DNA of 64,000 nt from an uncultured Candidatus Saccharibacteria bacterium. GTDB lineage: Bacteria > Patescibacteriota > Saccharimonadia > Saccharimonadales > CAZDBS01. The stretch covers positions 3,422 to 67,421 of the forward strand of contig CAZWNK010000001.1 of assembly GCA_964635445.1 (NCBI GenBank), given 5' to 3'. The notes under the pieces were generated by a model. It was not told where the DNA came from, did not search any database, and saw only the letters and a program-made list of their open reading frames with translations. Both the position numbers and the translations under genes were made by a program. How positions within the stretch are numbered: position 1 is the stretch's first letter; every line of letters starts with the position of its first letter. Shown here piece by piece: positions 1 through 64,000 of this stretch.

Positions 1-268
1 GTAGTTCTTCATCCCCACAAATTGTTGCTATTAGTTCTTCAACTTGATCATTTTTAAACAAGCATCCTGCTCGCTTGAAGTATGCCTTTACATGCTCCCT
101 GTCTCGCGCTTTTGAAGCATCTGATTGAGGCTCACCTCTCTGCTCTGCAAAGTTGTATGCTTGTTGACAAATAATTGCAACCTCGAGCGCTTCGTTGCAT
201 ATGTCTGGATCGCAGGCATCGCATCGTTTACCTCTACCCCACACTTCAGGTATTAATGATACGTTAGC
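1..268 (-). CDS. hypothetical protein, 5' partial in window (N-terminus MANVSLIPEVWGRGKRCDACDPDIC...; runs off window start)
   Basis: Manual minus-strand translation from the ATG at 268-266 shows an open frame to position 1. It begins 8 nt after the rpsG stop, where fusA would normally lie, but the N-terminus is not EF-G-like. Confidence 0.35.
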
Positions 269-275
269 CATATAC

Positions 276-755
276 CTAGAATCTCGCGAAGTGTGCAAAT
301 GCTCGGTTAGCTTCAGCCATGCGATGGGTGTCTTCCTTCTTCTTCACAGCAGAGCCAGTGTTGTTGTATGCATCGACGATCTCTGCAGCGATGCGGTTGG
401 CCATGCTCATACCTTTGCGTGCACGAGTCGCCTCGACGAACCACATCATAGTGAGGTGCATCTGACGCTGACCATGTACTTCAAACGGTACCTGGAAGTT
501 GGCGCCACCAACACGTCGAGAACGAGTCTCGAGATGAGGTTTGACATTGTTGATAGCCTTTTCGAGAACTTCGAGAGGATTATCGGACTTGAGTCTTTCG
601 GCAGCAATATCCATACCACTGTAGACAAGTCGCTCGGCAAGAGTTTTCTTGCCATCCCACATCACACGGTTGATGAGACGCTGAACAAGCTGGCTGTTGT
701 AGCGACGATCAGGCATTACTTCGCGTTGGAGAGATTTGGTAACTTTACGTGGCAT
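276..755 (-). CDS. rpsG: 30S ribosomal protein S7
   Basis: 159 aa with clear S7 similarity across its length, starting [13 protein letters not shown]. Sits in the rpsL-rpsG arrangement. Confidence 0.95.
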
Positions 756-1168
756 TATTTGCTCTCTTTCTTGGCACCATAGCGGCTGCGACGTTGTTTG
801 CGACCGTTGACACCTTGGAGGTCGAGCGTACCACGCACGATGTGATAGCGTACACCGGGGAGATCAGGCACGCGTCCACCACGAACAAGCACAACTGCAT
901 GCTCTTGGAGGTTATGGCCTTCCCCTGGGATATATGCCCAAACTTCATACCCATTCGTCAAACGTACACGAGCTACTTTGCGAAGTGCTGAGTTTGGTTT
1001 CTTTGGAGTTTTGGTCGTAACTTTGATACAGACACCGCGTTTGAATGGTCCTGGCTTCTCGTAGGATTTGACCTTGAGATTGTTGACCACGCGCTGCATA
1101 GCTGGTGACTTCGATTTCTTGGTCACCTTGGAACGAGGCTTGCGTACTAACTGATTGATTGTAGGCAC
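755..1168 (-). CDS. rpsL: 30S ribosomal protein S12
   Basis: 137 aa starting [12 protein letters not shown], with the [18 protein letters not shown] motif typical of S12. Confidence 0.95.
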
Positions 1169-1283
1169 TAGAAAATATTCCTTATCATTAAAGGTGATAG
1201 ATCGCAGGCACGAGCAGCACGTTCGATACCTGCAACCTTCCCCTGTTCACTTCTATTGAAACTCGTGGTAAATCTTACCAGAT

Positions 1284-4200
1284 TTACTCCTCTGAAGCAA
1301 TATCGGCGTCTTCTTCGCTCATCGGTCGGCCAGTTCCGACTGGAATGCGTCGACCGAGGATGACGTTTTCTTTGAGGCCGTAGAGTTCATCAACTTTACC
1401 ACTCGTTGCCGCGTTGATCAGCACACGAGTCGTGTCTTGGAAGCTTGCTGCACTCAAGAATGAGTCAGACCAGGTAGAGACTTTTGCGATGCCGAGCAGG
1501 AGCTGATTGTAGACAGCAGGGTTTTTGCCCTCTGAGACAAGCTTTTGGTTTGCTTCAACAACTGCAGCCTTGCTGACGATGTCGCCGGTGACAAAGAGAC
1601 TGTCGCCTGGCTCCTCAATCTGAACGCGGCTAAACATCTGTCGAACGATGACTTCGATATGCTTGTCAGCGATGTTTTGACCCTGTGCAGCATAGATACG
1701 AAGAACTTCGTTGATGATGTAGCGTTGTGTCGCTTCGATGCCTTTGAGACGCATGAGGTCATGAAGGTTGATCGAACCTGCGGTCAGGCGATCGCCTTGA
1801 CTGACATGATCACCATCTTTGACGACGAGCTGTTTGAATGATGGGATTTCATACCGTACAGAAGCGCCTTCTTTCGGTCGAACCAAGATGTTGGCTTTGG
1901 TCACTTCGACGACACCAGCAACCGGTGCGATCAGTGGCTCTTCGCCTTCGTCTTTGGCAGCAATCACGTCACCAATAGCGACTTCCGTGCCAGATTTGAG
2001 ACTTGCTTTGCGGCCATCAAGCTTCAATTTGATCGGCTCTTGTGTATCGGCAGTGATCTGGACAATATAGCTATTGCCCTCTTCCCAGGCGTGTACGGTA
2101 CCAGCGAGGTCAGCAAGATATGCCTGACCTTTCGGGGTGCGCGCTTCGAACAACTCTTCTACACGAGGGAGACCCTGGGTGATATCGGCTGCAGCCGCGA
2201 GACCTGACTGGTGGAAAGTACGAAGCGTCAACTGCGTACCAGGCTCACCGACTGATTGCGCAGCGATGACGCCGACCGGCTGAAAGGCTTCGATCAGTTT
2301 ACCGGTAGCCATGTCGAGACCGTAGCTCTTGCGGTTGACACCGCGGAGATTACTACTGGTCAGTACGGACATGATCTTCACTTCATTGATATCACTCCCG
2401 TCAATCTTGCTTGCAGCTTCTCGAGTGATGACGCCGCCTTTTTTGACAACTTTCTCATCGCCCACTTTGATGTCTTCAGCTGCATAGCGTCCTGCTATGC
2501 GGTTCGCGAATTTCAGACCGATATCCTCAGACTCGGCACGATATACGACGAAGCCAGGGTCTTCAAACTCACCCTCAACTGTGAAGACGTCTTGTGCGAC
2601 ATCGACCATACGACGAGTCAGGTATCCTGAGTCGGCTGTCTTGAGGGCTGTGTCGATGAGACCTTTACGTGAAGCACGGGTATCTACGAAGTATTCAAGC
2701 GGCGAGAAGCCGACTTTGTAGCTTGATTTGATCGGAAGCTCGATCTCACGACCTGTCGCGTCCACGACCATACCTTTCATACCGCCAGCAAGTTTGATGT
2801 TGCTGATATCGCCACGAGCACCAGAGTCAACCATGATAGACACAGATGTGTCCTGGCCAACAAGCTGACTTCGAAGTAGCTCAAGCACTCGTTCATCGAT
2901 CTCGCGCCAGTTTTTGACAGTCAACTGATATCGCTCTTCTTCGGTGATAAAGCCCTGTTCGTACTGCTCGTTGATAGCAGCAGTCTTCTCGTCACCTTCA
3001 TCGATCAATTTATCGAGACCATTGATATCGACATAATCATCCATGCCCGTCGACAAGCCAGAGCGAGTCGCTGCTTGGAATCCGAGGTCTTTCATATTGT
3101 CAGCGATGGTCGCCATGACATCTTCGCCGTATTTCTCGAAGATTTCAGCGAGTACACCTTTGAGTTTCTTTTTACCAAATACATCGTTTTGGTAAGCGAA
3201 ATCTTCAGGCAAAATCTCATTGAACAATACTCGACCGAGCGTCGTGTCGCGCATCTCGCCTTTGACGGATACCACGATAGGAGACTGTAGTTTGATCTCG
3301 TCTTGGTCGTATGCGAACTCTGCTTCTGATACCGAAGAAAATCGTCGTGGGGTGCCTTGTGCCGATGGCTTGATATAGGTCAAGTAGTAACAACCAAGCA
3401 CGATATCCTGGGTGATAGACAAGACCGGTTCACCATCTGCTGGTTTCAGCAAGTTGCGAGTTGCAGCCATAAGATCACGGGCTTCTTTTTGTGCTTCATC
3501 AGACAATGGCAAGTGCACGGCCATCTGGTCACCATCAAAGTCGGCATTGAAACCTGCGCAGACGAGAGGATGGAGCTGGATAGCTTTACCTTCGATAAGG
3601 CGCGGCTGGAATGCCAAGACGCTAAGGCGGTGAAGTGTTGGAGCGCGGTTGAGAAGTACGTACTTGTCTTTGATGACTTCATCAAGTGCATCCCAGACAG
3701 CAACGTCCCCAGACTCGATCATACGAGTAGCGCTTTTGATGTTGTGAGCCAGATCCTTTGCGATCAAGTTTCCGATGACAAACGGTTTAAACAACTCGAG
3801 TGCCATCATCTTCGGCAAACCACACTCCGTGATACGGAGCTCTGGACCAGATACGATAACCGAACGACCAGAGTAGTCGACACGCTTACCGAGCAGGTTC
3901 TGACGGAAACGGCCTTGCTTACCTTTGAGCATGTCACTGAGCGACTTCAGGCGGCGTCGATTGCCTGTCGCGCTGACTGCACGACCGGTTCGAGCGTTAC
4001 TATTATCGACGAGAGCGTCGACAGCTTCTTGCAGCATGCGCATTTCATTACGACGGATGACCTCAGGTGCGTTGAGTTCGATCAGCTTCTTCAGTCGATT
4101 GTTGCGATTGATCACGCGACGATAGAGATCATTGAGGTCAGATGTTGCAAAACGCCCACCATTGAGCTGAACCATAGGTCGGAGGTCTGGCGGAATGACT

Positions 4201-5114
4201 GGTAAGACGGTGATGCACATGCTCGATGGCTCGATGCCTGCGCGGTGCATGCTTTCCAAAATCTTGAGCCGCTTCATAGCCTTTTTCTTGCGTTGGCCTT
4301 TGGTGTTTTCAACTTCTTCATTGAGCTGTTTGATGAGCTCTGGCAACTCGATCGTATCCAACATAGCTTTGAGTGCGGTACCACCCATGCCTACTTTGAT
4401 GAGGTCTTGGACCTCTTCAGGCAAGTTACGGTACTCAGCTTCGCTGATAAGTCGGAATTGTTCGAGATTTTGGAGTTGTGTCTTGCGCTCATTGTAGCTA
4501 TCCATGACTTCGCCGAGCTCTTTTGTCTGAGCTTCTGCAAGTGCTTTAGGATTCGCGTCCTCTTTTTCAGCTTCAGCTTTGTAGCGAGCTTCGATAGCTT
4601 CTTTGGCGTGTGCACTCTCGGCCTCGATATCTGCAAGCATTTGGTCACGCTTCTCGGTATTCACCGTCATGATGACGTATGATGCAAAGTAAGCAATACG
4701 CTCGAGGTTCTTGACTGTCATGCCAAGTAAAAGGCCGATCGCACTCGGTGTACCACGAAGGAACCAAATATGAGCGACAGGTGCGGCCAAACTAATATGA
4801 CCCATGCGCTCTCGTCGGACGATCGAGCGTGTGACGAGCTCACCGTTTTTGTCGACGGCTGCTTCTCGGCTACGAAGGCCTTTGTATTTGGCATCATGTG
4901 GGTTGATATCTTTTTGTGGTCCAAAGATTTTTTCGCAGAACAAACCATCTCGCTCAGGCTTCTGAGTTCGGTAGTTGATAGTTTCTGGTTTGGTCACTTC
5001 ACCGTACGACCAGTTCAATATATCTGTTGGACTGGCGACTGCGAGGCGTACTGCATCGAAATCAGCGATATTTGTACTGTGCGAAAACTTACGCATTATC
5101 GATGTCCTCCTCAA
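1284..5114 (-). CDS. rpoC: DNA-directed RNA polymerase subunit beta'
   Basis: 1276 aa with the [12 protein letters not shown] catalytic Mg motif. Immediately downstream of rpoB with a 26-nt overlap. Confidence 0.97.
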
Positions 5115-8100
5115 TTTCGTTAGCTATTACGTCATCCGTCACATCATCTGGCAATCCAGAATCACCTGCGTCATCATCGAGTACGAAGTCATCGTTGACG
5201 ATGCCCGCGCTGACACCAACTGCCTGTTGATCATCTGGCATATCGACACCTGCTGGGTGTGTTGCTTCATTGTGGATGTTTTCGGCGAGAAGTTTCTCGG
5301 CGTCTATCGCTGCTTGACCATGCTGGTCAACAAGATCGACTTTGAGGCTGAGGCCTTGAAGTTCCTTCACGAGCACGTTGAACGACTCAGGAACCTGCGG
5401 ACCCTGAATATCAGTGCCTTTGATGATCGACTCATACGCCTTGGAGCGTCCGTATACATCGTCGGACTTGAGTGTCAGCATCTCTTGAAGTGTATATGCA
5501 GCACCGTATGCTTCGAGTGCCCATACCTCCATCTCTCCGAAGCGTTGACCACCGTTTTGCGCCTTACCACCGAGAGGTTGCTGTGTGACCATCGTGTATG
5601 GTCCAGTTGAGCGGGCATGAATCTTGTCTGCAATCATGTGATGCAGTTTGATCATGTACATGTTGCCGACTGTCGTTCGTTCAGCGAACGGTTCACCGGT
5701 ACGGCCGTCATAGAGTTGTGCCTTACCATCGGTATCACGACCTGCTTCTGCGAGCAGCTCTTTGATCTTCTCAGTTGAGACGCCATTAAATGGTTCTGTG
5801 ACAACTTTCATACCAAGAGCACGTGCAGCCATACCCAAGTGGGTTTCAAATAGCTGACCGATATTCATACGAGATGGCACACCAAGCGGGTTCAAAATGA
5901 CATCAACTGGTGTCCCGTCAGCCAAGAATGGCATATCTTCTACTGGTAAAATTCGAGCGACGACACCTTTGTTTCCGTGACGTCCAGCAAGCTTATCGCC
6001 AACTTGGACTTTGCGCATCTGAGCGACAAACACCTGGATCTGCATGATGACACCAGCTTTGAGCTCATGACCATTTTCTCGAGAGAAAATTTTCACGCCC
6101 ACGACCTTGCCATGCTTCCCGTTACTCATACGCTGAGAGGTGTCACGAACATCCTTAGCTTTTTCGCCAAAGATAGCGCGAAGCAGTCGCTCTTCACTTG
6201 AGAGCTCTTGTTCACCTTTTGGCGTGATTTTTCCGACGAGAATATCACCCGGATGCACCTCGGCACCGATGCGAACAATACCGTTCTCATCAAGATGTCG
6301 AAGGCTTTCTTCTGAGACATTTGGGATATCTGCAGTGACGACTTCAGGTCCAAGCTTGGTTTCGCGAACTTCAGTCATATAGTCGACGATGTGGATTGAG
6401 GTAAGCTCATCGTCCTGAACGATTCGTTGCGACAAGATGATGGAGTCTTCGTAGTTGTAACCACCCCATGGCATGAAGGCGACAATAAAGTCTTTGCCAA
6501 GTGCAAGCTCACCATTTTCAATCGACATACCATCGATCAAGACATCGCCTTTTTTGACCTTTTGGCCTGTTTCGACGACAACTTTCTGATTGATACATGA
6601 ACCTTCGTTGCTTCGGATGAAGTGCATCGGCGTGTATTTGACATCGCCATTTTTGGTACGCAGGACTACTTCTCGTCCTTCGGCCTTGACTACCTCACCA
6701 TCTGTTTCGGCATAGACTGCTTGGCCTGAGTTACGCGCAGTGACCTCTTCCATACCAGTACCGACGATTGGTGCTGTAGGACGAAGGAGTGGTACGGCCT
6801 GTTTCTGCATGTTCGAACCGGTCAGAGCACGGTCCACACGGTCCTTCTCGATGTATGGAACAAGCGCAGCAGTTGAGCCCAAAATCTGAAGATTGGAGGC
6901 GTCCATGTGCGTTACTTGGTCCGTATCAACCTGTCCAGGGCGGAGTTTGATACGAGCACTGACACGAGATTCGACAAAAGAGCCGTCATCTTTTAGCTGA
7001 TTACCAGCTCCTGCGATGACAGCATTTTCTTCTGCTGCTGCATCGAGATACTCGATCTCGCCAGTTACTTTGCCTTTGACAACCTTGCGATATGGCGATT
7101 CGACAAATCCATATTCATTGATACGAGCATAACTACCGAGATTGAGCACGAGACCGATGTTTGGTCCTTCTGGTGTTTCTACGGCGCAGATTCGACCATA
7201 GTGTGTGGCGTGAGCGTCACGAACCTCAAATCCGGCTCGTTCTCGTGAGAGACCACCTGGACCAAGTGAGCTAAGACGTCGTTTGTGCGAGAGCTCAGAG
7301 ATTGGGTTGGTCTGCTCCATGAACTGACTCAGCTGCGAGCTAGCAAAAAACTCTCGAACTGCTGCGACAATCGGTCGAGCATTGATGAGCTGGCCTGGTG
7401 TGACAGTTTCGATATCACTCATCGACATGCGATCTTTTGCATTGCGCTCCATGCGGAGGAGTCCGATACGGAATTGTCGCTGTACGAGTTCGCCAACGAG
7501 TTTGACGCGGCGATTAGCGAGACTGTCGATATCATCAGGTTCTTCTTGGGTATTATTCAGTCGGATGATTTCAGCAATGATCGCTTTGAGATCGTCGAGT
7601 CGCATAACTCGATTTTCTGTAGTATTTGGCACATCTAGTGCGAGTCGCTTGTTGATCTTATAACGACCGACTCGAGAGAAGTCGAAACGCTTGAAGTTGA
7701 AGAACATGTTTTCGATAAGGCTACGAGCGTTATCGACAGTTGCGAGATCACCAGGTCGGAGACGACGATAGACTTCGATCAAAGCATCGCTGTTACCTTT
7801 TGATGGATCCTTTTCGATAGTTGCGTTGATGTACGAGACTTCGCCGGTATCAACGTCTTTGAATAGTTCTGTGAGCGCAGTATTTGTGCTAACACCGAGC
7901 GCGCGGAGTAGCGTAGTGACCGGGATTTTGCGTCGTCGGTCGATTTTGACATACATAGCGCCATTGGATGAGGTCTCAAACTCCAACCATGCACCACGGC
8001 CAGGAATTACCTTCGCCCCGTAGAGCAAACGTGAACCGCTCGCCTCAGCAGTGAAAAATACTCCTGGGCTACGGATCAACTGAGACACGACTACACGATC

Positions 8101-8496
8101 AGCACCGTTGATAATGAATGTTCCGCGCTCTGTCATCCATGGATAATCACCGAGGTAGATCTCTTGGTCTTTGACTTCACCAGTGACTTTGTTGGTCAGC
8201 TCGATAGTTGCTTTGAGCGGAGCCTCATAACTGATGTTGTTTTCCCGCGCTTCCATTTCGCTTATTTTGGGGGCGTCGAAATGATATTGCTTAAAACGAA
8301 GCTCTAGTTTGGTACCCGTATAATCCTCGATAGGATTAACCTCAGCAAAAATCTCGCCCAAACCCTCTTCTACGAACCATTTGAAGCTTTGCAGCTGGTG
8401 CGTGATAAGGTTTGGCAACTCGAGACGGTCCTGAGTCTTAGTGAAATATTGGCGGGCTACTTTCTTAGTAGCCTGCCTACTCACAGTCTTGGCCAT
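5089..8496 (-). CDS. rpoB: DNA-directed RNA polymerase subunit beta
   Basis: 1135 aa with conserved RpoB blocks throughout, upstream of rpoC. Confidence 0.97.
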   Translation of the reverse strand: MAKTVSRQATKKVARQYFTKTQDRLELPNLITHQLQSFKWFVEEGLGEIFAEVNPIEDYTGTKLELRFKQYHFDAPKISEMEARENNISYEAPLKATIELTNKVTGEVKDQEIYLGDYPWMTERGTFIINGADRVVVSQLIRSPGVFFTAEASGSRLLYGAKVIPGRGAWLEFETSSNGAMYVKIDRRRKIPVTTLLRALGVSTNTALTELFKDVDTGEVSYINATIEKDPSKGNSDALIEVYRRLRPGDLATVDNARSLIENMFFNFKRFDFSRVGRYKINKRLALDVPNTTENRVMRLDDLKAIIAEIIRLNNTQEEPDDIDSLANRRVKLVGELVQRQFRIGLLRMERNAKDRMSMSDIETVTPGQLINARPIVAAVREFFASSQLSQFMEQTNPISELSHKRRLSSLGPGGLSRERAGFEVRDAHATHYGRICAVETPEGPNIGLVLNLGSYARINEYGFVESPYRKVVKGKVTGEIEYLDAAAEENAVIAGAGNQLKDDGSFVESRVSARIKLRPGQVDTDQVTHMDASNLQILGSTAALVPYIEKDRVDRALTGSNMQKQAVPLLRPTAPIVGTGMEEVTARNSGQAVYAETDGEVVKAEGREVVLRTKNGDVKYTPMHFIRSNEGSCINQKVVVETGQKVKKGDVLIDGMSIENGELALGKDFIVAFMPWGGYNYEDSIILSQRIVQDDELTSIHIVDYMTEVRETKLGPEVVTADIPNVSEESLRHLDENGIVRIGAEVHPGDILVGKITPKGEQELSSEERLLRAIFGEKAKDVRDTSQRMSNGKHGKVVGVKIFSRENGHELKAGVIMQIQVFVAQMRKVQVGDKLAGRHGNKGVVARILPVEDMPFLADGTPVDVILNPLGVPSRMNIGQLFETHLGMAARALGMKVVTEPFNGVSTEKIKELLAEAGRDTDGKAQLYDGRTGEPFAERTTVGNMYMIKLHHMIADKIHARSTGPYTMVTQQPLGGKAQNGGQRFGEMEVWALEAYGAAYTLQEMLTLKSDDVYGRSKAYESIIKGTDIQGPQVPESFNVLVKELQGLSLKVDLVDQHGQAAIDAEKLLAENIHNEATHPAGVDMPDDQQAVGVSAGIVNDDFVLDDDAGDSGLPDDVTDDVIANEIEEDIDNA

Positions 8497-8532
8497 GTAT
8501 TTCCCCTTATTGCCAGAGTGTCACCACCATTA

Positions 8533-8553
8533 GACGCTTCTCGCAGTAGCGTC
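8533..8553 (-). promoter_or_regulatory. Hairpin (GACGCT-N9-AGCGTC) in the 320-nt untranslated leader upstream of rpoB
   Basis: Perfect 6-bp inverted repeat about 40 nt upstream of the rpoB ATG. The 8497-8816 leader is long and has no ORF. Confidence 0.3.
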
Positions 8554-8816
8554 TATGGAGCTCAGATGAACTCTATAGAGACTGATCAGGTCTCTAAATA
8601 TCCAGATGGTGATTCTGGCTGCTTTATATTGTCTTCGGTCGCGCTATCGAAGGCTTCTAAGTCTCTCCCACTCGTTTGCCACCCTGATCTGTTCTGGCGC
8701 ACAGCGAAATGACTTACTCTACTTCTTACGTACAATTTTGACGGAAATGATAATCAATGTCAAGCAATATTACAGGCCTACCACCAATATTTCGTGTTCA
8801 GTATTCGTAAGTATCG

Positions 8817-9464
8817 CTAACGATTTGCGATAACTTTGTCTACGAGACCATATGTCTTCGCTTCATCAGCGTCAAACCATCGGTCACGTTCCATATCGTC
8901 ATGGATTTTACTGACTTTTTGACCGGTATTTTTAGCCATGATCTCTTCCATGCGGCGCTTCAACTTCGTCATTTGCTCGAGCGTAATTTCCATATCCGTG
9001 ATTTGTCCTTGAGTGCCTGCGTGCGGCTGATGAATCATGACCTTGGAGTTGGGCAGTGCAAGTCGCTTACCTTTGGCACCGGAACTAAGTAAAAATGCTG
9101 CAGCACTTGCAGCCATACCGATAGCAACTGTATTCACATCTGATTTGATGTAATTCATGACGTCGTAGATGGCCAAAGAGTCATAGACACTACCACCGGG
9201 ACTATTGATATACATGAAAATATCTTTCTTGGGGTCTTCGTACTCAAGATGCAAGAGTTGGGCTACGATGAGGTTTGCTGTGTGTTCGTTGACTTGATCG
9301 CCGAGGAATATGATTCGCTCTTTGAGCAATCGTGAATAGATATCGTAGGCGCGTTCGACTCGCCCATCTGATTCGATAACTGTTGGCACTAGTATAGAAC
9401 TTTTCGGATCTTTCATATCACTACCATTTGTATTCATGAGATTCCCCTCTAATAATTGCACCAA
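8817..9464 (-). CDS. clpP: ATP-dependent Clp protease proteolytic subunit
   Basis: 215 aa with ClpP family similarity, including the MIHQPHAG and [11 protein letters not shown] regions of the active-site Ser/His environment. Confidence 0.93.
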
Positions 9465-9477
9465 TCACTATATAGAA

Positions 9478-9504
9478 TTAGCACTCTAATGTCTAGAGTG
9501 CTAA
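9478..9504 (-). promoter_or_regulatory. CIRCE operator (HrcA-type), TTAGCACTC-N9-GAGTGCTAA, about 25 nt upstream of the clpP ATG
   Basis: The sequence ttagcactc taatgtcta gagtgctaa matches the CIRCE consensus exactly (9-9-9). Confidence 0.7.
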
Positions 9505-9592
9505 TTCACTCGCGATGCTCGTTCATAGGAAGAGGCGAATCCTCCTCCTATCCCTCAGCTGAAGCTTCGGTGTTCTCCTCCCCACTTGAGAC
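9505..9592 (-). repeat. Conserved structured leader module, copy A (GGGGAGGAGAACACCG box plus 10-bp hairpin at 9526-9550), between terminator and CIRCE
   Basis: Homologous to copies at 29565-29671 and 10081-10140. The hairpin taggaggagg/cctcttccta is read on the minus strand, with a G-U pair. Stem sequences differ between copies with compensatory changes. Confidence 0.5.
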
Positions 9593-9619
9593 AATAACTC
9601 GAAATAAATTCGAGTTATT
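9593..9619 (-). terminator. Rho-independent terminator after ORF116 (AATAACTCGA-ataaa-TCGAGTTATT)
   Basis: Perfect 10-bp stem flanked by A/T runs, 17 nt downstream of the ORF116 stop on the minus strand. Confidence 0.55.
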
Positions 9620-9635
9620 GTAATTTGTTTTAATT

Positions 9636-9986
9636 CTACGCAACTATTGATTCAGTATCACTCTCTTTGGTGTGTATACCGAAGAGTTCAGCTGCTCGTG
9701 CATCAACGATAAGCATGTCTAGCTCGTCGTCGCCTTCTCTATGAACGCAGGTTTGTAGAAGTGCTTTTACGGTTTCCGGTTCTATAACAAGTTGCTCTGT
9801 CTGTGATGGCGTTAGATTTCCGTTTTTATCAACTTTTTTTCTAACAGCTTCGAATACTGCCGATGCGATCGAGGCCTCGTACATTGTAGATCGGAGAGAC
9901 AGGAGTTCAGTGGCGGCACGTATTTGTGATGGGGTTTCAAGAACTCCGCCTTGGATACGGTCATATTGGTCAAATAAAATATTCAT
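9636..9986 (-). CDS. hypothetical protein (116 aa), flanked by inverted copies of the structured module
   Basis: ORF between clpP and tig with no recognisable family. Bracketed by module copies A and C in inverted orientation. Confidence 0.55.
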   Translation of the reverse strand: MNILFDQYDRIQGGVLETPSQIRAATELLSLRSTMYEASIASAVFEAVRKKVDKNGNLTPSQTEQLVIEPETVKALLQTCVHREGDDELDMLIVDARAAELFGIHTKESDTESIVA

Positions 9987-10042
9987 ATCTTGCTTTTAGC
10001 ACAGATTGTAACCAGATGTAAAGCCTCGCAATAAACCGACGA

Positions 10043-10073
10043 CTAAGATATTGGATTCACTCCAATATCTTAG
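10043..10073. repeat. Perfect 13-bp stem hairpin (CTAAGATATTGGA-ttcac-TCCAATATCTTAG)
   Basis: Seen directly in the sequence. Abuts module copy C. Confidence 0.5.
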
Positions 10074-10080
10074 ATTCCTT

Positions 10081-10140
10081 TGGGGAGGAGAACACCGGAG
10101 CGCAGCGAAGGGATAAGAGGAGGATTCACCTCCTCTTATG
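10081..10140 (+). repeat. Conserved structured module, copy C (plus orientation; TGGGGAGGAGAACACCG box plus 11-bp hairpin at 10113-10139), immediately 3' of tig
   Basis: Same module as copies A and B in opposite orientation, with no CIRCE. Hairpin ataagaggagg/cctcctcttat is perfect. Confidence 0.5.
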
Positions 10141-10150
10141 AGTGAGTAGA

Positions 10151-11440
10151 TTATGCTTTTGCATAATCTATGAGACGGGCAAGTGTTTTCTCGCTCATCA
10201 TCTGGCTCATGATATTGCGACGAGCTTCGGATTTGTCGAGTTCGGCTTGCATCGCTGGGTCGGACGCATACTGTCCTTTGAGAAGCTGGATTCGGATTTC
10301 CAGTTCTTCTGGCGTGATCTCGATTTTCTCTTTTTCGGAGATCTCGCTCAGGACGATGCCGGTTTTGACTCGTCGTTCAGCTTCTGGTCGCAGTTCCTTC
10401 TCCTTGAGTTCTTCTTCATCTTTGTATCCAGCTTGGGTTAAGTACTCACTGATTGTCATGCCTCGGTAAACGAGATTCTGCTTGAAATCAACAAGTGCTC
10501 TTTCTAGTTGCTCCCTGACTAGGACTTCTGGAAGTGCGGCTTTACTTTTATCGACAATTTCGCTCAAGAGTTCGTTTTCATAGGTATTCTGAGCTCGCGA
10601 TTGCTTCTCGTGCTCGAGTTGAGTTTTGATATCTTTACGAAGCTCAGCCACAGATTTGAACGGGCCAGACTTGGCGGCAAAGTCGGCGTCCACTTTAGGC
10701 AATACGACTTCTTGGACTTTATTGACTGTGACTGTGAAATCTACCTTGACTCCCGCGAGAGGCTTGTGTCCATAATCTTTCGGAAAGGTGACTTTAAACG
10801 TCTTCACTTCGCCTGCTTTCATACCGACAACATTCTCTTCAAACCCTGGGATAAACGTATTAGATCCAAGTACAAGCGGATATTCTTTGCCACTTGCTCC
10901 CGCAACCGCTTCACCTTTGGCGTCTTTACCATCAAAATCAATCATGACTTGATCGCCATCTTTGGATGCACGGTCGACATCTTTTTTCTCACTCATTCGA
11001 AGTCGGAGATTTTCGATAACGTCATCGACATCTTTGTCATCAACCGGTTCGACTTTAGGTGATTTTTTGATCTTCGTATAGTCTGGCAACGAGACACTAC
11101 CAACCACCTGCACCACAGCCACGAACGAAAGAGTCGTAAATGGCACAAATGCACTCAGTGTGACATCAGGCCGATCGATCGGTTTAAGCTTTTCTTGGAT
11201 CGCCGCATCCATGTAGAGACGGCTGATCGTATCTTCTAAAAATTCTGTTTGCAAGACATTTTGATCGACACTCTTCTCGACCATCGCTATCGGCGCTTTG
11301 CCTTTACGAAACCCGCCAACTTTCAGGTCTTTTGCGAGTCGCTGGAGTGTCTTCTGTTTGAAATGCTCGAGTTCATTGCTATCGGCTGTGATCTCTAGTT
11401 TGATTTCTGTCTCAGATGTATTGGTTCTCTTGATTTGCAT
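10151..11440 (-). CDS. tig: trigger factor
   Basis: 429 aa with trigger-factor N-terminal ribosome-binding region, a PPIase-like middle and C-terminal domain. A hairpin at 10147-10170 overlaps the stop. Confidence 0.9.
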   Translation of the reverse strand: MQIKRTNTSETEIKLEITADSNELEHFKQKTLQRLAKDLKVGGFRKGKAPIAMVEKSVDQNVLQTEFLEDTISRLYMDAAIQEKLKPIDRPDVTLSAFVPFTTLSFVAVVQVVGSVSLPDYTKIKKSPKVEPVDDKDVDDVIENLRLRMSEKKDVDRASKDGDQVMIDFDGKDAKGEAVAGASGKEYPLVLGSNTFIPGFEENVVGMKAGEVKTFKVTFPKDYGHKPLAGVKVDFTVTVNKVQEVVLPKVDADFAAKSGPFKSVAELRKDIKTQLEHEKQSRAQNTYENELLSEIVDKSKAALPEVLVREQLERALVDFKQNLVYRGMTISEYLTQAGYKDEEELKEKELRPEAERRVKTGIVLSEISEKEKIEITPEELEIRIQLLKGQYASDPAMQAELDKSEARRNIMSQMMSEKTLARLIDYAKA

Positions 11441-11465
11441 GGCTTCCCATTATACACATCATCTG

Positions 11466-11654
11466 TTAACGAACAATAATATAAACAGATATAAAGAGGG
11501 CCGCAAAAAAAGCGACAAAACATATCACACTAAGATATGTGCGAAAATTCTGCTCATGCGGCACTGCATAGCCGACACTTCGGCCTATAAATATACCGAC
11601 AAAAACGAGCGGTAGACTCAACACAAGAAGGAAGCTCGCGGCTACCCATTTCAT
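11466..11654 (-). CDS. small hydrophobic protein (62 aa, two predicted TM segments)
   Basis: ORF with strongly hydrophobic composition between hisS and tig. No known family. Confidence 0.3.
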   Translation of the reverse strand: MKWVAASFLLVLSLPLVFVGIFIGRSVGYAVPHEQNFRTYLSVICFVAFFAALFISVYIIVR

Positions 11655-11659
11655 AGGCT

Positions 11660-12952
11660 TTACTCGCTTCTTTCGTCCAATACCGTCTGAACGACTCTTT
11701 CGATACTAAGGCTTTGCTCAGTACCACTTTTTAGTTCTTTGAGCTTATATTGCTGCTCTTGTAACTCTCGGTCGCCTACGAAGAGTACATAGGGCACTCC
11801 TTGTTTCTCGGCAGACTGGATTTGTTTATCGAGTTTGCGCCCCGTGACGTCGACAGCTACTTTGACGCCTTCCTCACGCAGTATGGCAATTGGTTTTTGT
11901 GCCTGTATCAATACATCGCCGATAAGCACAACGTAGACCTGTACTTCACTCACGAGCTCTGGGAGTAGCTGATGACTCTCGAGGAAGTTTTGTAATGGCA
12001 CGTCGCCCATGGCAAACCCGACACTCGAGACGGGCTCCACTCCGAACAATCCAACGAGTCCATCATATCGACCGCCACCAAACATTGAGCGGTTATTCTC
12101 CGGATCCGTATCAAATACTTCGAAGACGATGTCGGTGTAGTAATCAAATCCACGCATCAGCGTCAGATCGATAGGTGTATTTGTGATACCGACTTCTTTG
12201 AGCATGGCCTCGAGCTTCAGAAGATTAGCGAGCGACTCATTGCTTTTGAGCTCGTCGGGCATGTCTTCTAGTGATTTTGCTTTCAAGACATTGATGAGTT
12301 GCGAAGCTTTGTCATCGCCAACGAGCGCTTGGAGCTGAAGCTCAAACTCGGATGTCTCCATCTTCTGCATGCGGTCTGTGAGTCGTATGACAGCTCGTGC
12401 GCGCTCTTGATCGAGTCCAAGATATACTTGCAACAGATAGTCCACAAACTTGCGACTATTCAGCTTGATGTCATACATAGATGACTTCGCGCCATAATTC
12501 TTCAGAATTGCATCAACGATTTGAACCATCTCGAAGTCACCTTCGATTCCTGATACTCCAAATAGATCAACGTTGAGTTGCCAAAATTCACGAAGTCGAC
12601 CACGTTGCGGCCGCTCATAACGCCAGAGATTGGGTATGCTGTACCAACGAGCTGGATATGCCAACTCCTGACGCCGTGCAGCTACCATACGGCTAACTGA
12701 TGGTGTCATCTCGGTGCGGATCGTCACGCTGCGGCCACCACGGTCTTCGAAAGTATAGGTTTGTTCATTGACAATCTCGTCGCTTGTTTTCGAAGCGTAG
12801 ATCTCTGTCGGTTCGAGAATCGGTGCATCATATTCCTGATAGCCAAAAGATTCACACACTTCACGGATTTTGCCGAACATGTATTTTTGGATGCGCTTGT
12901 CTTCTGGATAGAAGTCCCTCGCACCTTTATAGGGTTGTGTAGATAAACTCAT
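11660..12952 (-). CDS. hisS: histidine--tRNA ligase
   Basis: 430 aa with class II aaRS motifs and HisRS-specific blocks; the C-terminal anticodon-binding domain is present. Confidence 0.93.
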   Translation of the reverse strand: MSLSTQPYKGARDFYPEDKRIQKYMFGKIREVCESFGYQEYDAPILEPTEIYASKTSDEIVNEQTYTFEDRGGRSVTIRTEMTPSVSRMVAARRQELAYPARWYSIPNLWRYERPQRGRLREFWQLNVDLFGVSGIEGDFEMVQIVDAILKNYGAKSSMYDIKLNSRKFVDYLLQVYLGLDQERARAVIRLTDRMQKMETSEFELQLQALVGDDKASQLINVLKAKSLEDMPDELKSNESLANLLKLEAMLKEVGITNTPIDLTLMRGFDYYTDIVFEVFDTDPENNRSMFGGGRYDGLVGLFGVEPVSSVGFAMGDVPLQNFLESHQLLPELVSEVQVYVVLIGDVLIQAQKPIAILREEGVKVAVDVTGRKLDKQIQSAEKQGVPYVLFVGDRELQEQQYKLKELKSGTEQSLSIERVVQTVLDERSE

Positions 12953-13003
12953 ACTGTCTCCATCTTATCTTAAAAGTTACAAAAAAGAATATAAAAAGCC
13001 GGC

Positions 13004-13030
13004 GCAGGGCCGGCTTTTCTAGACAATAGA
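13004..13030 (-). terminator. Rho-independent terminator (GCCGGCGCAGGGCCGGC plus T-tract) after the ABC operon
   Basis: GC-rich hairpin flanked by A-run and T-run on both strands, about 110 nt downstream of the ABC ATPase stop. Confidence 0.6.
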
Positions 13031-13138
13031 AAACTTACCTGGCACTGCCCGGCGAGATATGGAGATGATGGATGTTTTGTACTGCGTACATACTGATACT
13101 ATAACACGATGCACATAATATGTCTATCATGCTTACGT

Positions 13139-14104
13139 CTACCCCGTTTTCTTGAATAGGTCGCTGATAATCTCTTCCAATGGAACAGACTGTATAGTGA
13201 TGTCCGCTACTTTGAATGTGGCAAAGATCCTCTGGATCGACTCCAGATAATCTTTCTGTTTGATCTTCAACTGTGCGACAGAATCCTGAAACGAAACCAC
13301 TTTTCCAAACTCTCTCAGTAGCGCAGGATCGATATCGTCTTCGAAAACAACACGCACATACTTGTACCCACCATGATCCTTCGCAAGCCTCCCCATGCTC
13401 CCGTCATAGCCGACACTTCCTTTATTGATCACTATGACCCTCTCGCACACTTCCTCGATATCATCCATGTCATGACTGGTGAGGAGCAAAGTTTTACCTT
13501 GCTCCTTGTGCAGTTGTCTCAAAAAAGCGCGTACTTCGCGTTTCGCATCGATATCCAGACCGATAGTTGGCTCGTCGAGGAAGAGTATTTCTGGATCATG
13601 AAGAATCGAACCGATGAGTTCCATTTTCATCCGTTCCCCTAGACTCAAACGTCGGATCTGCGTATTCATGACATGCTCAACTCGGAGAAGTTTGGTGAGC
13701 CTTTTGACTCGCTCGTCATATTGATCACTTGGTATCTCGTAGATATGCCGTAAGAAGACAAATGACTGCGCAGCTGATAAATCCCAGTTCAATCCTGCTT
13801 TATTACCCATGACTAAGCCTATACGTTTCAAGAACTCGGTTTTCCTATCTTGAGGAGTGAAACCAAGCACTCGTACATCACCCGTCGACGGATAGATGAG
13901 ACCGGTCAACATCTTGATCGTGGTCGTTTTTCCTGCACCGTTCGGTCCTAAGAAAGCGACACTTTCGCCTGCTTTGATAGCAAGATTTACGTCACGTACT
14001 GCATGAACTTCTTTCCAATCAGGTCGCCAGATACCTGTGATTAAATTCTTATTTGTTCTTGCACGAAATGATTTGCCCAACTGGTGTGTATCAATAATAT
14101 TCAT
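13139..14104 (-). CDS. ABC transporter ATP-binding protein
   Basis: Walker A (GPNGAGKTTT), ABC signature (LSLGERMKM) and Walker B (LFLDEPT). 4-nt overlap with the upstream permease. Confidence 0.9.
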   Translation of the reverse strand: MNIIDTHQLGKSFRARTNKNLITGIWRPDWKEVHAVRDVNLAIKAGESVAFLGPNGAGKTTTIKMLTGLIYPSTGDVRVLGFTPQDRKTEFLKRIGLVMGNKAGLNWDLSAAQSFVFLRHIYEIPSDQYDERVKRLTKLLRVEHVMNTQIRRLSLGERMKMELIGSILHDPEILFLDEPTIGLDIDAKREVRAFLRQLHKEQGKTLLLTSHDMDDIEEVCERVIVINKGSVGYDGSMGRLAKDHGGYKYVRVVFEDDIDPALLREFGKVVSFQDSVAQLKIKQKDYLESIQRIFATFKVADITIQSVPLEEIISDLFKKTG

Positions 14105-14898
14105 GATGATGCTGATGTATATCGTTTAAGACTAGCGCGCCATAGTCGTCGTTGCAAGAAATAAGCCAAGCTAAGCGCCATAATAGCCCAGGGCAGAACG
14201 TTCATAATTGATAGTTTGCCTATCATTATGGCAGTACTGACATTGGCAACTAGAAAACCTGGCATAAAGAATATGAGGAACTTTCGAAGCGGCCCTTGGA
14301 TTGCAGATTCCGGATACTCAGTACCACCTCCATTTACGCCCCATATTGCAAGTTTAAGAAAGGGATTGCCGCCACTTTCCTGCCAAAACGCGAGCAAAGC
14401 TGTGGTGAAGAGATACAGTAAATCCAAAACAAAGCCCAATAAGAGAATTATCATTCCTAGGACTACGTTTCGCAAAGTTATATGGAGACTCCCCCAATTG
14501 ATATCCCATATGACGAGCAATATCGCTACCCCGTCCCGTACCATATAAACTGGGCTAAAGCTATTTATCAACAGATATAGCTTCCGTGGCAATGGTTTCA
14601 GCAACACAAGATCCCAACTGCCATCATTAATCATAATCGATAGCGCACCCAGTGAATCGCTAAACGGACCTACAGCATAAAGCGAAAGCTGCAGCAATAA
14701 CATGATGAGTAATATGTCGTTCAAAGTGTATCCAGCTACAGTCCCTATCTCGCGGAATGTGAGATGCAAGACTACGAGATATGAAAGTGTATAGAAAATT
14801 GTCGAAAAAAAGTTTGCCCAATTTTCACCAAAATATGCAAGGTTTTGCTTGGTGTTATACGAAATGATAGCTAGAACTAACTTTAAGTTTTTTCTCAT
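14101..14898 (-). CDS. ABC-2 family transporter permease (about 6 TM)
   Basis: Polytopic hydrophobic 265-aa protein translationally coupled to the ABC ATPase. Confidence 0.7.
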   Translation of the reverse strand: MRKNLKLVLAIISYNTKQNLAYFGENWANFFSTIFYTLSYLVVLHLTFREIGTVAGYTLNDILLIMLLLQLSLYAVGPFSDSLGALSIMINDGSWDLVLLKPLPRKLYLLINSFSPVYMVRDGVAILLVIWDINWGSLHITLRNVVLGMIILLLGFVLDLLYLFTTALLAFWQESGGNPFLKLAIWGVNGGGTEYPESAIQGPLRKFLIFFMPGFLVANVSTAIMIGKLSIMNVLPWAIMALSLAYFLQRRLWRASLKRYTSASS

Positions 14899-14899
14899 G

Positions 14900-15712
14900 T
14901 CAGATACCTACCGCCTCATATGAACGAAGCCCTCTCTTCCAGAAACGGAGACTGAGGTAAAAAATAGGCAGTGCCCATAACGTACCAAGCATCACGAGTC
15001 GTGAAGGTACTTCAACTCCCTGAAGCAATCGCACAGGTAAGTAGTATGTTGAAGCTGATGGCAATACTTCCAAAACCTTAACAACAGGGGCGGAAAGCAA
15101 AAATAATGGCACCCATTCTCCGCGGAAAACGCGGAGTACGTGAAGCAGAACATTTCTAAGTGATTTACCTTCTGTCGTATAGAACGTCAATGTTGAGAAA
15201 AATATGTTAAATGACAGATTGAGAATAAAAGCATTGACGAGCGCCACCCCTATGATCGCAGCTCTTGTAAGCGTCATGTGTGCGAATAACCCCTGGCTCA
15301 TCACGATGCCGATAATCAGCAGAACTACTGACCATATTTGTCCCATGACATACCCTGGCATTGTTTTCGCATACAACTGAACTAATGGACTACCGGGACG
15401 CGACAAAAGATAGTTCAATTGCCCAGTTTTAATATGCTTAGTAGACACAGACGACATCTGAGCATCACACAAGAAAAAGGCATAGAGAAACTCCGCTATG
15501 AAAAAGTAACTGATTATTTCACTAAGGGGTGTGGAGGATAGATTGCTGTGACGTACAACAATCGACCAGAACAGAATTCTAAAACCTAATCCCCAGATAT
15601 AATGTAAAAGCGATCCGAAAAGCGTAAGAGGATAGCGAGTCAAAATTTTGAGCTGATACCACCAAGAGATCCAAACAAGACGGTTAAACCGCCGCACGTC
15701 AGCAAAATACAT
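14900..15712 (-). CDS. ABC-2 family transporter permease (second subunit)
   Basis: 270-aa polytopic membrane protein 1 nt upstream of the first permease. Confidence 0.7.
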   Translation of the reverse strand: MYFADVRRFNRLVWISWWYQLKILTRYPLTLFGSLLHYIWGLGFRILFWSIVVRHSNLSSTPLSEIISYFFIAEFLYAFFLCDAQMSSVSTKHIKTGQLNYLLSRPGSPLVQLYAKTMPGYVMGQIWSVVLLIIGIVMSQGLFAHMTLTRAAIIGVALVNAFILNLSFNIFFSTLTFYTTEGKSLRNVLLHVLRVFRGEWVPLFLLSAPVVKVLEVLPSASTYYLPVRLLQGVEVPSRLVMLGTLWALPIFYLSLRFWKRGLRSYEAVGI

Positions 15713-15736
15713 ACTGCTTATTCTAGCATTGAATAC

Positions 15737-16255
15737 TCATAGCTGGGTGATAAATGTTCGAACAGCTTCCTCTGCTAGTCGTTGACGATTCGAGAAGTTT
15801 TCGTCTGTAATGCCCAACCCAGTATCTGCTTGGTGGTCAGTGAGGAATTTCTGATGATCCTCTGACCAAGATTTTACGTACTCTTCTGGTGGATGGTATT
15901 CTTTCGCATTTTGTAGCTTCGCGATAAATTCATCGCTTAGATCCATCGATATGACGAATACTCTATAGCCCTTTTCTTCGGCCAACTTCTTTATATCATC
16001 CATTCGGCGATCGACACTCGTATCGTAGATAAAACTAGACTTCTTGTCGAAAAGGATGTCAGCTCGTTCATCTCGTAGAGCTTCAAACTTCTCTTGGTTG
16101 AGGTAAGCTTCAAGCGTGTCTTCGTGTACTTCGACACGGATGACATTATTACTAAGTACTGGTAGGTCAAACACGAGCGACAATCGCATGGCGATTGCAC
16201 TTTTACCCGACCCTGGAACTCCTGCAAATGTGACGAGAAATGGTTTACGATTCAT
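15737..16255 (-). CDS. P-loop NTPase / small-molecule kinase-like protein (AAA_33/zeta-toxin-like fold)
   Basis: Walker A GVPGSGKS at residues 11-18 in a 172-aa protein, leading the ABC-2 operon. Confidence 0.55.
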   Translation of the reverse strand: MNRKPFLVTFAGVPGSGKSAIAMRLSLVFDLPVLSNNVIRVEVHEDTLEAYLNQEKFEALRDERADILFDKKSSFIYDTSVDRRMDDIKKLAEEKGYRVFVISMDLSDEFIAKLQNAKEYHPPEEYVKSWSEDHQKFLTDHQADTGLGITDENFSNRQRLAEEAVRTFITQL

Positions 16256-16330
16256 GTATGTGATTATACAACTATTGACAATGGACCATAAACCAAGCTA
16301 AATAGTAAAAATCTAATTTGAAGGTACACC

Positions 16331-16747
16331 ATGAGTCAAGGACAAATAAGCACAAAGGAGATTATCGATACCTCACTCGCACAAGACCTCACGACTCGGG
16401 AAGGATTCAGAACATATCTCAAAAATGGACCCGACAGACCGCAGTCAAACCTGAGACGCATGCATCGCGAAAGAGCTGGTATTATAAGTGGCCGCGCTTC
16501 TCATATCTGGGAAGCGATGGTACGCAGAGCTGAAGAACTGGTCGACACATCTCCAGAAACTAAAGAGCTGGTGCATGACGCATTTCCTAACCTAGGTTCC
16601 TCGGGATATACAATTGGCTTAAAGGTCGCAGACATAGATCTAGACGATGCGGCTGATTACAGAACTTTTTCAAAAGCCGAGATTGAAGACAGATCATCAA
16701 GAACAACTATACCGTGCGATACCTGCCGGCGATTAGAGTTAGAGTAA
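16331..16747 (+). CDS. hypothetical protein (138 aa)
   Basis: Plus-strand ORF divergent from the kinase and ABC operon. Ends 29 nt before tRNA-Leu. No family recognised. Confidence 0.4.
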   Translation: MSQGQISTKEIIDTSLAQDLTTREGFRTYLKNGPDRPQSNLRRMHRERAGIISGRASHIWEAMVRRAEELVDTSPETKELVHDAFPNLGSSGYTIGLKVADIDLDDAADYRTFSKAEIEDRSSRTTIPCDTCRRLELE

Positions 16748-16775
16748 CAAAAAACGCATATACTACTTACTAAAA

Positions 16776-16862
16776 TGGTGCGGATGATAGGACTCGAACC
16801 TACACACCTTGCGGTACTAGCTCCTAAGGCTAGCGTGTCTACCAATTTCACCACATCCGCAC
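16776..16862 (-). tRNA. tRNA-Leu (anticodon TAG), 87 nt, long variable arm, CCA encoded
   Basis: Manual fold of the reverse complement GTGCGGATGTGGTGAAATTGGTAGACACGCTAGCCTTAGGAGCTAG...GGTTCGAGTCCTATCATCCGCACCA. Anticodon loop is CTTAGGA. Confidence 0.85.
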
Positions 16863-16949
16863 ATAGGTACCCCAACAAAGAAGTGCCAGTATTTGCTATC
16901 CAGCGGATCGCCACCCACCGTAATGCAGAACTATTGTAGTCTACCTCTG

Positions 16950-16975
16950 TTAAAATGCAAAATAAAAAGACCGTT
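16950..16975 (-). terminator. Terminator hairpin after rsmD (GACCGTTAACGGTC plus T-tract)
   Basis: Inverted repeat followed by a T-run on the minus strand at the rsmD stop. Confidence 0.45.
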
Positions 16976-17528
16976 AACGGCCTTCTAGTCGGTAGAAGAC
17001 CAGTGCCGCGTCACCATAACTTCGATTGTCCACCACAACAACCCCTTGTATACCCGACACGTGGTCTCTACCTGGTTGGGATAGTACCATAACGCTCGTG
17101 TTTTTCATATGTTTCACGAGCTTTGAAACTGTGGATAACTGCATGTTGTCGTACGGTGGGTCGCACAAAATCAGATCGAACTTTTCATCAGGATGTTGAT
17201 CTGACCACACTCCTGCGCTCATCTGGTGAAATTCAAACTTATCAGCAAGATCTTCGTGGGGTGCACGGAATAATGCTTTGGCTGCCTCTCTGACTGCATG
17301 TGCAGCTTGTTTATCGCGATCAAGCGCGACGACATACTCCGCCCCACGACTCAACGCTTCGAATGCTAGTGCGCCACTTCCACTAAACGCATCCAATACC
17401 CGCAAGCCTTCGATATCGCCAAGGATTCCGAAAAGCCCGCCCATAACTCGCGTACTCATCGGATGAGTTCTATTGCCTTTCGGCGCTTCAAATATTCTTC
17501 CAGATAATTGTCCAGCTATGATCCGCAT
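16974..17528 (-). CDS. rsmD: 16S rRNA (guanine966-N2)-methyltransferase
   Basis: 184 aa with the DAFSGSGALAFEALSRGA SAM-binding motif and DPPY catalytic motif. Confidence 0.85.
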   Translation of the reverse strand: MRIIAGQLSGRIFEAPKGNRTHPMSTRVMGGLFGILGDIEGLRVLDAFSGSGALAFEALSRGAEYVVALDRDKQAAHAVREAAKALFRAPHEDLADKFEFHQMSAGVWSDQHPDEKFDLILCDPPYDNMQLSTVSKLVKHMKNTSVMVLSQPGRDHVSGIQGVVVVDNRSYGDAALVFYRLEGR

Positions 17529-19567
17529 CAGTTTAGATTTGTGACAGCCCTGAGACGCTGCACATGCTCCTTTAATATTGGGAATTGTAGCAAATCTTCC
17601 TGACGATCGATGAATTCTTGAGCAGCCTTTCGAGCTGCGGCAATAAGCTTGGTATCCGTCAACTTGGCAATACGAAGGTCCAATATGCCCGACTGTCGTG
17701 TGCCATAGATAGCGCCAGGCCCCCGTAGCTCGAGATCAAACTCAGCCAGTCGAAATCCATCAGTCGATGATTCCAGAGCTCGCAGACGTTGGCTCGGTTC
17801 TTTGCTGTTGCTCGGTACCAAGAAACAATACGCTTGATGAGAGCTCCTCCCTACTCTGCCACGCAACTGATGAAGCTGCGCCAGGCCAAACCGTTCTGCG
17901 CCCTCTATCAGCATCACCGAGGCATTGGGTATATTTACTCCGACCTCTATGACAGTCGTTGCGATCAAGATATCGAGTTCATGACGAGCGAATGAAGCGA
18001 TGATCTGTTCTTTTTCATCACTTTTCAGCTTTCCATGCAACAATCCTATCCGTCGATGCTTGAAAATGGTTTTCTGGAGTTTCTCGTACTCTTGTTCGAC
18101 ACTTGTCACCCCAAGATTATCGGATTCACTGATCAATGGACACACAACAAATACTTGCCGGCCAGCTTCTATCTGTTCATCGATTTGTTTATAGAGTTGT
18201 GATCGAGAGTTGGGTGAATGTATTTCGGTTTTCACTGGTTTACGTCCTGGCGGTAGCTCGTCGATGACAGATATATCGAGCTCGCCATAAAGAGTCAATG
18301 CCAACGTTCGTGGGATAGGCGTCGCTGTCATACTGAGGACATGCGGCATGTGCCCAGCTTTTGCTTGTAATTTTTTGCGTTGATCCACACCAAATCGATG
18401 TTGCTCGTCGATGATGACCAGCCCTAGTTTGTGCATGTCTACATCTTCTTCAATCAACGCGTGCGTACCCACGACAAGTCGTGTAGCACCAGACTTGACG
18501 GCATCTTTTATCCGAGTTTTGTCTGGAGATTTGATGCCACTCACCAGCAGCTCAGCTTTGAGCGGGAGTGGGTGAAAGTTTTGAAATATAGCATTGAGTG
18601 TTTCTTGATGTTGTCGAGCGAGAATTTCAGTCGGCGCCATGAGCGACACTTGATAGCCTGCAGCGATCGTTTCTATAGCTGCCATAGCAGCCACGATAGT
18701 TTTGCCAGATCCAACATCACCTTCGACAAGGCGATTCATGGGCTGTGTTTTTTCCAAATCTTTGAAAATCTGCCACGCAACCCGCCGTTGTGCATCAGTC
18801 AAAGGAAATGGTAGTGACGATACGAATTCTTTGATCAACGCTTCATCGAAGGGAATAGTCAATGAATGTTCTGTATAGAGTTCGTATTTGTTGAGCAAAC
18901 TTGCGAGCGTGAGATAGAAAACTTCCTCAAAACCTAATCTTGCTCGAGCTCGTGCAAGATCCTCGACGTCCTTGGGAAAATGAACCGCGAACACAGCTTG
19001 CGCTCGAGGCATCAGGCGAAATGTCACCATTAACCAGTCTGGCATACTCTCTGGAAGTGAATCTATCAATGGGGCCAATTCGCGTATAAGTTTGCGAATC
19101 ACATGAGATTTGAGCCCTATCGTCTCTCTATAGACCGGTATGACGCGTGCTGTGTTGGTCGGGAAACTACTCACCAATTCCATCGATGGATTCATCAAGA
19201 CAAATCGTCTGTTTGAAAGCTCAAAATTGCCTGACAGGAAATACTCAGCATCTTTCTTGATGGCCGTGGCTCGATACGGTTGATTGAACCATACGACTCT
19301 GAGAGATCCGGTCTCGTCACTAATGATCGCCTCAGTGATATGTAGACCGCGACGCACATACCTTCCTGCTACTTGCGTGACGCGACCCTGGACAGATACT
19401 TGACCTTGTTTTATCTGACCAATCGGTATGAGCTCAGAGTAGTCTTCGTATTTGCGCGGAAAATTGAGCAGAAGATCCTCAACTGTTTCCAACTTCAGCG
19501 TTTTTAGCTTCTCAGCAACAGCTGGACCTACTCCTTTTACATGTTGCAGCGGAGATCGCAAATCCAT
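17528..19567 (-). CDS. recG: ATP-dependent DNA helicase RecG
   Basis: 679 aa with a wedge domain and SF2 helicase motifs (GDVGSGKT, DEQH, TATPIPRT). Confidence 0.93.
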   Translation of the reverse strand: MDLRSPLQHVKGVGPAVAEKLKTLKLETVEDLLLNFPRKYEDYSELIPIGQIKQGQVSVQGRVTQVAGRYVRRGLHITEAIISDETGSLRVVWFNQPYRATAIKKDAEYFLSGNFELSNRRFVLMNPSMELVSSFPTNTARVIPVYRETIGLKSHVIRKLIRELAPLIDSLPESMPDWLMVTFRLMPRAQAVFAVHFPKDVEDLARARARLGFEEVFYLTLASLLNKYELYTEHSLTIPFDEALIKEFVSSLPFPLTDAQRRVAWQIFKDLEKTQPMNRLVEGDVGSGKTIVAAMAAIETIAAGYQVSLMAPTEILARQHQETLNAIFQNFHPLPLKAELLVSGIKSPDKTRIKDAVKSGATRLVVGTHALIEEDVDMHKLGLVIIDEQHRFGVDQRKKLQAKAGHMPHVLSMTATPIPRTLALTLYGELDISVIDELPPGRKPVKTEIHSPNSRSQLYKQIDEQIEAGRQVFVVCPLISESDNLGVTSVEQEYEKLQKTIFKHRRIGLLHGKLKSDEKEQIIASFARHELDILIATTVIEVGVNIPNASVMLIEGAERFGLAQLHQLRGRVGRSSHQAYCFLVPSNSKEPSQRLRALESSTDGFRLAEFDLELRGPGAIYGTRQSGILDLRIAKLTDTKLIAAARKAAQEFIDRQEDLLQFPILKEHVQRLRAVTNLN

Positions 19568-19582
19568 GTATATATTGTAGTC

Positions 19583-20755
19583 TTATTCGACTGTCACGCG
19601 CACAAAACGTCGTTTACCTACCTGGACGACATCATTGTTCTGGATAGTTATATTCTCTGTCGTGACTGGTTTTTGGTTGAGCTTAACACCACCTTGCTCG
19701 AAAAGTCGGCGTGCCTCAGATTTACTTTCAGCTAGATGCAGTGTCGTAAGTAAATCTGCTACATCCCAGTCCGCTTCAGAAAGTTCAACCTCAGGAATGT
19801 CGGTCGGCATCTCGCCGTCACTAAATTGAGCAAGCCACCCCGCCTGTACTCTGTCAGCAGTTTCAGTATCATGGAGCTCCTGAACGACTTGATGTGCCAT
19901 CAAGAGCTTGATATCTCGCGGGTTAGCTCCTTGTTTGAGTTTCATCTCTTGTTCGGCGACTTGATTTAGAGGCATATCGGTCACATGGGTCAGATAGTCG
20001 ATGATGAGATCGTCTTGGAGCGCCATGAGCTTTCCGAATTTGTCTTCAGGCATATCATCCAACCACACACAGTTCCCGCTGGATTTACTCATTTGCTTCC
20101 CGTCAGTTCCCATGATCATCGGCGTCTCGAGCACCCACTTATCTTTGCCCTTCATCTTCTGCATGAGTTCACGACCTACAAGCATATTGAACTCTTGGTC
20201 AGTACCACCTATTTCCAGATCCACATCCATCACAACAGAATCATAGCCCTGGAGCATAGGGTACATAGTCTCGTGATACCAGACTGTATTGCCATGGTCC
20301 AATCGTCTCGTAAACGAATCCCGTTTGAATAGTTGTATCGCTGATAGGTTTGAAGCAACATTGATGATGTCTGCCAAATTCATCTTTGTTAACCAATCGC
20401 CGTTTTGCTTGATAGTTACCAGACTGAAGTCCACTAAACCCTCAGCTTGTCGCTTCCAGTTTTTGATATTTTCGTCGATCTGATCTTGGGTAATATGCGG
20501 ACGAGCCTCGTCTCTCAGGCTTGGGTCGCCAGCAAGGACTGTTCCTGTTCCGAACAAAAAGATCACTTCATGGCCTGCACGCGCAAAATCCATGAGTTTT
20601 TTCATACCCACAGCATGACCGAGGTGTAGACGAGCGCCAGTCGGATCAAAACCTTGATACAAGCGGATTTTCCGCTGGCTCATAAGTTTTTCAAGACTCG
20701 CTTGATCAGGCAGCACTTTTGCTACACGACGGCTGAAAATATTATCGTTTGTCAT
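19583..20755 (-). CDS. tyrS: tyrosine--tRNA ligase
   Basis: 390 aa with the HLGH-type motif (RLHLGHAVG), KMSKS and a C-terminal S4 domain. Confidence 0.93.
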   Translation of the reverse strand: MTNDNIFSRRVAKVLPDQASLEKLMSQRKIRLYQGFDPTGARLHLGHAVGMKKLMDFARAGHEVIFLFGTGTVLAGDPSLRDEARPHITQDQIDENIKNWKRQAEGLVDFSLVTIKQNGDWLTKMNLADIINVASNLSAIQLFKRDSFTRRLDHGNTVWYHETMYPMLQGYDSVVMDVDLEIGGTDQEFNMLVGRELMQKMKGKDKWVLETPMIMGTDGKQMSKSSGNCVWLDDMPEDKFGKLMALQDDLIIDYLTHVTDMPLNQVAEQEMKLKQGANPRDIKLLMAHQVVQELHDTETADRVQAGWLAQFSDGEMPTDIPEVELSEADWDVADLLTTLHLAESKSEARRLFEQGGVKLNQKPVTTENITIQNNDVVQVGKRRFVRVTVE

Positions 20756-20789
20756 GATTTTCCTCTTTAGTACATAGTATATAGAACCT

Positions 20790-20845
20790 TAGCTACAATC
20801 CAAGCGGAATGGTATACTGAATCCAAGCGAAGGGTATAATGAGGT
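20790..20845 (+). promoter_or_regulatory. Candidate sigma70-type promoter for the PBP gene (TGGTATACT extended -10; TATAAT 12 nt before the ATG)
   Basis: Sequence motifs only; not verified. Confidence 0.25.
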
Positions 20846-20848
20846 GGT

Positions 20849-23848
20849 ATGAAACGAATAAATTTTGACACGTTAAAGGGTAGTTTGAAGCGTACAAAAC
20901 AACGTAAGCCAGTCTCTATCAAGAAAGCGACATCAGTTCCTAAGATGTCGACTCCTGTAAATCAAAAGGCGTTGCTACAACGACGCAAGTCGCGCAAAGA
21001 TGCCAAATTCAAACGAAAGGCTGAGTTTTTAGCAAGCCTGCCTAAATCTCGTGTAAAACGAATCCTCTATCGCCTAGAGCCCAAACGCCTCGCATCATTT
21101 CTTTTCAGTCGTGATGGCGCTATCTTCATGCTCAAAGCAGCAGGTCTGGGTGTCGCAGCAGTTGTCCTACTCACCGTCATCGTCTTCACATATTACAGGC
21201 AGAGTCTACCCTCCGATATCAACGGCGAGCTCGCTAAGGTCAAACAAACGACCAAATTTTACGACCGCACTGGCAAAATCCTCCTCTATGAAGCGTACGG
21301 CGATCAGAATAGAACTGTGGTACCAATCGATCAGATGTCATTCAATATTCAGAAGGCCACGATCGCCCTCGAGGACAAAAACTTTTACAAACACGGTGGA
21401 TTTGATCCCAAAGGCGTACTGAGAGCGTTCATCAACAATATCACTGGTCGTGGCGACCAACAGGGTGGGTCCACATTGACACAACAGTTTGTAAAGAACC
21501 TGCTCTTCACCGATACCAAATATGAGCGTTCATATACACGGAAAATTAAAGAGCTCATATTGTCGATCGAGCTAGAGAGGCAATACAGCAAGGATCAGAT
21601 TTTGGCTTTTTATCTGAATCAGATTCCATATGGTCCCACAGAATACGGCATCGAAGCAGCTTCTAAGAGCTATTTCAATAAAGACGCCAAGGATCTGACT
21701 GTCGATGAAGCCGCTATGCTTGCTTCCATCCCGCAGCAACCACCTGCATTCAACCCCTATCGTGAAGCCAACAAAGACCGTCTACGCACCAAGCAACTCA
21801 GAGTCATCGACCTCATGCAAGAGCAAGGCTATATCAAAAAAGATGAGGCTGACGCCGCTAAGAAAGTTGATACATTTGCCAAGATAGTTCCGCTCGACCA
21901 GAAGAGTCGTTATACCACTGGCAATAAAGTCCCTCACTTCATGGACGAAGTCGAGGATCAACTCGTCGACCAACTCGGTAAAGGTACTGTCTATGAGGGC
22001 GGTCTCAAAGTTATCACGACCGTGGATATGCGCTTGCAAAACATTGCCCTTGATTCCATGAATGCATCTATGCGACTGATCGAAGCGCAAGGCGCAGATG
22101 ACGCCAATATCGTCGCGATCGACAACACGACAGGTCAAGTCCTCGCATATGTCGGAAGTCGTGATTATAACTATCCAGGCTTTGGCAATGTAGATACCTT
22201 GCAATCACTCTTGCAGCCAGGTTCAAGCATCAAGCCGTTCGACTACGCCGAGCTCTTCAAAGACCGTCCTGGACAAGATTACGCACCAGGCACCATCATG
22301 AAAGACGAGCCAATTGATATCAACGGCTATAAACCAGGTAACTCTGATGGTACATACAAAGGCAGCATGACTATCCGGACTGCGCTTGGTCAATCTCGAA
22401 ACACGACAGCTATCAAGGCTGCGTACATCTCCGGCATGGACAACATCATAAATCTTGCTCACGAAATGGGAGACAAAACATTCTGTACACGAGATGAGTG
22501 TGGACTCTCTGCTGCTATCGGTGGCGCCCGAGTTGTCCCCGTAGAACACGCCAACGCGTTCGCCTCACTTGCTCGTGGTGGCGTCTACAAAGATGTCACG
22601 TATGTACTCAAAGTCGAAAACGCCTCAGGCAAAACTATCAAAGAATGGAAAGATGATGGTGGTAAGCCGGTACTCAATGGTGAGGTGGCATATCTTATCT
22701 CCGATATCCTCTCCGATGACAGTGCTCGTGCCGGCTTATTCGGACGCAACTCTATCGGGTTCAATGTCCCAGGCGTCAAAGTTGCCGCCAAGTCAGGTAC
22801 GACAGATGATGGCACGCCTCAATCACGCGCGAAAGACAGTTGGTTGATGGGTTACAGCTCTAAGATCACTGTAGGCACATGGGTAGGCAACCACGACGGC
22901 CGCCCGCTACTCAATGGGTATCACACTGCTGGCGGCACGTTATTTGGCAAGTTCATGGAACGAGCCCACAAAGAAGTCCTAGCTGCTGACGGTACATGGA
23001 AAACGGGCGACTGGCTCGCAAGACCAGCTGGCATCAAGACACTCACTGTAGGTGGCAGAACTGACATCTATCCATCATGGTACTCGGTACCCAAAAACGG
23101 CAAAGACTATACGATGGATAAAGTTTCTAAGAAAAAGGCCACGGACTGTACGCCTGATCTAGCCAAAGAAACCATCACGTCAGTCTTGTACACTGATGCC
23201 GTAACCAAAAAAGACACTGAAGAGTCGCCGGAAGGATACGACATAACAAAGGATGACGACGTGCACCACTGTTCCGATGCGAAACCTTCAGTATCCCTGA
23301 CCTCTGATGATATGGGTGGAGGCGTCTATCGTCTCACCGCGAACTATACTTCGGGAAGCAACGACCTCACGACTGCAGACTTCTATGTCAACGACAGTAA
23401 GGTCTACTCTACCCCTATCAGTGGAAATGGTACGGTGAGTTACGATTACACATCGAGTGGTGGCGGATCGCTCAATTTCAAAGTACAAGTTATAGACAAA
23501 GTATTCTACGACGCAACCGACACGGCATCAGGCCTGTCGGCAGGATCACTAAGCCCGTCCGCGTCGAAAAGCGGCAACACAATAACGGTCGATTACAACT
23601 CAGTCAGTTCTGCCCATAGCTATCGAGTAACCTTCTCTAATACATCCAACGGCGGGAGTTATTCACCCGTCGACGCCGACGGCACAAGCCCCTATGTCGT
23701 CAACGCCAACACCGTAAAAGCAGCACCATCACTTCTCTGCGGCGCATCATGTTCAGTCAATGTGTCGGTGACAGCGTATTCCGGCAACAACGGCAATGGA
23801 TCATCCATCACTTCCTCGCCAGCAAGCGGCTCACCGATAAGTCTCTAG
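20849..23848 (+). CDS. bifunctional penicillin-binding protein 1A (GT51 transglycosylase plus transpeptidase) with a roughly 250-aa S/T/G/N/Y-rich C-terminal extension
   Basis: N-terminal TM segment, GT51 motifs (EDKNFYKHGG, GGSTLTQQ) and transpeptidase SxxK (SSIKPF) and KSGT motifs. The C-terminal tail is low complexity. Confidence 0.9.
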   Translation: MKRINFDTLKGSLKRTKQRKPVSIKKATSVPKMSTPVNQKALLQRRKSRKDAKFKRKAEFLASLPKSRVKRILYRLEPKRLASFLFSRDGAIFMLKAAGLGVAAVVLLTVIVFTYYRQSLPSDINGELAKVKQTTKFYDRTGKILLYEAYGDQNRTVVPIDQMSFNIQKATIALEDKNFYKHGGFDPKGVLRAFINNITGRGDQQGGSTLTQQFVKNLLFTDTKYERSYTRKIKELILSIELERQYSKDQILAFYLNQIPYGPTEYGIEAASKSYFNKDAKDLTVDEAAMLASIPQQPPAFNPYREANKDRLRTKQLRVIDLMQEQGYIKKDEADAAKKVDTFAKIVPLDQKSRYTTGNKVPHFMDEVEDQLVDQLGKGTVYEGGLKVITTVDMRLQNIALDSMNASMRLIEAQGADDANIVAIDNTTGQVLAYVGSRDYNYPGFGNVDTLQSLLQPGSSIKPFDYAELFKDRPGQDYAPGTIMKDEPIDINGYKPGNSDGTYKGSMTIRTALGQSRNTTAIKAAYISGMDNIINLAHEMGDKTFCTRDECGLSAAIGGARVVPVEHANAFASLARGGVYKDVTYVLKVENASGKTIKEWKDDGGKPVLNGEVAYLISDILSDDSARAGLFGRNSIGFNVPGVKVAAKSGTTDDGTPQSRAKDSWLMGYSSKITVGTWVGNHDGRPLLNGYHTAGGTLFGKFMERAHKEVLAADGTWKTGDWLARPAGIKTLTVGGRTDIYPSWYSVPKNGKDYTMDKVSKKKATDCTPDLAKETITSVLYTDAVTKKDTEESPEGYDITKDDDVHHCSDAKPSVSLTSDDMGGGVYRLTANYTSGSNDLTTADFYVNDSKVYSTPISGNGTVSYDYTSSGGGSLNFKVQVIDKVFYDATDTASGLSAGSLSPSASKSGNTITVDYNSVSSAHSYRVTFSNTSNGGSYSPVDADGTSPYVVNANTVKAAPSLLCGASCSVNVSVTAYSGNNGNGSSITSSPASGSPISL

Positions 23849-23865
23849 CGTAATCACAAAAAACT

Positions 23866-24621
23866 TTAGACGCTTGCTTTGGTCTTCTGCGAGAGATGTT
23901 TCTTTGATTGGATTGTACGGGGCTTCATCTCATGCACTGGATGTGCGAATAGCATCTTGCCTGCCACGGTTTGGAAGGTTCGATCAATCTCTATATCAAT
24001 AGACCTGCCAATGGCATGAAAAGCTCGATCGACAACCACCATCGTGCCGTCTTCTAGATATCCGACACCTTGATCACGCCCTTCTCCGCGTTGGATAATT
24101 TTCACTTCGCGCCTCTCGCCCGGGAGTACGACTGGTCGCATGCTTTGCGCCAGTTCATTGACGTTGAGTACAGTGACGCCCGCTATGGCCGCTACCTTCC
24201 CGAGATTGAAGTCTGTCGTATACAGCTGAGCGTTTAGTTTCTTGGCAAGCGCTACCAACTTATCATCCACTTCTTGTATATGCGTGAAATCACTCCCATC
24301 GACGATGACATCGCATTGATTGGAGTCTTGAAGCTCTCTCACGATCTCCAAACCAAATCGAGCACGTTCGCGCTTATGACTGTCGCCGCCATCTGCTAGT
24401 CCTTGCAGCTCACGTATGACAAAACTAGGGATCACTAACTGCTCTGGCATAAATCCATTTCGCACGAGTTCGACGATCCGTCCATCGATGAGCGCACACG
24501 TATCAACTACAACGATGCGGTGTTTGGATGATTTTTTTGGTTGCTGCGGTTTTGCCCCAAAAACCTTGGCGCCGATAATAACGGTGACCCCAAGTGTTAT
24601 GTATTGGATGGCTTCATTCAT
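23866..24621 (-). CDS. PIN/TRAM domain protein, YacL-like
   Basis: 251 aa with an N-terminal TM segment, a PIN domain (VVVDTCALIDGRI...) and a C-terminal TRAM domain. Directly downstream of radA, as in Bacillus radA-(disA)-yacL. Confidence 0.8.
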   Translation of the reverse strand: MNEAIQYITLGVTVIIGAKVFGAKPQQPKKSSKHRIVVVDTCALIDGRIVELVRNGFMPEQLVIPSFVIRELQGLADGGDSHKRERARFGLEIVRELQDSNQCDVIVDGSDFTHIQEVDDKLVALAKKLNAQLYTTDFNLGKVAAIAGVTVLNVNELAQSMRPVVLPGERREVKIIQRGEGRDQGVGYLEDGTMVVVDRAFHAIGRSIDIEIDRTFQTVAGKMLFAHPVHEMKPRTIQSKKHLSQKTKASV

Positions 24622-24634
24622 ATTTATGTATTCC

Positions 24635-25975
24635 TTAATCTTTTTCTAGAAATGTATTGAGTGCTTCTCGTACTGACGATACTGATGTCAGGAATGCACT
24701 TTTTTTGCTACTTTTGGGCCCAAGAGCACCATCAAAACCGAGTTTCTTAGCTTCATCGATTCTTCGCTCAATCATTGGGACATGACGCACCTCGCCACTC
24801 AGACCCACTTCGCCGAAGACGACAACATTTTTCTTGAGCATCATGCCCTTGGCAGCCGAAGCGATCGCCATACAAACTGCGAGATCGGCTGCTGGCTCGG
24901 TTATTCGTATACCACCCACTATATTGACATAGACATCCATCTCACTCAAGTTGAGCTTCGTACGACGCGTGAGCATCGCTATCAGCAATGTTACGCGATT
25001 GAGGTCAATTCCTGATGCCGCTCTCTTGGGATAGCCAAACGATGTTGGCGAGACCAGTGCCTGCACCTCCACGAGAATTGGTCGCGTACCTTCCATAGTC
25101 GCCATGACGATAGAGCCGTCGCTCATTTGCCGTTCTGCCAACAAAGCCGCTGAAGGATTGGACACAGGCATCATACCCTTCTCGGTCATTTCGAAGATAC
25201 CAGCTTCATTGGTCGAGCCGAAGCGGTTTTTGATAGCTCGAAGCAGCTTAAACCCACCATATCTATCCCCCTCTAGATTCAAAACAACATCCACGAGATG
25301 CTCCAGAACCTTCGGCCCGGCTATGGCGCCTTCTTTTGTCACATGCCCAACTAGTATAAGTGCCGTCTTGCTATTTTTGGCGGCGAGTGTGAGCAACTGC
25401 GTGCTATTTGTTATCTGACTGACAGAGCCTGCTGCAGAGGATATAGCGCCGATAGTTATTGTCTGGATCGAATCAACGATGACGAGGTCATAGGTGGCCT
25501 CTGCGATTGTCGCAGCTATATCATCTGCACTGTTTGAGGTTACAAGTGACAACTTAGCTGCATTCGTGCCCAATCTGTTACTGCGTAGTTTGACTTGAGC
25601 GATCGACTCTTCACCACTCACATAGAGTACGTCGTGATGTTCGCCGATAGCTGCCGCAACCTGTAAAAGAATCGTCGATTTCCCAATACCAGGTTGCCCT
25701 GCTATGAGATTGACGCTTGCTTTGACGAATCCGCCCCCCAGTACTTGATCAATTTCTGGTATGTTTGTCGGCAATCTTCCTGCATCTTCCGTCGTATCAA
25801 CATCTTTGATATGTGCTGCCTTCAGACCTCTGCCGGAGCTCGTCAGTGCGCTTGCAACATCGAGCTGTTCGCTTATTGTATTCCACTCACCACAACTCGA
25901 GCATTTCCCTGCCCAACGTGTATAGACCGCACCACAATTCGCACACACATACTGAATACTTGCTTTTTTCGCCAT
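24635..25975 (-). CDS. radA: DNA repair protein RadA/Sms
   Basis: N-terminal C4 zinc finger (CANCGAVYTRWAGKCSSCGEW), Walker A GQPGIGKST, KNRFG motif and a Lon-like C-terminal domain. Confidence 0.93.
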   Translation of the reverse strand: MAKKASIQYVCANCGAVYTRWAGKCSSCGEWNTISEQLDVASALTSSGRGLKAAHIKDVDTTEDAGRLPTNIPEIDQVLGGGFVKASVNLIAGQPGIGKSTILLQVAAAIGEHHDVLYVSGEESIAQVKLRSNRLGTNAAKLSLVTSNSADDIAATIAEATYDLVIVDSIQTITIGAISSAAGSVSQITNSTQLLTLAAKNSKTALILVGHVTKEGAIAGPKVLEHLVDVVLNLEGDRYGGFKLLRAIKNRFGSTNEAGIFEMTEKGMMPVSNPSAALLAERQMSDGSIVMATMEGTRPILVEVQALVSPTSFGYPKRAASGIDLNRVTLLIAMLTRRTKLNLSEMDVYVNIVGGIRITEPAADLAVCMAIASAAKGMMLKKNVVVFGEVGLSGEVRHVPMIERRIDEAKKLGFDGALGPKSSKKSAFLTSVSSVREALNTFLEKD

Positions 25976-25999
25976 TAATTTATTCTAGCATTAGTAAGA

Positions 26000-26971
26000 T
26001 TATTTTGATTCGAGAGGTTGATATTTGCTGTCGATCGTCTGAGTCAATTCTTTTTGGGTGACCACGATTGCATTGCGCTCTTTGACGATTGCATTGTATT
26101 GATTGATAAGTGAGTTGAGCGTATTTACGCCTGCGTTGAAAGCTCTCACTTTACTATTGAACAACGGTACTTGCGTATTGTACTGTGCATACCTCTTTTG
26201 GTTGAGATTATCGTCCATCGATGCTCGCATAGTATTGAGTGAGGCACGTTGCTGTTCAAGTGATGTTTGTTGTAAATCGATCTGAGCTTTGAGACTCTCG
26301 ATTTGCGTGTCATACAAAGCAACTTTCTTTTGTAAGTCAGTAAACACCGACTCATACTGATCACTCAGTCGAACGACCAGACTTCGATCAGTAAAATACT
26401 TCTTGTAGTGAGCTTCCAGATCAGGTCCGATATTCTTGACTTCTGTTCCCAATATCGAATGAAGTTCATTCGGAACGGACGAGGGGTCATCTTTCTGATA
26501 CGTTGCAACAAGACTTTTGAGATGATCATCCGTAGACGCGGCATACGCTGCCATGACGAGCGTATCTATTCGATCACGCTCGCGTTTGGACATGCGCGCA
26601 TACACAGCATGCAGGGTCTCGTGCGCTATGGTTACTTCTTCTACACCACTTAAACGTGGGTCATCAACCTTCAGTATATATACTCGGCTACCCGTATAGC
26701 ACCCGAGCACAATAGTCTTTTCTTCGACAGGGCAATCGTTGTTGAAGCTCGATTTTTCGTCTATTTGCGGCTTGCTAGCGAAAAGGATTCGTTGACTAGA
26801 GGAGGATAGACCAGCACGACTCACAAGCCCTGCGACAGCACTGGACGGCTGGTAGTTCCGTGTGACTATCCAGTCATGGACCGCATAGCGATTGGTGATC
26901 ACGACAAAGCCTATGGCTATAATTGCCACGGACAATACACCCGACACAACCCGCTTTGTCACACGACTCAT
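26000..26971 (-). CDS. membrane-anchored hypothetical protein with an HExxH motif (IAHETLHAVY) and a C-terminal coiled coil
   Basis: 323 aa with a single N-terminal TM segment, an HETLH putative zinc-binding motif and a Q/L-rich heptad region. Inserted between clpC and radA. Confidence 0.5.
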   Translation of the reverse strand: MSRVTKRVVSGVLSVAIIAIGFVVITNRYAVHDWIVTRNYQPSSAVAGLVSRAGLSSSSQRILFASKPQIDEKSSFNNDCPVEEKTIVLGCYTGSRVYILKVDDPRLSGVEEVTIAHETLHAVYARMSKRERDRIDTLVMAAYAASTDDHLKSLVATYQKDDPSSVPNELHSILGTEVKNIGPDLEAHYKKYFTDRSLVVRLSDQYESVFTDLQKKVALYDTQIESLKAQIDLQQTSLEQQRASLNTMRASMDDNLNQKRYAQYNTQVPLFNSKVRAFNAGVNTLNSLINQYNAIVKERNAIVVTQKELTQTIDSKYQPLESK

Positions 26972-26998
26972 TACCTACTGAGTATACACTGCTTATGA

Positions 26999-29491
26999 CT
27001 ATTCACTGACGAGTTTGAACGAGAGTTTGTCACTCTTAGCATCGACGGCGATTGTATCGCCTTTTTTATAGGTTCCTGACAATAGGCCATCAGCGATTTC
27101 GTCTTCGAGTTTGTCTTGTATGATACGGCGCAGTGGTCGGACGCCATTCTGCGCGTCGTACCCATGATCAATCAGATAGCGCTTGACGCTTGGTGTGACA
27201 TGGAGTGCCAGACCTGTCTTGCGTAAACGGTCACTAAGTTCTTTGAGCTGAAGCTCGAGAATACTTTCGGCATTTTTCTTAGTCAATGCGCGGAAAACGA
27301 TGATTTTGTCAATACGGTTTATGAGCTCTGGGCGCATCAACTTCTTCACCTCATCCATTACCTTGTCGGTATTCGTGTTGTGCATGGATTCAAGATCTTT
27401 GGCATCATCTTTGGTTGTCGCACTGAAGCCGAGCGTGGCTTCTTTCTGAAGTTTCTGTGCTCCGATGTTGCTAGTCATGATGATGACTGTATTCGTGAAA
27501 TCAACACGACGGCCTTTAGCATCTGTGAGGTATCCGTCTTCAAGCATCTGCAGAAGGATGTTGAATACTTCAGGATGAGCTTTTTCGATTTCATCGAAAA
27601 GTACAAGCGAATACGGTTGTCGTCTGACTTTTTCTGTCAACTGACCTGCATCTTCATAGCCGACATAGCCAGCTGGAGCCCCAACAAGACGCGACACAGT
27701 GTGGCGCTCACCAAACTCACTCATATCAATTTTGACAAGAGATTTCTCACTACCAAAATATTCACGAGCCAGGACTCGTGCCAGCTCTGTTTTACCGACA
27801 CCAGTAGGTCCGAGAAATATAAACGAACCAATCGGACGACGCGCATCACTGATACCTGAACGGTTTCGACGAATCGCACGCGCCACGGCCGCGACAGCTT
27901 CATCCTGACCCATGACATGTGCTCCTAAAAGTTTTTCGAGTCCCAATAGAGCCTTGGCTTCTGTCTTCACAACTTTCGACACCGGCACGCCAGTCATCGT
28001 AGCGACAACATGCGCAATGTCATCACTCGTCAAAGCAAGGTCAGTCGTCTCACTTTCCGATGTTTTCAGTGCTTCGAGTTGCTTATTGATCTGACTCATG
28101 CGAGTTTTGTATTTCGCAGCCTTTTCGTAGTCCTCGGCATCAACAGCTTCTTCCATGCGAGCCGTGACACTTCGGAGTTCCTTTTGAAGTTTGCGTTGTT
28201 CGGGTTTTACTTTATGGCGCTCAATCCGTACATGAGATGCCGCCTCATCGATCAGGTCGATGGCTTTATCAGGCATGTAACGGTCATTGACATACCGTTT
28301 TGCCATCAATACAGCATCTTCGATGACTTCATCCGAGATCTTCACACCGTGATGCGACTCATATTGCTTCTTAAGCCCTTTGAGAATGGCAATTGTCTCC
28401 TGAACAGTAGTCTCAGGGACGACAACGGGCTGAAAACGACGTTCCAGGGCGACATCTTTCTCTACATATTTGCGATACTCGTCCATAGTGGTCGCCCCGA
28501 TGACGCGCATCTTGCCACGAGCCAGCGCAGGTTTGAGTATGTTGCCAGCATCGATAGAACCTTCGGCCGCTCCAGCACCCACGATTAAGTGTAGCTCGTC
28601 GATAAACACGATGATATTGGGGTCGCTGACGATTTCATCCATGACTTTTTTGAGACGTTCTTCAAATTCGCCACGATATTTCGTACCCGCCACCATGCCA
28701 GCAAGATCCAACATCACGACGCGTTTCTCCAATAACACATCAGGCACATCCTCTTGAACAATACGTTGCGCGAGTCCCTCGACGATGGCTGTTTTACCGA
28801 CCCCAGGTTCACCGATGAGCACTGGATTGTTTTTTGTACGTCGACCTAGAATTGTCACCATTCGTTTGATCTGAGGTTCACGACCGACAACAGGATCGAG
28901 TTCACCCATGCGAGCTTTTTCAGTCAGGTCAGTGCCAAAATAGTCGAGTGCACTACCACGCTTCTTGCCTTTGCGCTTTGTACGAGTCGAACTTTCATCA
29001 TCATCTTGTTGTCGATTGAGATACTGCTCCAATTCATTCATGATGGAGTCCACATTGACATTCATCTCGTATAGCAACTGAGTGCCTCGCGCGTTTTTCT
29101 GGCTGAGTAGCCCGTAGAGGATGTGCTCGGTACCGCAATAATCTTGACTGTATTCTTGAGCGATATCCCAACTCATTTTAAGTGTCAGTTTGGCTGTCTC
29201 GCTCAACCCTTTACTGCCGAGATTGATGACCAGTGTCTTTGGCGTCATATTTAGTGCCATCCGCGCACGATCAATAGAAACACCGTTCGTTTGCAATATC
29301 TTCGATCCGATTGAGCCATCTTGAGCCAAGACACCGAGTAAAAGGTGCTCCGTCCCGATGTATGCGGAACCGAAGCTCCGCGCTATGGCGTCAGCATGCT
29401 GCAAACTCGCCCGAGCATTATCGGTAAGGTGTCGTATAAAATCTGCAAATTCTTGATAGTCTTCTGGCATAAAATCCCACTTTCTACCCAT
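26999..29491 (-). CDS. clpC: ATP-dependent Clp protease ATP-binding subunit ClpC (class III two-AAA+ unfoldase)
   Basis: Clp_N repeats and two AAA+ modules (GEPGVGKT; GPTGVGKT) with a sensor and C-terminal D2-small domain. True start may be the second Met (MPEDYQEF). Confidence 0.9.
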
Positions 29492-29537
29492 CCAAGTTAG
29501 CGGTTTTATTTCCTGGGATACACCTATGATACTAAAA

Positions 29538-29564
29538 CTAGCACTCTCAATGCAAGAGTGCTAA
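29538..29564 (-). promoter_or_regulatory. CIRCE-like operator (CTAGCACTC-N9-GAGTGCTAA) upstream of clpC
   Basis: 17 of 18 consensus positions match, with exact N9 spacing, about 50-70 nt upstream of the clpC start. Confidence 0.65.
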
Positions 29565-29671
29565 ACGCTATGCTGACGCTGGCTTATGAGAAGAGGTGAT
29601 TCCTCTTCTCATCCCTCTCCGCTTCCACTTACAGCTGCAGCGGATTCGGTGCTCTTCTCCCCAAATGAGAC
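29565..29671 (-). repeat. Conserved structured leader module, copy B (GGGGAGAAGAGCACCG box plus perfect 10-bp hairpin at 29587-29611)
   Basis: Same order as copy A: terminator, module, CIRCE, clp gene. Stem tgagaagagg/cctcttctca has two compensatory pair changes relative to copy A. Confidence 0.5.
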
Positions 29672-29699
29672 AAAAAGACCGGAATAAATCCGGCTTTTT
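29672..29699 (-). terminator. Rho-independent terminator after nusA (AAAAAGCCGGA-tttat-TCCGGCTTTTT)
   Basis: Perfect stem with a T-tract, 24 nt downstream of the nusA stop. Confidence 0.6.
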
Positions 29700-29723
29700 G
29701 TAAGTTTAACTAGCCACGAGCCG

Positions 29724-30914
29724 TTATTCGCTCTTCTCGGAAGTCTCTTCTCCATGTTCATCGATAGCACTGAGGAGGGAGCTTTCGAGCTCGTCTTTGC
29801 GCTTCAGCTTCTGCACGACTTGCTTCTCCTTGACCTCAACCTCACCACCTTCTTCGGTTACAGGTGTGCCGTCACGGACAGCAGCAATATCAAGCTCATA
29901 GCCAGTCAGCTTGCTAGCAAGACGAACGTTTTGACCACCTTTACCGATAGCTATCGAAAGCTGGTCTTCGGGAACACGAACGATCGCGTGTTTTTTGGCT
30001 TCATCGATTTCGACCACAGCAACTTGTGTTGGTGAGAGTGCATTACGGATAAAGCTTTGAGCATCTTCATCAAAAACGATGATGTCGATCTTTTCTTGAT
30101 CACCAATCTCGCCCATGACTGCCTGAACACGGGTACCGTGTCCACCGACGAATGTGCCAACCGGGTCTACGCCTTGTACTTTGCTAGCAACTGCTAACTT
30201 CGTTCGTACTCCGGCCTCACGAGCAATCGCTCGGATTTCTACGGCGCCGCTTTCCATCTCAGGAACTTCTTGACGGAACAGGTATTCGATAAATTCAGTG
30301 TTGGCGCGCGAAACGATCAACTGTGGACCACGAGGCCCTCTTTCAACATCCTTGAGAAATACTTTGACACGAGCTCCAATACTCATTCGTTCACCAGGAA
30401 TCTGTTCGCTCATTGGCATGATAGCTTGCGCTTTGCCCAGGTCTAGTCGTACCAAACGTCCCTCTACCCGTGATACGGTCGCGTTGATGACTGTGCCGAT
30501 CTTATCTTCATACTCATTCATAACGATCTCTCGCTCTGCTTCTCGGAGTCGTTGCAGTATAACTTGCTTAGCGGTTTGTGCTGCTACGCGACCAAATGTC
30601 TTTGGTTTGTCCTTGATCTCGACAACGTCTTCCAATTTGGCGTCTTTATTGATCTTTTTGGCATCCTCAAGTGTAATCTGCGTGAAATCATCTTCGACAT
30701 TCTCGACAACGACTTTGCTGATAAATACTTCTACATCACCCGTGTTTACGTTTATTTGAGCGCGAACTTCTTGCTCGCGATCACCGAAATCTTTGCGATA
30801 CGCAGCAGCGAGTGCTTGTTCGAGCACTTCCTGAACGGTATCTTCTGGTAAGTTTTTTTCCTCAGCAATTTGTCGCACAGCGAGTGCGAGAGCTTTGGCG
30901 TCTATTTCATTCAT
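29724..30914 (-). CDS. nusA: transcription termination/antitermination protein NusA
   Basis: 396 aa with NusA N-terminal, S1 and two KH domains, ending in an acidic C-terminal tail. Confidence 0.93.
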   Translation of the reverse strand: MNEIDAKALALAVRQIAEEKNLPEDTVQEVLEQALAAAYRKDFGDREQEVRAQINVNTGDVEVFISKVVVENVEDDFTQITLEDAKKINKDAKLEDVVEIKDKPKTFGRVAAQTAKQVILQRLREAEREIVMNEYEDKIGTVINATVSRVEGRLVRLDLGKAQAIMPMSEQIPGERMSIGARVKVFLKDVERGPRGPQLIVSRANTEFIEYLFRQEVPEMESGAVEIRAIAREAGVRTKLAVASKVQGVDPVGTFVGGHGTRVQAVMGEIGDQEKIDIIVFDEDAQSFIRNALSPTQVAVVEIDEAKKHAIVRVPEDQLSIAIGKGGQNVRLASKLTGYELDIAAVRDGTPVTEEGGEVEVKEKQVVQKLKRKDELESSLLSAIDEHGEETSEKSE

Positions 30915-30935
30915 ATTTTCCTCTATTTCTTATTA

Positions 30936-30960
30936 AAAAATCCGACCTGCTGGCCGGATA
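30936..30960 (-). promoter_or_regulatory. Hairpin plus T-tract about 20 nt upstream of the nusA start (candidate leader attenuator)
   Basis: The minus strand reads ATCCGGCCAGCAGGTCGGAT followed by TTTTTT. No minus-strand gene ends immediately upstream. Confidence 0.3.
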
Positions 30961-30989
30961 CTTCTGAAGATAAATATAGCAAAAACACT

Positions 30990-31029
30990 CAAAACTGTCA
31001 ACTGCGCGCAAGCCTGATACAATGTTCCC
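30990..31029 (+). promoter_or_regulatory. Candidate promoter for ORF144 (TGTCAA-16-TGATACAAT, extended -10) giving a leaderless or near-leaderless mRNA
   Basis: Sequence motif only; not verified. Confidence 0.3.
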
Positions 31030-31464
31030 ATGAAATCAGTCCACCCATTCGTAGCTACCTCATATGGCGTTGATCTCATCGAGTCAACTGATTATATAGA
31101 GTGTCAGTGTACTATCGAGGGCAACAAGATGAAGCCAAGTCATCGGATCACACTGCACGTTGCAGGACTCAAGACACTCGACGCATCTCTCGAACGAATT
31201 ACCAAAGGTAAGCGTGAACATATACCGATCTCGCGCATCAACCATCACCGTTCATTCGGTGAAATTAGACTTCACACCGATATCATGCTCTATCCTGGAC
31301 ACTACGTACTACACGTTACAACTCGATCACCCAGAAACGAGCAAACAATCCTTGCCATCAAAAATGCGGAACAGGAATTCACTAAGTCAGCAGCGTCGGC
31401 ACTACCCTATGTCTATGTAGAGAATGACACTAGGGTTTCGATCAATAAAAAATCTGCTTCTTGA
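31030..31464 (+). CDS. hypothetical protein (144 aa)
   Basis: ORF with no recognised family. Its 3' end overlaps the convergent FemX-like gene by 23 nt. Confidence 0.4.
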   Translation: MKSVHPFVATSYGVDLIESTDYIECQCTIEGNKMKPSHRITLHVAGLKTLDASLERITKGKREHIPISRINHHRSFGEIRLHTDIMLYPGHYVLHVTTRSPRNEQTILAIKNAEQEFTKSAASALPYVYVENDTRVSINKKSAS

Positions 31465-32524
31465 TGCGGTGCGAGTAACGCATCGCTACCTTCTCGCCCA
31501 TTCGCTGCCAACTCTTAGCTTTGGCAGGTTTGAGTAATTGATCAATGCTAGGCATATATGCAGTGACGGTATCATGAAAACTCAACTTAAACCGTGTGAT
31601 TCCCGTAAGTGGATGTGATGTATCGTCTATAGCTGATAGCGGCGCTGCACCATGGAGGTCAATTATGGACGCGCCCTTTGACCTCAAAAACTTCATAGCT
31701 TCATAGAGGAGAAGAGAAGGTGCACCGATATCCGTTTTCTCACGTGTTAGTCCGGCATCTTTGTAGGTCGCCATACGTCCGGACCACATGAAAAAACCAC
31801 CCGCAATGATACGGCCTTCGAATCGTGCAAAGAAAAACTGGCCGTTGCCGTTGTAACAATATGCTTCCCAGAAATCTTTAAAATACTCGTATGCTCGTAG
31901 GTAGTACCCTGTTCGAGCCGACGTTTCCTGCATAAGAGCGTACATAGCTTGCATCACTTTTTCTGAAGCTTCTGGTCTCTCAATAGTCACACCCTTTCGC
32001 ATCCCGAGGCGTACGCTATAGCGCGTTTTGGATGCAAATGAATCCAATAACTTTTCGTCATCCATAGATATATCCACGAGGACAGTTGATAGGTTTGTCT
32101 GGATAGTCTTAGATGCCGACGACACGCCTAGCTTTGCAATATCGATGTGCTGCTCGACGACCATCGGTTCATTGCGTCGACGCGTTGCGATGATAATCCG
32201 TGGCTCCATACGCACGAGAAATACATTGTCGAGAAGCTGAGCCCTCTGGTTCGCCTTTAGTACATTTTTAAGTTGTGCGAGCGTACGCACTCCTGGACCG
32301 TTCGGCGCATACCAAAGCTCACCTAAGCCACGAAGACGCTTTGTGAGATAGAGTACAGCTAACATGGACTCTGATTCATATATAACGTAGCGGGGTGTCC
32401 ACCCGTGTTTGCTCTTGGCTTCTCCAAAAGCTTTGCACTGCAATGGTGTACCGCCATTAGGGTTTGAGGCGATCAATGTGTCCCACACTTCGATCTCATG
32501 CTCGGTTGCTTCCCGAGCGTTCAT
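31442..32524 (-). CDS. FemX/FemAB-family peptidoglycan aminoacyltransferase (paralog 2)
   Basis: 360 aa with the FemAB pattern (W..P.G..Q...FGE.K...GW.P; YAPNGP; DLHG) and the same architecture as the adjacent paralog. Confidence 0.7.
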   Translation of the reverse strand: MNAREATEHEIEVWDTLIASNPNGGTPLQCKAFGEAKSKHGWTPRYVIYESESMLAVLYLTKRLRGLGELWYAPNGPGVRTLAQLKNVLKANQRAQLLDNVFLVRMEPRIIIATRRRNEPMVVEQHIDIAKLGVSSASKTIQTNLSTVLVDISMDDEKLLDSFASKTRYSVRLGMRKGVTIERPEASEKVMQAMYALMQETSARTGYYLRAYEYFKDFWEAYCYNGNGQFFFARFEGRIIAGGFFMWSGRMATYKDAGLTREKTDIGAPSLLLYEAMKFLRSKGASIIDLHGAAPLSAIDDTSHPLTGITRFKLSFHDTVTAYMPSIDQLLKPAKAKSWQRMGEKVAMRYSHRIKKQIFY

Positions 32525-33513
32525 GTTCGCTTACCTCGACGTACACGCCGCATCACACGTTTGGCGATCGGCAATCCTCGTTCCCATGCTTGATAGAGCG
32601 CAAGTCGGATCGGATAGTCGTACGGACCAATCAACGTAGTCGGTTCTTCGACAAACCCGCTCTTGAACTGGTCTATGCCTTCATTCAGACGACCGTTGAG
32701 ATCATAGGTCGTAACGCCTGCTGTCTTCATCCGCTTCATTACTTCCCATTTCAGCGTATAGTTAGCTTTCAGATCACTGCCTTCATCCGACATTCCCCCA
32801 TATAGCTCAAACGCGATAGCGTCTGTTGCCACCAGCCACAAAAACGACAAGAGCCTGCCGTCTTTTTTGGCAACGTAGATGTGATTGTTTTCTCCCAAAG
32901 TCTGACAAAGACGGTGATAGTACTGTGCTTCATGCAGCGCGAAATCTGCACGTTTTGCAGTTTCTCTGTATAACTCCATGATGTCATCGAGATGAAGATT
33001 GCTTGTATCTCGGACCACCTCGATACCTTCACGTTCGCTTTTACGGATATACTGACGCGTCTTCGAACGCATACCATTCAATATATCCTCGTCACTTTGC
33101 CTGAGATCTATCATCAATGTACTATCGAGCAAGATACGATTCTGGGAACGTCGCCATCCTTTTGGCAGCTTCCCGATTGTCCAGTTGGGTTCAATTTTAA
33201 CAGAGATAGCGCTATGCTCTCTGGCATAATCTGTGATCGCTGCAAGTAAAAACTTAAGTTCATCACTGCCAGGTTTCGCGACCGGACCGCGAGGTATATA
33301 CATGAAAACACGTGGTACTTTCGGAATTTGACGAATAAGCATTTGTGCAGCCGCAATTATGCGGTCGTCGTCGGTAACCGCCAGACGCACTGGCTGCCAT
33401 CCATTGAGCTCTTTGAGTTCCCCCCAGCCCCATAGCTGCAACGGATGTCCGTATGGGCTGTGCGAAACAAAGTCGTCCCATACATTTCTATCTTCGACTA
33501 TCTGTAATTGCAT
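32521..33513 (-). CDS. FemX/FemAB-family peptidoglycan aminoacyltransferase (paralog 1)
   Basis: 330 aa with the SPYGHPLQLWGWGELK, YIPRGPV, NYTLKWE and YDLNG blocks typical of aminoacyl-tRNA-dependent lipid II branch transferases. 4-nt overlap with paralog 2. Confidence 0.75.
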   Translation of the reverse strand: MQLQIVEDRNVWDDFVSHSPYGHPLQLWGWGELKELNGWQPVRLAVTDDDRIIAAAQMLIRQIPKVPRVFMYIPRGPVAKPGSDELKFLLAAITDYAREHSAISVKIEPNWTIGKLPKGWRRSQNRILLDSTLMIDLRQSDEDILNGMRSKTRQYIRKSEREGIEVVRDTSNLHLDDIMELYRETAKRADFALHEAQYYHRLCQTLGENNHIYVAKKDGRLLSFLWLVATDAIAFELYGGMSDEGSDLKANYTLKWEVMKRMKTAGVTTYDLNGRLNEGIDQFKSGFVEEPTTLIGPYDYPIRLALYQAWERGLPIAKRVMRRVRRGKRT

Positions 33514-33517
33514 GGTT

Positions 33518-33865
33518 TCATTCTAGCACTTGCTCTATAAACTCTATAGCTCCTGAGCCGCCATCTACTGAAGCGGCACTTAGGACGTATTCACCTTGCC
33601 AACTATGAAGATGCACCCACATATCGGCTGCAAAACGCATTTGACGAAGCTTTGATCGCGTCACATAGTCAAATCCCTCACCTTGTTGGCCTGATCGACG
33701 AAACTTGACCTCGACAAAATGCATGAGTTTACCTTTCTCAGCTACAATATCCACCTCACACCACTTCGTTTTCCAGTTACGATCAACGATTTTGAATTTG
33801 TGAGCTTGAAGATAGTTAGCAACCGCATCTTCTGCTCGTTTTCCAGTCTCAGTTGACATAACCAC
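33518..33865 (-). CDS. YraN-family (UPF0102) endonuclease
   Basis: 115 aa with the GE.D.VA....L.FVEVK.R core. Conserved rnhB-yraN adjacency. Confidence 0.8.
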   Translation of the reverse strand: MVMSTETGKRAEDAVANYLQAHKFKIVDRNWKTKWCEVDIVAEKGKLMHFVEVKFRRSGQQGEGFDYVTRSKLRQMRFAADMWVHLHSWQGEYVLSAASVDGGSGAIEFIEQVLE

Positions 33866-34409
33866 CGACTACTGCGACCGGCTTATAGCTCATCCGATGT
33901 AGACTGCTCGCTCCGAACAACTTCAACATTTCTTGATGGAGTTTTGTACCGTACCCAACGTGTTTATCAAATTGATAATGTGGCATGAGATGATGAATGT
34001 GACGCATGTAGCGGTCCCGCGCTTCTTTGGCCACAATCGAAGCGGCTGAAATCTCCGGGATAAGCTGATCGCCTTTGACGATAGTTTGTACATCTGGAAG
34101 TTCAGATAGGTAGTTGATATTACCATCGATGATAATCGGCGATGTCAAAGAGACCGCCAGTACCGCCTGCATCATAGCGCTCTTCACGGCTTTGGTTAAG
34201 CCGTAGGTATCAATATATTGTGGGCTCACCCAGCCAATACCAACATGAGCAGAGGCTCGAATTTGCAAATCAAGTATGTGCCGTTGTTTGGCCGATAACA
34301 TTTTTGAATCTCGAAGTCCTTTGATAGGCATAGTCAGTCTGACGGCAGCAGCGACTAACGGACCTGCCCAACACCCTCTACCTACTTCATCGACACCGAT
34401 GATATCCAT
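33849..34409 (-). CDS. rnhB: ribonuclease HII
   Basis: N-terminal GVDEVGRGCWAGPLV active-site motif. Confidence 0.9.
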   Translation of the reverse strand: MDIIGVDEVGRGCWAGPLVAAAVRLTMPIKGLRDSKMLSAKQRHILDLQIRASAHVGIGWVSPQYIDTYGLTKAVKSAMMQAVLAVSLTSPIIIDGNINYLSELPDVQTIVKGDQLIPEISAASIVAKEARDRYMRHIHHLMPHYQFDKHVGYGTKLHQEMLKLFGASSLHRMSYKPVAVVGGYVN

Positions 34410-34562
34410 GACATCATTATAGACGTCAGGCTTCGGTTTTCAGAATCCAGAATATCTGCTCTTCCTAGACTGAGTGTCTTGCCTGCCCATTGACAATGAG
34501 ATGATAAAGACCGAGCTATTAACCCCAATGGTCCCGCCTGTCTGGCCAACAGGACGGACAGG

Positions 34563-34594
34563 TTTTCGCACTTTTGACAGCAAAAGTGCGAATG
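34563..34594. repeat. Palindromic hairpin GGTTTT-CGCACTTTTG-acag-CAAAAGTGCG-AAT, 3' of rplS (family copy 1)
   Basis: Perfect 10-bp stem. A second copy at 48691-48726 has a covarying stem. A further hairpin (CCAGCTTTAGCTGG) follows. Confidence 0.5.
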
Positions 34595-34617
34595 TGGTCC
34601 AGCTTTAGCTGGAAAAA

Positions 34618-35118
34618 CTATTCTTTGACTTCAGCTTCTACTTTTTCAGCTTTGACGTCTGCAGCTTCGTCTTTTTCTTCAGGTACGTAGTTCTCAGCAG
34701 CTTCAGCTTTCATTTCTTCGAGCTCAGCTTCTGCTTCTTTGTCTTTGACGGCATTGACTGCTTCTTTGTCAAAATCAACACCCGTAAGTCGAGTTGATTT
34801 ACCACTTCGCTCGCGCATATAGGTCAGGTATTTGCGGCGAACTTTACTTCGCTTGGTGACTTCTATCTTGAGTACGAGTGGAGAATGCAAAAGATAGGTT
34901 TTCTCGACACCAACACCGCTTGCAACGCGTCGAACTGTAATGCTGCTTGTCAGAGAGCCTTTGCGAGTGGTACGAATGACTAAACCTTCGAAAATCTGAA
35001 TACGCTCTTTGTTGCCTTCTTTGATTTTCTGGTGCACACGAACAGTATCGCCAGACTGCACATCAACGACAGCTGACTTCTTGTACTTATTTTCGATAGC
35101 TTGGATTAGATTGCTCAT
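34618..35118 (-). CDS. rplS: 50S ribosomal protein L19 with a roughly 50-aa acidic E/K/A-rich C-terminal extension
   Basis: L19 core in residues 1-115, followed by ...KEAEAELEEMKAEAAENYVPEEKDEAADVKAEKVEAEVKE. Confidence 0.92.
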   Translation of the reverse strand: MSNLIQAIENKYKKSAVVDVQSGDTVRVHQKIKEGNKERIQIFEGLVIRTTRKGSLTSSITVRRVASGVGVEKTYLLHSPLVLKIEVTKRSKVRRKYLTYMRERSGKSTRLTGVDFDKEAVNAVKDKEAEAELEEMKAEAAENYVPEEKDEAADVKAEKVEAEVKE

Positions 35119-35156
35119 AATTAGACTCCCGATACTCTACTACAAACAGATCAGAT

Positions 35157-35708
35157 TTGCAATATCTTGGTAGAATATTAGCCATGCGCCACGATACAGT
35201 CACCGAACCACTGAAAGAAATCATCGACTCGATACGTTCTGATCTCGTTCGAATTGCTTTAGATGTGGCTACTCAGAAAGTCCCTACCAAGAAAAACAGT
35301 GAAGTTCTCTACAAAGCGACTCCTCAAGACGGTTTTGATTGCTCAGGGTTTGTCACGTGGTCACTTCAGCAAGCGTTTCGCGCTCATCATATGGCATTTG
35401 ATCCTGACGAGTTCGCGCATACCAATGACTTTGCTGACAAATTTGGCGTCTTGGTGCAGTGGGAAGCTAGAAAACCAGGAGACATTATACTTTTTTCGTA
35501 CAATGGCTACCGTCCCTCACATGTCGGTATCATCGTTAGTCCTACTGAATATGTCCATGCCTCGCCCTCAAAACATGAGATAGTTATCAAAAGTCCATAC
35601 AAGCAAGCAACGATCGTACCGAAGGCCGGGTACGAGCAGATATACTTTCGCAACCCTATAGCGATCAAACGTCTTGGCATCAAAGTCAACGACTGGATGT
35701 TGGTCTAG
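35157..35708 (+). CDS. NlpC/P60 (C40) family peptidase
   Basis: Catalytic Cys in DCSGFV and His in SHVGII. No obvious signal peptide. Confidence 0.78.
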   Translation: MQYLGRILAMRHDTVTEPLKEIIDSIRSDLVRIALDVATQKVPTKKNSEVLYKATPQDGFDCSGFVTWSLQQAFRAHHMAFDPDEFAHTNDFADKFGVLVQWEARKPGDIILFSYNGYRPSHVGIIVSPTEYVHASPSKHEIVIKSPYKQATIVPKAGYEQIYFRNPIAIKRLGIKVNDWMLV

Positions 35709-37375
35709 CCGACAACTCTATAGACTTCCGAGAGTGAGGTTTCACCTCTGATAGCTTTGAGTATTCCGTCTTGTAGCATCGTCTTCATGCCATCGCGGAT
35801 TGCAGCTGCCTCAAAATCTTGCGCTGTGACTTCTCTCGCTGGCTTTTTGAAAAGTTCGAGAATAGTCGGCTTCATGAGAAATTGTTCGCGAAGTGCTATC
35901 TGACCAGTGTATCCAAAGGGATTCTCGGCAGAACTTCCGGGATTGTACAGTTTGAGACCATCAAGTGAAGGTCGCTCCATGCCCTCTGGTAGCGTATCGA
36001 CAACTTCTCTGACTTTCGCAAGCGTATGCTCGTCAGGATCGTATGCAACTTTGGTCGAATCATCCAGTCGACGTACCAGTCGTTGCGCCATGACCAGGCG
36101 TATCGCAGATCCAAACAGTGGGTTTTCTCCAATAACATCCATGAGCCTTGTCAAAGCTGCCGCTGCCGATCCAGCATGAAACGTACTGAGGACGAGATGT
36201 CCGGTCAAGGAAGCTTGTAGGGCCGTCTTAGCGGTATCCATATCTCGTATCTCGCCAACCATGATAATGTCTGGATCGAGACGCAACACCGCCCGCAAAC
36301 GATCAGCAAAATTCAACTCCTGTGCACTTTTGGAATTGATCGAGATCTGCGTTAAGCCTTCAAATTGATATTCCACCGGATCTTCCAAGGTGATGATCTT
36401 TCGCTCTGCATTGTTGAGCGTGTTCAGCATCGAATACAACGTCGTCGTCTTGCCCGAACCCGTCGGTCCAACGATCAGCACGAGACCGCTCGGTTTACTG
36501 ATGATGTCATCGACAATCGCCCGCTCATCTGGACTAAGTCCCAAACGATCAAAGTTATACATCGATTGGTCCATATGGAATAGCCGCATCACAACATCCA
36601 TACCGTGGATAGTGGGTATTGTTTCGAGACGCATATTGATCTGCACTGTGGAGCCGTCGGCCATAGTCACGTCTTGTGATATATGGCCTTGCTGTGCTTC
36701 AGGTGCGCTTGTTGAGACATTACCTGCAATAGCTATAGACGACTGTAGCGTGCGGTATTTTTCATGACTCAGTCGAGCGATAGGATGAAGTACGCCGTCT
36801 ATTCGAAAGCGGATACCGACATCTGCTTTGGCATTTTCGATATGGATGTCGGATGCATTGAGCCTATGGGCTTGTTTTACGAGATACGCCAATATATCAT
36901 CCGCCCTAACTTCAGACAGTGTCTTGGAAACCTCTTGAACTAAAGTGTCCTGGCCAGCATTTGATAAAGCAATGTCTTGATATACGACCTGTTTGGGAGG
37001 GTCATATAGCTTCATAAACTCCCTGAACCCTGTCTCAGATATCATAACGAACGTCACTCGCTCGTCAGTGAACCGTTGCTGTAGTCTGTCAAACGTATGC
37101 TGAGGCGTCGTGATAGTAACGGCAAACAGACCAAAACCTTTTCCAAAATCCAGTGGAAATGTTTTGAGCTCATACATGTCATGTATAGGAAGAACATCTT
37201 TGAACAGTTTTCTGTCTTGGAGTTCTGATGTATTTAGGTAATTCAAACCGAGCATGCGAGCATGCTCGGCAGTGATTTGCTCTTCTTTGACTCGAGCTGG
37301 ATCCATATAGATACCATTGTACCAAACGTGAGCATGTTGCACTGTTCTTTCCTGTATTATGATCGATATGTCCAC
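35705..37375 (-). CDS. pilB: type IV pilus assembly ATPase PilB / GspE family
   Basis: 556 aa with Walker A GPTGSGKTTT, Asp box, His box and a GSPII N-domain. The start may be an internal Met, since the current start overlaps the divergent SpoU gene by 17 nt. Confidence 0.88.
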   Translation of the reverse strand: MDISIIIQERTVQHAHVWYNGIYMDPARVKEEQITAEHARMLGLNYLNTSELQDRKLFKDVLPIHDMYELKTFPLDFGKGFGLFAVTITTPQHTFDRLQQRFTDERVTFVMISETGFREFMKLYDPPKQVVYQDIALSNAGQDTLVQEVSKTLSEVRADDILAYLVKQAHRLNASDIHIENAKADVGIRFRIDGVLHPIARLSHEKYRTLQSSIAIAGNVSTSAPEAQQGHISQDVTMADGSTVQINMRLETIPTIHGMDVVMRLFHMDQSMYNFDRLGLSPDERAIVDDIISKPSGLVLIVGPTGSGKTTTLYSMLNTLNNAERKIITLEDPVEYQFEGLTQISINSKSAQELNFADRLRAVLRLDPDIIMVGEIRDMDTAKTALQASLTGHLVLSTFHAGSAAAALTRLMDVIGENPLFGSAIRLVMAQRLVRRLDDSTKVAYDPDEHTLAKVREVVDTLPEGMERPSLDGLKLYNPGSSAENPFGYTGQIALREQFLMKPTILELFKKPAREVTAQDFEAAAIRDGMKTMLQDGILKAIRGETSLSEVYRVVG

Positions 37376-37880
37376 ACTTTCTCTGATCGTTCATAATGTC
37401 CGTAGCGCCCACAATGTTGGCTCGATACTCCGTACGGCCGATGGTCTTGGTATAGACCACGTATACCTGACTGGATATTCCCCCTATCCCTATACTGATA
37501 CTGATGACCGCCTTCCCCATGAGGCACGAAAAGTACATGCCGCGATTCACAAATCCGCACTTGGAGCCGAGCAGACTACCAGTTGGTCGCACGACAAAGA
37601 AATAGAAGGATTGATACAACACCTTAAATCACTTGGTACGACGATCGTCACTATCGAGCAGACACCTGAGAGTATCGAGCTACAGGATTTCCTCGCCACA
37701 TATCGACCACACAATACCGTCCTCATCGTCGGCAACGAAGTGACCGGTATAGACGACACCATTGTGAAGATGGCCGATATGAGCGTCGAGATCAAGATGT
37801 ATGGTCGCAAAGAGTCTTTCAATGTTGCCATCGCAGCAGCACTCGCGCTGTATCAGTTCAAACAAAAACTACTGTCGTAA
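37359..37880 (+). CDS. SpoU/TrmH-family RNA 2'-O-methyltransferase
   Basis: 173 aa with SPOUT motifs (HNVGSILRTADGLG; IVGNEVTGI; AAALALY). Confidence 0.8.
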   Translation: MIDMSTLSLIVHNVRSAHNVGSILRTADGLGIDHVYLTGYSPYPYTDTDDRLPHEARKVHAAIHKSALGAEQTTSWSHDKEIEGLIQHLKSLGTTIVTIEQTPESIELQDFLATYRPHNTVLIVGNEVTGIDDTIVKMADMSVEIKMYGRKESFNVAIAAALALYQFKQKLLS

Positions 37881-38008
37881 GACTTACATTACAATTCGCT
37901 GAAATTGCATTGCAATACATATGCTCGTTAGGCTACAGTGTGTTTGTATATATAAGTTTGCAGTTTGCGAGTGGGCGTCTGCAGCGCTACTAACTATGGA
38001 GGGATCCC

Positions 38009-38695
38009 ATGCGCACATTCTCGCAAAATATAACTAAACTTGGCCTCGGCTTGTTTGCCGTCTCGGCTGTCGTCTTCGCTGGCGTTCACACTACGTCTGC
38101 AGCAAGTGGTGGTCCGTCAGTACCCGCTACCCCGACAGCACCTGTGGCGCCATCAGCGTCATCTAATCAGTCCACAACTCAAGCACAGTACAACTTTGTC
38201 GCCGCGGATGGCGATTCCTTGACACTGTTAGCTCGCAGAGCTGTTGATCAGTACGCCAAAGAGCAAAAACTCACCCTTTCACCCGCAGCACGAGTCTATG
38301 CCGAGACTAATATCGTTCAGGAATTTGGAAGCCGTTTTCTCAATCTCGGGGAAAATGTAAGCATTCCACGTTCACTTGTCGAAAAATACGTCAAATCTAG
38401 TCAGTCACTCACAGCAGACGATTCAGCAGCTTGGAACGTATACGCTGTGACAGTAGACTTCCCATCAAGTCTCGCAACGCCAGCTCCAACTCCCGTAACA
38501 CCAAACCAGCAGACCAATCAACCCGCACAACCACAAAGCAATGACCAGAACAAAGATGACCAGTCAAACAATAGTGATAAGAAATCATCTACGCCATGGT
38601 ACTGGTGGCCTATCGGTATCGCGACTCTTGCAGGTCTGTACTACATCCTCGGCGGCAAGCCATCCAAGGACGAAACCAGCACAACCAAGAAGTAA
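38009..38695 (+). CDS. secreted/surface protein: signal peptide, LysM-like segment (GDSLTLLARR), P/T/Q-rich linker, C-terminal TM anchor
   Basis: N-terminal hydrophobic signal peptide ending ...TTSAAS. C-terminal WYWWPIGIATLAGLYYILGG. Confidence 0.5.
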   Translation: MRTFSQNITKLGLGLFAVSAVVFAGVHTTSAASGGPSVPATPTAPVAPSASSNQSTTQAQYNFVAADGDSLTLLARRAVDQYAKEQKLTLSPAARVYAETNIVQEFGSRFLNLGENVSIPRSLVEKYVKSSQSLTADDSAAWNVYAVTVDFPSSLATPAPTPVTPNQQTNQPAQPQSNDQNKDDQSNNSDKKSSTPWYWWPIGIATLAGLYYILGGKPSKDETSTTKK

Positions 38696-38748
38696 TACCG
38701 ATCAAAACTTGAGTAGGTATACCGTAAGCGGTATAATCCGATCAAACG

Positions 38749-39789
38749 ATGCGTTATTTGAAACAAAAAAATCCTTATAAACATCAATCCCGAACTGCCA
38801 TGGTTCCTCGGAGCTATGCGAGACCCTCCGTAACACACATGCCGCTCAAGGTCGGATCGTTTATGCTGTTGTCGTTTGCCATCGGTCTCAATATCTTTGG
38901 CATCCAACACAAACAGGCCTCAGGCGTACTCGCCTATGCTACCAACACCACCGTAGACGGCCTTCTGACAGCAACCAATGCCGAACGAACAAGTCGTGGC
39001 CTACCAGCTCTAAAACTCAACAGTAAACTCGCAGCGTCATCGCAAGCAAAGTCAGACGATATGGTTGCGACGAACTACTGGGCTCACAACCGTCCAGACG
39101 GCACGACGCCGTGGGTATTTTTCGCAAATGCCGGTTACCAAGGTCTCAAAGAAGGTGAAAACTTAGCCTACGGCCAGCTTACCTCCCAACAAGCGGTCAA
39201 CGAGTGGATGGCTAGCCCAACCCACCGAGATAATATTCTGGACAGTTCGTATTGCGAGGTCGGCTTCGGAATATCCAAGAGTGCAGACTTTGTTGGCTCT
39301 GGTCCTGAGACGATAGTCGCAGCGCATTACGGAGAACCAGCGACGGGCTGCACTACAACGACTGTCACAACACCCAAAACTACCACCACGACAAAAGCTA
39401 CAACGACGCCAAAGGCGACAGCAAGCACACCGACGACCACACCCGCGACTACCGAAACGCCCACACCTGCCCCAGCGCCTGTCGTACAAGTCAAAGTTAC
39501 ACAGACTCCCTACACCAATCAGTCACCAAATGTTGAACCCAAAGAAACTCGCCTCACGCGCGTGCAAATGTTTACGCATGGTAAAGCACCATGGGCAACC
39601 TACGCACTGAGCGTCATCCTATTTGCATCTATCACCATATACGTCATCAAGCATGCCATAGGGATCAAGAAAACGGTCATGAAAGGCGAGAAATGGGTCC
39701 TGCATCATCCGGCACTTGATATGACTATCCTGGCTGTCATCGCACTTAGTTTCTACCTCACCCGCTATATCGGCGGTGTAATCAAGTAG
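38749..39789 (+). CDS. CAP/SCP (PR-1-like, YkwD-type) domain protein with a Thr-rich linker and two C-terminal TM segments
   Basis: CAP motifs (NAERTSRGL; YWAHNRPDG; GENLAY; HRDNIL) with a TTTVTTPKTTTTTKATTTPK linker. Confidence 0.7.
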   Translation: MRYLKQKNPYKHQSRTAMVPRSYARPSVTHMPLKVGSFMLLSFAIGLNIFGIQHKQASGVLAYATNTTVDGLLTATNAERTSRGLPALKLNSKLAASSQAKSDDMVATNYWAHNRPDGTTPWVFFANAGYQGLKEGENLAYGQLTSQQAVNEWMASPTHRDNILDSSYCEVGFGISKSADFVGSGPETIVAAHYGEPATGCTTTTVTTPKTTTTTKATTTPKATASTPTTTPATTETPTPAPAPVVQVKVTQTPYTNQSPNVEPKETRLTRVQMFTHGKAPWATYALSVILFASITIYVIKHAIGIKKTVMKGEKWVLHHPALDMTILAVIALSFYLTRYIGGVIK

Positions 39790-39792
39790 AGT

Positions 39793-42700
39793 TTATCTCA
39801 GTACAACCGAGCTCTCTCCGAGCAAACCAGTCAAGTTCCCGAGCAACTCTTGATGTGGATCGATGCGAAACGGCAAACGTATGGCTGTTTTCTGCTCGCC
39901 TTCGCCCAAAACAAGAACCACTGAGCGCTCACCCGGCGCAGTATTGAGTTGCTGTTTGAGTTGGAGGAGTGTGTCAGCGTTTTTGGGATCCTTGATCTGA
40001 AGATACAGGATTTGCTCGAGTGTTGGTGGTGACTGAGACGAGGTAGATACCTCGGAAGACGTAACAATTTTCTTCTTACGAAACTTCGGTGGTTCTTTTT
40101 CTATGCCTGTACTGTGATAATCCTGTATTGATTCCGGCGTAATCTCGCGCAGTTCATCCGCCAGAATTTTGATTTCAGACGTGAGGTTGCCTTCTCGATC
40201 TTTCGCATTGATCTTACCTCGAGCTATGACGACATTGTCGATGACGAGTAGCGACTCATGCTCTTCGAATACGCTCGGAAATACGATCAACTCGACATCA
40301 CCACTTTGGTCCTCAAGTTTTACAAACGCCATCTTGGCATTGTTTTTGGTCACAATCTGACGAACAGCAGAAATAATACCGCCAATTTGCACCGTCTTGC
40401 CATCCATATCCTGCGTCAATTTCTTAGTTGCTACTGCATTTTCTTTGAGATAGGTATCAAACATCTTAAGGGGGTGATTCGACAGATAGAGACCGAGGAG
40501 TTCCCGCTCCCATTGAAGCTGCTCTCGTTCTGTAGGAGGATTTGGAGCAGACTCGAAACTGATAGCTCCGATATACTCATCCGAGTTCATGAGACCGCCG
40601 AATAGATCCGATTGCCCTTCGGCGGCTTCTTTGTGCAGGCGTGCGCCAAATGCCAAAATTGCATCGAGGTTGTGCAACAAATCGCCGCGACTCGCAAAAC
40701 GATCGTACGCACCAGCACGGATCAAGCTTTCCCAGACCTTACGATTAACGGATTTGGTACTGACTCGTTTGACGAAGTCCTCGAGTGACGCAAACTTCCC
40801 GTTTTCATTCCGGATACGGACAATCTCGTCTACTGCTGCCTCACCAACATTTTTGACCGCTGCCATACCGAACCGTACTTTATCCGTCATAGGATCACCG
40901 CCTGGCACGACAGCAAACTCGGCAAATGATTCATTGACGTCTGGCGGTAGGACTTCGATGCCCATATGCTGACATTCAGAGATCTCAATCGCCAGTCGAT
41001 CAGTATCATCCATGTCACTGGTCATCAGTGCAGCCATGAATGCACTCGGATAATGCGCTTTAAGATAGGCTGTTTGATACGATATCAATCCATAACACGC
41101 TGAGTGAGACTTATTGAAACAATAGTCAGCAAATCCAAGCAAGTCCTTCCAAAACTTTTCGATTAATGCCTTATCTACTCCGTTGGCGACAGCACCATCG
41201 ATGAATTTAACCTTCATTTTTTCCATCACATCGATCTTCTTTTTGCCGATAGCTTTGCGGAGTGTGTCAGCTTCGCCACCAGTGAAACCGCAGACATCAC
41301 GTGAGATCTGCATCACCTGCTCCTGGTACACCAGCACTCCAAACGTATTGCCGAGCGCTGCTTCCATGAGAGGATGCGCATAGCTGACTGGTTCCAGGCC
41401 GTTTTTGCGCTTGATATAGCTATCAGTCAGTCCGGCAGACAAGGGTCCAGGACGATAGAGCGCACCCATGGCTACGACATCATCAAACACGGTTGGCTTC
41501 AACTCACGCAGATACCGTTTCATGCCCGATGACTCAAACTGAAACACGCCAGTCGTATCGCCGCGAGCCAGCAAATCAAATGTTTTTTGATCATCGAGAG
41601 GGATTGTAGAGATGTCAATATCGTTGTCGTAGACCCTCTTGATGATACGGAGTGCGTTTTTGATAATTGTGAGGTTGGAGAGACCGAGGAAATCCATCTT
41701 CAACAGTCCCAGCTCTTCGATTGGACCCATAGGGTATTGTGTAGCGATCACACCCTTTTGCGCCAATTCCAACGGTACAAATTTGACGATGTCATCGGGC
41801 GCAATCACAACACCAGCAGCATGAACGCCATGACTGCGAATCGTCCCCTCGACACGAACAGCGAGATCCATGACGCGTTTGGCAGTCGGGTTAGTGTCAT
41901 ACTCATGCTTGAGTTCCGGCGTCTCATTGATCGATTTTTTGAGCGGAATGTGGCGACCTTGCGCTGGCGGGGGCACGAGCTTAGCAAGTCGGTCGGCATC
42001 TGCATACGGCACTTGCAATACTCTGGAAACGTCACGAATAGCGTTTCTACCCATCATCTTGCCGAATGTCACGATATTAGCCACTCGTTCTTTGCCGTAT
42101 TTCTGAACGCAATACTGTATAACTTCGTCACGCCTCGAATCTTGAATGTCAACGTCCACATCAGGCATCGAGATACGATCAGGATTTAAGAAACGTTCGA
42201 ACAGGAGGTCGTATTTGAGCGGATCAAGCTCAGTGATTTTGAGACTATACGCGATGATCGAACCGGCTGCGGATCCTCGACCTGGGCCGAAGATGATGCC
42301 GTTGCCTTTGCCCCAATTGATAAAATCCCAGATGATTAAGAAGTACCCGTTGAAGCCCATCTGATCGATGACGCCCAGCTCATACACTGCACGTTGCAGC
42401 ACGGGTTCAGGGATAGTTTTTTTGGCATCATCTATTGATAAGTTTTTCGACTCCGTTTCACTCACTTCGCCGTAGCGCCAGGCCAGACCTTGATACACGA
42501 GCTGATCGAGGAATGATTTCTCATCCATGCCGGCGGGGACTGGAAATTTCGGGATAAGTATCCGTCCCAACTCAAACTCGACATTGCATCGATCGGCAAT
42601 TTCTTTGGTGTTGCTAATGTAGTCGGGATGTTCCGCTCCCCATCGACCGATCAGTTCAAGAGGCTCAGTGACATGCAGATGAAAATCTTTGAGACTCATC

Positions 42701-43455
42701 CGATCTTCATCTGCCAAGAACGCCCCGGTTTGCACACACAGCAAGATTTCGTGCGCTTCTTGGTCAGATTCGTGAAGATAGTGTGCATCACACGTGACGA
42801 CACATTTGATATCGAGCTCCTCGGCTATCTTCATGAGTTTGCGATTTACCTCGACTTGCTGATCCCATTTCAATGGCGCATCTGGGTGGCCATGATCTTG
42901 CAGCTCGATATAGTACCTATCGCCAAATACTGATTTGTACCATGCAGCGACCTGTTTGGCCTGCTCATCTTGGTTGGTGCTCAGCAAATCACCCAGTTCA
43001 CCTCCCATACAAGCTGAGAGACAGATCAGCCCTTCGTTGTATTGCTCGAGTAGCTCATGGTCTACACGGGGTTTGTAATAATACCCATCGAGGTTGGCGA
43101 TGGTGCTAAGTCGCATAAGATTCTCATATCCTTTGTTGTTCATCGACAAGAGGATGAGATGGTAGCGTCCTTTGTCCTTTACTGGATCCTTGTCTGTATG
43201 TTTACGGGAGGCGACATACGTCTCCATGCCGATGATAGGCTTGATATCTCGGGCTTTGGCTTCTTTGTAGAACTCAATAGCTCCGGACAACGTACCATGG
43301 TCCGTCATCGCTATTGCTTCCATGCCGAGTTCTTTGACAGTATCCAGCATCTCTGGAACCTTTTGCAGACCATCAAGCAGACTATACTGCGTATGGTTAT
43401 GCAGATGTACAAAATCTGACGGCTTGAGAGTAGTAGACGAATGTTGCTTCGACAC
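39793..43455 (-). CDS. dnaE: DNA polymerase III subunit alpha
   Basis: 1220 aa with a PHP domain (FVHLHNHTQYSLLDG), polymerase core and OB fold. Confidence 0.95.
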   Translation of the reverse strand: MSKQHSSTTLKPSDFVHLHNHTQYSLLDGLQKVPEMLDTVKELGMEAIAMTDHGTLSGAIEFYKEAKARDIKPIIGMETYVASRKHTDKDPVKDKGRYHLILLSMNNKGYENLMRLSTIANLDGYYYKPRVDHELLEQYNEGLICLSACMGGELGDLLSTNQDEQAKQVAAWYKSVFGDRYYIELQDHGHPDAPLKWDQQVEVNRKLMKIAEELDIKCVVTCDAHYLHESDQEAHEILLCVQTGAFLADEDRMSLKDFHLHVTEPLELIGRWGAEHPDYISNTKEIADRCNVEFELGRILIPKFPVPAGMDEKSFLDQLVYQGLAWRYGEVSETESKNLSIDDAKKTIPEPVLQRAVYELGVIDQMGFNGYFLIIWDFINWGKGNGIIFGPGRGSAAGSIIAYSLKITELDPLKYDLLFERFLNPDRISMPDVDVDIQDSRRDEVIQYCVQKYGKERVANIVTFGKMMGRNAIRDVSRVLQVPYADADRLAKLVPPPAQGRHIPLKKSINETPELKHEYDTNPTAKRVMDLAVRVEGTIRSHGVHAAGVVIAPDDIVKFVPLELAQKGVIATQYPMGPIEELGLLKMDFLGLSNLTIIKNALRIIKRVYDNDIDISTIPLDDQKTFDLLARGDTTGVFQFESSGMKRYLRELKPTVFDDVVAMGALYRPGPLSAGLTDSYIKRKNGLEPVSYAHPLMEAALGNTFGVLVYQEQVMQISRDVCGFTGGEADTLRKAIGKKKIDVMEKMKVKFIDGAVANGVDKALIEKFWKDLLGFADYCFNKSHSACYGLISYQTAYLKAHYPSAFMAALMTSDMDDTDRLAIEISECQHMGIEVLPPDVNESFAEFAVVPGGDPMTDKVRFGMAAVKNVGEAAVDEIVRIRNENGKFASLEDFVKRVSTKSVNRKVWESLIRAGAYDRFASRGDLLHNLDAILAFGARLHKEAAEGQSDLFGGLMNSDEYIGAISFESAPNPPTEREQLQWERELLGLYLSNHPLKMFDTYLKENAVATKKLTQDMDGKTVQIGGIISAVRQIVTKNNAKMAFVKLEDQSGDVELIVFPSVFEEHESLLVIDNVVIARGKINAKDREGNLTSEIKILADELREITPESIQDYHSTGIEKEPPKFRKKKIVTSSEVSTSSQSPPTLEQILYLQIKDPKNADTLLQLKQQLNTAPGERSVVLVLGEGEQKTAIRLPFRIDPHQELLGNLTGLLGESSVVLR

Positions 43456-43521
43456 GAAGAAATCACCCTCCAGTGATAGTCATATTATATGCTACCGGGC
43501 AGTTGCTTGTCAGTGTTGAAT

Positions 43522-43770
43522 TTACTTATGAAGGGAGTTCTGAACGGTATCGACGATGTGGCCGATGAGTGGCAACGAATGGAAACGAGACAGCACCCAC
43601 ACCAGAATTGTGATGCCCACCGTTCCGCCTATTGCTGCCCCAAAACCTGAAACTGCACCTTTGATGAAAGATGGCACGTAGCTTTTGCGTCGTTTAAAAT
43701 CTCCCGACTCATAGAGATTGACAAGTTGTTTGCCTAGCTCTTCATAATTGGGTTGTGTTTTGTCAGTCAC
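43522..43770 (-). CDS. small membrane protein (82 aa)
   Basis: C-terminal TM segment. Coupled to the ytxG/ytxH-like pair downstream. Confidence 0.4.
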   Translation of the reverse strand: MTDKTQPNYEELGKQLVNLYESGDFKRRKSYVPSFIKGAVSGFGAAIGGTVGITILVWVLSRFHSLPLIGHIVDTVQNSLHK

Positions 43771-43772
43771 TA

Positions 43773-44198
43773 CTATTTCTCGTCTTTTTTGGGCGGATTC
43801 AATAGTTTCTGCATCTTGTCACGTAGTTCTTCAGCCTCTTTGATAGCCTTTTGCACCTCGCTATCATCAGCATCGCCATCGTGCAGGCCGCTGAGGGTCT
43901 CTCGTACGCGCGCCATGACTGTTTCTGCTTTGCCCACGAGTTCTGCTAGCTCTTTACTAGCTTTGCCTGTGGTTTGCGCTGCAAGCTTCTTGAAATCTAC
44001 TGATTTGTCCTGCAGTTCTTTGAGTAGTACTTTGAGTCTCTTTTCGGCCTCTACGCGCGCTTTGGCTACACCTTCTTTGATATCTTCACGGGTTTCTTTG
44101 CCACTTTTTGGTGCCGTCAATAGGCCAGTTACTAACCCTGCGATCGCACCAATGATCGCACCGATTGCAAATTTCTTGCCAGTATTTTCTTTGGCCAT
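43773..44198 (-). CDS. YtxH-like family protein
   Basis: N-terminal GxxxG TM segment ending LLTAPKSGKETREDIKE (YtxH signature), then a coiled coil. Confidence 0.7.
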   Translation of the reverse strand: MAKENTGKKFAIGAIIGAIAGLVTGLLTAPKSGKETREDIKEGVAKARVEAEKRLKVLLKELQDKSVDFKKLAAQTTGKASKELAELVGKAETVMARVRETLSGLHDGDADDSEVQKAIKEAEELRDKMQKLLNPPKKDEK

Positions 44199-44483
44199 CT
44201 ACTCCTCCTTGTCGGATTTTTTAGACTTATGTTTTCTATTGAGGCTCACTGTTTCGACAATATTGGCGACGACTTTGGTGATAGCCATTGGCGCGGCTGT
44301 TTTTTTCAAAAACTGGCCGACCGCTTCGACATTATCGAGCACTCCCTCGGCACGGGCGATAAGTTTTCGTACTTCAGAAAGGATTTTGACAATTATGACT
44401 CCTGCTATGACAGCTATGAGCAATGCGATAGCAAGAACGACTGATAACACGATGACGAGTATATGATATGCATCCATGTGCAT
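44199..44483 (-). CDS. DUF948/YtxG-like membrane protein
   Basis: 94 aa with an N-terminal TM segment and helical tail. The ytxG-ytxH gene pair is conserved in Firmicutes. Confidence 0.5.
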   Translation of the reverse strand: MHMDAYHILVIVLSVVLAIALLIAVIAGVIIVKILSEVRKLIARAEGVLDNVEAVGQFLKKTAAPMAITKVVANIVETVSLNRKHKSKKSDKEE

Positions 44484-44493
44484 CAGTATAGCA

Positions 44494-45933
44494 CTACTCA
44501 GGCTGAGAGAGTTGCTGCTTTATGATCTCTTGGACGGCGCCTGGATTGGCTTTGCCTTGACTGGCTTTCATGACTTGTCCGACGAGAAATCCGATCGCTT
44601 TCATCTCGCCATTTCGTACATCTTGCGCCGCCTTTTCATTTGTCTTGAGAACGTTCGCGACAATCGCTTCGAGCTCAGATGTATCAGAAACCTGTAGGAG
44701 ATTTTTGGCATCAGCTACTGCCTCAGGATCGCCACCATGTTCGACAATTTCCAATAATACTTCCTTGGCTGCTGATGAGCTGAGTGTATTCGTGCCCACC
44801 ATGCCCGAAAGTTTGATGAGCGAATCAGCGTCCAAATTCAGAGCATCTTCAGTCCACTCCCCTTTGCTAAGTTTTTCTTGAACAGGCCCGATGAGCCAAT
44901 TGGCAATTCGTTTGGCATCTTCTGGCGTATCGAGACAGGACATAACGACATGTACAAACAAAGGTTGCATGAGAAGCGTGCCAATTTGCATTGAGCTCAG
45001 TCCTAGTGCACTCAACTTTTCGGTAATTTCATCAGGCATCATCGGCATCGATGTGCGAATAGTGTTTACAAAATCTTCCGTAAGCTCGAGCGGCGGGATA
45101 TCAGGCTCAGGGAAATATCGATAGTCATGCGCATCTTCTTTGCTTCGCTGACTAAACGTTTTTTGCTTGGAATCATCCCAGCCCCGAGTCTCCTGAACTA
45201 TCGTCTCGCCTGCTTCGAGCGCTTCACATTGCCGTTTGATTTCATACTCGACCGTTTTTTCAACTGCTCGAAATGAGTTGAGATTCTTTGTCTCAGTCCT
45301 CGTGCCAAGCTTACTCGGATCCTTTGAAACAGAGACGTTGACGTCAAAGCGCATGTTGCCGTAGTAGAGATTGCAATCACTAACATCGGCATAGCGCATC
45401 AGCATATAAAGTTTCTCGGCATACGCCTTGGCTTCGGCAGGAGTATGCATGTCGGGTTTACTGACAATTTCCATCAGTGGCGTTCCAGCACGATTGAGAT
45501 CCACGAGACTATAGTCCTGACCCTCGGGGTGCGTGGATTTGCCAGCATCCTCTTCGAGGTGAGCTCGTTCGACGCCAATATCTTTGGTCTCGCCATCGGG
45601 TAGAGTAATCGTGACGTGGCCTTGCAGAACGATCGGTTCATCGTACTGAGTGATCTGGTAACCTTTCGGCAAGTCAGGATAGAAATAATGTTTACGATCA
45701 AACTTGTTTTTGAGACCAATCTCTGCCTGAAGCGCGATACCTGCTCGCACCGCCAACTCGACAGCTTTTTCATTGAGAACTGGCAACACTCCTGGCAAAC
45801 CGAGGTCGATAGCGGAGATCTTGGTATTGGGTTCTGCATCACGAGCATCATTGTCGACTGCTGAAAACAATTTGCTCTTTGTTTTCAGCTGCACGTGCGT
45901 CTCGATACCGATGGTAGCGACGTAGCCGTCCAT
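44494..45933 (-). CDS. gatB: aspartyl/glutamyl-tRNA amidotransferase subunit B
   Basis: 479 aa with GatB conserved blocks (ATIGIETHVQL...; GLPGVLPVLN). Confidence 0.93.
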   Translation of the reverse strand: MDGYVATIGIETHVQLKTKSKLFSAVDNDARDAEPNTKISAIDLGLPGVLPVLNEKAVELAVRAGIALQAEIGLKNKFDRKHYFYPDLPKGYQITQYDEPIVLQGHVTITLPDGETKDIGVERAHLEEDAGKSTHPEGQDYSLVDLNRAGTPLMEIVSKPDMHTPAEAKAYAEKLYMLMRYADVSDCNLYYGNMRFDVNVSVSKDPSKLGTRTETKNLNSFRAVEKTVEYEIKRQCEALEAGETIVQETRGWDDSKQKTFSQRSKEDAHDYRYFPEPDIPPLELTEDFVNTIRTSMPMMPDEITEKLSALGLSSMQIGTLLMQPLFVHVVMSCLDTPEDAKRIANWLIGPVQEKLSKGEWTEDALNLDADSLIKLSGMVGTNTLSSSAAKEVLLEIVEHGGDPEAVADAKNLLQVSDTSELEAIVANVLKTNEKAAQDVRNGEMKAIGFLVGQVMKASQGKANPGAVQEIIKQQLSQPE

Positions 45934-46344
45934 CTAGAGAGCTCCCAGATCCTTTAAAGCCTGACGAAAACTTACGAGCGCGCTATGTATGTGCTGTTTC
46001 TTGGGAGCAAAATCAGTCTCATGGACGATCTTGTTCCGAAGTTTATGAGCCATCCAGACACTATCGGCTTTTTTAAAGCTCTTCTGCGCAGACACCATGC
46101 GTTCACCCATAGTACCGCCCTTAAAGTGCAACTGTTTGAGCGCCTCATCAAGCAGCTTATCGGCTTCGATGACAGCCAGCTTCATGCCTTCATTGGAGCT
46201 GAGCAGATTTTGAAGATCATTCCAACGACGGACAAAGTACTCGCGTTTCAGACCTGATGTCTTGCGCTTTACGACTGCCATAGCACCAAACAATATGACA
46301 GCGAAAACTATTACCAATCCTACCAACACTACATTATTCATCAT
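45934..46344 (-). CDS. membrane-anchored hypothetical protein inserted between gatA and gatB (start set at MMNNVV)
   Basis: The ORF starts 5 nt after the gatA stop and ends 1 nt before the gatB start. N-terminal TM segment. The longer 147-aa version overlaps gatA. Confidence 0.5.
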   Translation of the reverse strand: MMNNVVLVGLVIVFAVILFGAMAVVKRKTSGLKREYFVRRWNDLQNLLSSNEGMKLAVIEADKLLDEALKQLHFKGGTMGERMVSAQKSFKKADSVWMAHKLRNKIVHETDFAPKKQHIHSALVSFRQALKDLGAL

Positions 46345-47767
46345 GTTTCCTTTGTATCGACTCGTATGACTTTGCAACTGACAATAGTAATTTGTCTTTA
46401 CGTTGCGGCGCCATTAATTGTACACCTACCGGTAGTCCATTTGCCGTAGGTCCTGGCACCGAGATGGCCGGCACACCAGTCATGTTTGCAGCAACCGTCA
46501 TGATATCAGTCAGATACATTTTCAACGGGTCTTCGGCATTCTCACCAATTTTGAAAGCGGTTTCTGGGGCCACCGGTCCGATAAGGATATCGAATTGCTC
46601 GAATGCTTTATCAAACTCTTGAATGAGTTTTGTTCGTACTTCCTGGGCCTTTTTATAGTAGGCATCGTAGTAACCGCTGCTAAGCACATACGTACCGATC
46701 ATGATTCGGCGCTTTGCTTCAGCGCCAAACCCCACTGAACGACTCATCTCATACGCTTCTTCAAGTGTTGCGGCATCGGGATGGCTGTAGCCAAATCGTT
46801 GGCCATCATAACGACTCAAGTTCGAGCTAACTTCAGCAGGACAGATAACATAATAGACCGCGAGTGCGAGCGCGAGCGTTGGTATACTAACTTCTTGTAC
46901 CTGTGCTCCAGCTGCCCTAAGTTGATCTGTTGCTTTTAGTATCGAATCTTTAACTCCTGGATCTATCCCTTCGGCAAGGTACTCTTTCACGACGCCTATT
47001 CGGACTTTTGATAGATCGGCTTCATCCCCGATGTAAGATATTGCGTCGCGCTCAATCGTCGTCGAATCATGCTCATCCTTTCCAGACATCACATCAAGGA
47101 CAAGTGCAACGTCCTCAACAGTCCTGGCAAGTGGCCCTATGACATCAGTCGAGCTCGCCATGGCAATGACGCCAAAGCGCGAGACCAAACCATAGGTAGG
47201 TTTATACCCCACAGCCCCTGTGAAACTTGCTGGCAGCCGAATCGAACCACCAGTATCCGTACCTAGCGCAAACGGAGCCATATCCAACATCACAGCTGCC
47301 GCTGAACCGCCAGACGACCCTCCCGGGACTCGAGTAGGATCAGTAGGATGTTTCGTAGTCATCACGTCACTATTTTCTGTGCTTGAGCCATGTGCGAATG
47401 CATCCAAATTTGCTTTCGCAACACATATCGCTCCCTCTGCCTCCAATTTCTCTATAGCAGTTGACTGATACGGCGCTACGAAACCTTTGAGTATGTTACT
47501 TGCCGCGGTCGTCTCGCCACCGAAAACCAAGAAGTTGTCTTTAGCAATGAAAGGAACTCCTGCCAAGCGACCAACAGTCTCGCCCTTCCCGACTCTCTCA
47601 TCGATTTCTGCAGCTCGTTTTCGAGCATTGTCAGCGAGTGTCGAGATAATTGCATTGTATTCTGACTTTGCTTCTATTGTTTTCAGTGACTGCTCGACGA
47701 GGTCAGCAGCCTTTCGTTCACCACTCTGAACCTTCGTCGCAATATCAGCAATAGGATCCCAGCTCAT
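46334..47767 (-). CDS. gatA: glutamyl-tRNA(Gln) amidotransferase subunit A
   Basis: Amidase signature region (GGSSGGSAAAV) and a Ser-cisSer-Lys triad context. Confidence 0.93.
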   Translation of the reverse strand: MSWDPIADIATKVQSGERKAADLVEQSLKTIEAKSEYNAIISTLADNARKRAAEIDERVGKGETVGRLAGVPFIAKDNFLVFGGETTAASNILKGFVAPYQSTAIEKLEAEGAICVAKANLDAFAHGSSTENSDVMTTKHPTDPTRVPGGSSGGSAAAVMLDMAPFALGTDTGGSIRLPASFTGAVGYKPTYGLVSRFGVIAMASSTDVIGPLARTVEDVALVLDVMSGKDEHDSTTIERDAISYIGDEADLSKVRIGVVKEYLAEGIDPGVKDSILKATDQLRAAGAQVQEVSIPTLALALAVYYVICPAEVSSNLSRYDGQRFGYSHPDAATLEEAYEMSRSVGFGAEAKRRIMIGTYVLSSGYYDAYYKKAQEVRTKLIQEFDKAFEQFDILIGPVAPETAFKIGENAEDPLKMYLTDIMTVAANMTGVPAISVPGPTANGLPVGVQLMAPQRKDKLLLSVAKSYESIQRKHDE

Positions 47768-48057
47768 CCGAGTACTCGCTTCACTTTGATGTAGTTGCCT
47801 TCCCGATTAGGTACATTTTTCAGCAAGTCTTCAGTCGTCGTACCGTAATCTTTGATCTCATCAGGTCTCATGACATTCTTCAGTCCTGTGACTTGCGTCG
47901 TTGGTTCCAGCCCAGCCACATCGACGTTCTGAAGCTGCTCGACATAGCCGAGAACCGCTGAGATTTCATTACTGAATTTCTCAACCTCATCGTCCGTGAG
48001 TTTCAAGCGAGCTAATTTAGCCAATTTCAAGATGTCTTCTCGAGAAAGTTTTGTCAT
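47764..48057 (-). CDS. gatC: glutamyl-tRNA(Gln) amidotransferase subunit C
   Basis: 97 aa GatC-like, with a 4-nt overlap with gatA. Confidence 0.88.
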   Translation of the reverse strand: MTKLSREDILKLAKLARLKLTDDEVEKFSNEISAVLGYVEQLQNVDVAGLEPTTQVTGLKNVMRPDEIKDYGTTTEDLLKNVPNREGNYIKVKRVLG

Positions 48058-48129
48058 ATATTAGATCCTAGTATAGCAGATTTTGGAAGCCGTAACAGAT
48101 ATCAGAACAACTTTGCTATCATTGAGTAT

Positions 48130-48528
48130 ATGCAAAGCAAGTATCCCAATGGCTTCTATAGAGTATCGATTAAAGCACTAATAAGAGATGGTAAAGGAAG
48201 GGTGCTTGTCGTCAAAGAAGATGATAAATGCTGGGATCTTCCGGGCGGAGGGTTGGATCATGGAGAAAATATCCAAGATTCATTAAAACGTGAACTATTT
48301 GAAGAGATAGGGCATAATGAGTCGTTTGAATCTCACTTCGTTGGTATAGAGTCAATGTTTCTACCAGAAAAAGAGGCTTGGTTACTATGGATTGTTTACG
48401 AAGTTACTATTCGTGACTTTGTCCCTAAGGTAGGTAGTCACACAAAAGAAGTCGTGTTCAAAAACCCGAAAGATTTTGAAAACAGTCAGCATCAATTCGA
48501 AAAACTCATCCACAGCCTTTGCGGCTAG
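48130..48528 (+). CDS. NUDIX hydrolase
   Basis: Nudix box GGGLDHGENIQDSLKRELFEEIG. Confidence 0.8.
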   Translation: MQSKYPNGFYRVSIKALIRDGKGRVLVVKEDDKCWDLPGGGLDHGENIQDSLKRELFEEIGHNESFESHFVGIESMFLPEKEAWLLWIVYEVTIRDFVPKVGSHTKEVVFKNPKDFENSQHQFEKLIHSLCG

Positions 48529-48690
48529 TTGTCTTTTGTGGGGTCTGGGGTCTTGGACCGAACCTGAGGAGATGTTGTTGAAAAGAGGCGTATGTCTGGT
48601 CGGTACTCGACCCTGAAGGAATGAATGGGTCTTACCGACTAGCCTGTTTTCAACCAACAGAACCATCAAGCGAGGTACACGAACCCCAGT

Positions 48691-48726
48691 GGTTTTGCAC
48701 ACTTTTGACAGCAAAAGTGTGAATAG
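48691..48726. repeat. Palindromic hairpin GGTTTT-GCACACTTTTG-acag-CAAAAGTGTG-AAT, 3' of uvrB/NUDIX (family copy 2)
   Basis: Homologous to 34563-34594 with a compensatory G-C to A-T change in the stem. Followed by a second hairpin (GTCCGGGCGATACCGGAC). Confidence 0.5.
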
Positions 48727-48752
48727 AGTTTGTCCGGGCGATACCGGACTAA

Positions 48753-50714
48753 TTACATTTTTGCTTTTATCTCAGCGATTGAGTCTCTGAGTTCGGCGGC
48801 TTTTTCAAATTGTAAGTTAGCGGCTGCAAATTCCATCTGGGTCGTCAGGTCCTTGATAAGATGCTTGTACTCGTCTTTGGGAATCTTGCGAAGATCGATG
48901 GTTGGTTTTACTTCCTCTTTGACTGCTCGCGGAATACCGTCGCCGATTGTTTTACTAACACTACGGGGCGTGATGCCATGCTCTTTGTTGTAGGATTCCT
49001 GGATAGCGCGACGGCGGTTGGTCTCATCGATCGTGCGTTGCATCGAACCGGTGATCGAATCAGCGTACATGATGACGCGGCCTTCTTCATGACGAGCAGC
49101 CCGTCCGACAGTCTGGATCAGCGCTTGCTCACTACGCAAGAAACCCTCTTTGTCGGCATCGAGGATCGCGACAAGTGATACCTCTGGCAGATCAAGTCCT
49201 TCGCGCAGGAGGTTGATACCGATCAAGACATCATAGATGCCAAGACGCAGATCTCTCAGGATATCAGTTCGCTCCAACGTATCGACATCGGAGTGCAGGT
49301 ACTGGACTTTGATATTGAGTTCCTGCAAGTACTCGGTCAGGTCCTCGCTCATTCGCTTGGTCAATGTCGTCACGAGAACGCGCTGGCCTTTATCGATAGT
49401 TGCTCGTATTTCTGCGATCAGATCGTCGACCTGTCCTTCGACCGGCCTGACTTCAATTGGCGGATCGAGCAATCCTGTCGGACGGATGACTTGCTGCACA
49501 GGCTCAGGGCTTCGATCCAGTTCGTACTGTGCTGGGGTTGCTGAGACATACACGACTTGGTTGACGTGACGCTCAAACTCTAGGAACGTCAGTGGACGGT
49601 TGTCGAGCGCACTTGGCAAACGAAAACCATGCTCGACGAGCACTTCTTTGCGCGCACGATCGCCATTGTACATACCACGTACTTGCGGGACTGTCATATG
49701 CGATTCGTCGATGAGCAGCAGATAATCGTCGGGATAATAATCAAGTAGGGTCGCTGGCTGTTCACCTGGTTCTCGATCTGTAAGATAGCGTGAGTAGTTC
49801 TCGATTCCTTTGACAAATCCAGTCTCCTCTAGCATCTCGAGATCAAAACGAGTTCGCTGCTTCAGTCGTTGCGCCTCTACTAGTTTTCCTTCACGCTCAA
49901 ACTGCGATACGCGCTGCTCCAGCTCATGCTCGATCTTGCCTAATGCGACTTTTAATTTGTCATACGGCGTGACATAGTGACTGCCCGGGAAGACTTTGAA
50001 TCGATCGACGTTGGCTACTATCTCTCCTGTCAACGGATCGACGCGCGTGATGCGCTCGACGGTATCACCAAAAAACTCGACTCGATACGCCACTTCTTCG
50101 CTTGCTGGAAAGACATCGACAACATCACCGCGAACACGAAACGTCCCCCGGTGAAAATCGATGTCATTTCGTTGGTATTGGATGTCGGTCAGGTGTCGTA
50201 TAAATTTGTCTTGCTTTCGTTGCTCGCCTTTCACGACTTCGATCGACATGCCGCCATAGTCATCCACCGAACCGATACCATAGATACAACTTACACTCGC
50301 TACGATGATAACATCACGCCTGGTCAGCAGCGCGTCAGTCGCTGCATGGCGGAGTCGATCGATCTCCTCGTTTATCTGTGAATCTTTCTCGATATACGTA
50401 TCGCTCCGAGGGATATAGGCTTCTGGCTGATAGTAATCAAAATAACTGACAAAATAGTGCACTGGATTATCAGGGAAAAACGCCTTGAACTCGCTATAGA
50501 GCTGTGCGGCAAGCGTCTTGTTGTGACTTAGGACCAGCGTCGGCTTCTGGGTATTTTGGATGAGATTGGCCATCGTAAACGTCTTGCCCGATCCGGTGAC
50601 ACCCAGCAAGACCTGCTCTTTCGTCCCCTTCTGCAGGCCTTCAGTTAGTTTTCGGATCGCCTCTGGCTGATCACCAGTCGGCTGATACTCACTGTTTAGT
50701 CTGAACTGTTCCAC
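48753..50714 (-). CDS. uvrB: excinuclease ABC subunit B
   Basis: 653 aa with SF2 helicase motifs (GVTGSGKT; DESH) and a C-terminal UVR domain. Confidence 0.95.
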
Positions 50715-50735
50715 AGATGATATTGTAACAGGACA

Positions 50736-51341
50736 TCACCCACGACGATTGGTAACTTTTTTTGTGGTTTTGCGTCCAGAGTCTTTGTGCTCGATATCAC
50801 TAAACTCTTCATCGAGCAAATCTACAATTCTTTTGACTAATCTTTCTGGATTATCATCATAGATAACTAGTCTTTTATGTGGCGGCTCTAGAATCGACAT
50901 AAGATCAGGAATTAAGTCAGCTGTTCCACCGCTACCTATTAAGACCCCGCACGGCTTACCGGCTTCGAGGGTGGTTGTAAATTCCTGTAATGTACCGACA
51001 CGTCCACCCACAAAGACCACGGCATCGCTCGAATGAATCATATGCAGATCGCGTCCGGCATAAGCCATACCGGTGAAGTTGATAAAATCAAACCCCTCAA
51101 GCGGCAAACGATATTTATAAACATGTTCTCTGGTAGAAGCAGCAGGGGAAAAGCCGACAGACATACCTTTGGCTTTTTTTGCAGCCTTGGCAGCATAGAA
51201 AGGCAATCCGATAGTCGCGCCAGTCAGAAGGATCTGTCCTTCTTTTGCAACTGCCGCACCGAGACGTGCAGCCAACTCATGACTTGCTTCAACTGTGCGA
51301 CCGGAAGCAGCACCAGACACGCAGATTTGATATTTACTCAT
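50736..51341 (-). CDS. LOG-family / TIGR00725-type Rossmann-fold nucleotide-binding protein
   Basis: Contains VVFVGGRVGTLQEF, a PGGxGTxxE-like LOG motif. 201 aa. Confidence 0.7.
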   Translation of the reverse strand: MSKYQICVSGAASGRTVEASHELAARLGAAVAKEGQILLTGATIGLPFYAAKAAKKAKGMSVGFSPAASTREHVYKYRLPLEGFDFINFTGMAYAGRDLHMIHSSDAVVFVGGRVGTLQEFTTTLEAGKPCGVLIGSGGTADLIPDLMSILEPPHKRLVIYDDNPERLVKRIVDLLDEEFSDIEHKDSGRKTTKKVTNRRG

Positions 51342-51345
51342 AGAT

Positions 51346-52593
51346 TTATCCTACCACCCTGGCTAATTTTTCTGGTGCGATCAGGTCGTTGTCAAGCTGT
51401 TGGAGTACTTGTTGTTCTAGGGTCTTCATACTCATGTAGCGTGCAAAGATCTCATTCCACAGGCTTTCTCGGAAATGGTAAATGACTCGATCATGATACG
51501 GTGTCTTGGTAGAGTTAGAAATCGACACGTCCATCATATTGAATGCGACCGGGCGTTTCTCATACATCGCACCGACATAGTCGAGATCTTTCCAGAAAGC
51601 TAGTTCAGGATCGATTTCATACAGTACGTCCTCAGCTTTTCGCCAGTGCAGGTCTTCGGGTTGGACATGAGGTTCAAATATCTCTGGATGTCGCTCTTTT
51701 TCGAGCTTGCCAAAATAGCGCTGAATAACTCGCCAATGGATGTGCTGTCCAGCCATGACGGCAGCCGAAGCTGGATCAGCGATAAGGGTATCGACAAATA
51801 TTTGACCGAAATGAGAGGACGTACTTTTGAGTTTGAAAAAAGAGCTATAGAGTCGGATCTCGTTCATGTAATGAAACAGGAGCGATAGCGCGGTCATAGT
51901 GATCCCCGGGATTGTATCGACGGTGACTGGTAACATCAGAATCACGCCCAATTCTTTCAAGTGCGTAATGTTATGGCGCTTTTTATGCACGAATGCGTCA
52001 GCGATATCACCCCAGCGATCTTTCGGCATGATGACAATTTCTATTTTTCGTTTCTCGAAATCACTCGGCTTGAGCTTCTTGTAGTGCTCATCAAACTCAT
52101 TAAGCCACTCAGGTCCTTCGGCAAAACGCAGCGCGCCATAGATCTCGTACAAGCTTTCGTTTTTGATCATCGACTCGACCGACTGATATCCAAGTCGTTG
52201 CATGATCTGTGGCGGTGGCGTTGCGCGGAGCATGTCTCGAGCGACAGATTTCTTCAGCACCCAACAATCCTTGGGAATATCGACTCTATCTGCCGCTTTT
52301 TTGATCAACGGTATCAACTCTGCAACAGTGCTTTTGGATGAGCCTCCGATTTCTTTAGTGAGGTGCAGATCGTGCTTTCCTACCAAATGTCGCAATGCAT
52401 GATAGAGCTCCGTGCCAGTTGTATCTTTTGGATCGAGCCCCAACTCACGGGTCTTCATGTGAACTTTGCCGATGATTTCAGCAGTCAGACGCACATCGAC
52501 CGAAGTATTGCCCGACGCTTGCTCAAGTTGCTTCAAAGCCATAGAAAATAGTGGTTCTTTTGCTCCAAGCAAATCAGATAGAATTCGCGACAT
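51346..52593 (-). CDS. hypothetical protein (415 aa), no recognisable family
   Basis: Long ORF translationally coupled to the LOG-family gene (4-nt gap). Confidence 0.55.
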   Translation of the reverse strand: MSRILSDLLGAKEPLFSMALKQLEQASGNTSVDVRLTAEIIGKVHMKTRELGLDPKDTTGTELYHALRHLVGKHDLHLTKEIGGSSKSTVAELIPLIKKAADRVDIPKDCWVLKKSVARDMLRATPPPQIMQRLGYQSVESMIKNESLYEIYGALRFAEGPEWLNEFDEHYKKLKPSDFEKRKIEIVIMPKDRWGDIADAFVHKKRHNITHLKELGVILMLPVTVDTIPGITMTALSLLFHYMNEIRLYSSFFKLKSTSSHFGQIFVDTLIADPASAAVMAGQHIHWRVIQRYFGKLEKERHPEIFEPHVQPEDLHWRKAEDVLYEIDPELAFWKDLDYVGAMYEKRPVAFNMMDVSISNSTKTPYHDRVIYHFRESLWNEIFARYMSMKTLEQQVLQQLDNDLIAPEKLARVVG

Positions 52594-52969
52594 TACGTGT
52601 AGCCACCCTCGTTTTGGTTATGCTTATCTCTAGTATAACAAAGTGATGGAAGATAGAAACGATATATTGACGAAAATGACGAAAGGTACTATCATTTTGC
52701 TCAATTTCTGACGTTTTTCGTCGGGAGTACATTGACAATAGACGGACATGTAGACATGTGCTTTCTGGAGCGAAAGATTTGGCTTCAACAAGCGCATGTG
52801 TACATGCAAACAATCGGGATTGTGTAGCTAGACTCGAGCGGTCGAGAAGCTAAAATCAAGCGGACTGTCAATCCAAGTCTTGGGTTTGATCTGCTAAGGT
52901 AAGTCACGGTTCAGAAATAACCCTGACGATTTCCTGGGATCCACAATCCATCATCGTAGGTGAAGCATC

Positions 52970-53042
52970 GGCCCTGTACCTCAGTCGGCAGAGGACCTGT
53001 CTAAAAAACAGGAAGTCGGTGGATCAATACCACCCAGGGTCA
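52970..53042 (+). tRNA. tRNA-like sequence, Phe-type body with anticodon AAA and non-canonical T-loop (ATCAATA), no CCA; possible degenerate or pseudo tRNA
   Basis: Manual cloverleaf: GGCCCTG TA CCTC-AGTCGGCA-GAGG A CCTGT-CTAAAAA-ACAGG AAGTC GGTGG-ATCAATA-CCACC CAGGGTC A. Acceptor stem is 7 bp with one G-U pair. Confidence 0.4.
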
Positions 53043-53079
53043 CTGGATCTTCGGATCCTTGACGTAAACGCTTCACCTA

Positions 53080-53154
53080 GCGCGCTTGGCTCAGTGGCAG
53101 AGCATCACCTTGCCAAGGTGAGGGTCACGGGTTCGATTCCCGTAGTGCGCTCCA
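53080..53154 (+). tRNA. tRNA-Gly (anticodon GCC), 75 nt, CCA encoded
   Basis: Manual fold: GCGCGCT TG GCTC-AGTGGCA-GAGC A TCACC-TTGCCAA-GGTGA GGGTC ACGGG-TTCGATT-CCCGT AGTGCGC T CCA. Confidence 0.9.
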
Positions 53155-53173
53155 AGCAGCATCCGTGCTGCCC

Positions 53174-53259
53174 GGACTTGTAGCTCTTCGCTGTACAGCG
53201 AAGGAATAGAGCGTCGCCAACGAAGGCGAAGGTCGTAGGTTCGAATCCTACCAAGTCAG
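53174..53259 (+). pseudogene. degenerate tRNA-like sequence (Thr-like T-arm) with an 18-nt hairpin insertion in the D-loop, a 6-nt anticodon loop, a G1-A72 mismatch and CTA in place of CCA
   Basis: AAGGTCGTAGGTTCGAATCCTAC matches the tRNA-Thr T-arm. D-arm is GCTC[ttcgctgtacagcgaagg]AATAGAGC. Anticodon stem is TCGCC/GGCGA with loop AACGAA. Confidence 0.35.
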
Positions 53260-53261
53260 CT

Positions 53262-53836
53262 AGCTCGACCATCTCACTGGTTCCTGGCTCTCCCCCAGAG
53301 AGATGGTCGAGCACCCTCGTCCAGGTCGTCTTCATCGACCTCCCGATCGTCGCTCAGGCGACCTGGACACCCCGTTCCTCTCGTGGGATCACGTGAATCC
53401 GTCGTCACGCGTCATCTCACGAGAGGGACCAAGTGTAGTACCGGTGCTGCAGCTAGAGTGTTTGCTATCACTCGAAAGGCATTGTGCTCCATAGAGTCGC
53501 AACTATGTTGAGCTGGCTTGCTGCAGCACCATGCTTCACCCCGGGAGTGCCTGTGGGCATCGTACACGAGTGAATTCCTCCTCGTAAGGTGAATGAAGTC
53601 AATGTCACCTCGGTGCCCCAGGCACTCCCAAAGCAACGTACCGCGAGTACGGTTGACCACCTTGGTCCCTTCGCGCTACATTGCTTCACACGTATCCATA
53701 AGTGCATACCTTATGCTGATGAGCTGAAAACAGCGAAATACGAGTTAACAGAATCTAGAAGTCGGAATACAGAATCCAGAAATTGACTTGTAATAAATAA
53801 ACTTCTGGATTCCGAGATCCGGCTTCCGGCTTCTCA
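53262..53836. other. 575-bp ORF-free, highly structured non-coding region: candidate large structured ncRNA (strand undetermined)
   Basis: Five perfect long inverted repeats in series: 53266-53275/53298-53309; 53321-53328/53359-53366; 53377-53385/53418-53426; 53443-53453/53520-53530; 53544-53553/53619-53628. Only short overlapping ORFs with no coding signal. Confidence 0.35.
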
Positions 53837-54862
53837 TTAGAGCGCTATGCGCTCTATAGGCATATCGTGTAACTGTGTATCAAGTCTGATAATCCCTGGT
53901 TTCGCACCGACAACACCAACAACTGATGTTGAGTTGGCGCTTGCATAGGTGAGTGCCTTTTCGGTCGACTCGCCGCGAGCGATCATCGCCACAAACCCGG
54001 AACTAAACGCATCACCTGCTCCAAGTCGATCGACAACGGGGACGTCTTCATAGATCCCGGCCTTATACAGCGCTTCATGGTCTCGTGCGACGACCCCGTT
54101 CGGCCCATCAGTGATGACGACATACGGGATTTCGTGTGCTGCACGTGCCAGATCCTCCATGGATTCACCCTGGTACAGTTTTTGCATTTCTTCTTTGTTC
54201 AGCGACAGAACATCGATTTTGGGTAGAAGCATTTTCATTCTATCTGCTTGTTCCAGTTCATCATTGCCAGGATTCATCGCTATTTTCATACCCAATTTGT
54301 GAGCGGTGTTGACGAGATACTCCAGTACCTCCATATTCCCCGCCAAACTCGTAACGTACAGCCATTGCGCATGCAGGTGAGCTTCGGGATAGTCCGAGAT
54401 CTCGTGTGTATGCGCAGCTCCTCGGTAAATGAGGATCGTCCGTTCACCATCACCGTTGAGTAATATGGTCGAGTATTGCGTGCCAAGTGACTGATGATAG
54501 ACCACCCGTGAAGTATCAACATTATCTTCAGCAAGCGCATGGATGATATTTGTCGCCGCACTATCATGACCGAGCTTACCAGCGAAAGCAGCGTGGAGAC
54601 CAGCTCTCGCGAATGTCACTGCAGCGTTACTCGCACCCCCGCCAGTCCCAAATGTGATGCGATCGACTTCCAGTTTGGCACCGAGTGGAAACTGCTCGGC
54701 ACATTCTTTGGTCTCAGGATTACACACCGCAGAAATTGTCTCGCCCTGCAGATACACGTCCTGGGAAGCTGCTCCGATAGCGATGATAGACATGTCGGGA
54801 TGGTCCATAATGTTCAAGTTAAGCATAACAAATTTGCTACAATTATGAGTAATGTCATTCAC
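53837..54862 (-). CDS. PfkB/ribokinase-family carbohydrate kinase
   Basis: C-terminal GAGDAFSSGFV anion-hole/catalytic motif and an N-terminal GG motif. The start may be an internal Met. Confidence 0.8.
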   Translation of the reverse strand: MNDITHNCSKFVMLNLNIMDHPDMSIIAIGAASQDVYLQGETISAVCNPETKECAEQFPLGAKLEVDRITFGTGGGASNAAVTFARAGLHAAFAGKLGHDSAATNIIHALAEDNVDTSRVVYHQSLGTQYSTILLNGDGERTILIYRGAAHTHEISDYPEAHLHAQWLYVTSLAGNMEVLEYLVNTAHKLGMKIAMNPGNDELEQADRMKMLLPKIDVLSLNKEEMQKLYQGESMEDLARAAHEIPYVVITDGPNGVVARDHEALYKAGIYEDVPVVDRLGAGDAFSSGFVAMIARGESTEKALTYASANSTSVVGVVGAKPGIIRLDTQLHDMPIERIAL

Positions 54863-55946
54863 GCAACTCCAGACCCTCTACTATTCGTTTGGCCAAAGTC
54901 CCTGGCTCGATGCTCTCAGTCGAGACATGATCGAGTCGGGTGAATTGAAGCGCTACATCGATAGTGGCATACGCGGCGTGACGTCTAATCCCAGCATCTT
55001 TGAAAAAGCTATACTTGGTAGCGATAGTTACGATTCTACGTATCAGTACTTACGCCGTGAAGGTCACGATGTCGAGGCAGCGTTCGTACGTTTAGCACGT
55101 CAGGATATCCAGACGACCGCAGATATGTTGCTACCTCTGTACAAACGAACAGTTGGTCGTGACGGGTATGTCTCTATGGAAGTCTCGCCCCGCTTTGCGC
55201 ATGATACTGAGAAAACAGTCGAGCAAGCTCGCTGGCTTTGGGACACAATCGAACGACCCAATCTCATGATCAAAGTACCGGCAACTCGCGCAGGTTTACC
55301 GGCTATCGAACAACTGACTCGTGAAGGCATCAATGTCAACGTCACACTTGTCTTCGGACTACATCGCTATCTCGAAGTGATGCACGCCTATCTCAAAGGG
55401 CTCGAAACCCGTGACGGTAAACTCGATCACATTCATAGTGTTGCGTCATTTTTCGTGAGTCGTGTCGATACTCTGATCGACGAGAAGCTGAAAGAGTTAC
55501 ACAAGCCCACTGCTTCACGACTCCGAGGTCACATAGCCAATGCTCAAGCCTACGTCGCATATGAGATGTTCCTAGAGACTTTCTGTGAATCTAAGCGCTG
55601 GAACGAACTAAAAATGCGCGGAGCCAATATCCAGCGCCCGCTCTGGGCATCCACTTCAACCAAAAATCCTTCTTATCCAGACCTACTATACATTTCCAAC
55701 CTAGTCGTCGAGAACACTATCAATACCATGACGCCCGAGTCTATCGGCGCACTTGAAGACCATGGCAATCTCTTACAAGTCGCAGTCACGCCAGAACGCA
55801 TCAAGCATGCGCACGCCGTGCTCAATCACATCAAAGATTTAGGAATCGATATGACGGACGTTAGTCATCAACTTGAAAAAGAAGGCGTCGAGAAGTTTGA
55901 AAAAGCGTATGATGCCATACTTGCAGCTTTGGCTGCAAAAGACTAA
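54852..55946 (+). CDS. tal: transaldolase
   Basis: GVTSNPSIF motif with the TIM-barrel transaldolase family pattern. 364 aa. Confidence 0.9.
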   Translation: MSFTQLQTLYYSFGQSPWLDALSRDMIESGELKRYIDSGIRGVTSNPSIFEKAILGSDSYDSTYQYLRREGHDVEAAFVRLARQDIQTTADMLLPLYKRTVGRDGYVSMEVSPRFAHDTEKTVEQARWLWDTIERPNLMIKVPATRAGLPAIEQLTREGINVNVTLVFGLHRYLEVMHAYLKGLETRDGKLDHIHSVASFFVSRVDTLIDEKLKELHKPTASRLRGHIANAQAYVAYEMFLETFCESKRWNELKMRGANIQRPLWASTSTKNPSYPDLLYISNLVVENTINTMTPESIGALEDHGNLLQVAVTPERIKHAHAVLNHIKDLGIDMTDVSHQLEKEGVEKFEKAYDAILAALAAKD

Positions 55947-56854
55947 GGCCGAGCCTTTCCGGCGGAATTGTAAAAGGTTATTTTACTTTCGACGACGGAT
56001 TGTACTGCATCGTACACCGCTTGATTGATTTTGATAATGGCGAATTCATCCTTGTTTTCAGCCAGAACTTTTTCAAGTGTCGTACGGTAGGCATATCGCA
56101 TGTCTGAGTTTACGTTGATTTTGCTGACACCGATCTGGACCGCTCCTTCAAAATAGTGACCTTCAGTATCGCTGCCACCATGCAAGCTCAAATTACAATC
56201 CACAGCATCGCGTATCTTTTGCAACAACTCAAGATCGAGGACTTTCGGGACAGGATATTTCCCGTGCAGATTCCCGATCGCGACGGCATATGTATCGACA
56301 CCAGTTTCCTCAACAAATGCTCTGACATCAGCAGGCTTGGAGAATGTCTTCTTCACCTCATCATAATCAATTGTTTCATTATGCACATTTGATGAGCCCA
56401 TGAAATAATGTGCCTCGCTCTCGACACATGCACCAGTGAGTTTGGCATATTGGACTACTTCTTTCGTCGCCTCGATGATCTCTCGGTCAGTCGCATCGTG
56501 ATTGGATTGACTAACGTCAATATGGATAAACTCATACCCTGCATCAATACCTGCCTTGGCGTCTTCAACTGAAGGCGAGTGATCGAGATTGATGTACATT
56601 TCGACACCATACTCCCGCTTGTAGTTGTCGACCATATCACGAATGTTATAGAGACCCAGAGCCTTGACCTCGCCATCACTAACTTCCACCATGACAGGCG
56701 CATTCATCTTCTTGGCAGCGCGCGCAACTGCGACAAGTGTTTCTTGATTGTCGACGTTGAATGCCCCGACAGCAAAATGTTCGCTTCGAGAACGTTTCAT
56801 CAGTTCTCGCGCTTTGGCACAGTTTTCTCGTATCTCAGGCAATGTCAGTGGCAT
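55943..56854 (-). CDS. fba: class II fructose-/ketose-bisphosphate aldolase
   Basis: GAFNV, NLDHS and LHGGS metal-binding motifs. Confidence 0.88.
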   Translation of the reverse strand: MPLTLPEIRENCAKARELMKRSRSEHFAVGAFNVDNQETLVAVARAAKKMNAPVMVEVSDGEVKALGLYNIRDMVDNYKREYGVEMYINLDHSPSVEDAKAGIDAGYEFIHIDVSQSNHDATDREIIEATKEVVQYAKLTGACVESEAHYFMGSSNVHNETIDYDEVKKTFSKPADVRAFVEETGVDTYAVAIGNLHGKYPVPKVLDLELLQKIRDAVDCNLSLHGGSDTEGHYFEGAVQIGVSKINVNSDMRYAYRTTLEKVLAENKDEFAIIKINQAVYDAVQSVVESKITFYNSAGKARP

Positions 56855-56856
56855 AA

Positions 56857-57858
56857 TTATTTCCCTTTCATACTTACAACATCATGTGCACTCATAACAA
56901 TATGGCGATCGCTCAAACCAAAATGCTCCATGAGCTCTTCCGGCTTGCCGGATTCACCAAATCTATCTCGCATACCGATACGACGCATCGGTGTGGGCAA
57001 ATTCTCTGAGAGCACTTCAGCTACTGCACCTGCAAGCCCCCCGGCTATCTGCCCCTCTTCACAGACGACAACGGCACGTGTTTTATCTACGCTATGAAGT
57101 ATCGTATTTTCGTCCAACGGCTTGATCGTTGGGACGTGGAGCACTTCAGCATCAATACCATCATGATGCAACTTCTGGGCTGCAACCATAGCATGGTATG
57201 TCATGAGTCCCGTCGCGATGATCGTGACATCACTCCCAGGACGATATATATAGGCTTGCCCGATCTCAAATGGCGTCTCTGGCATCGTCATGATGGGCGA
57301 AGCCTCACGGGCGACCCGTAAATATGCAGGATTTTTGGTGTCTTTGGCCAGTGCGAGCGTAGCTTTTTCGGCTTCTACTGCATCGCCAGGCACGATGACC
57401 GTCATGTGCGGCAACACACGCATGAGTGCAATATCTTCGAGCATCTGATGTGTTGCACCGTCCGGACCGACAGAAATACCAGCGTGCGAACCAACAATTT
57501 TCACTGGACGTTCATTGAGGCATATTGTCGTTCGGATTTGCTCCCAATTGCGACCAGGACTAAATGCTGCATACGATGACACGAAGGGGATCTTGCCCAT
57601 TGCTGCAAGCCCTGAACCGACGGTTACGAGGTTCTGCTCGGCGACGCCTACTTCAAAGAAGCGATCAGGAAAAGCCTCCGCAAACATATTCATCTGCGTC
57701 GAGCCTGTGAGATCAGCACACAGTGCCACGATGCGATCATCAGTTTCGCCCGCAGCCTTCAGGCCACGCCCAAATCCTTTTCTCGTTGGTTCAGACTGGA
57801 GGTCACTATGTATCTGGTGAAGGTGAAGGCTACTCATGTTCACTCCTGATCTTGCCAC
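56857..57858 (-). CDS. transketolase, C-terminal (pyrimidine-binding) subunit
   Basis: Transketolase Pyr and C-terminal domains. Immediately downstream of the N-terminal subunit gene, i.e. a split tkt. Confidence 0.9.
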   Translation of the reverse strand: MARSGVNMSSLHLHQIHSDLQSEPTRKGFGRGLKAAGETDDRIVALCADLTGSTQMNMFAEAFPDRFFEVGVAEQNLVTVGSGLAAMGKIPFVSSYAAFSPGRNWEQIRTTICLNERPVKIVGSHAGISVGPDGATHQMLEDIALMRVLPHMTVIVPGDAVEAEKATLALAKDTKNPAYLRVAREASPIMTMPETPFEIGQAYIYRPGSDVTIIATGLMTYHAMVAAQKLHHDGIDAEVLHVPTIKPLDENTILHSVDKTRAVVVCEEGQIAGGLAGAVAEVLSENLPTPMRRIGMRDRFGESGKPEELMEHFGLSDRHIVMSAHDVVSMKGK

Positions 57859-58717
57859 GAAGCGTTCTTAACTCATGGAGAGCTATTTTCGCCTGTTCAG
57901 CACGTGGTGGCGCACCCGCCACATCTTCGATACCGACCGGTATACCATGCCAATGATAGTCGTACTCCATAAAATCCACTCCTTTACCCGGGATAGTATG
58001 AGCCAGTATGACTGAGGGACGTTCGACAACTGCACGCGCCTGAGAACATGAATCGATGATCTCTTGGATATTATGGCCATCGATATCTTGGACGTGCCAG
58101 CCAAAGCCCTCCCATTTGGCGCGTAAATTCTCAAGCGGCATGACCTTTTCTGTCATCCCATCGATCTGAATGTTGTTGCGGTCGACGATGGCGATGACAT
58201 TATGTAGCTTGTACTTGCTGATAAACATCGCCGCTTCCCAGACGTTACCCTCGTCTAGTTCCCCGTCGCCGGTCACCACATATACCCATCGATGACTTTG
58301 GTTGTTCAGCTGCATACCCAATGCCATACCAGCCGCCTGACTTAAGCCCGAACCCAATGGCCCGCTTGTCGTTTCTAGCCCTGGCAGTCGCAATCGCTCG
58401 GGATGCCCTTGTAAACGTGAACCAAATTTGCGAAGCGTTTGTAACTCTTCGCGATCAAAATACCCAGCGTTTGCAAGTGTGGCGTACAGACCCGGCGCGC
58501 AATGACCATTGCTTAGCACAAAGACATCACGATCCTCCCAGCTTGGATTCTTCGGATTGTGGCGAAGTATATCAAAATACATAGCAGTGAATACGTCGGC
58601 GAGATCCAATGGACCCGCGGAATGTCCACTGCCAGCTTCTTCCAGCATCTTGATGATATCTTGCCGGATAGTATTGGCGATGAGTTCGAGTTCTTTGACT
58701 GTACGTGTTTGTGGCAT
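57830..58717 (-). CDS. transketolase, N-terminal (TPP-binding) subunit
   Basis: GHCAPGLYA and GDGELDEGNVWEA TPP-binding motifs. Confidence 0.9.
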   Translation of the reverse strand: MPQTRTVKELELIANTIRQDIIKMLEEAGSGHSAGPLDLADVFTAMYFDILRHNPKNPSWEDRDVFVLSNGHCAPGLYATLANAGYFDREELQTLRKFGSRLQGHPERLRLPGLETTSGPLGSGLSQAAGMALGMQLNNQSHRWVYVVTGDGELDEGNVWEAAMFISKYKLHNVIAIVDRNNIQIDGMTEKVMPLENLRAKWEGFGWHVQDIDGHNIQEIIDSCSQARAVVERPSVILAHTIPGKGVDFMEYDYHWHGIPVGIEDVAGAPPRAEQAKIALHELRTLRGKIRSEHE

Positions 58718-58760
58718 AGAAAAACTGCGATCCTCTTTCTCTAAAACTATACCATAACCT

Positions 58761-59405
58761 TTATGAGACGAGACTTACCAATCGACTATATACGTCCTGA
58801 GGTTTGTCTGCGTGCTGAATAGCACCCCCCACGTTCAATACGTCCACGCCACCGTCAACAAGTTTTTTGGCATTATCTTGATTTACGCCACCGTCCCAAC
58901 CCAGCTCAAGAGAGGAGAGATCAGAGGCCAGAGACCGGAGGTCGGAGACTTTGGAAAGCAAGTCCAGGTTTGCTGTACCACCATAATGCCCAAGGTTTCC
59001 AGAAAAAATTAGAACGTGATCAAATTCAGCAACAACCGACTCGATGTTCGATGCGGGTGTGTCAGCCAAAAGCGCAACTCCTCGTTTGATACCGAGCTTC
59101 CCGAACTCTGAACTCCGATCTCTGAACTCTCTAAATCCCTCCGCCTCTGCGTGTACGATGACGAGATGAGGCTTTAGAGAGATCAACGTCTCTATATGTC
59201 TTTCCGGATGTTGATACATGAGATGTATGTCAGCAATGATCTCCTCGGGCCACCAATAGTTGATAAGCTCAGGACTTCTTGTCTCTACGAATTCACCGTC
59301 CATAAGATCCAGGTGTATTCGTTCACTGAAGCTAGCAATCTTCTCGAGCTGCTCTTTATACTCTTTGACAGAATACGGTGTCACCGAGGGACATATACAT
59401 GCCAT
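58761..59405 (-). CDS. rpe: ribulose-phosphate 3-epimerase
   Basis: RPE-family TIM barrel with HLDLMDG and the metal-binding His/Asp pattern. Confidence 0.88.
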   Translation of the reverse strand: MACICPSVTPYSVKEYKEQLEKIASFSERIHLDLMDGEFVETRSPELINYWWPEEIIADIHLMYQHPERHIETLISLKPHLVIVHAEAEGFREFRDRSSEFGKLGIKRGVALLADTPASNIESVVAEFDHVLIFSGNLGHYGGTANLDLLSKVSDLRSLASDLSSLELGWDGGVNQDNAKKLVDGGVDVLNVGGAIQHADKPQDVYSRLVSLVS

Positions 59406-59848
59406 CAGATATCGTCCATTTGTCTATTACGTCGGATGTACCGTGTCGCTCCCGCAAACGGTGTCTCGAGCCACGCCTTGACTATCGCGTTCGTTTCATC
59501 TTCTTTCAAAATCCGAGAAGGCAAGCACAAGACATTGCTATCGTTATCATTACGCGTGATCTTTGCTTCCTCAACATCCCAGACGACAGACGCCCTGATG
59601 CCTTTGAAACGATTCGCAGCCATAGCCATGCCCTGCCCGCTGCCGCATATCAAAATTGCTCGAGGGTCCTGATCAGTACTACCGAGTATTTTTGTTGCTG
59701 CTATTGCAGCAAATTGAGGAAAATCATCCTCAGGGTCCAATTGCTTGTCGCCAACATCTTCGACATCGTAGTTATTGCGGGAAAGGTAGGCAAACAACTC
59801 TTGCTTCAGTTCAAACCCATTATGATCAGAGCCTACGTATATTTTCAT
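59405..59848 (-). CDS. rpiB: ribose-5-phosphate isomerase B
   Basis: RpiB/LacAB family (ILICGSGQGMAMAANR). Confidence 0.9.
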   Translation of the reverse strand: MKIYVGSDHNGFELKQELFAYLSRNNYDVEDVGDKQLDPEDDFPQFAAIAATKILGSTDQDPRAILICGSGQGMAMAANRFKGIRASVVWDVEEAKITRNDNDSNVLCLPSRILKEDETNAIVKAWLETPFAGATRYIRRNRQMDDI

Positions 59849-60864
59849 GCCTGCTGCAATGCTTTACCGACGTCTGCCGTCATCTCAACGAGCCTGTTGC
59901 TATAACCCCACTCATTGTCATACCAAGCGACAACTTTGACCATGTTGCCACCTATGACAGCAGTGAGCGGCAGATCGACAGTGGCTGAGTGGCTGTCACC
60001 TTTGAAATCCGAAGACACGAGTTCCTCTTCAGTAACTGCAAGTATGCCTTGGTAATACGGTTCCTTTGCGGCCTTTTTGAAAACTTCTTTGACTTCATCG
60101 ACAGTAACATCTCGTTTGGTGATCACCACAAAATCAGACAACGACACGACAGGGGTCGGAACACGAATCGATAATCCACCGAAGACGCCTTTGAGTGACG
60201 GCATGGCTTGTGCAGCGGCTATCGAAGCCCCGGTCGTTGTCGGCACGATATTCTCAGCAGCAGCCCGAGCTTCGCGTAGATCTTTGGCTGGAGCGTCCTG
60301 CAAGCGCTGGCTGGCCGTATAGCTATGGATGGTCGTCATCATCGCCTTCTCTATACCAAATGCCTGTTCCAACACCGCCATGACTGGTGTGATGCAGTTC
60401 GTCGTACATGATGCGTTGGATATGACTGCTCCGGCATGGTCGAGTTCATCTTCGTTGACGCCAAGGACTATTGTATTGGCACCTTCGCCTTTAGCGGGAG
60501 CCGAGATGATAACTTTTTTGGCTCCAGCTTGCTCAACATGCGCTTTTGCTTTGGCGGGATCTACAAACAGACCCGTTGATTCTATGACGACGTCTACGGC
60601 CAAGTCTTTCCATGGCAACTCTGCAGGATCAGTCTTGGCAAATACCTGTATTGGCGTGCCATTCACGATGATATGCTGGTCATCAAATGTTACTTGGTTT
60701 TGGTAAGTTCCATAACTTGAGTCGTACTTCAAAAGGTGTGCCAATGTCTTCGTGTCGGTCAGATCGTTGATCGCGACGATCTCAAGATCATCACGCTCAA
60801 AGGCAATTTTGAACGCATTGCGACCGATTCGCCCAAAACCATTGATAGCGATTTTTGCTTTCAT
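59845..60864 (-). CDS. gap: glyceraldehyde-3-phosphate dehydrogenase
   Basis: NGFGRIGR NAD-binding motif and ASCTTNC active site. Confidence 0.95.
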   Translation of the reverse strand: MKAKIAINGFGRIGRNAFKIAFERDDLEIVAINDLTDTKTLAHLLKYDSSYGTYQNQVTFDDQHIIVNGTPIQVFAKTDPAELPWKDLAVDVVIESTGLFVDPAKAKAHVEQAGAKKVIISAPAKGEGANTIVLGVNEDELDHAGAVISNASCTTNCITPVMAVLEQAFGIEKAMMTTIHSYTASQRLQDAPAKDLREARAAAENIVPTTTGASIAAAQAMPSLKGVFGGLSIRVPTPVVSLSDFVVITKRDVTVDEVKEVFKKAAKEPYYQGILAVTEEELVSSDFKGDSHSATVDLPLTAVIGGNMVKVVAWYDNEWGYSNRLVEMTADVGKALQQA

Positions 60865-60900
60865 TCGTCCTCAATTCGCTTATGCTTGTATACTTAGATA

Positions 60901-61881
60901 CTACTGATTGGCGAACGTTTTCGCAACCATATCATTCCTAGGCGTAAGTATTAGTCGAAGTGATGTAAGTATTCGCTCATAGCGCTCGACTTCACGTCGA
61001 ACTCTTTCATAGGGTGTCAAATTCGCGTTCAAGGTCATACCTAAAGCTGCAGAAATCCCGAGTAACGAGGCGTCGTACTCACCACCTTCTGCTCGAAGCA
61101 GCAATTCCACAACAGTTGGCTCCGGCCCCATTTTTGCAAATAATTGCTCCGCTCTCAGACTCTCATCTCCTTGAGCGCGACACCATACTTTATCAACTAC
61201 GATCTCCGGGATTTGATCTGTAGAGGCAAGCGCAGTGCGACCTACAACCAATTCAGATTTGCTCTTAACTCGACTAACTATAAGACCGTCGATGTGACGC
61301 CAATACAAGTTTGCCTGAAACAGCGTTCTCGGCGTGAAACTGCCTTGGGGCACATAACTTCCGCCCCCTTCCGCATAAAGATGGAGTTTTAGAAGAAGTT
61401 GTACTTCATCCATATACGGAACACGCGATATGTCATCGAGTACCTCTGCTTCTATCTCACCCAGTTGACTAACAACCCCATATCGATCTAAAAAGATGAG
61501 TTCGGATACTGCGGCAGGAGACTTGATCTGGGGAAGCTGGCCTGGCTTTTGAACCCTCCCACTATGAACTGATGGGCGTGTAACGACTTGGGGAAGAGAG
61601 AAAAACCTGCCGACCGAGTTTTTGTCAGGATTGTGCGGATATAGATAGATATGCGCCATTGATCCCGTAAATCGCGTACCACTCTCTTCTGTCCCATCGA
61701 ATAAAGCTCCCTCTCCTGGGACACTGATCACATACAGCTCAAGTTGTGGATTGGTTTTCGGCTCTGACTGCATCACATACCGCAAAGCAACAACCTCACT
61801 GCCTCGCTGACGCTCCATGAGTTCTCGCCAGGCAGCTATTTCCCCCTCTTGTGTCGGTTCTCCCTCGTTGTATGTGGTCAT
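60901..61881 (-). CDS. hypothetical protein (about 326 aa from an internal Met; the full ORF to 61926 would leave only 20 bp before the divergent rel gene)
   Basis: Long ORF with no recognised family, 36 bp upstream of gap. Confidence 0.45.
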   Translation of the reverse strand: MTTYNEGEPTQEGEIAAWRELMERQRGSEVVALRYVMQSEPKTNPQLELYVISVPGEGALFDGTEESGTRFTGSMAHIYLYPHNPDKNSVGRFFSLPQVVTRPSVHSGRVQKPGQLPQIKSPAAVSELIFLDRYGVVSQLGEIEAEVLDDISRVPYMDEVQLLLKLHLYAEGGGSYVPQGSFTPRTLFQANLYWRHIDGLIVSRVKSKSELVVGRTALASTDQIPEIVVDKVWCRAQGDESLRAEQLFAKMGPEPTVVELLLRAEGGEYDASLLGISAALGMTLNANLTPYERVRREVERYERILTSLRLILTPRNDMVAKTFANQ

Positions 61882-61946
61882 ATCTGTTCGATTCCTGGGT
61901 ATTCTATACCTATATTCATGAAGCATCTACGTGATATACACATCAT

Positions 61947-63467
61947 TTGCTCTACGCTTTCTACCTCAAGAGAGCTATACTTTTATCCACAATGTACGCT
62001 GATGATCTATGCAAACTAGCACGTGACCACTATAGCCCTGAAGACTACGGACGAATTCAGAGGGCCATTGCAGTCGCCACAGAAGCTCACGATGGACAAA
62101 TGCGCGCTTCTGGTGAGCCGTACATCACACATCCTCTGAGTGTCGCTGCGATACTCATCGGCTGGCGAATGGATATCGACAGCGTGCTTGCCGGTATATT
62201 GCACGATACTGTCGAGGACACTGACCTCACGCTCGAACAAATCCAAATGTCGTTTGGCGAGGATGTGGCGCATCTAGTCGATAGCGTCACGAAAGTCAGC
62301 CAAGCACGCAGTGGGATGCGCGAGCTAGATTCGTACCTCCCGCGCACCAAAGACAACCTCAGTAAACTTCTGATCGCAACTAGTAAGGACCTCCGTGCGC
62401 TTATCGTCAAACTTGCCGATAGGCTACACAATCTTCGAACACTTGAACACCTGACGCCCAAACAACAGAAAAAAATCGCCAAAGAATCGCTCGAAGTTTT
62501 TGCGCCGTTGGCCGACCGACTTGGTATGGGTATCCTCCGTACCCAGATAGAGGAACTGTCATTTTTCTACCTACACCCCGAACAGTCTCAAAAACTACAT
62601 CGCGAACTCAAAGCTCGTCTTCGCAAAGCACAACGCCAATTCGAGACAATCCGACAAGAAGTCACGAAAACACTTAACGAGCAAGGCATCGTATTTGAAA
62701 TCGATGGCCGAGTCAAAAGCATCTACAGTCTCTACAAAAAGCTCAAAAAAGCCGGATCAATCGAAAATGTATATGATTTACTCGCGCAACGCATCATCGT
62801 CGATACTCCAGCGCAGTGCTATCAAGTGCTCGGGATTTTGCACAACCTCTTTCGGCCTATGCCAACACGCATCAAAGATTACATAGCCTCACCCAAACCT
62901 AACGGCTATCAGAGCCTACACACAACCGTCATTACACCGCATGGTGGCATCGTAGAATTTCAAATTAGAACCAAAGATATGCACGAATTCGCAGAGAGAG
63001 GACTCGCGGCTAGCTTCTATTACAACGAACAGAAGCTCGGCGAGGATTATGTAAACCGAAATATCCAGATGTTGCCACGTCAACTCAAGTGGGTTGCTGA
63101 GCTCCAAGAGGCAACCAAAGATCTCAAAAAAGGCGGCGACTTCAACCCCGAAGACCTGAAAGTTGATCTATTCAGTGATCGCATATTCGTCTATTCCCCA
63201 CGTGGAGATATTTTTGACCTGCCAGTAGGTTCGTTTCCGCTTGATTATGCATTCTCAGTGCATGGTGATCTTGCGCAGCGTGCAGCCGGCTTCAAGATCA
63301 ATGGACTTATCGCGCCTTTTGATCGGCGTCTGAATAATGGCGACGTCGTCGAAGTTATAACGCGAAACAACGTCAAGCCCCACGCCGATTGGCTACAGTA
63401 CGTTCTGTCGCCTCGCGCCAAACAAAAACTCCGCCACTACTTACGTGTGACGGAGCAAGTGTTATAG
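61947..63467 (+). CDS. rel: bifunctional (p)ppGpp synthetase/hydrolase, RelA/SpoT family (short form, no ACT domain)
   Basis: HD domain (HDTVEDT), RelA/SpoT synthetase domain and TGS domain (GDVVEVIT). Confidence 0.9.
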   Translation: MLYAFYLKRAILLSTMYADDLCKLARDHYSPEDYGRIQRAIAVATEAHDGQMRASGEPYITHPLSVAAILIGWRMDIDSVLAGILHDTVEDTDLTLEQIQMSFGEDVAHLVDSVTKVSQARSGMRELDSYLPRTKDNLSKLLIATSKDLRALIVKLADRLHNLRTLEHLTPKQQKKIAKESLEVFAPLADRLGMGILRTQIEELSFFYLHPEQSQKLHRELKARLRKAQRQFETIRQEVTKTLNEQGIVFEIDGRVKSIYSLYKKLKKAGSIENVYDLLAQRIIVDTPAQCYQVLGILHNLFRPMPTRIKDYIASPKPNGYQSLHTTVITPHGGIVEFQIRTKDMHEFAERGLAASFYYNEQKLGEDYVNRNIQMLPRQLKWVAELQEATKDLKKGGDFNPEDLKVDLFSDRIFVYSPRGDIFDLPVGSFPLDYAFSVHGDLAQRAAGFKINGLIAPFDRRLNNGDVVEVITRNNVKPHADWLQYVLSPRAKQKLRHYLRVTEQVL

Positions 63468-63474
63468 AGATGCC

Positions 63475-63999
63475 CTATTTGCGAGATTCTTGATATCGCT
63501 GTATGCACTCCTCGAGAACCTTGGCGGCTGCTTGCTGGTCTCCCCAGCCAGTGATCTCTACTTTGTCACCTTTGAGGTCTTTGTAGTGTTCAAAATAGTG
63601 CTGAGTAGACTTTTTGAACTGCTCACCAAGATCATCAACCGTTTTGATATGATCTTTGCTTTTGTCACTCTTGATCACACCGATGAGTTTATTGTCTACC
63701 TCGCCTGAGTCATTCATGTACATGACACCCAAGACGCGCATCTCGGCCACCATCCCCGTAGGGAGAGCGTCGTCTGTGACAAGTAGAATATCGAGCGCAT
63801 CATTGTCCTCATCAAGCGTACTCGGGATAAATCCATAGTCTGTCGGTGATCCCAAATGCGTCTGATGGATACGATCGATGAAAAAGTACCCGTATTCTGC
63901 ATTGTATTCTACCTTGAGGCGTGAACCTTTTGGATTTTCAATCACGACATTGACAACAGCAGGAGCATCATCTCCCACTGGCAATTGCGTTAAGTTCAT
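63475..63999 (-). CDS. ppa: inorganic pyrophosphatase (family I)
   Basis: Family I PPase motifs (DGDALDILL-type; YG(F/Y)IP). Confidence 0.9.
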   Translation of the reverse strand: MNLTQLPVGDDAPAVVNVVIENPKGSRLKVEYNAEYGYFFIDRIHQTHLGSPTDYGFIPSTLDEDNDALDILLVTDDALPTGMVAEMRVLGVMYMNDSGEVDNKLIGVIKSDKSKDHIKTVDDLGEQFKKSTQHYFEHYKDLKGDKVEITGWGDQQAAAKVLEECIQRYQESRK

Positions 64000-64000
64000 A

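What the first reader, a model, noticed from the sequence alone, without database searches (positions are those of the whole stretch)
53262..53836. 575-bp ORF-free block with five long perfect stems next to the tRNA cluster: candidate large structured ncRNA
Between a degenerate tRNA-like sequence and the pfkB kinase lies 575 bp with no credible ORF. It contains five consecutive inverted repeats of 8-11 bp enclosing 25-70 nt each, plus further shorter helices such as GTACCGCGAGTACGGT. Large ornate ncRNAs (ROOL, GOLLD, HEARO, OLE classes) are typically this size and are often tRNA-adjacent. I scanned both strands by eye for RNase P P4 signatures (GGAAAGUCCGG / ACAGAAnCCGGCUUA), the SRP RNA GGAAGGAAGCAGC motif and a tmRNA tag-ORF plus 3' tRNA-like end, and found none. 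Identity is therefore open.
Basis: seen in the sequence. Interest (0 to 1): 0.7.

Follow-up and report, generated by a model that had tools for sequence, protein, structure and literature searches.

The report
Hairpin-rich tRNA trailer ending in hammerhead ribozyme

Summary
Five long inverted repeats sit at 53263-53629, and the block folds far better than shuffles (z = -12.3). No Rfam large-RNA family matches. The 3' end of the block is a canonical type III hammerhead ribozyme (53691-53742, cleavage after C53696). It scores below Rfam's threshold but belongs to a family of 40 distinct sequences with strong covariation in stems I and III. The block is part of a 1.24-kb insertion (52594-53836) between pfkB and a conserved 415-aa gene. 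The insertion runs: promoter, leader hairpin, tRNA-like 1, tRNA-Gly(GCC), tRNA-like 3, hairpin array, hammerhead, long hairpin. Only one other genome (L001, a Saccharibacteria MAG) carries the same island, and four relatives have an empty site. Neutral sites between the two genomes are saturated, yet four helices keep pairing through 8 compensatory changes with none broken. Hairpin I4 is missing in L001, and I6 is replaced by about 280 nt. The array is therefore selected but modular, not an ornate ROOL/GOLLD-type fold. A more distant relative (L038) has, at the same site, the same leader motif and hammerhead around two small ORFs. Most likely the array is non-coding cargo of a hammerhead-ended transcription unit whose 3' end is made by self-cleavage. 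The role of the hairpin RNA itself is unknown.

The parts
52667..52695 (+). Sigma-70-like promoter of the island (TTGACG, 17-nt spacer, TATCAT)
   Evidence: Promoter scan gives 10 of 12 matches. The -35 box, the 17-nt spacing and a -10 box are conserved in L001 (TTGACG-17-TACTAT). The -35 region is also recognisable in L038. Function is inferred, not shown.
52725..52738 (+). 5' leader motif GAGTACATTGACAA
   Evidence: The motif occurs only twice in the 64-kb window, both times inside the island (second, diverged copy GAGTACGGTTGAC at 53646-53658). It lies 991, 1037 and 1010 nt upstream of the hammerhead core in the window, L001 and L038, and 887 nt upstream in L008.
52747..52806 (+). Conserved leader hairpin
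   Evidence: MFE -33.6 kcal/mol, z = -6.7. RNAalifold of the window against L001 keeps every pair, with one-sided and two-sided changes.
52960..52967 (+). GUGAAGCA, 5' strand of a candidate long-range helix. Its complement GCUUCAC occurs three times: 53070-53077, 53533-53540 and 53683-53689.
   Evidence: It forms 8 bp with 53682-53689, just 5' of hammerhead stem III; L001 has 9 bp (AGGUGAAAC/GUUUCACCU). The G-C to A-U change is matched at sites 1 and 3 but not at site 2. The MFE prefers site 2 in the window. Site 3 overlaps the base of hairpin 53631-53686. The assignment is therefore tentative.
52970..53043 (+). tRNA-like 1: cloverleaf with an abnormal anticodon loop (CUAAAAA, 'AAA'; L001 has the 8-nt loop CUAAUAAA) and no encoded CCA
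   Evidence: ARAGORN and Rfam tRNA 60.5 bits; L001 counterpart 57.6 bits. Acceptor, anticodon and T stems differ between the window and L001 by compensatory changes, while the anticodon is not conserved.
53080..53154 (+). Canonical tRNA-Gly(GCC) with encoded CCA
   Evidence: ARAGORN and Rfam 68.2 bits. Conserved in L001.
53156..53171 (+). Short hairpin between tRNA-Gly and tRNA-like 3 (GCAGCA-uccg-UGCUGC)
   Evidence: Read. L001 has a hairpin of different sequence at the same place (AUAGC-gaaa-GCUAU).
53174..53259 (+). tRNA-like 3: cloverleaf with a 6-nt anticodon loop (AACGAA; L001 AACUAA), a mismatched 1-72 pair and, in the window only, a perfect 18-nt palindrome inserted in the D-loop
   Evidence: Rfam tRNA 35.7 bits; L001 counterpart 51.7 bits with ARAGORN anticodon '(ct)'. 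Palindrome I8 is at 53186-53203. T and acceptor stems carry compensatory changes.
53263..53312 (+). Hairpin I4 (18-bp stem), specific to the window
   Evidence: No counterpart in L001, where tRNA-like 3 is followed directly by the I7 homologue.
53319..53368 (+). Hairpin I7, conserved
   Evidence: Two compensatory double changes against L001 and none broken; one U-G wobble that is valid only on the + strand.
53367..53436 (+). Hairpin I2, conserved in sequence (stem GUUCCUCUCGUGG/CACGAGAGGGAC; loop block UCCGUCGUC)
   Evidence: 12 identical pairs and 1 one-sided change. The loop block is conserved although neutral sites are saturated.
53443..53530 (+). Hairpin I5, outer stem conserved
   Evidence: Two compensatory double changes against L001 (GGUGC/GCACC to GGCAC/GUGCC). 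The internal blocks CUAGAG and CUCGAA are conserved.
53543..53629 (+). Hairpin I6, variable domain
   Evidence: The corresponding stretch of L001 is about 280 nt of different hairpins and cannot be aligned.
53631..53686 (+). Conserved hairpin immediately upstream of the ribozyme; it contains the second motif copy GAGUACGGUUGACC
   Evidence: MFE -22.8 kcal/mol, z = -3.9. Three compensatory double changes against L001 (AGCAA/UUGCU to AGCAG/CUGCU; GUA/UAC to GUG/CAC; CGCGA/UCGCG to CGUGA/UCACG). In the hammerhead family, 18 of 41 loci have a similarly strong hairpin at this place (z < -2).
53691..53742 (+). Type III hammerhead ribozyme; predicted self-cleavage between C53696 and C53697.
   Evidence: Anatomy:
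- Stem III: CGUAU / AUACG.
- H17: C53696.
- Stem I: 53697-53715.
- Core: CUGAUGA at 53716-53722.
- Stem II: GCUG-AAAA-CAGC at 53723-53734.
- GAAA: 53735-53738.

Support:
- Rfam Hammerhead_3 gives 23.2 bits, E = 0.043, which is below GA.
- The sequence is identical in L001 except H17 C to U.
- In 40 distinct family members U16.1 is invariant; among 41 distinct representatives H17 is C 20 / U 13 / A 8 and never G.
- Family pairing is 97.1% against 70.5% in shuffles, with 197 double-change cells against 53, 0 of 500 shuffles as high.
- Own covariance model R1 scores it 66.4 bits, and it is the only hit in the window.
- Cleavage itself was not tested.
53750..53834 (+). Long imperfect hairpin between the ribozyme and the pfkB stop codon (53837-53839, minus strand); possibly a terminator for one or both convergent units
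   Evidence: I1. MFE -30.7 kcal/mol, z = -5.2. No U tract follows it. The corresponding stretch in L001 is a 101-N gap, so conservation is unknown.

Best explanation
The 575-bp block is the non-coding 3' part of a 1.24-kb accessory RNA island (52594-53836) inserted between pfkB and a conserved 415-aa gene in one Saccharibacteria lineage.

Proposed steps (all inferred unless marked as shown):
1. The island is transcribed on the + strand from its own promoter (52667-52695) as one precursor. The order is leader hairpin, tRNA-like 1, tRNA-Gly(GCC), tRNA-like 3, an array of stable hairpins, and a type III hammerhead ribozyme.
2. The hammerhead cuts itself after C53696. The 3' end of the island RNA is therefore made by self-cleavage (2',3'-cyclic phosphate), directly after a conserved hairpin, rather than by an intrinsic terminator. 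Read-through RNA antisense to the convergent pfkB gene is cut off.
3. The cloverleaves are the expected RNase P / 3'-processing sites. They would release tRNA-Gly and leave a hairpin-rich RNA of about 437 nt (53260-53696).

Shown here:
- The hairpin array is selected for pairing.
- The array is modular and variable, so it behaves as stable structured cargo or trailer rather than as one ornate fold.

The island is an atypical member of a wider set of hammerhead-ended units in Saccharibacteria-like chromosomes. These run promoter, 5' segment, variable cargo, GC-rich hairpin, hammerhead. Here the cargo is RNA rather than a small ORF. What the hairpin RNA does after processing is not known. My best guess is a stable, exonuclease-protected by-product or insulator of a strongly transcribed tRNA unit.
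For: Hammerhead:
- Complete core, A15.1-U16.1 pair, H17 = C and three stems are present.
- The same 23-nt core occurs in 47 metagenome contigs.
- Across 40 distinct sequences, stems I and III covary and H17 is never G.
- Model R1 scores the window copy 66 bits.

Island:
- L049, L050, L052 and L137 have pfkB and the 415-aa gene about 30-50 bp apart.
- The window, L138/L139 (same strain) and L001 have the 1.24-kb insert.
- The island is 58% GC against 48% for the rest of the window.

One unit on the + strand:
- A conserved promoter lies upstream, and the tRNAs and ribozyme share that strand.
- The U-G wobbles are valid only on the + strand.

Selection:
- Four-fold degenerate sites between the window and L001 are 33.6% identical, i.e. 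saturated.
- Even so, 76 homologous pairs show 8 compensatory changes, 1 one-sided change and 0 broken.
- Blocks of 9-16 nt are identical between the two.

Modularity:
- I4 is absent and I6 is replaced in L001.

Family context:
- L038 has, at the same chromosomal site, the same leader motif about 1 kb upstream of the same ribozyme, but with two small ORFs as cargo.
- 18 of 41 ribozyme loci have a strong hairpin just upstream.
- 19 of 32 loci have a GC-rich island.
- The flanking genes are housekeeping genes.
Against: - There are no expression data, and self-cleavage was not tested.
- Only two diverged genomes carry this island, so covariation in the hairpin array rests on one pairwise comparison.
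- The thermodynamic fold of the isolated ribozyme is weak (-10.4 kcal/mol, z = -1.5).
- The MFE of the long transcript pairs the stem III 3' strand elsewhere.
- The conserved loop blocks (UCCGUCGUC, CUAGAG, CUCGAA, GAGUACGGUUGACC) and the maintained tRNA-like cloverleaves with non-decoding anticodon loops are more than a passive trailer would need. This leaves room for a specific function.
- GU counts and MFE of the 435-nt array do not distinguish the strands.
- The exact core is absent from IMG/VR, which does not help to explain where the island came from.
Confidence: 0.6

Rival explanations
1. The region from about 52960 to 53696, or its 437-nt 3' part, is one new large functional ncRNA. It would have a specific three-dimensional fold and partner, in the manner of ROOL, GOLLD or OLE. 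The tRNA-like domains would be built-in modules, and the hammerhead would only trim its end.
For: - Folding z-scores are -12.3 and -12.5.
- Helices are kept by compensatory change although neutral sites are saturated.
- Unpaired blocks are conserved.
- A 10-nt complementarity between 53424-53433 and 53661-53670 is partly kept in L001 and could be a pseudoknot.
- The two tRNA-like elements keep the cloverleaf but not a decoding anticodon.
- ROOL and GOLLD also lie near tRNA islands, and GOLLD can carry tRNAs (PMC12286853).
Against: - No Rfam match at E <= 10.
- One hairpin is lineage-specific and another is replaced by a domain three times as long.
- The island is known from two genomes only, and at the same site L038 carries ORFs instead.
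- No multi-helix junction or pseudoknot is supported by covariation.
Confidence: 0.2
2. The hairpins are a tandem set of U-tract-less ('I-shaped') terminators or insulators. They would stop a strong tRNA promoter from running into the convergent pfkB gene, and pfkB transcription from running into the island. The ribozyme would be a fail-safe.
For: - The arrangement with pfkB is convergent.
- The ribozyme family is typically preceded by a strong GC-rich hairpin with no U tract.
- The hairpins are about equally stable on both strands.
- A further hairpin at 53750-53834 abuts the pfkB stop codon.
Against: - Six hairpins over 430 nt, with conserved loop sequences, are far more than termination needs.
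- If termination at the first hairpins were efficient, the conserved ribozyme downstream would never be transcribed.
- The terminator scan found no + strand site in the block.
Confidence: 0.1
3. The palindromes act at the DNA level. They would be recombination or insertion scars, or ends of a small mobile cassette, at an insertion hotspot, and any RNA structure would be incidental.
For: - The pfkB / 415-aa spacer is a hotspot. Unrelated inserts are present in L051 and L136, and a related one in L038.
- The window has two lineage-specific palindromes: I4 and a loop-less 18-nt palindrome inside the D-loop of tRNA-like 3.
- The L001 assembly breaks right after the ribozyme.
Against: - None of the hairpins is repeated elsewhere in the 64-kb window.
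- No integrase or transposase lies beside the island.
- No target-site duplication was seen.
- The hairpins share strand and register with tRNAs and a ribozyme.
- Two wobble pairs fit only the + strand RNA.
Confidence: 0.07
4. It is a decaying remnant of a horizontally acquired tRNA array with no present function.
For: Two of the three tRNAs have non-functional-looking anticodon loops, and one has a D-loop insertion.
Against: - Neutral sites between the window and L001 are saturated (33.6% identity at four-fold sites).
- The island still aligns at 73-84% over hundreds of bases.
- The ribozyme is 98% identical, and helices are kept by compensatory changes.
Confidence: 0.03

Closest known systems
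Type III hammerhead ribozyme (Rfam RF00008; bacterial hammerheads of Perreault et al. 2011, PMC3088659)
   Same: - Core CUGAUGA / GAAA, with the A15.1-U16.1 pair and H17 not G.
- Three stems with stem III open.
- Intergenic position inside a transcription unit.
- Tandem copies flank small genes in some family loci (L012, L041), as described for prophages.
   Different: - It scores below the Rfam gathering threshold (23.2 bits; L038 copy 32.5).
- The hosts are Saccharibacteria-like chromosomes with housekeeping neighbours, not prophages, and the exact core is absent from IMG/VR.
- Here it ends a tRNA/ncRNA unit.
- In 10 of 35 loci the segment just 5' of stem III pairs with a site 420-1000 nt upstream. 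I found no description of this in the papers searched.
Theta (HDV-like) ribozymes next to phage tRNAs (PMC10879173)
   Same: A small self-cleaving ribozyme sits on the 3' side of tRNA genes and is proposed to process the tRNA 3' trailer independently of host RNases.
   Different: - It is a different ribozyme class (HDV-like).
- It lies directly adjacent to suppressor tRNAs in gut phages.
- Here the ribozyme is a hammerhead about 430 nt downstream of the last cloverleaf, in a bacterial chromosome, with a structured RNA in between.
ROOL and GOLLD large ornate RNAs
   Same: Several hundred nucleotides long, highly structured, non-coding, and next to tRNA genes.
   Different: - No covariance-model match.
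- No conserved multi-stem core or pseudoknots.
- The hairpin content varies between the only two homologues.
- It is not in a phage or prophage.
tRNA-operon spacer/trailer RNAs with a life of their own (e.g. the 3'ETS of leuZ in E. coli; tRNA-like mascRNA processing of MALAT1); recalled from my own knowledge, not tested
   Same: A stable RNA released from a tRNA-containing precursor, with cloverleaves used as processing signals.
   Different: Those RNAs are short or eukaryotic, have no ribozyme, and their ends are made by RNase E, P or Z only.

Membership tests
Hammerhead ribozyme, type III | Conserved catalytic core C3-U4-G5-A6-N7-G8-A9 and G12-A13-A14 | tested here: met
   CUGAUGA is at 53716-53722 and GAA at 53735-53737. 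Both are invariant in all 40 family members, partly because of how the family was collected.
Hammerhead ribozyme, type III | A15.1-U16.1 pair and cleavage-site nucleotide H17 (A, C or U, not G) | tested here: met
   A53738 pairs with U53695, and H17 is C53696 (U in L001). In the family, U16.1 is invariant in the 40 aligned members (40 of 41 distinct representatives; the exception is the degenerate L023 copy), and H17 is C 20, U 13, A 8, G 0 among the 41 distinct representatives.
Hammerhead ribozyme, type III | Three helices around the core, supported by covariation; stems I and II closed by loops and stem III open | tested here: met
   Stem I shows 6 of 7 pairs with two-sided changes and stem III shows 5 of 6. 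Pairing is 97.1% against 70.5% in shuffles and at most 48% when partners are slid. Stem II is invariant because it was part of the search pattern.
Hammerhead ribozyme, type III | Score at or above the Rfam RF00008 gathering threshold (48.5 bits) | tested here: not met
   The score is 23.2 bits with E = 0.043 in a 1.4-kb search. None of 20 family loci reached the threshold. This is a curated cut-off, not a biochemical criterion.
Hammerhead ribozyme, type III | Site-specific self-cleavage giving 2',3'-cyclic phosphate and 5'-OH ends | not testable with these tools
   This needs in-vitro transcription or end-specific RNA-seq.
ROOL / GOLLD / OLE / HEARO / raiA and other Rfam large RNAs | Match to the family covariance model | tested here: not met
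   cmscan of 52600-54000 on both strands at E <= 10 lists only tRNA, Hammerhead_3 and chance-level hits. Nothing appears in L001 or L038 either.
RNase P RNA, tmRNA, SRP RNA, 6S RNA | Match to the Rfam model, or an ARAGORN tmRNA call | tested here: not met
Transfer RNA (for 52970-53043 and 53174-53259) | Cloverleaf above the Rfam tRNA threshold | tested here: met
   The scores are 60.5 and 35.7 bits against GA 29. The L001 counterparts score 57.6 and 51.7 bits.
Transfer RNA (for 52970-53043 and 53174-53259) | 7-nt anticodon loop with a conserved, usable anticodon; standard D-loop | tested here: not met
   tRNA-like 1 has loop CUAAAAA (anticodon AAA) in the window but the 8-nt loop CUAAUAAA in L001. 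tRNA-like 3 has a 6-nt loop in both genomes, and in the window a 22-nt stretch in place of the standard D-loop that contains an 18-nt palindrome. I therefore call them tRNA-like and do not count them as decoding tRNAs.

The most novel reading that the evidence does not exclude
Saccharibacteria-like chromosomes may carry a previously undescribed kind of hammerhead-delimited expression cassette. It would consist of a promoter, a 5' segment (often the Shine-Dalgarno region or the motif AGUACWUUGACAAG), variable cargo, a GC-rich hairpin, an 'anti-5'' segment that pairs with the 5' segment, and a type III hammerhead that cuts just after it. The processed RNA would therefore end in a 5'-3' panhandle. 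The window's island would be the RNA-cargo version. It would yield an RNA of about 740 nt with three tRNA-like domains and a hairpin array, and this RNA would have a function of its own.
Probability: 0.3. Interest if true: 0.75.

Novelty: new variant of a known kind. Interest (0 to 1): 0.58.

Why it matters
- The biological role of bacterial hammerhead ribozymes has been unclear since they were found in 2010-2011. This island gives a case where the ribozyme has no downstream gene to process and must act on the 3' end of a tRNA/ncRNA transcript.
- The related loci suggest a testable rule: the ribozyme sits right after a hairpin and next to a long-range helix that ties the 3' end to the 5' region.
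- The island also shows that sub-threshold ribozymes are being missed in candidate-phyla genomes.
- Lineage-specific GC-rich islands in these small genomes can carry RNA rather than protein cargo.
- For annotation, the practical result is that the block should be labelled 'hammerhead ribozyme plus structured tRNA-operon trailer', not 'novel giant RNA'.

Tried and rejected
- Rfam at gathering threshold on the whole window, and at E <= 10 on 52600-54000, L001, L051 and L038, found no large-RNA family.
- blastn against the phage collection found only tRNA-Gly matches.
- A search for the exact ribozyme core in IMG/VR gave 0 hits.
- The 14-mer GAGTACGGTTGACC in IMG/VR gave 83 hits, which I take to be chance; none shows wider similarity to the island.
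- A repeat search of the whole window showed that the hairpins are not a dispersed repeat family, and GAATCCAGAA is not over-represented.
- Coding potential was rejected: no ORF is conserved between the window and L001.
- A second ribozyme in the island or the window was not found. CUGACGA at 52934 lacks a GAAA/stem III partner (read).
- The ARAGORN 'tRNA-Phe' at 1161-1243 has no Rfam support and is a false positive.
- Upstream regions of the 47 ribozyme loci are not homologous to the block by blastn, and their cargo ORFs are unrelated to each other. The family therefore gave no extra sequences for the hairpin array.
- More relatives at the same site (L136, L137) had no island.
- Target-site duplications at the insert boundaries were not evident.
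- Strand choice from GU counts was inconclusive.
- L023 has a tRNA-Leu directly upstream of a ribozyme copy, but its stem III and U16.1 are degenerate, so I did not use it as support.
Full report
**Observation.** The block is as described. The repeat finder lists five consecutive inverted repeats between 53263 and 53629, with arms of 13-27 nt, 78-94% complementary and perfect cores of about 11-13 bp. It also lists a long imperfect hairpin at 53750-53834. As RNA, 53262-53836 folds at -256.4 kcal/mol against -173.2 +/- 6.8 for shuffles (z = -12.3). The reverse strand gives z = -9.6. ORFs in the block are at most 82 aa, and none is conserved in the only homologous locus. Two other assemblies of the same strain carry the identical island.

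**Anatomy.** The block is the 3' part of a 1243-bp non-coding interval (52594-53836). The interval lies between the start of a 415-aa gene (minus strand) and the stop of pfkB (minus strand). On the + strand it contains, in order:
- a sigma-70-like promoter at 52667-52695;
- the motif GAGTACATTGACAA at 52725-52738;
- a strong leader hairpin at 52747-52806 (z = -6.7);
- tRNA-like 1 at 52970-53043;
- tRNA-Gly(GCC) with encoded CCA at 53080-53154;
- tRNA-like 3 at 53174-53259;
- hairpins I4, I7, I2, I5 and I6;
- a further hairpin at 53631-53686;
- a hammerhead motif at 53691-53742;
- the hairpin at 53750-53834.

tRNA-like 1 has the anticodon loop CUAAAAA. tRNA-like 3 has a 6-nt anticodon loop and an 18-nt perfect palindrome in its D-loop.

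**The hammerhead.** The permissive Rfam scan gave one relevant sub-threshold hit, Hammerhead_3 at 23.2 bits with E = 0.043. Read directly, the sequence is a complete type III hammerhead:
- stem III CGUAU / AUACG;
- U16.1-A15.1 pair;
- H17 = C53696;
- stem I hairpin at 53697-53715;
- core CUGAUGA;
- stem II GCUG-AAAA-CAGC;
- GAAA.

The exact 23-nt core plus stem II occurs in 47 metagenome contigs and in no IMG/VR contig. Every one of these contigs has a stem I hairpin in the right place; all but the degenerate L023 copy also have U16.1 and a stem III, and none has G at position 17 (41 distinct representatives: C 20, U 13, A 8). Stem lengths are 4-9 bp, with unrelated sequences. On an alignment of 40 distinct members, 97.1% of cells pair, against 70.5% in shuffles and at most 48% when partners are slid. 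Double-change cells number 197 against 53, and 0 of 500 shuffles reach these values. A covariance model built from this alignment scores the window copy at 66.4 bits. This is partly by construction, because the window copy was in the alignment. The model finds no other copy in the 64 kb. It also finds variants it was not trained on, with stem II GUCC-AAAA-GGAC and N7 = C, in L012 and L041. I regard membership in the hammerhead class as established at the sequence level. Catalysis was not tested.

**Organism and insertion.**
- pfkB finds one related genome locus, L001, from a MAG named uncultured Candidatus Saccharibacteria (84% aa identity).
- Homologues of the 415-aa protein are named Saccharimonadales or Saccharibacteria where a name is given.
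- In L049, L050, L052 and L137, pfkB and the 415-aa gene are about 30-50 bp apart on one strand. The 1.24 kb is therefore an insertion.
- L051 and L136 carry unrelated small-ORF inserts at the same spot, so the spacer is a hotspot.
- The island is 58% GC against 48% for the window.

**Comparison with L001.** L001 has the same layout:
- a promoter with the same 17-nt spacing, and the leader hairpin;
- a tRNA-like element with the 8-nt loop CUAAUAAA;
- tRNA-Gly(GCC);
- a tRNA-like element with the 6-nt loop AACUAA;
- a structured region;
- a hammerhead identical except H17 C to U.

Four-fold degenerate sites in the neighbouring 415-aa gene are only 33.6% identical. Neutral sequence is therefore saturated, and anything alignable is under selection. 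Across the helices that can be matched, I counted 67 unchanged pairs, 1 one-sided change, 8 compensatory double changes and 0 broken pairs out of 76. These helices are the one flanking tRNA-like 1, I7, I2, I5, the hairpin at 53631-53686, and the ribozyme stems. The stems of the two tRNA-like elements also differ by compensatory changes, while their anticodon loops are not conserved. Some unpaired blocks are conserved: UCCGUCGUC in the I2 loop, CUAGAG and CUCGAA in I5, GCUUCACC, and GAGUACGGUUGACC...GGUCCCUUC.

Against a single ornate fold, I4 has no counterpart in L001, the D-loop palindrome is window-only, and I6 (87 nt) corresponds to about 280 nt of different hairpins. The alternative CGCGA/UCGCG is kept.

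**The wider hammerhead family.** Flanking genes in the 47 contigs are housekeeping genes: dnaE, pilB-type ATPase, uvrC, uvrD, dprA, topA, truB and a sigma factor. Three contigs are syntenic with other parts of this window (L009, L032, L038), so these are related chromosomes, not phages.
- The 400 nt upstream of the ribozyme is more than 5 points richer in GC than the rest of the contig in 19 of 32 loci.
- It is often strongly structured.
- In 18 of 41 loci it ends in a strong hairpin directly before the ribozyme.
- Where the cargo is readable, it is one or two small ORFs, unrelated between loci.

L038 is decisive for context. At the same site (uvrB, SLOG, 415-aa homologue, island, pfkB, FBA) it has a promoter region and the motif GAGTACTTTGACAA 1010 nt upstream of the ribozyme. 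The window and L001 have the motif at 991 and 1037 nt. L038's cargo, however, is two ORFs of 105 and 124 aa. L008 has the motif at 887 nt, with one 191-aa ORF.

The roughly 12 nt just 5' of stem III has a perfect 9-13-nt complement 420-1000 nt upstream in 10 of 35 loci. Seven loci have 11 nt or more; two of these, L020 and L040, carry the same island, so six are independent. Control segments give 0-1. The upstream partner lies shortly after a promoter-like sequence. In L043, L007 and L031 it overlaps the Shine-Dalgarno sequence of the cargo ORF. In L038 and L008 it is the leader motif itself, with a compensatory C/U-G/A difference between them.

In the window the equivalent pairing is 52960-52967 with 53682-53689 (8 bp), and L001 has 9 bp. 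I hold this loosely for three reasons. The motif GCUUCAC occurs three times. The MFE chooses the copy at 53533. The third copy overlaps the base of the 53631-53686 hairpin and is not at exactly the same offset in L001.

**Mechanism.**
- Shown: the sequence-level identity of the ribozyme, the insertion, the selection on pairing, and the variability of two hairpins.
- Inferred: (a) one + strand transcript runs from the promoter through the ribozyme; (b) self-cleavage after C53696 makes the 3' end and severs read-through into antisense pfkB; (c) the cloverleaves are processed by RNase P and a 3' endonuclease, releasing tRNA-Gly and leaving a hairpin-rich RNA of about 437 nt ending in a 2',3'-cyclic phosphate behind a stable hairpin.

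The closest functional parallel is the proposal that theta ribozymes process phage tRNA 3' trailers (PMC10879173). The closest structural class is the bacterial hammerheads of Perreault et al., whose role is still open (PMC3088659). What the hairpin RNA does is unknown. The conserved loops and the maintained but non-decoding tRNA-like elements leave about a one-in-five chance that it is a functional RNA in its own right. The other rivals are a terminator/insulator array, DNA-level palindromes and decay. They are weighed in the rival list. Decay is effectively excluded by conservation at saturated divergence.

**Comparison with known families and novelty.** The ribozyme is a new member, and a sub-family below Rfam's threshold, of a known class. 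The block is not ROOL, GOLLD, OLE, HEARO, RNase P, tmRNA, SRP or 6S. Full-text searches for hammerhead together with Saccharibacteria, Candidate Phyla Radiation or Patescibacteria returned nothing relevant. That shows absence from the library, not proof of novelty. I rate the whole as a new variant of a known kind: a hammerhead-ended tRNA/ncRNA island. There is an unproven but testable possibility that it belongs to a broader cassette architecture with a 5'-3' closing helix.

**Limits.** Only two diverged genomes carry this island. The genome-collection and metagenome scans were each limited to one and have been used. There are no expression data. The family was collected with an exact stem II pattern, so its true breadth is unknown.

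Noticed in passing
window 52970-53043 and L001 5708-5781 (minus strand): This conserved cloverleaf has compensatory stem changes between the two genomes, but its anticodon loop is not conserved: CUAAAAA ('AAA') in the window against the 8-nt CUAAUAAA in L001. An A34 'Phe' tRNA would be very unusual in bacteria, so it looks tRNA-shaped but not decoding.
   Followed up: partly
window 53174-53259; L001 5500-5572: This tRNA-like element has a 6-nt anticodon loop in both genomes and a mismatched 1-72 pair. In the window only, a loop-less 18-nt perfect palindrome (53186-53203) is inserted in the D-loop.
   Followed up: partly
window 51346-52593 (minus strand): This 415-aa protein has no Pfam domain, yet it has 3177 homologues at E <= 1e-20 with 66-72% identity across Saccharibacteria. 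It is almost always next to a SLOG cluster-4 protein and uvrB. It is a highly conserved lineage protein of unknown function.
   Followed up: no
L051 1800-3000; L136 1756-2500; L038 1214-2474: The short spacer between pfkB and the 415-aa gene is an insertion hotspot. Unrelated small-ORF inserts are present in L051 and L136, and L038 has a hammerhead island with two small ORFs.
   Followed up: partly
L043, L007, L031 (partner 424-763 nt upstream of the ribozyme core): The pyrimidine-rich segment just 5' of hammerhead stem III is perfectly complementary (9-11 nt) to the Shine-Dalgarno region of the small cargo ORF upstream. The ribozyme-made mRNA 3' end could therefore mask its own ribosome-binding site.
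   Followed up: partly
L012 696-748 and 1110-1162; L041 1499-1551, 2104-2156, 3247-3299: These loci carry tandem hammerheads 414-1143 nt apart that flank small ORFs. The two copies in L012 have identical stem III and nearly identical stem I, an arrangement that could allow excision and circularisation of the intervening RNA. The L012 context includes what, from its sequence alone, looks like a primase-like (VirE-type) protein; this was not checked against Pfam.
   Followed up: no
window 53424-53433 with 53661-53670: There is a 10-nt perfect complementarity (AGGGACCAAG / CUUGGUCCCU) between the 3' side of hairpin I2 and the apical part of the last hairpin. Six base pairs (AGGGAC/GUCCCU) are kept in L001. 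It may be a pseudoknot or chance.
   Followed up: no
window 52954-52958 with 53739-53743: In the MFE of the long transcript, the conserved UCGUA just 5' of GGUGAAGC pairs with UACGA, the 3' strand of hammerhead stem III. This would compete with the active fold and could be an 'off' conformer. No covariation is available to test it.
   Followed up: no
L001 4839-4939: A run of 101 N starts immediately after the hammerhead and covers the 3' end of pfkB. It is probably a scaffold gap at the position of the window's long hairpin 53750-53834.
   Followed up: no
window 1161-1243: The ARAGORN 'tRNA-Phe (aaa)' call of 83 nt has no Rfam support at E <= 1 and lies at the end of a coding region. It is a false positive.
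   Followed up: yes
window 34563-34593 and 48694-48724: Two 90% identical copies of a 31-nt palindromic element (TTTTCGCACTTTTGACAGCAAAAGTGCGAAT) sit in intergenic positions. They may be a shared operator or terminator.
   Followed up: no
L023 1410-1560 (minus strand): A tRNA-Leu(CAG) with its own promoter-like sequence is followed 18 nt later by a hammerhead copy. That copy has lost U16.1 and stem III (54.8 bits), so it is a second but degenerate tRNA-hammerhead adjacency.
   Followed up: partly
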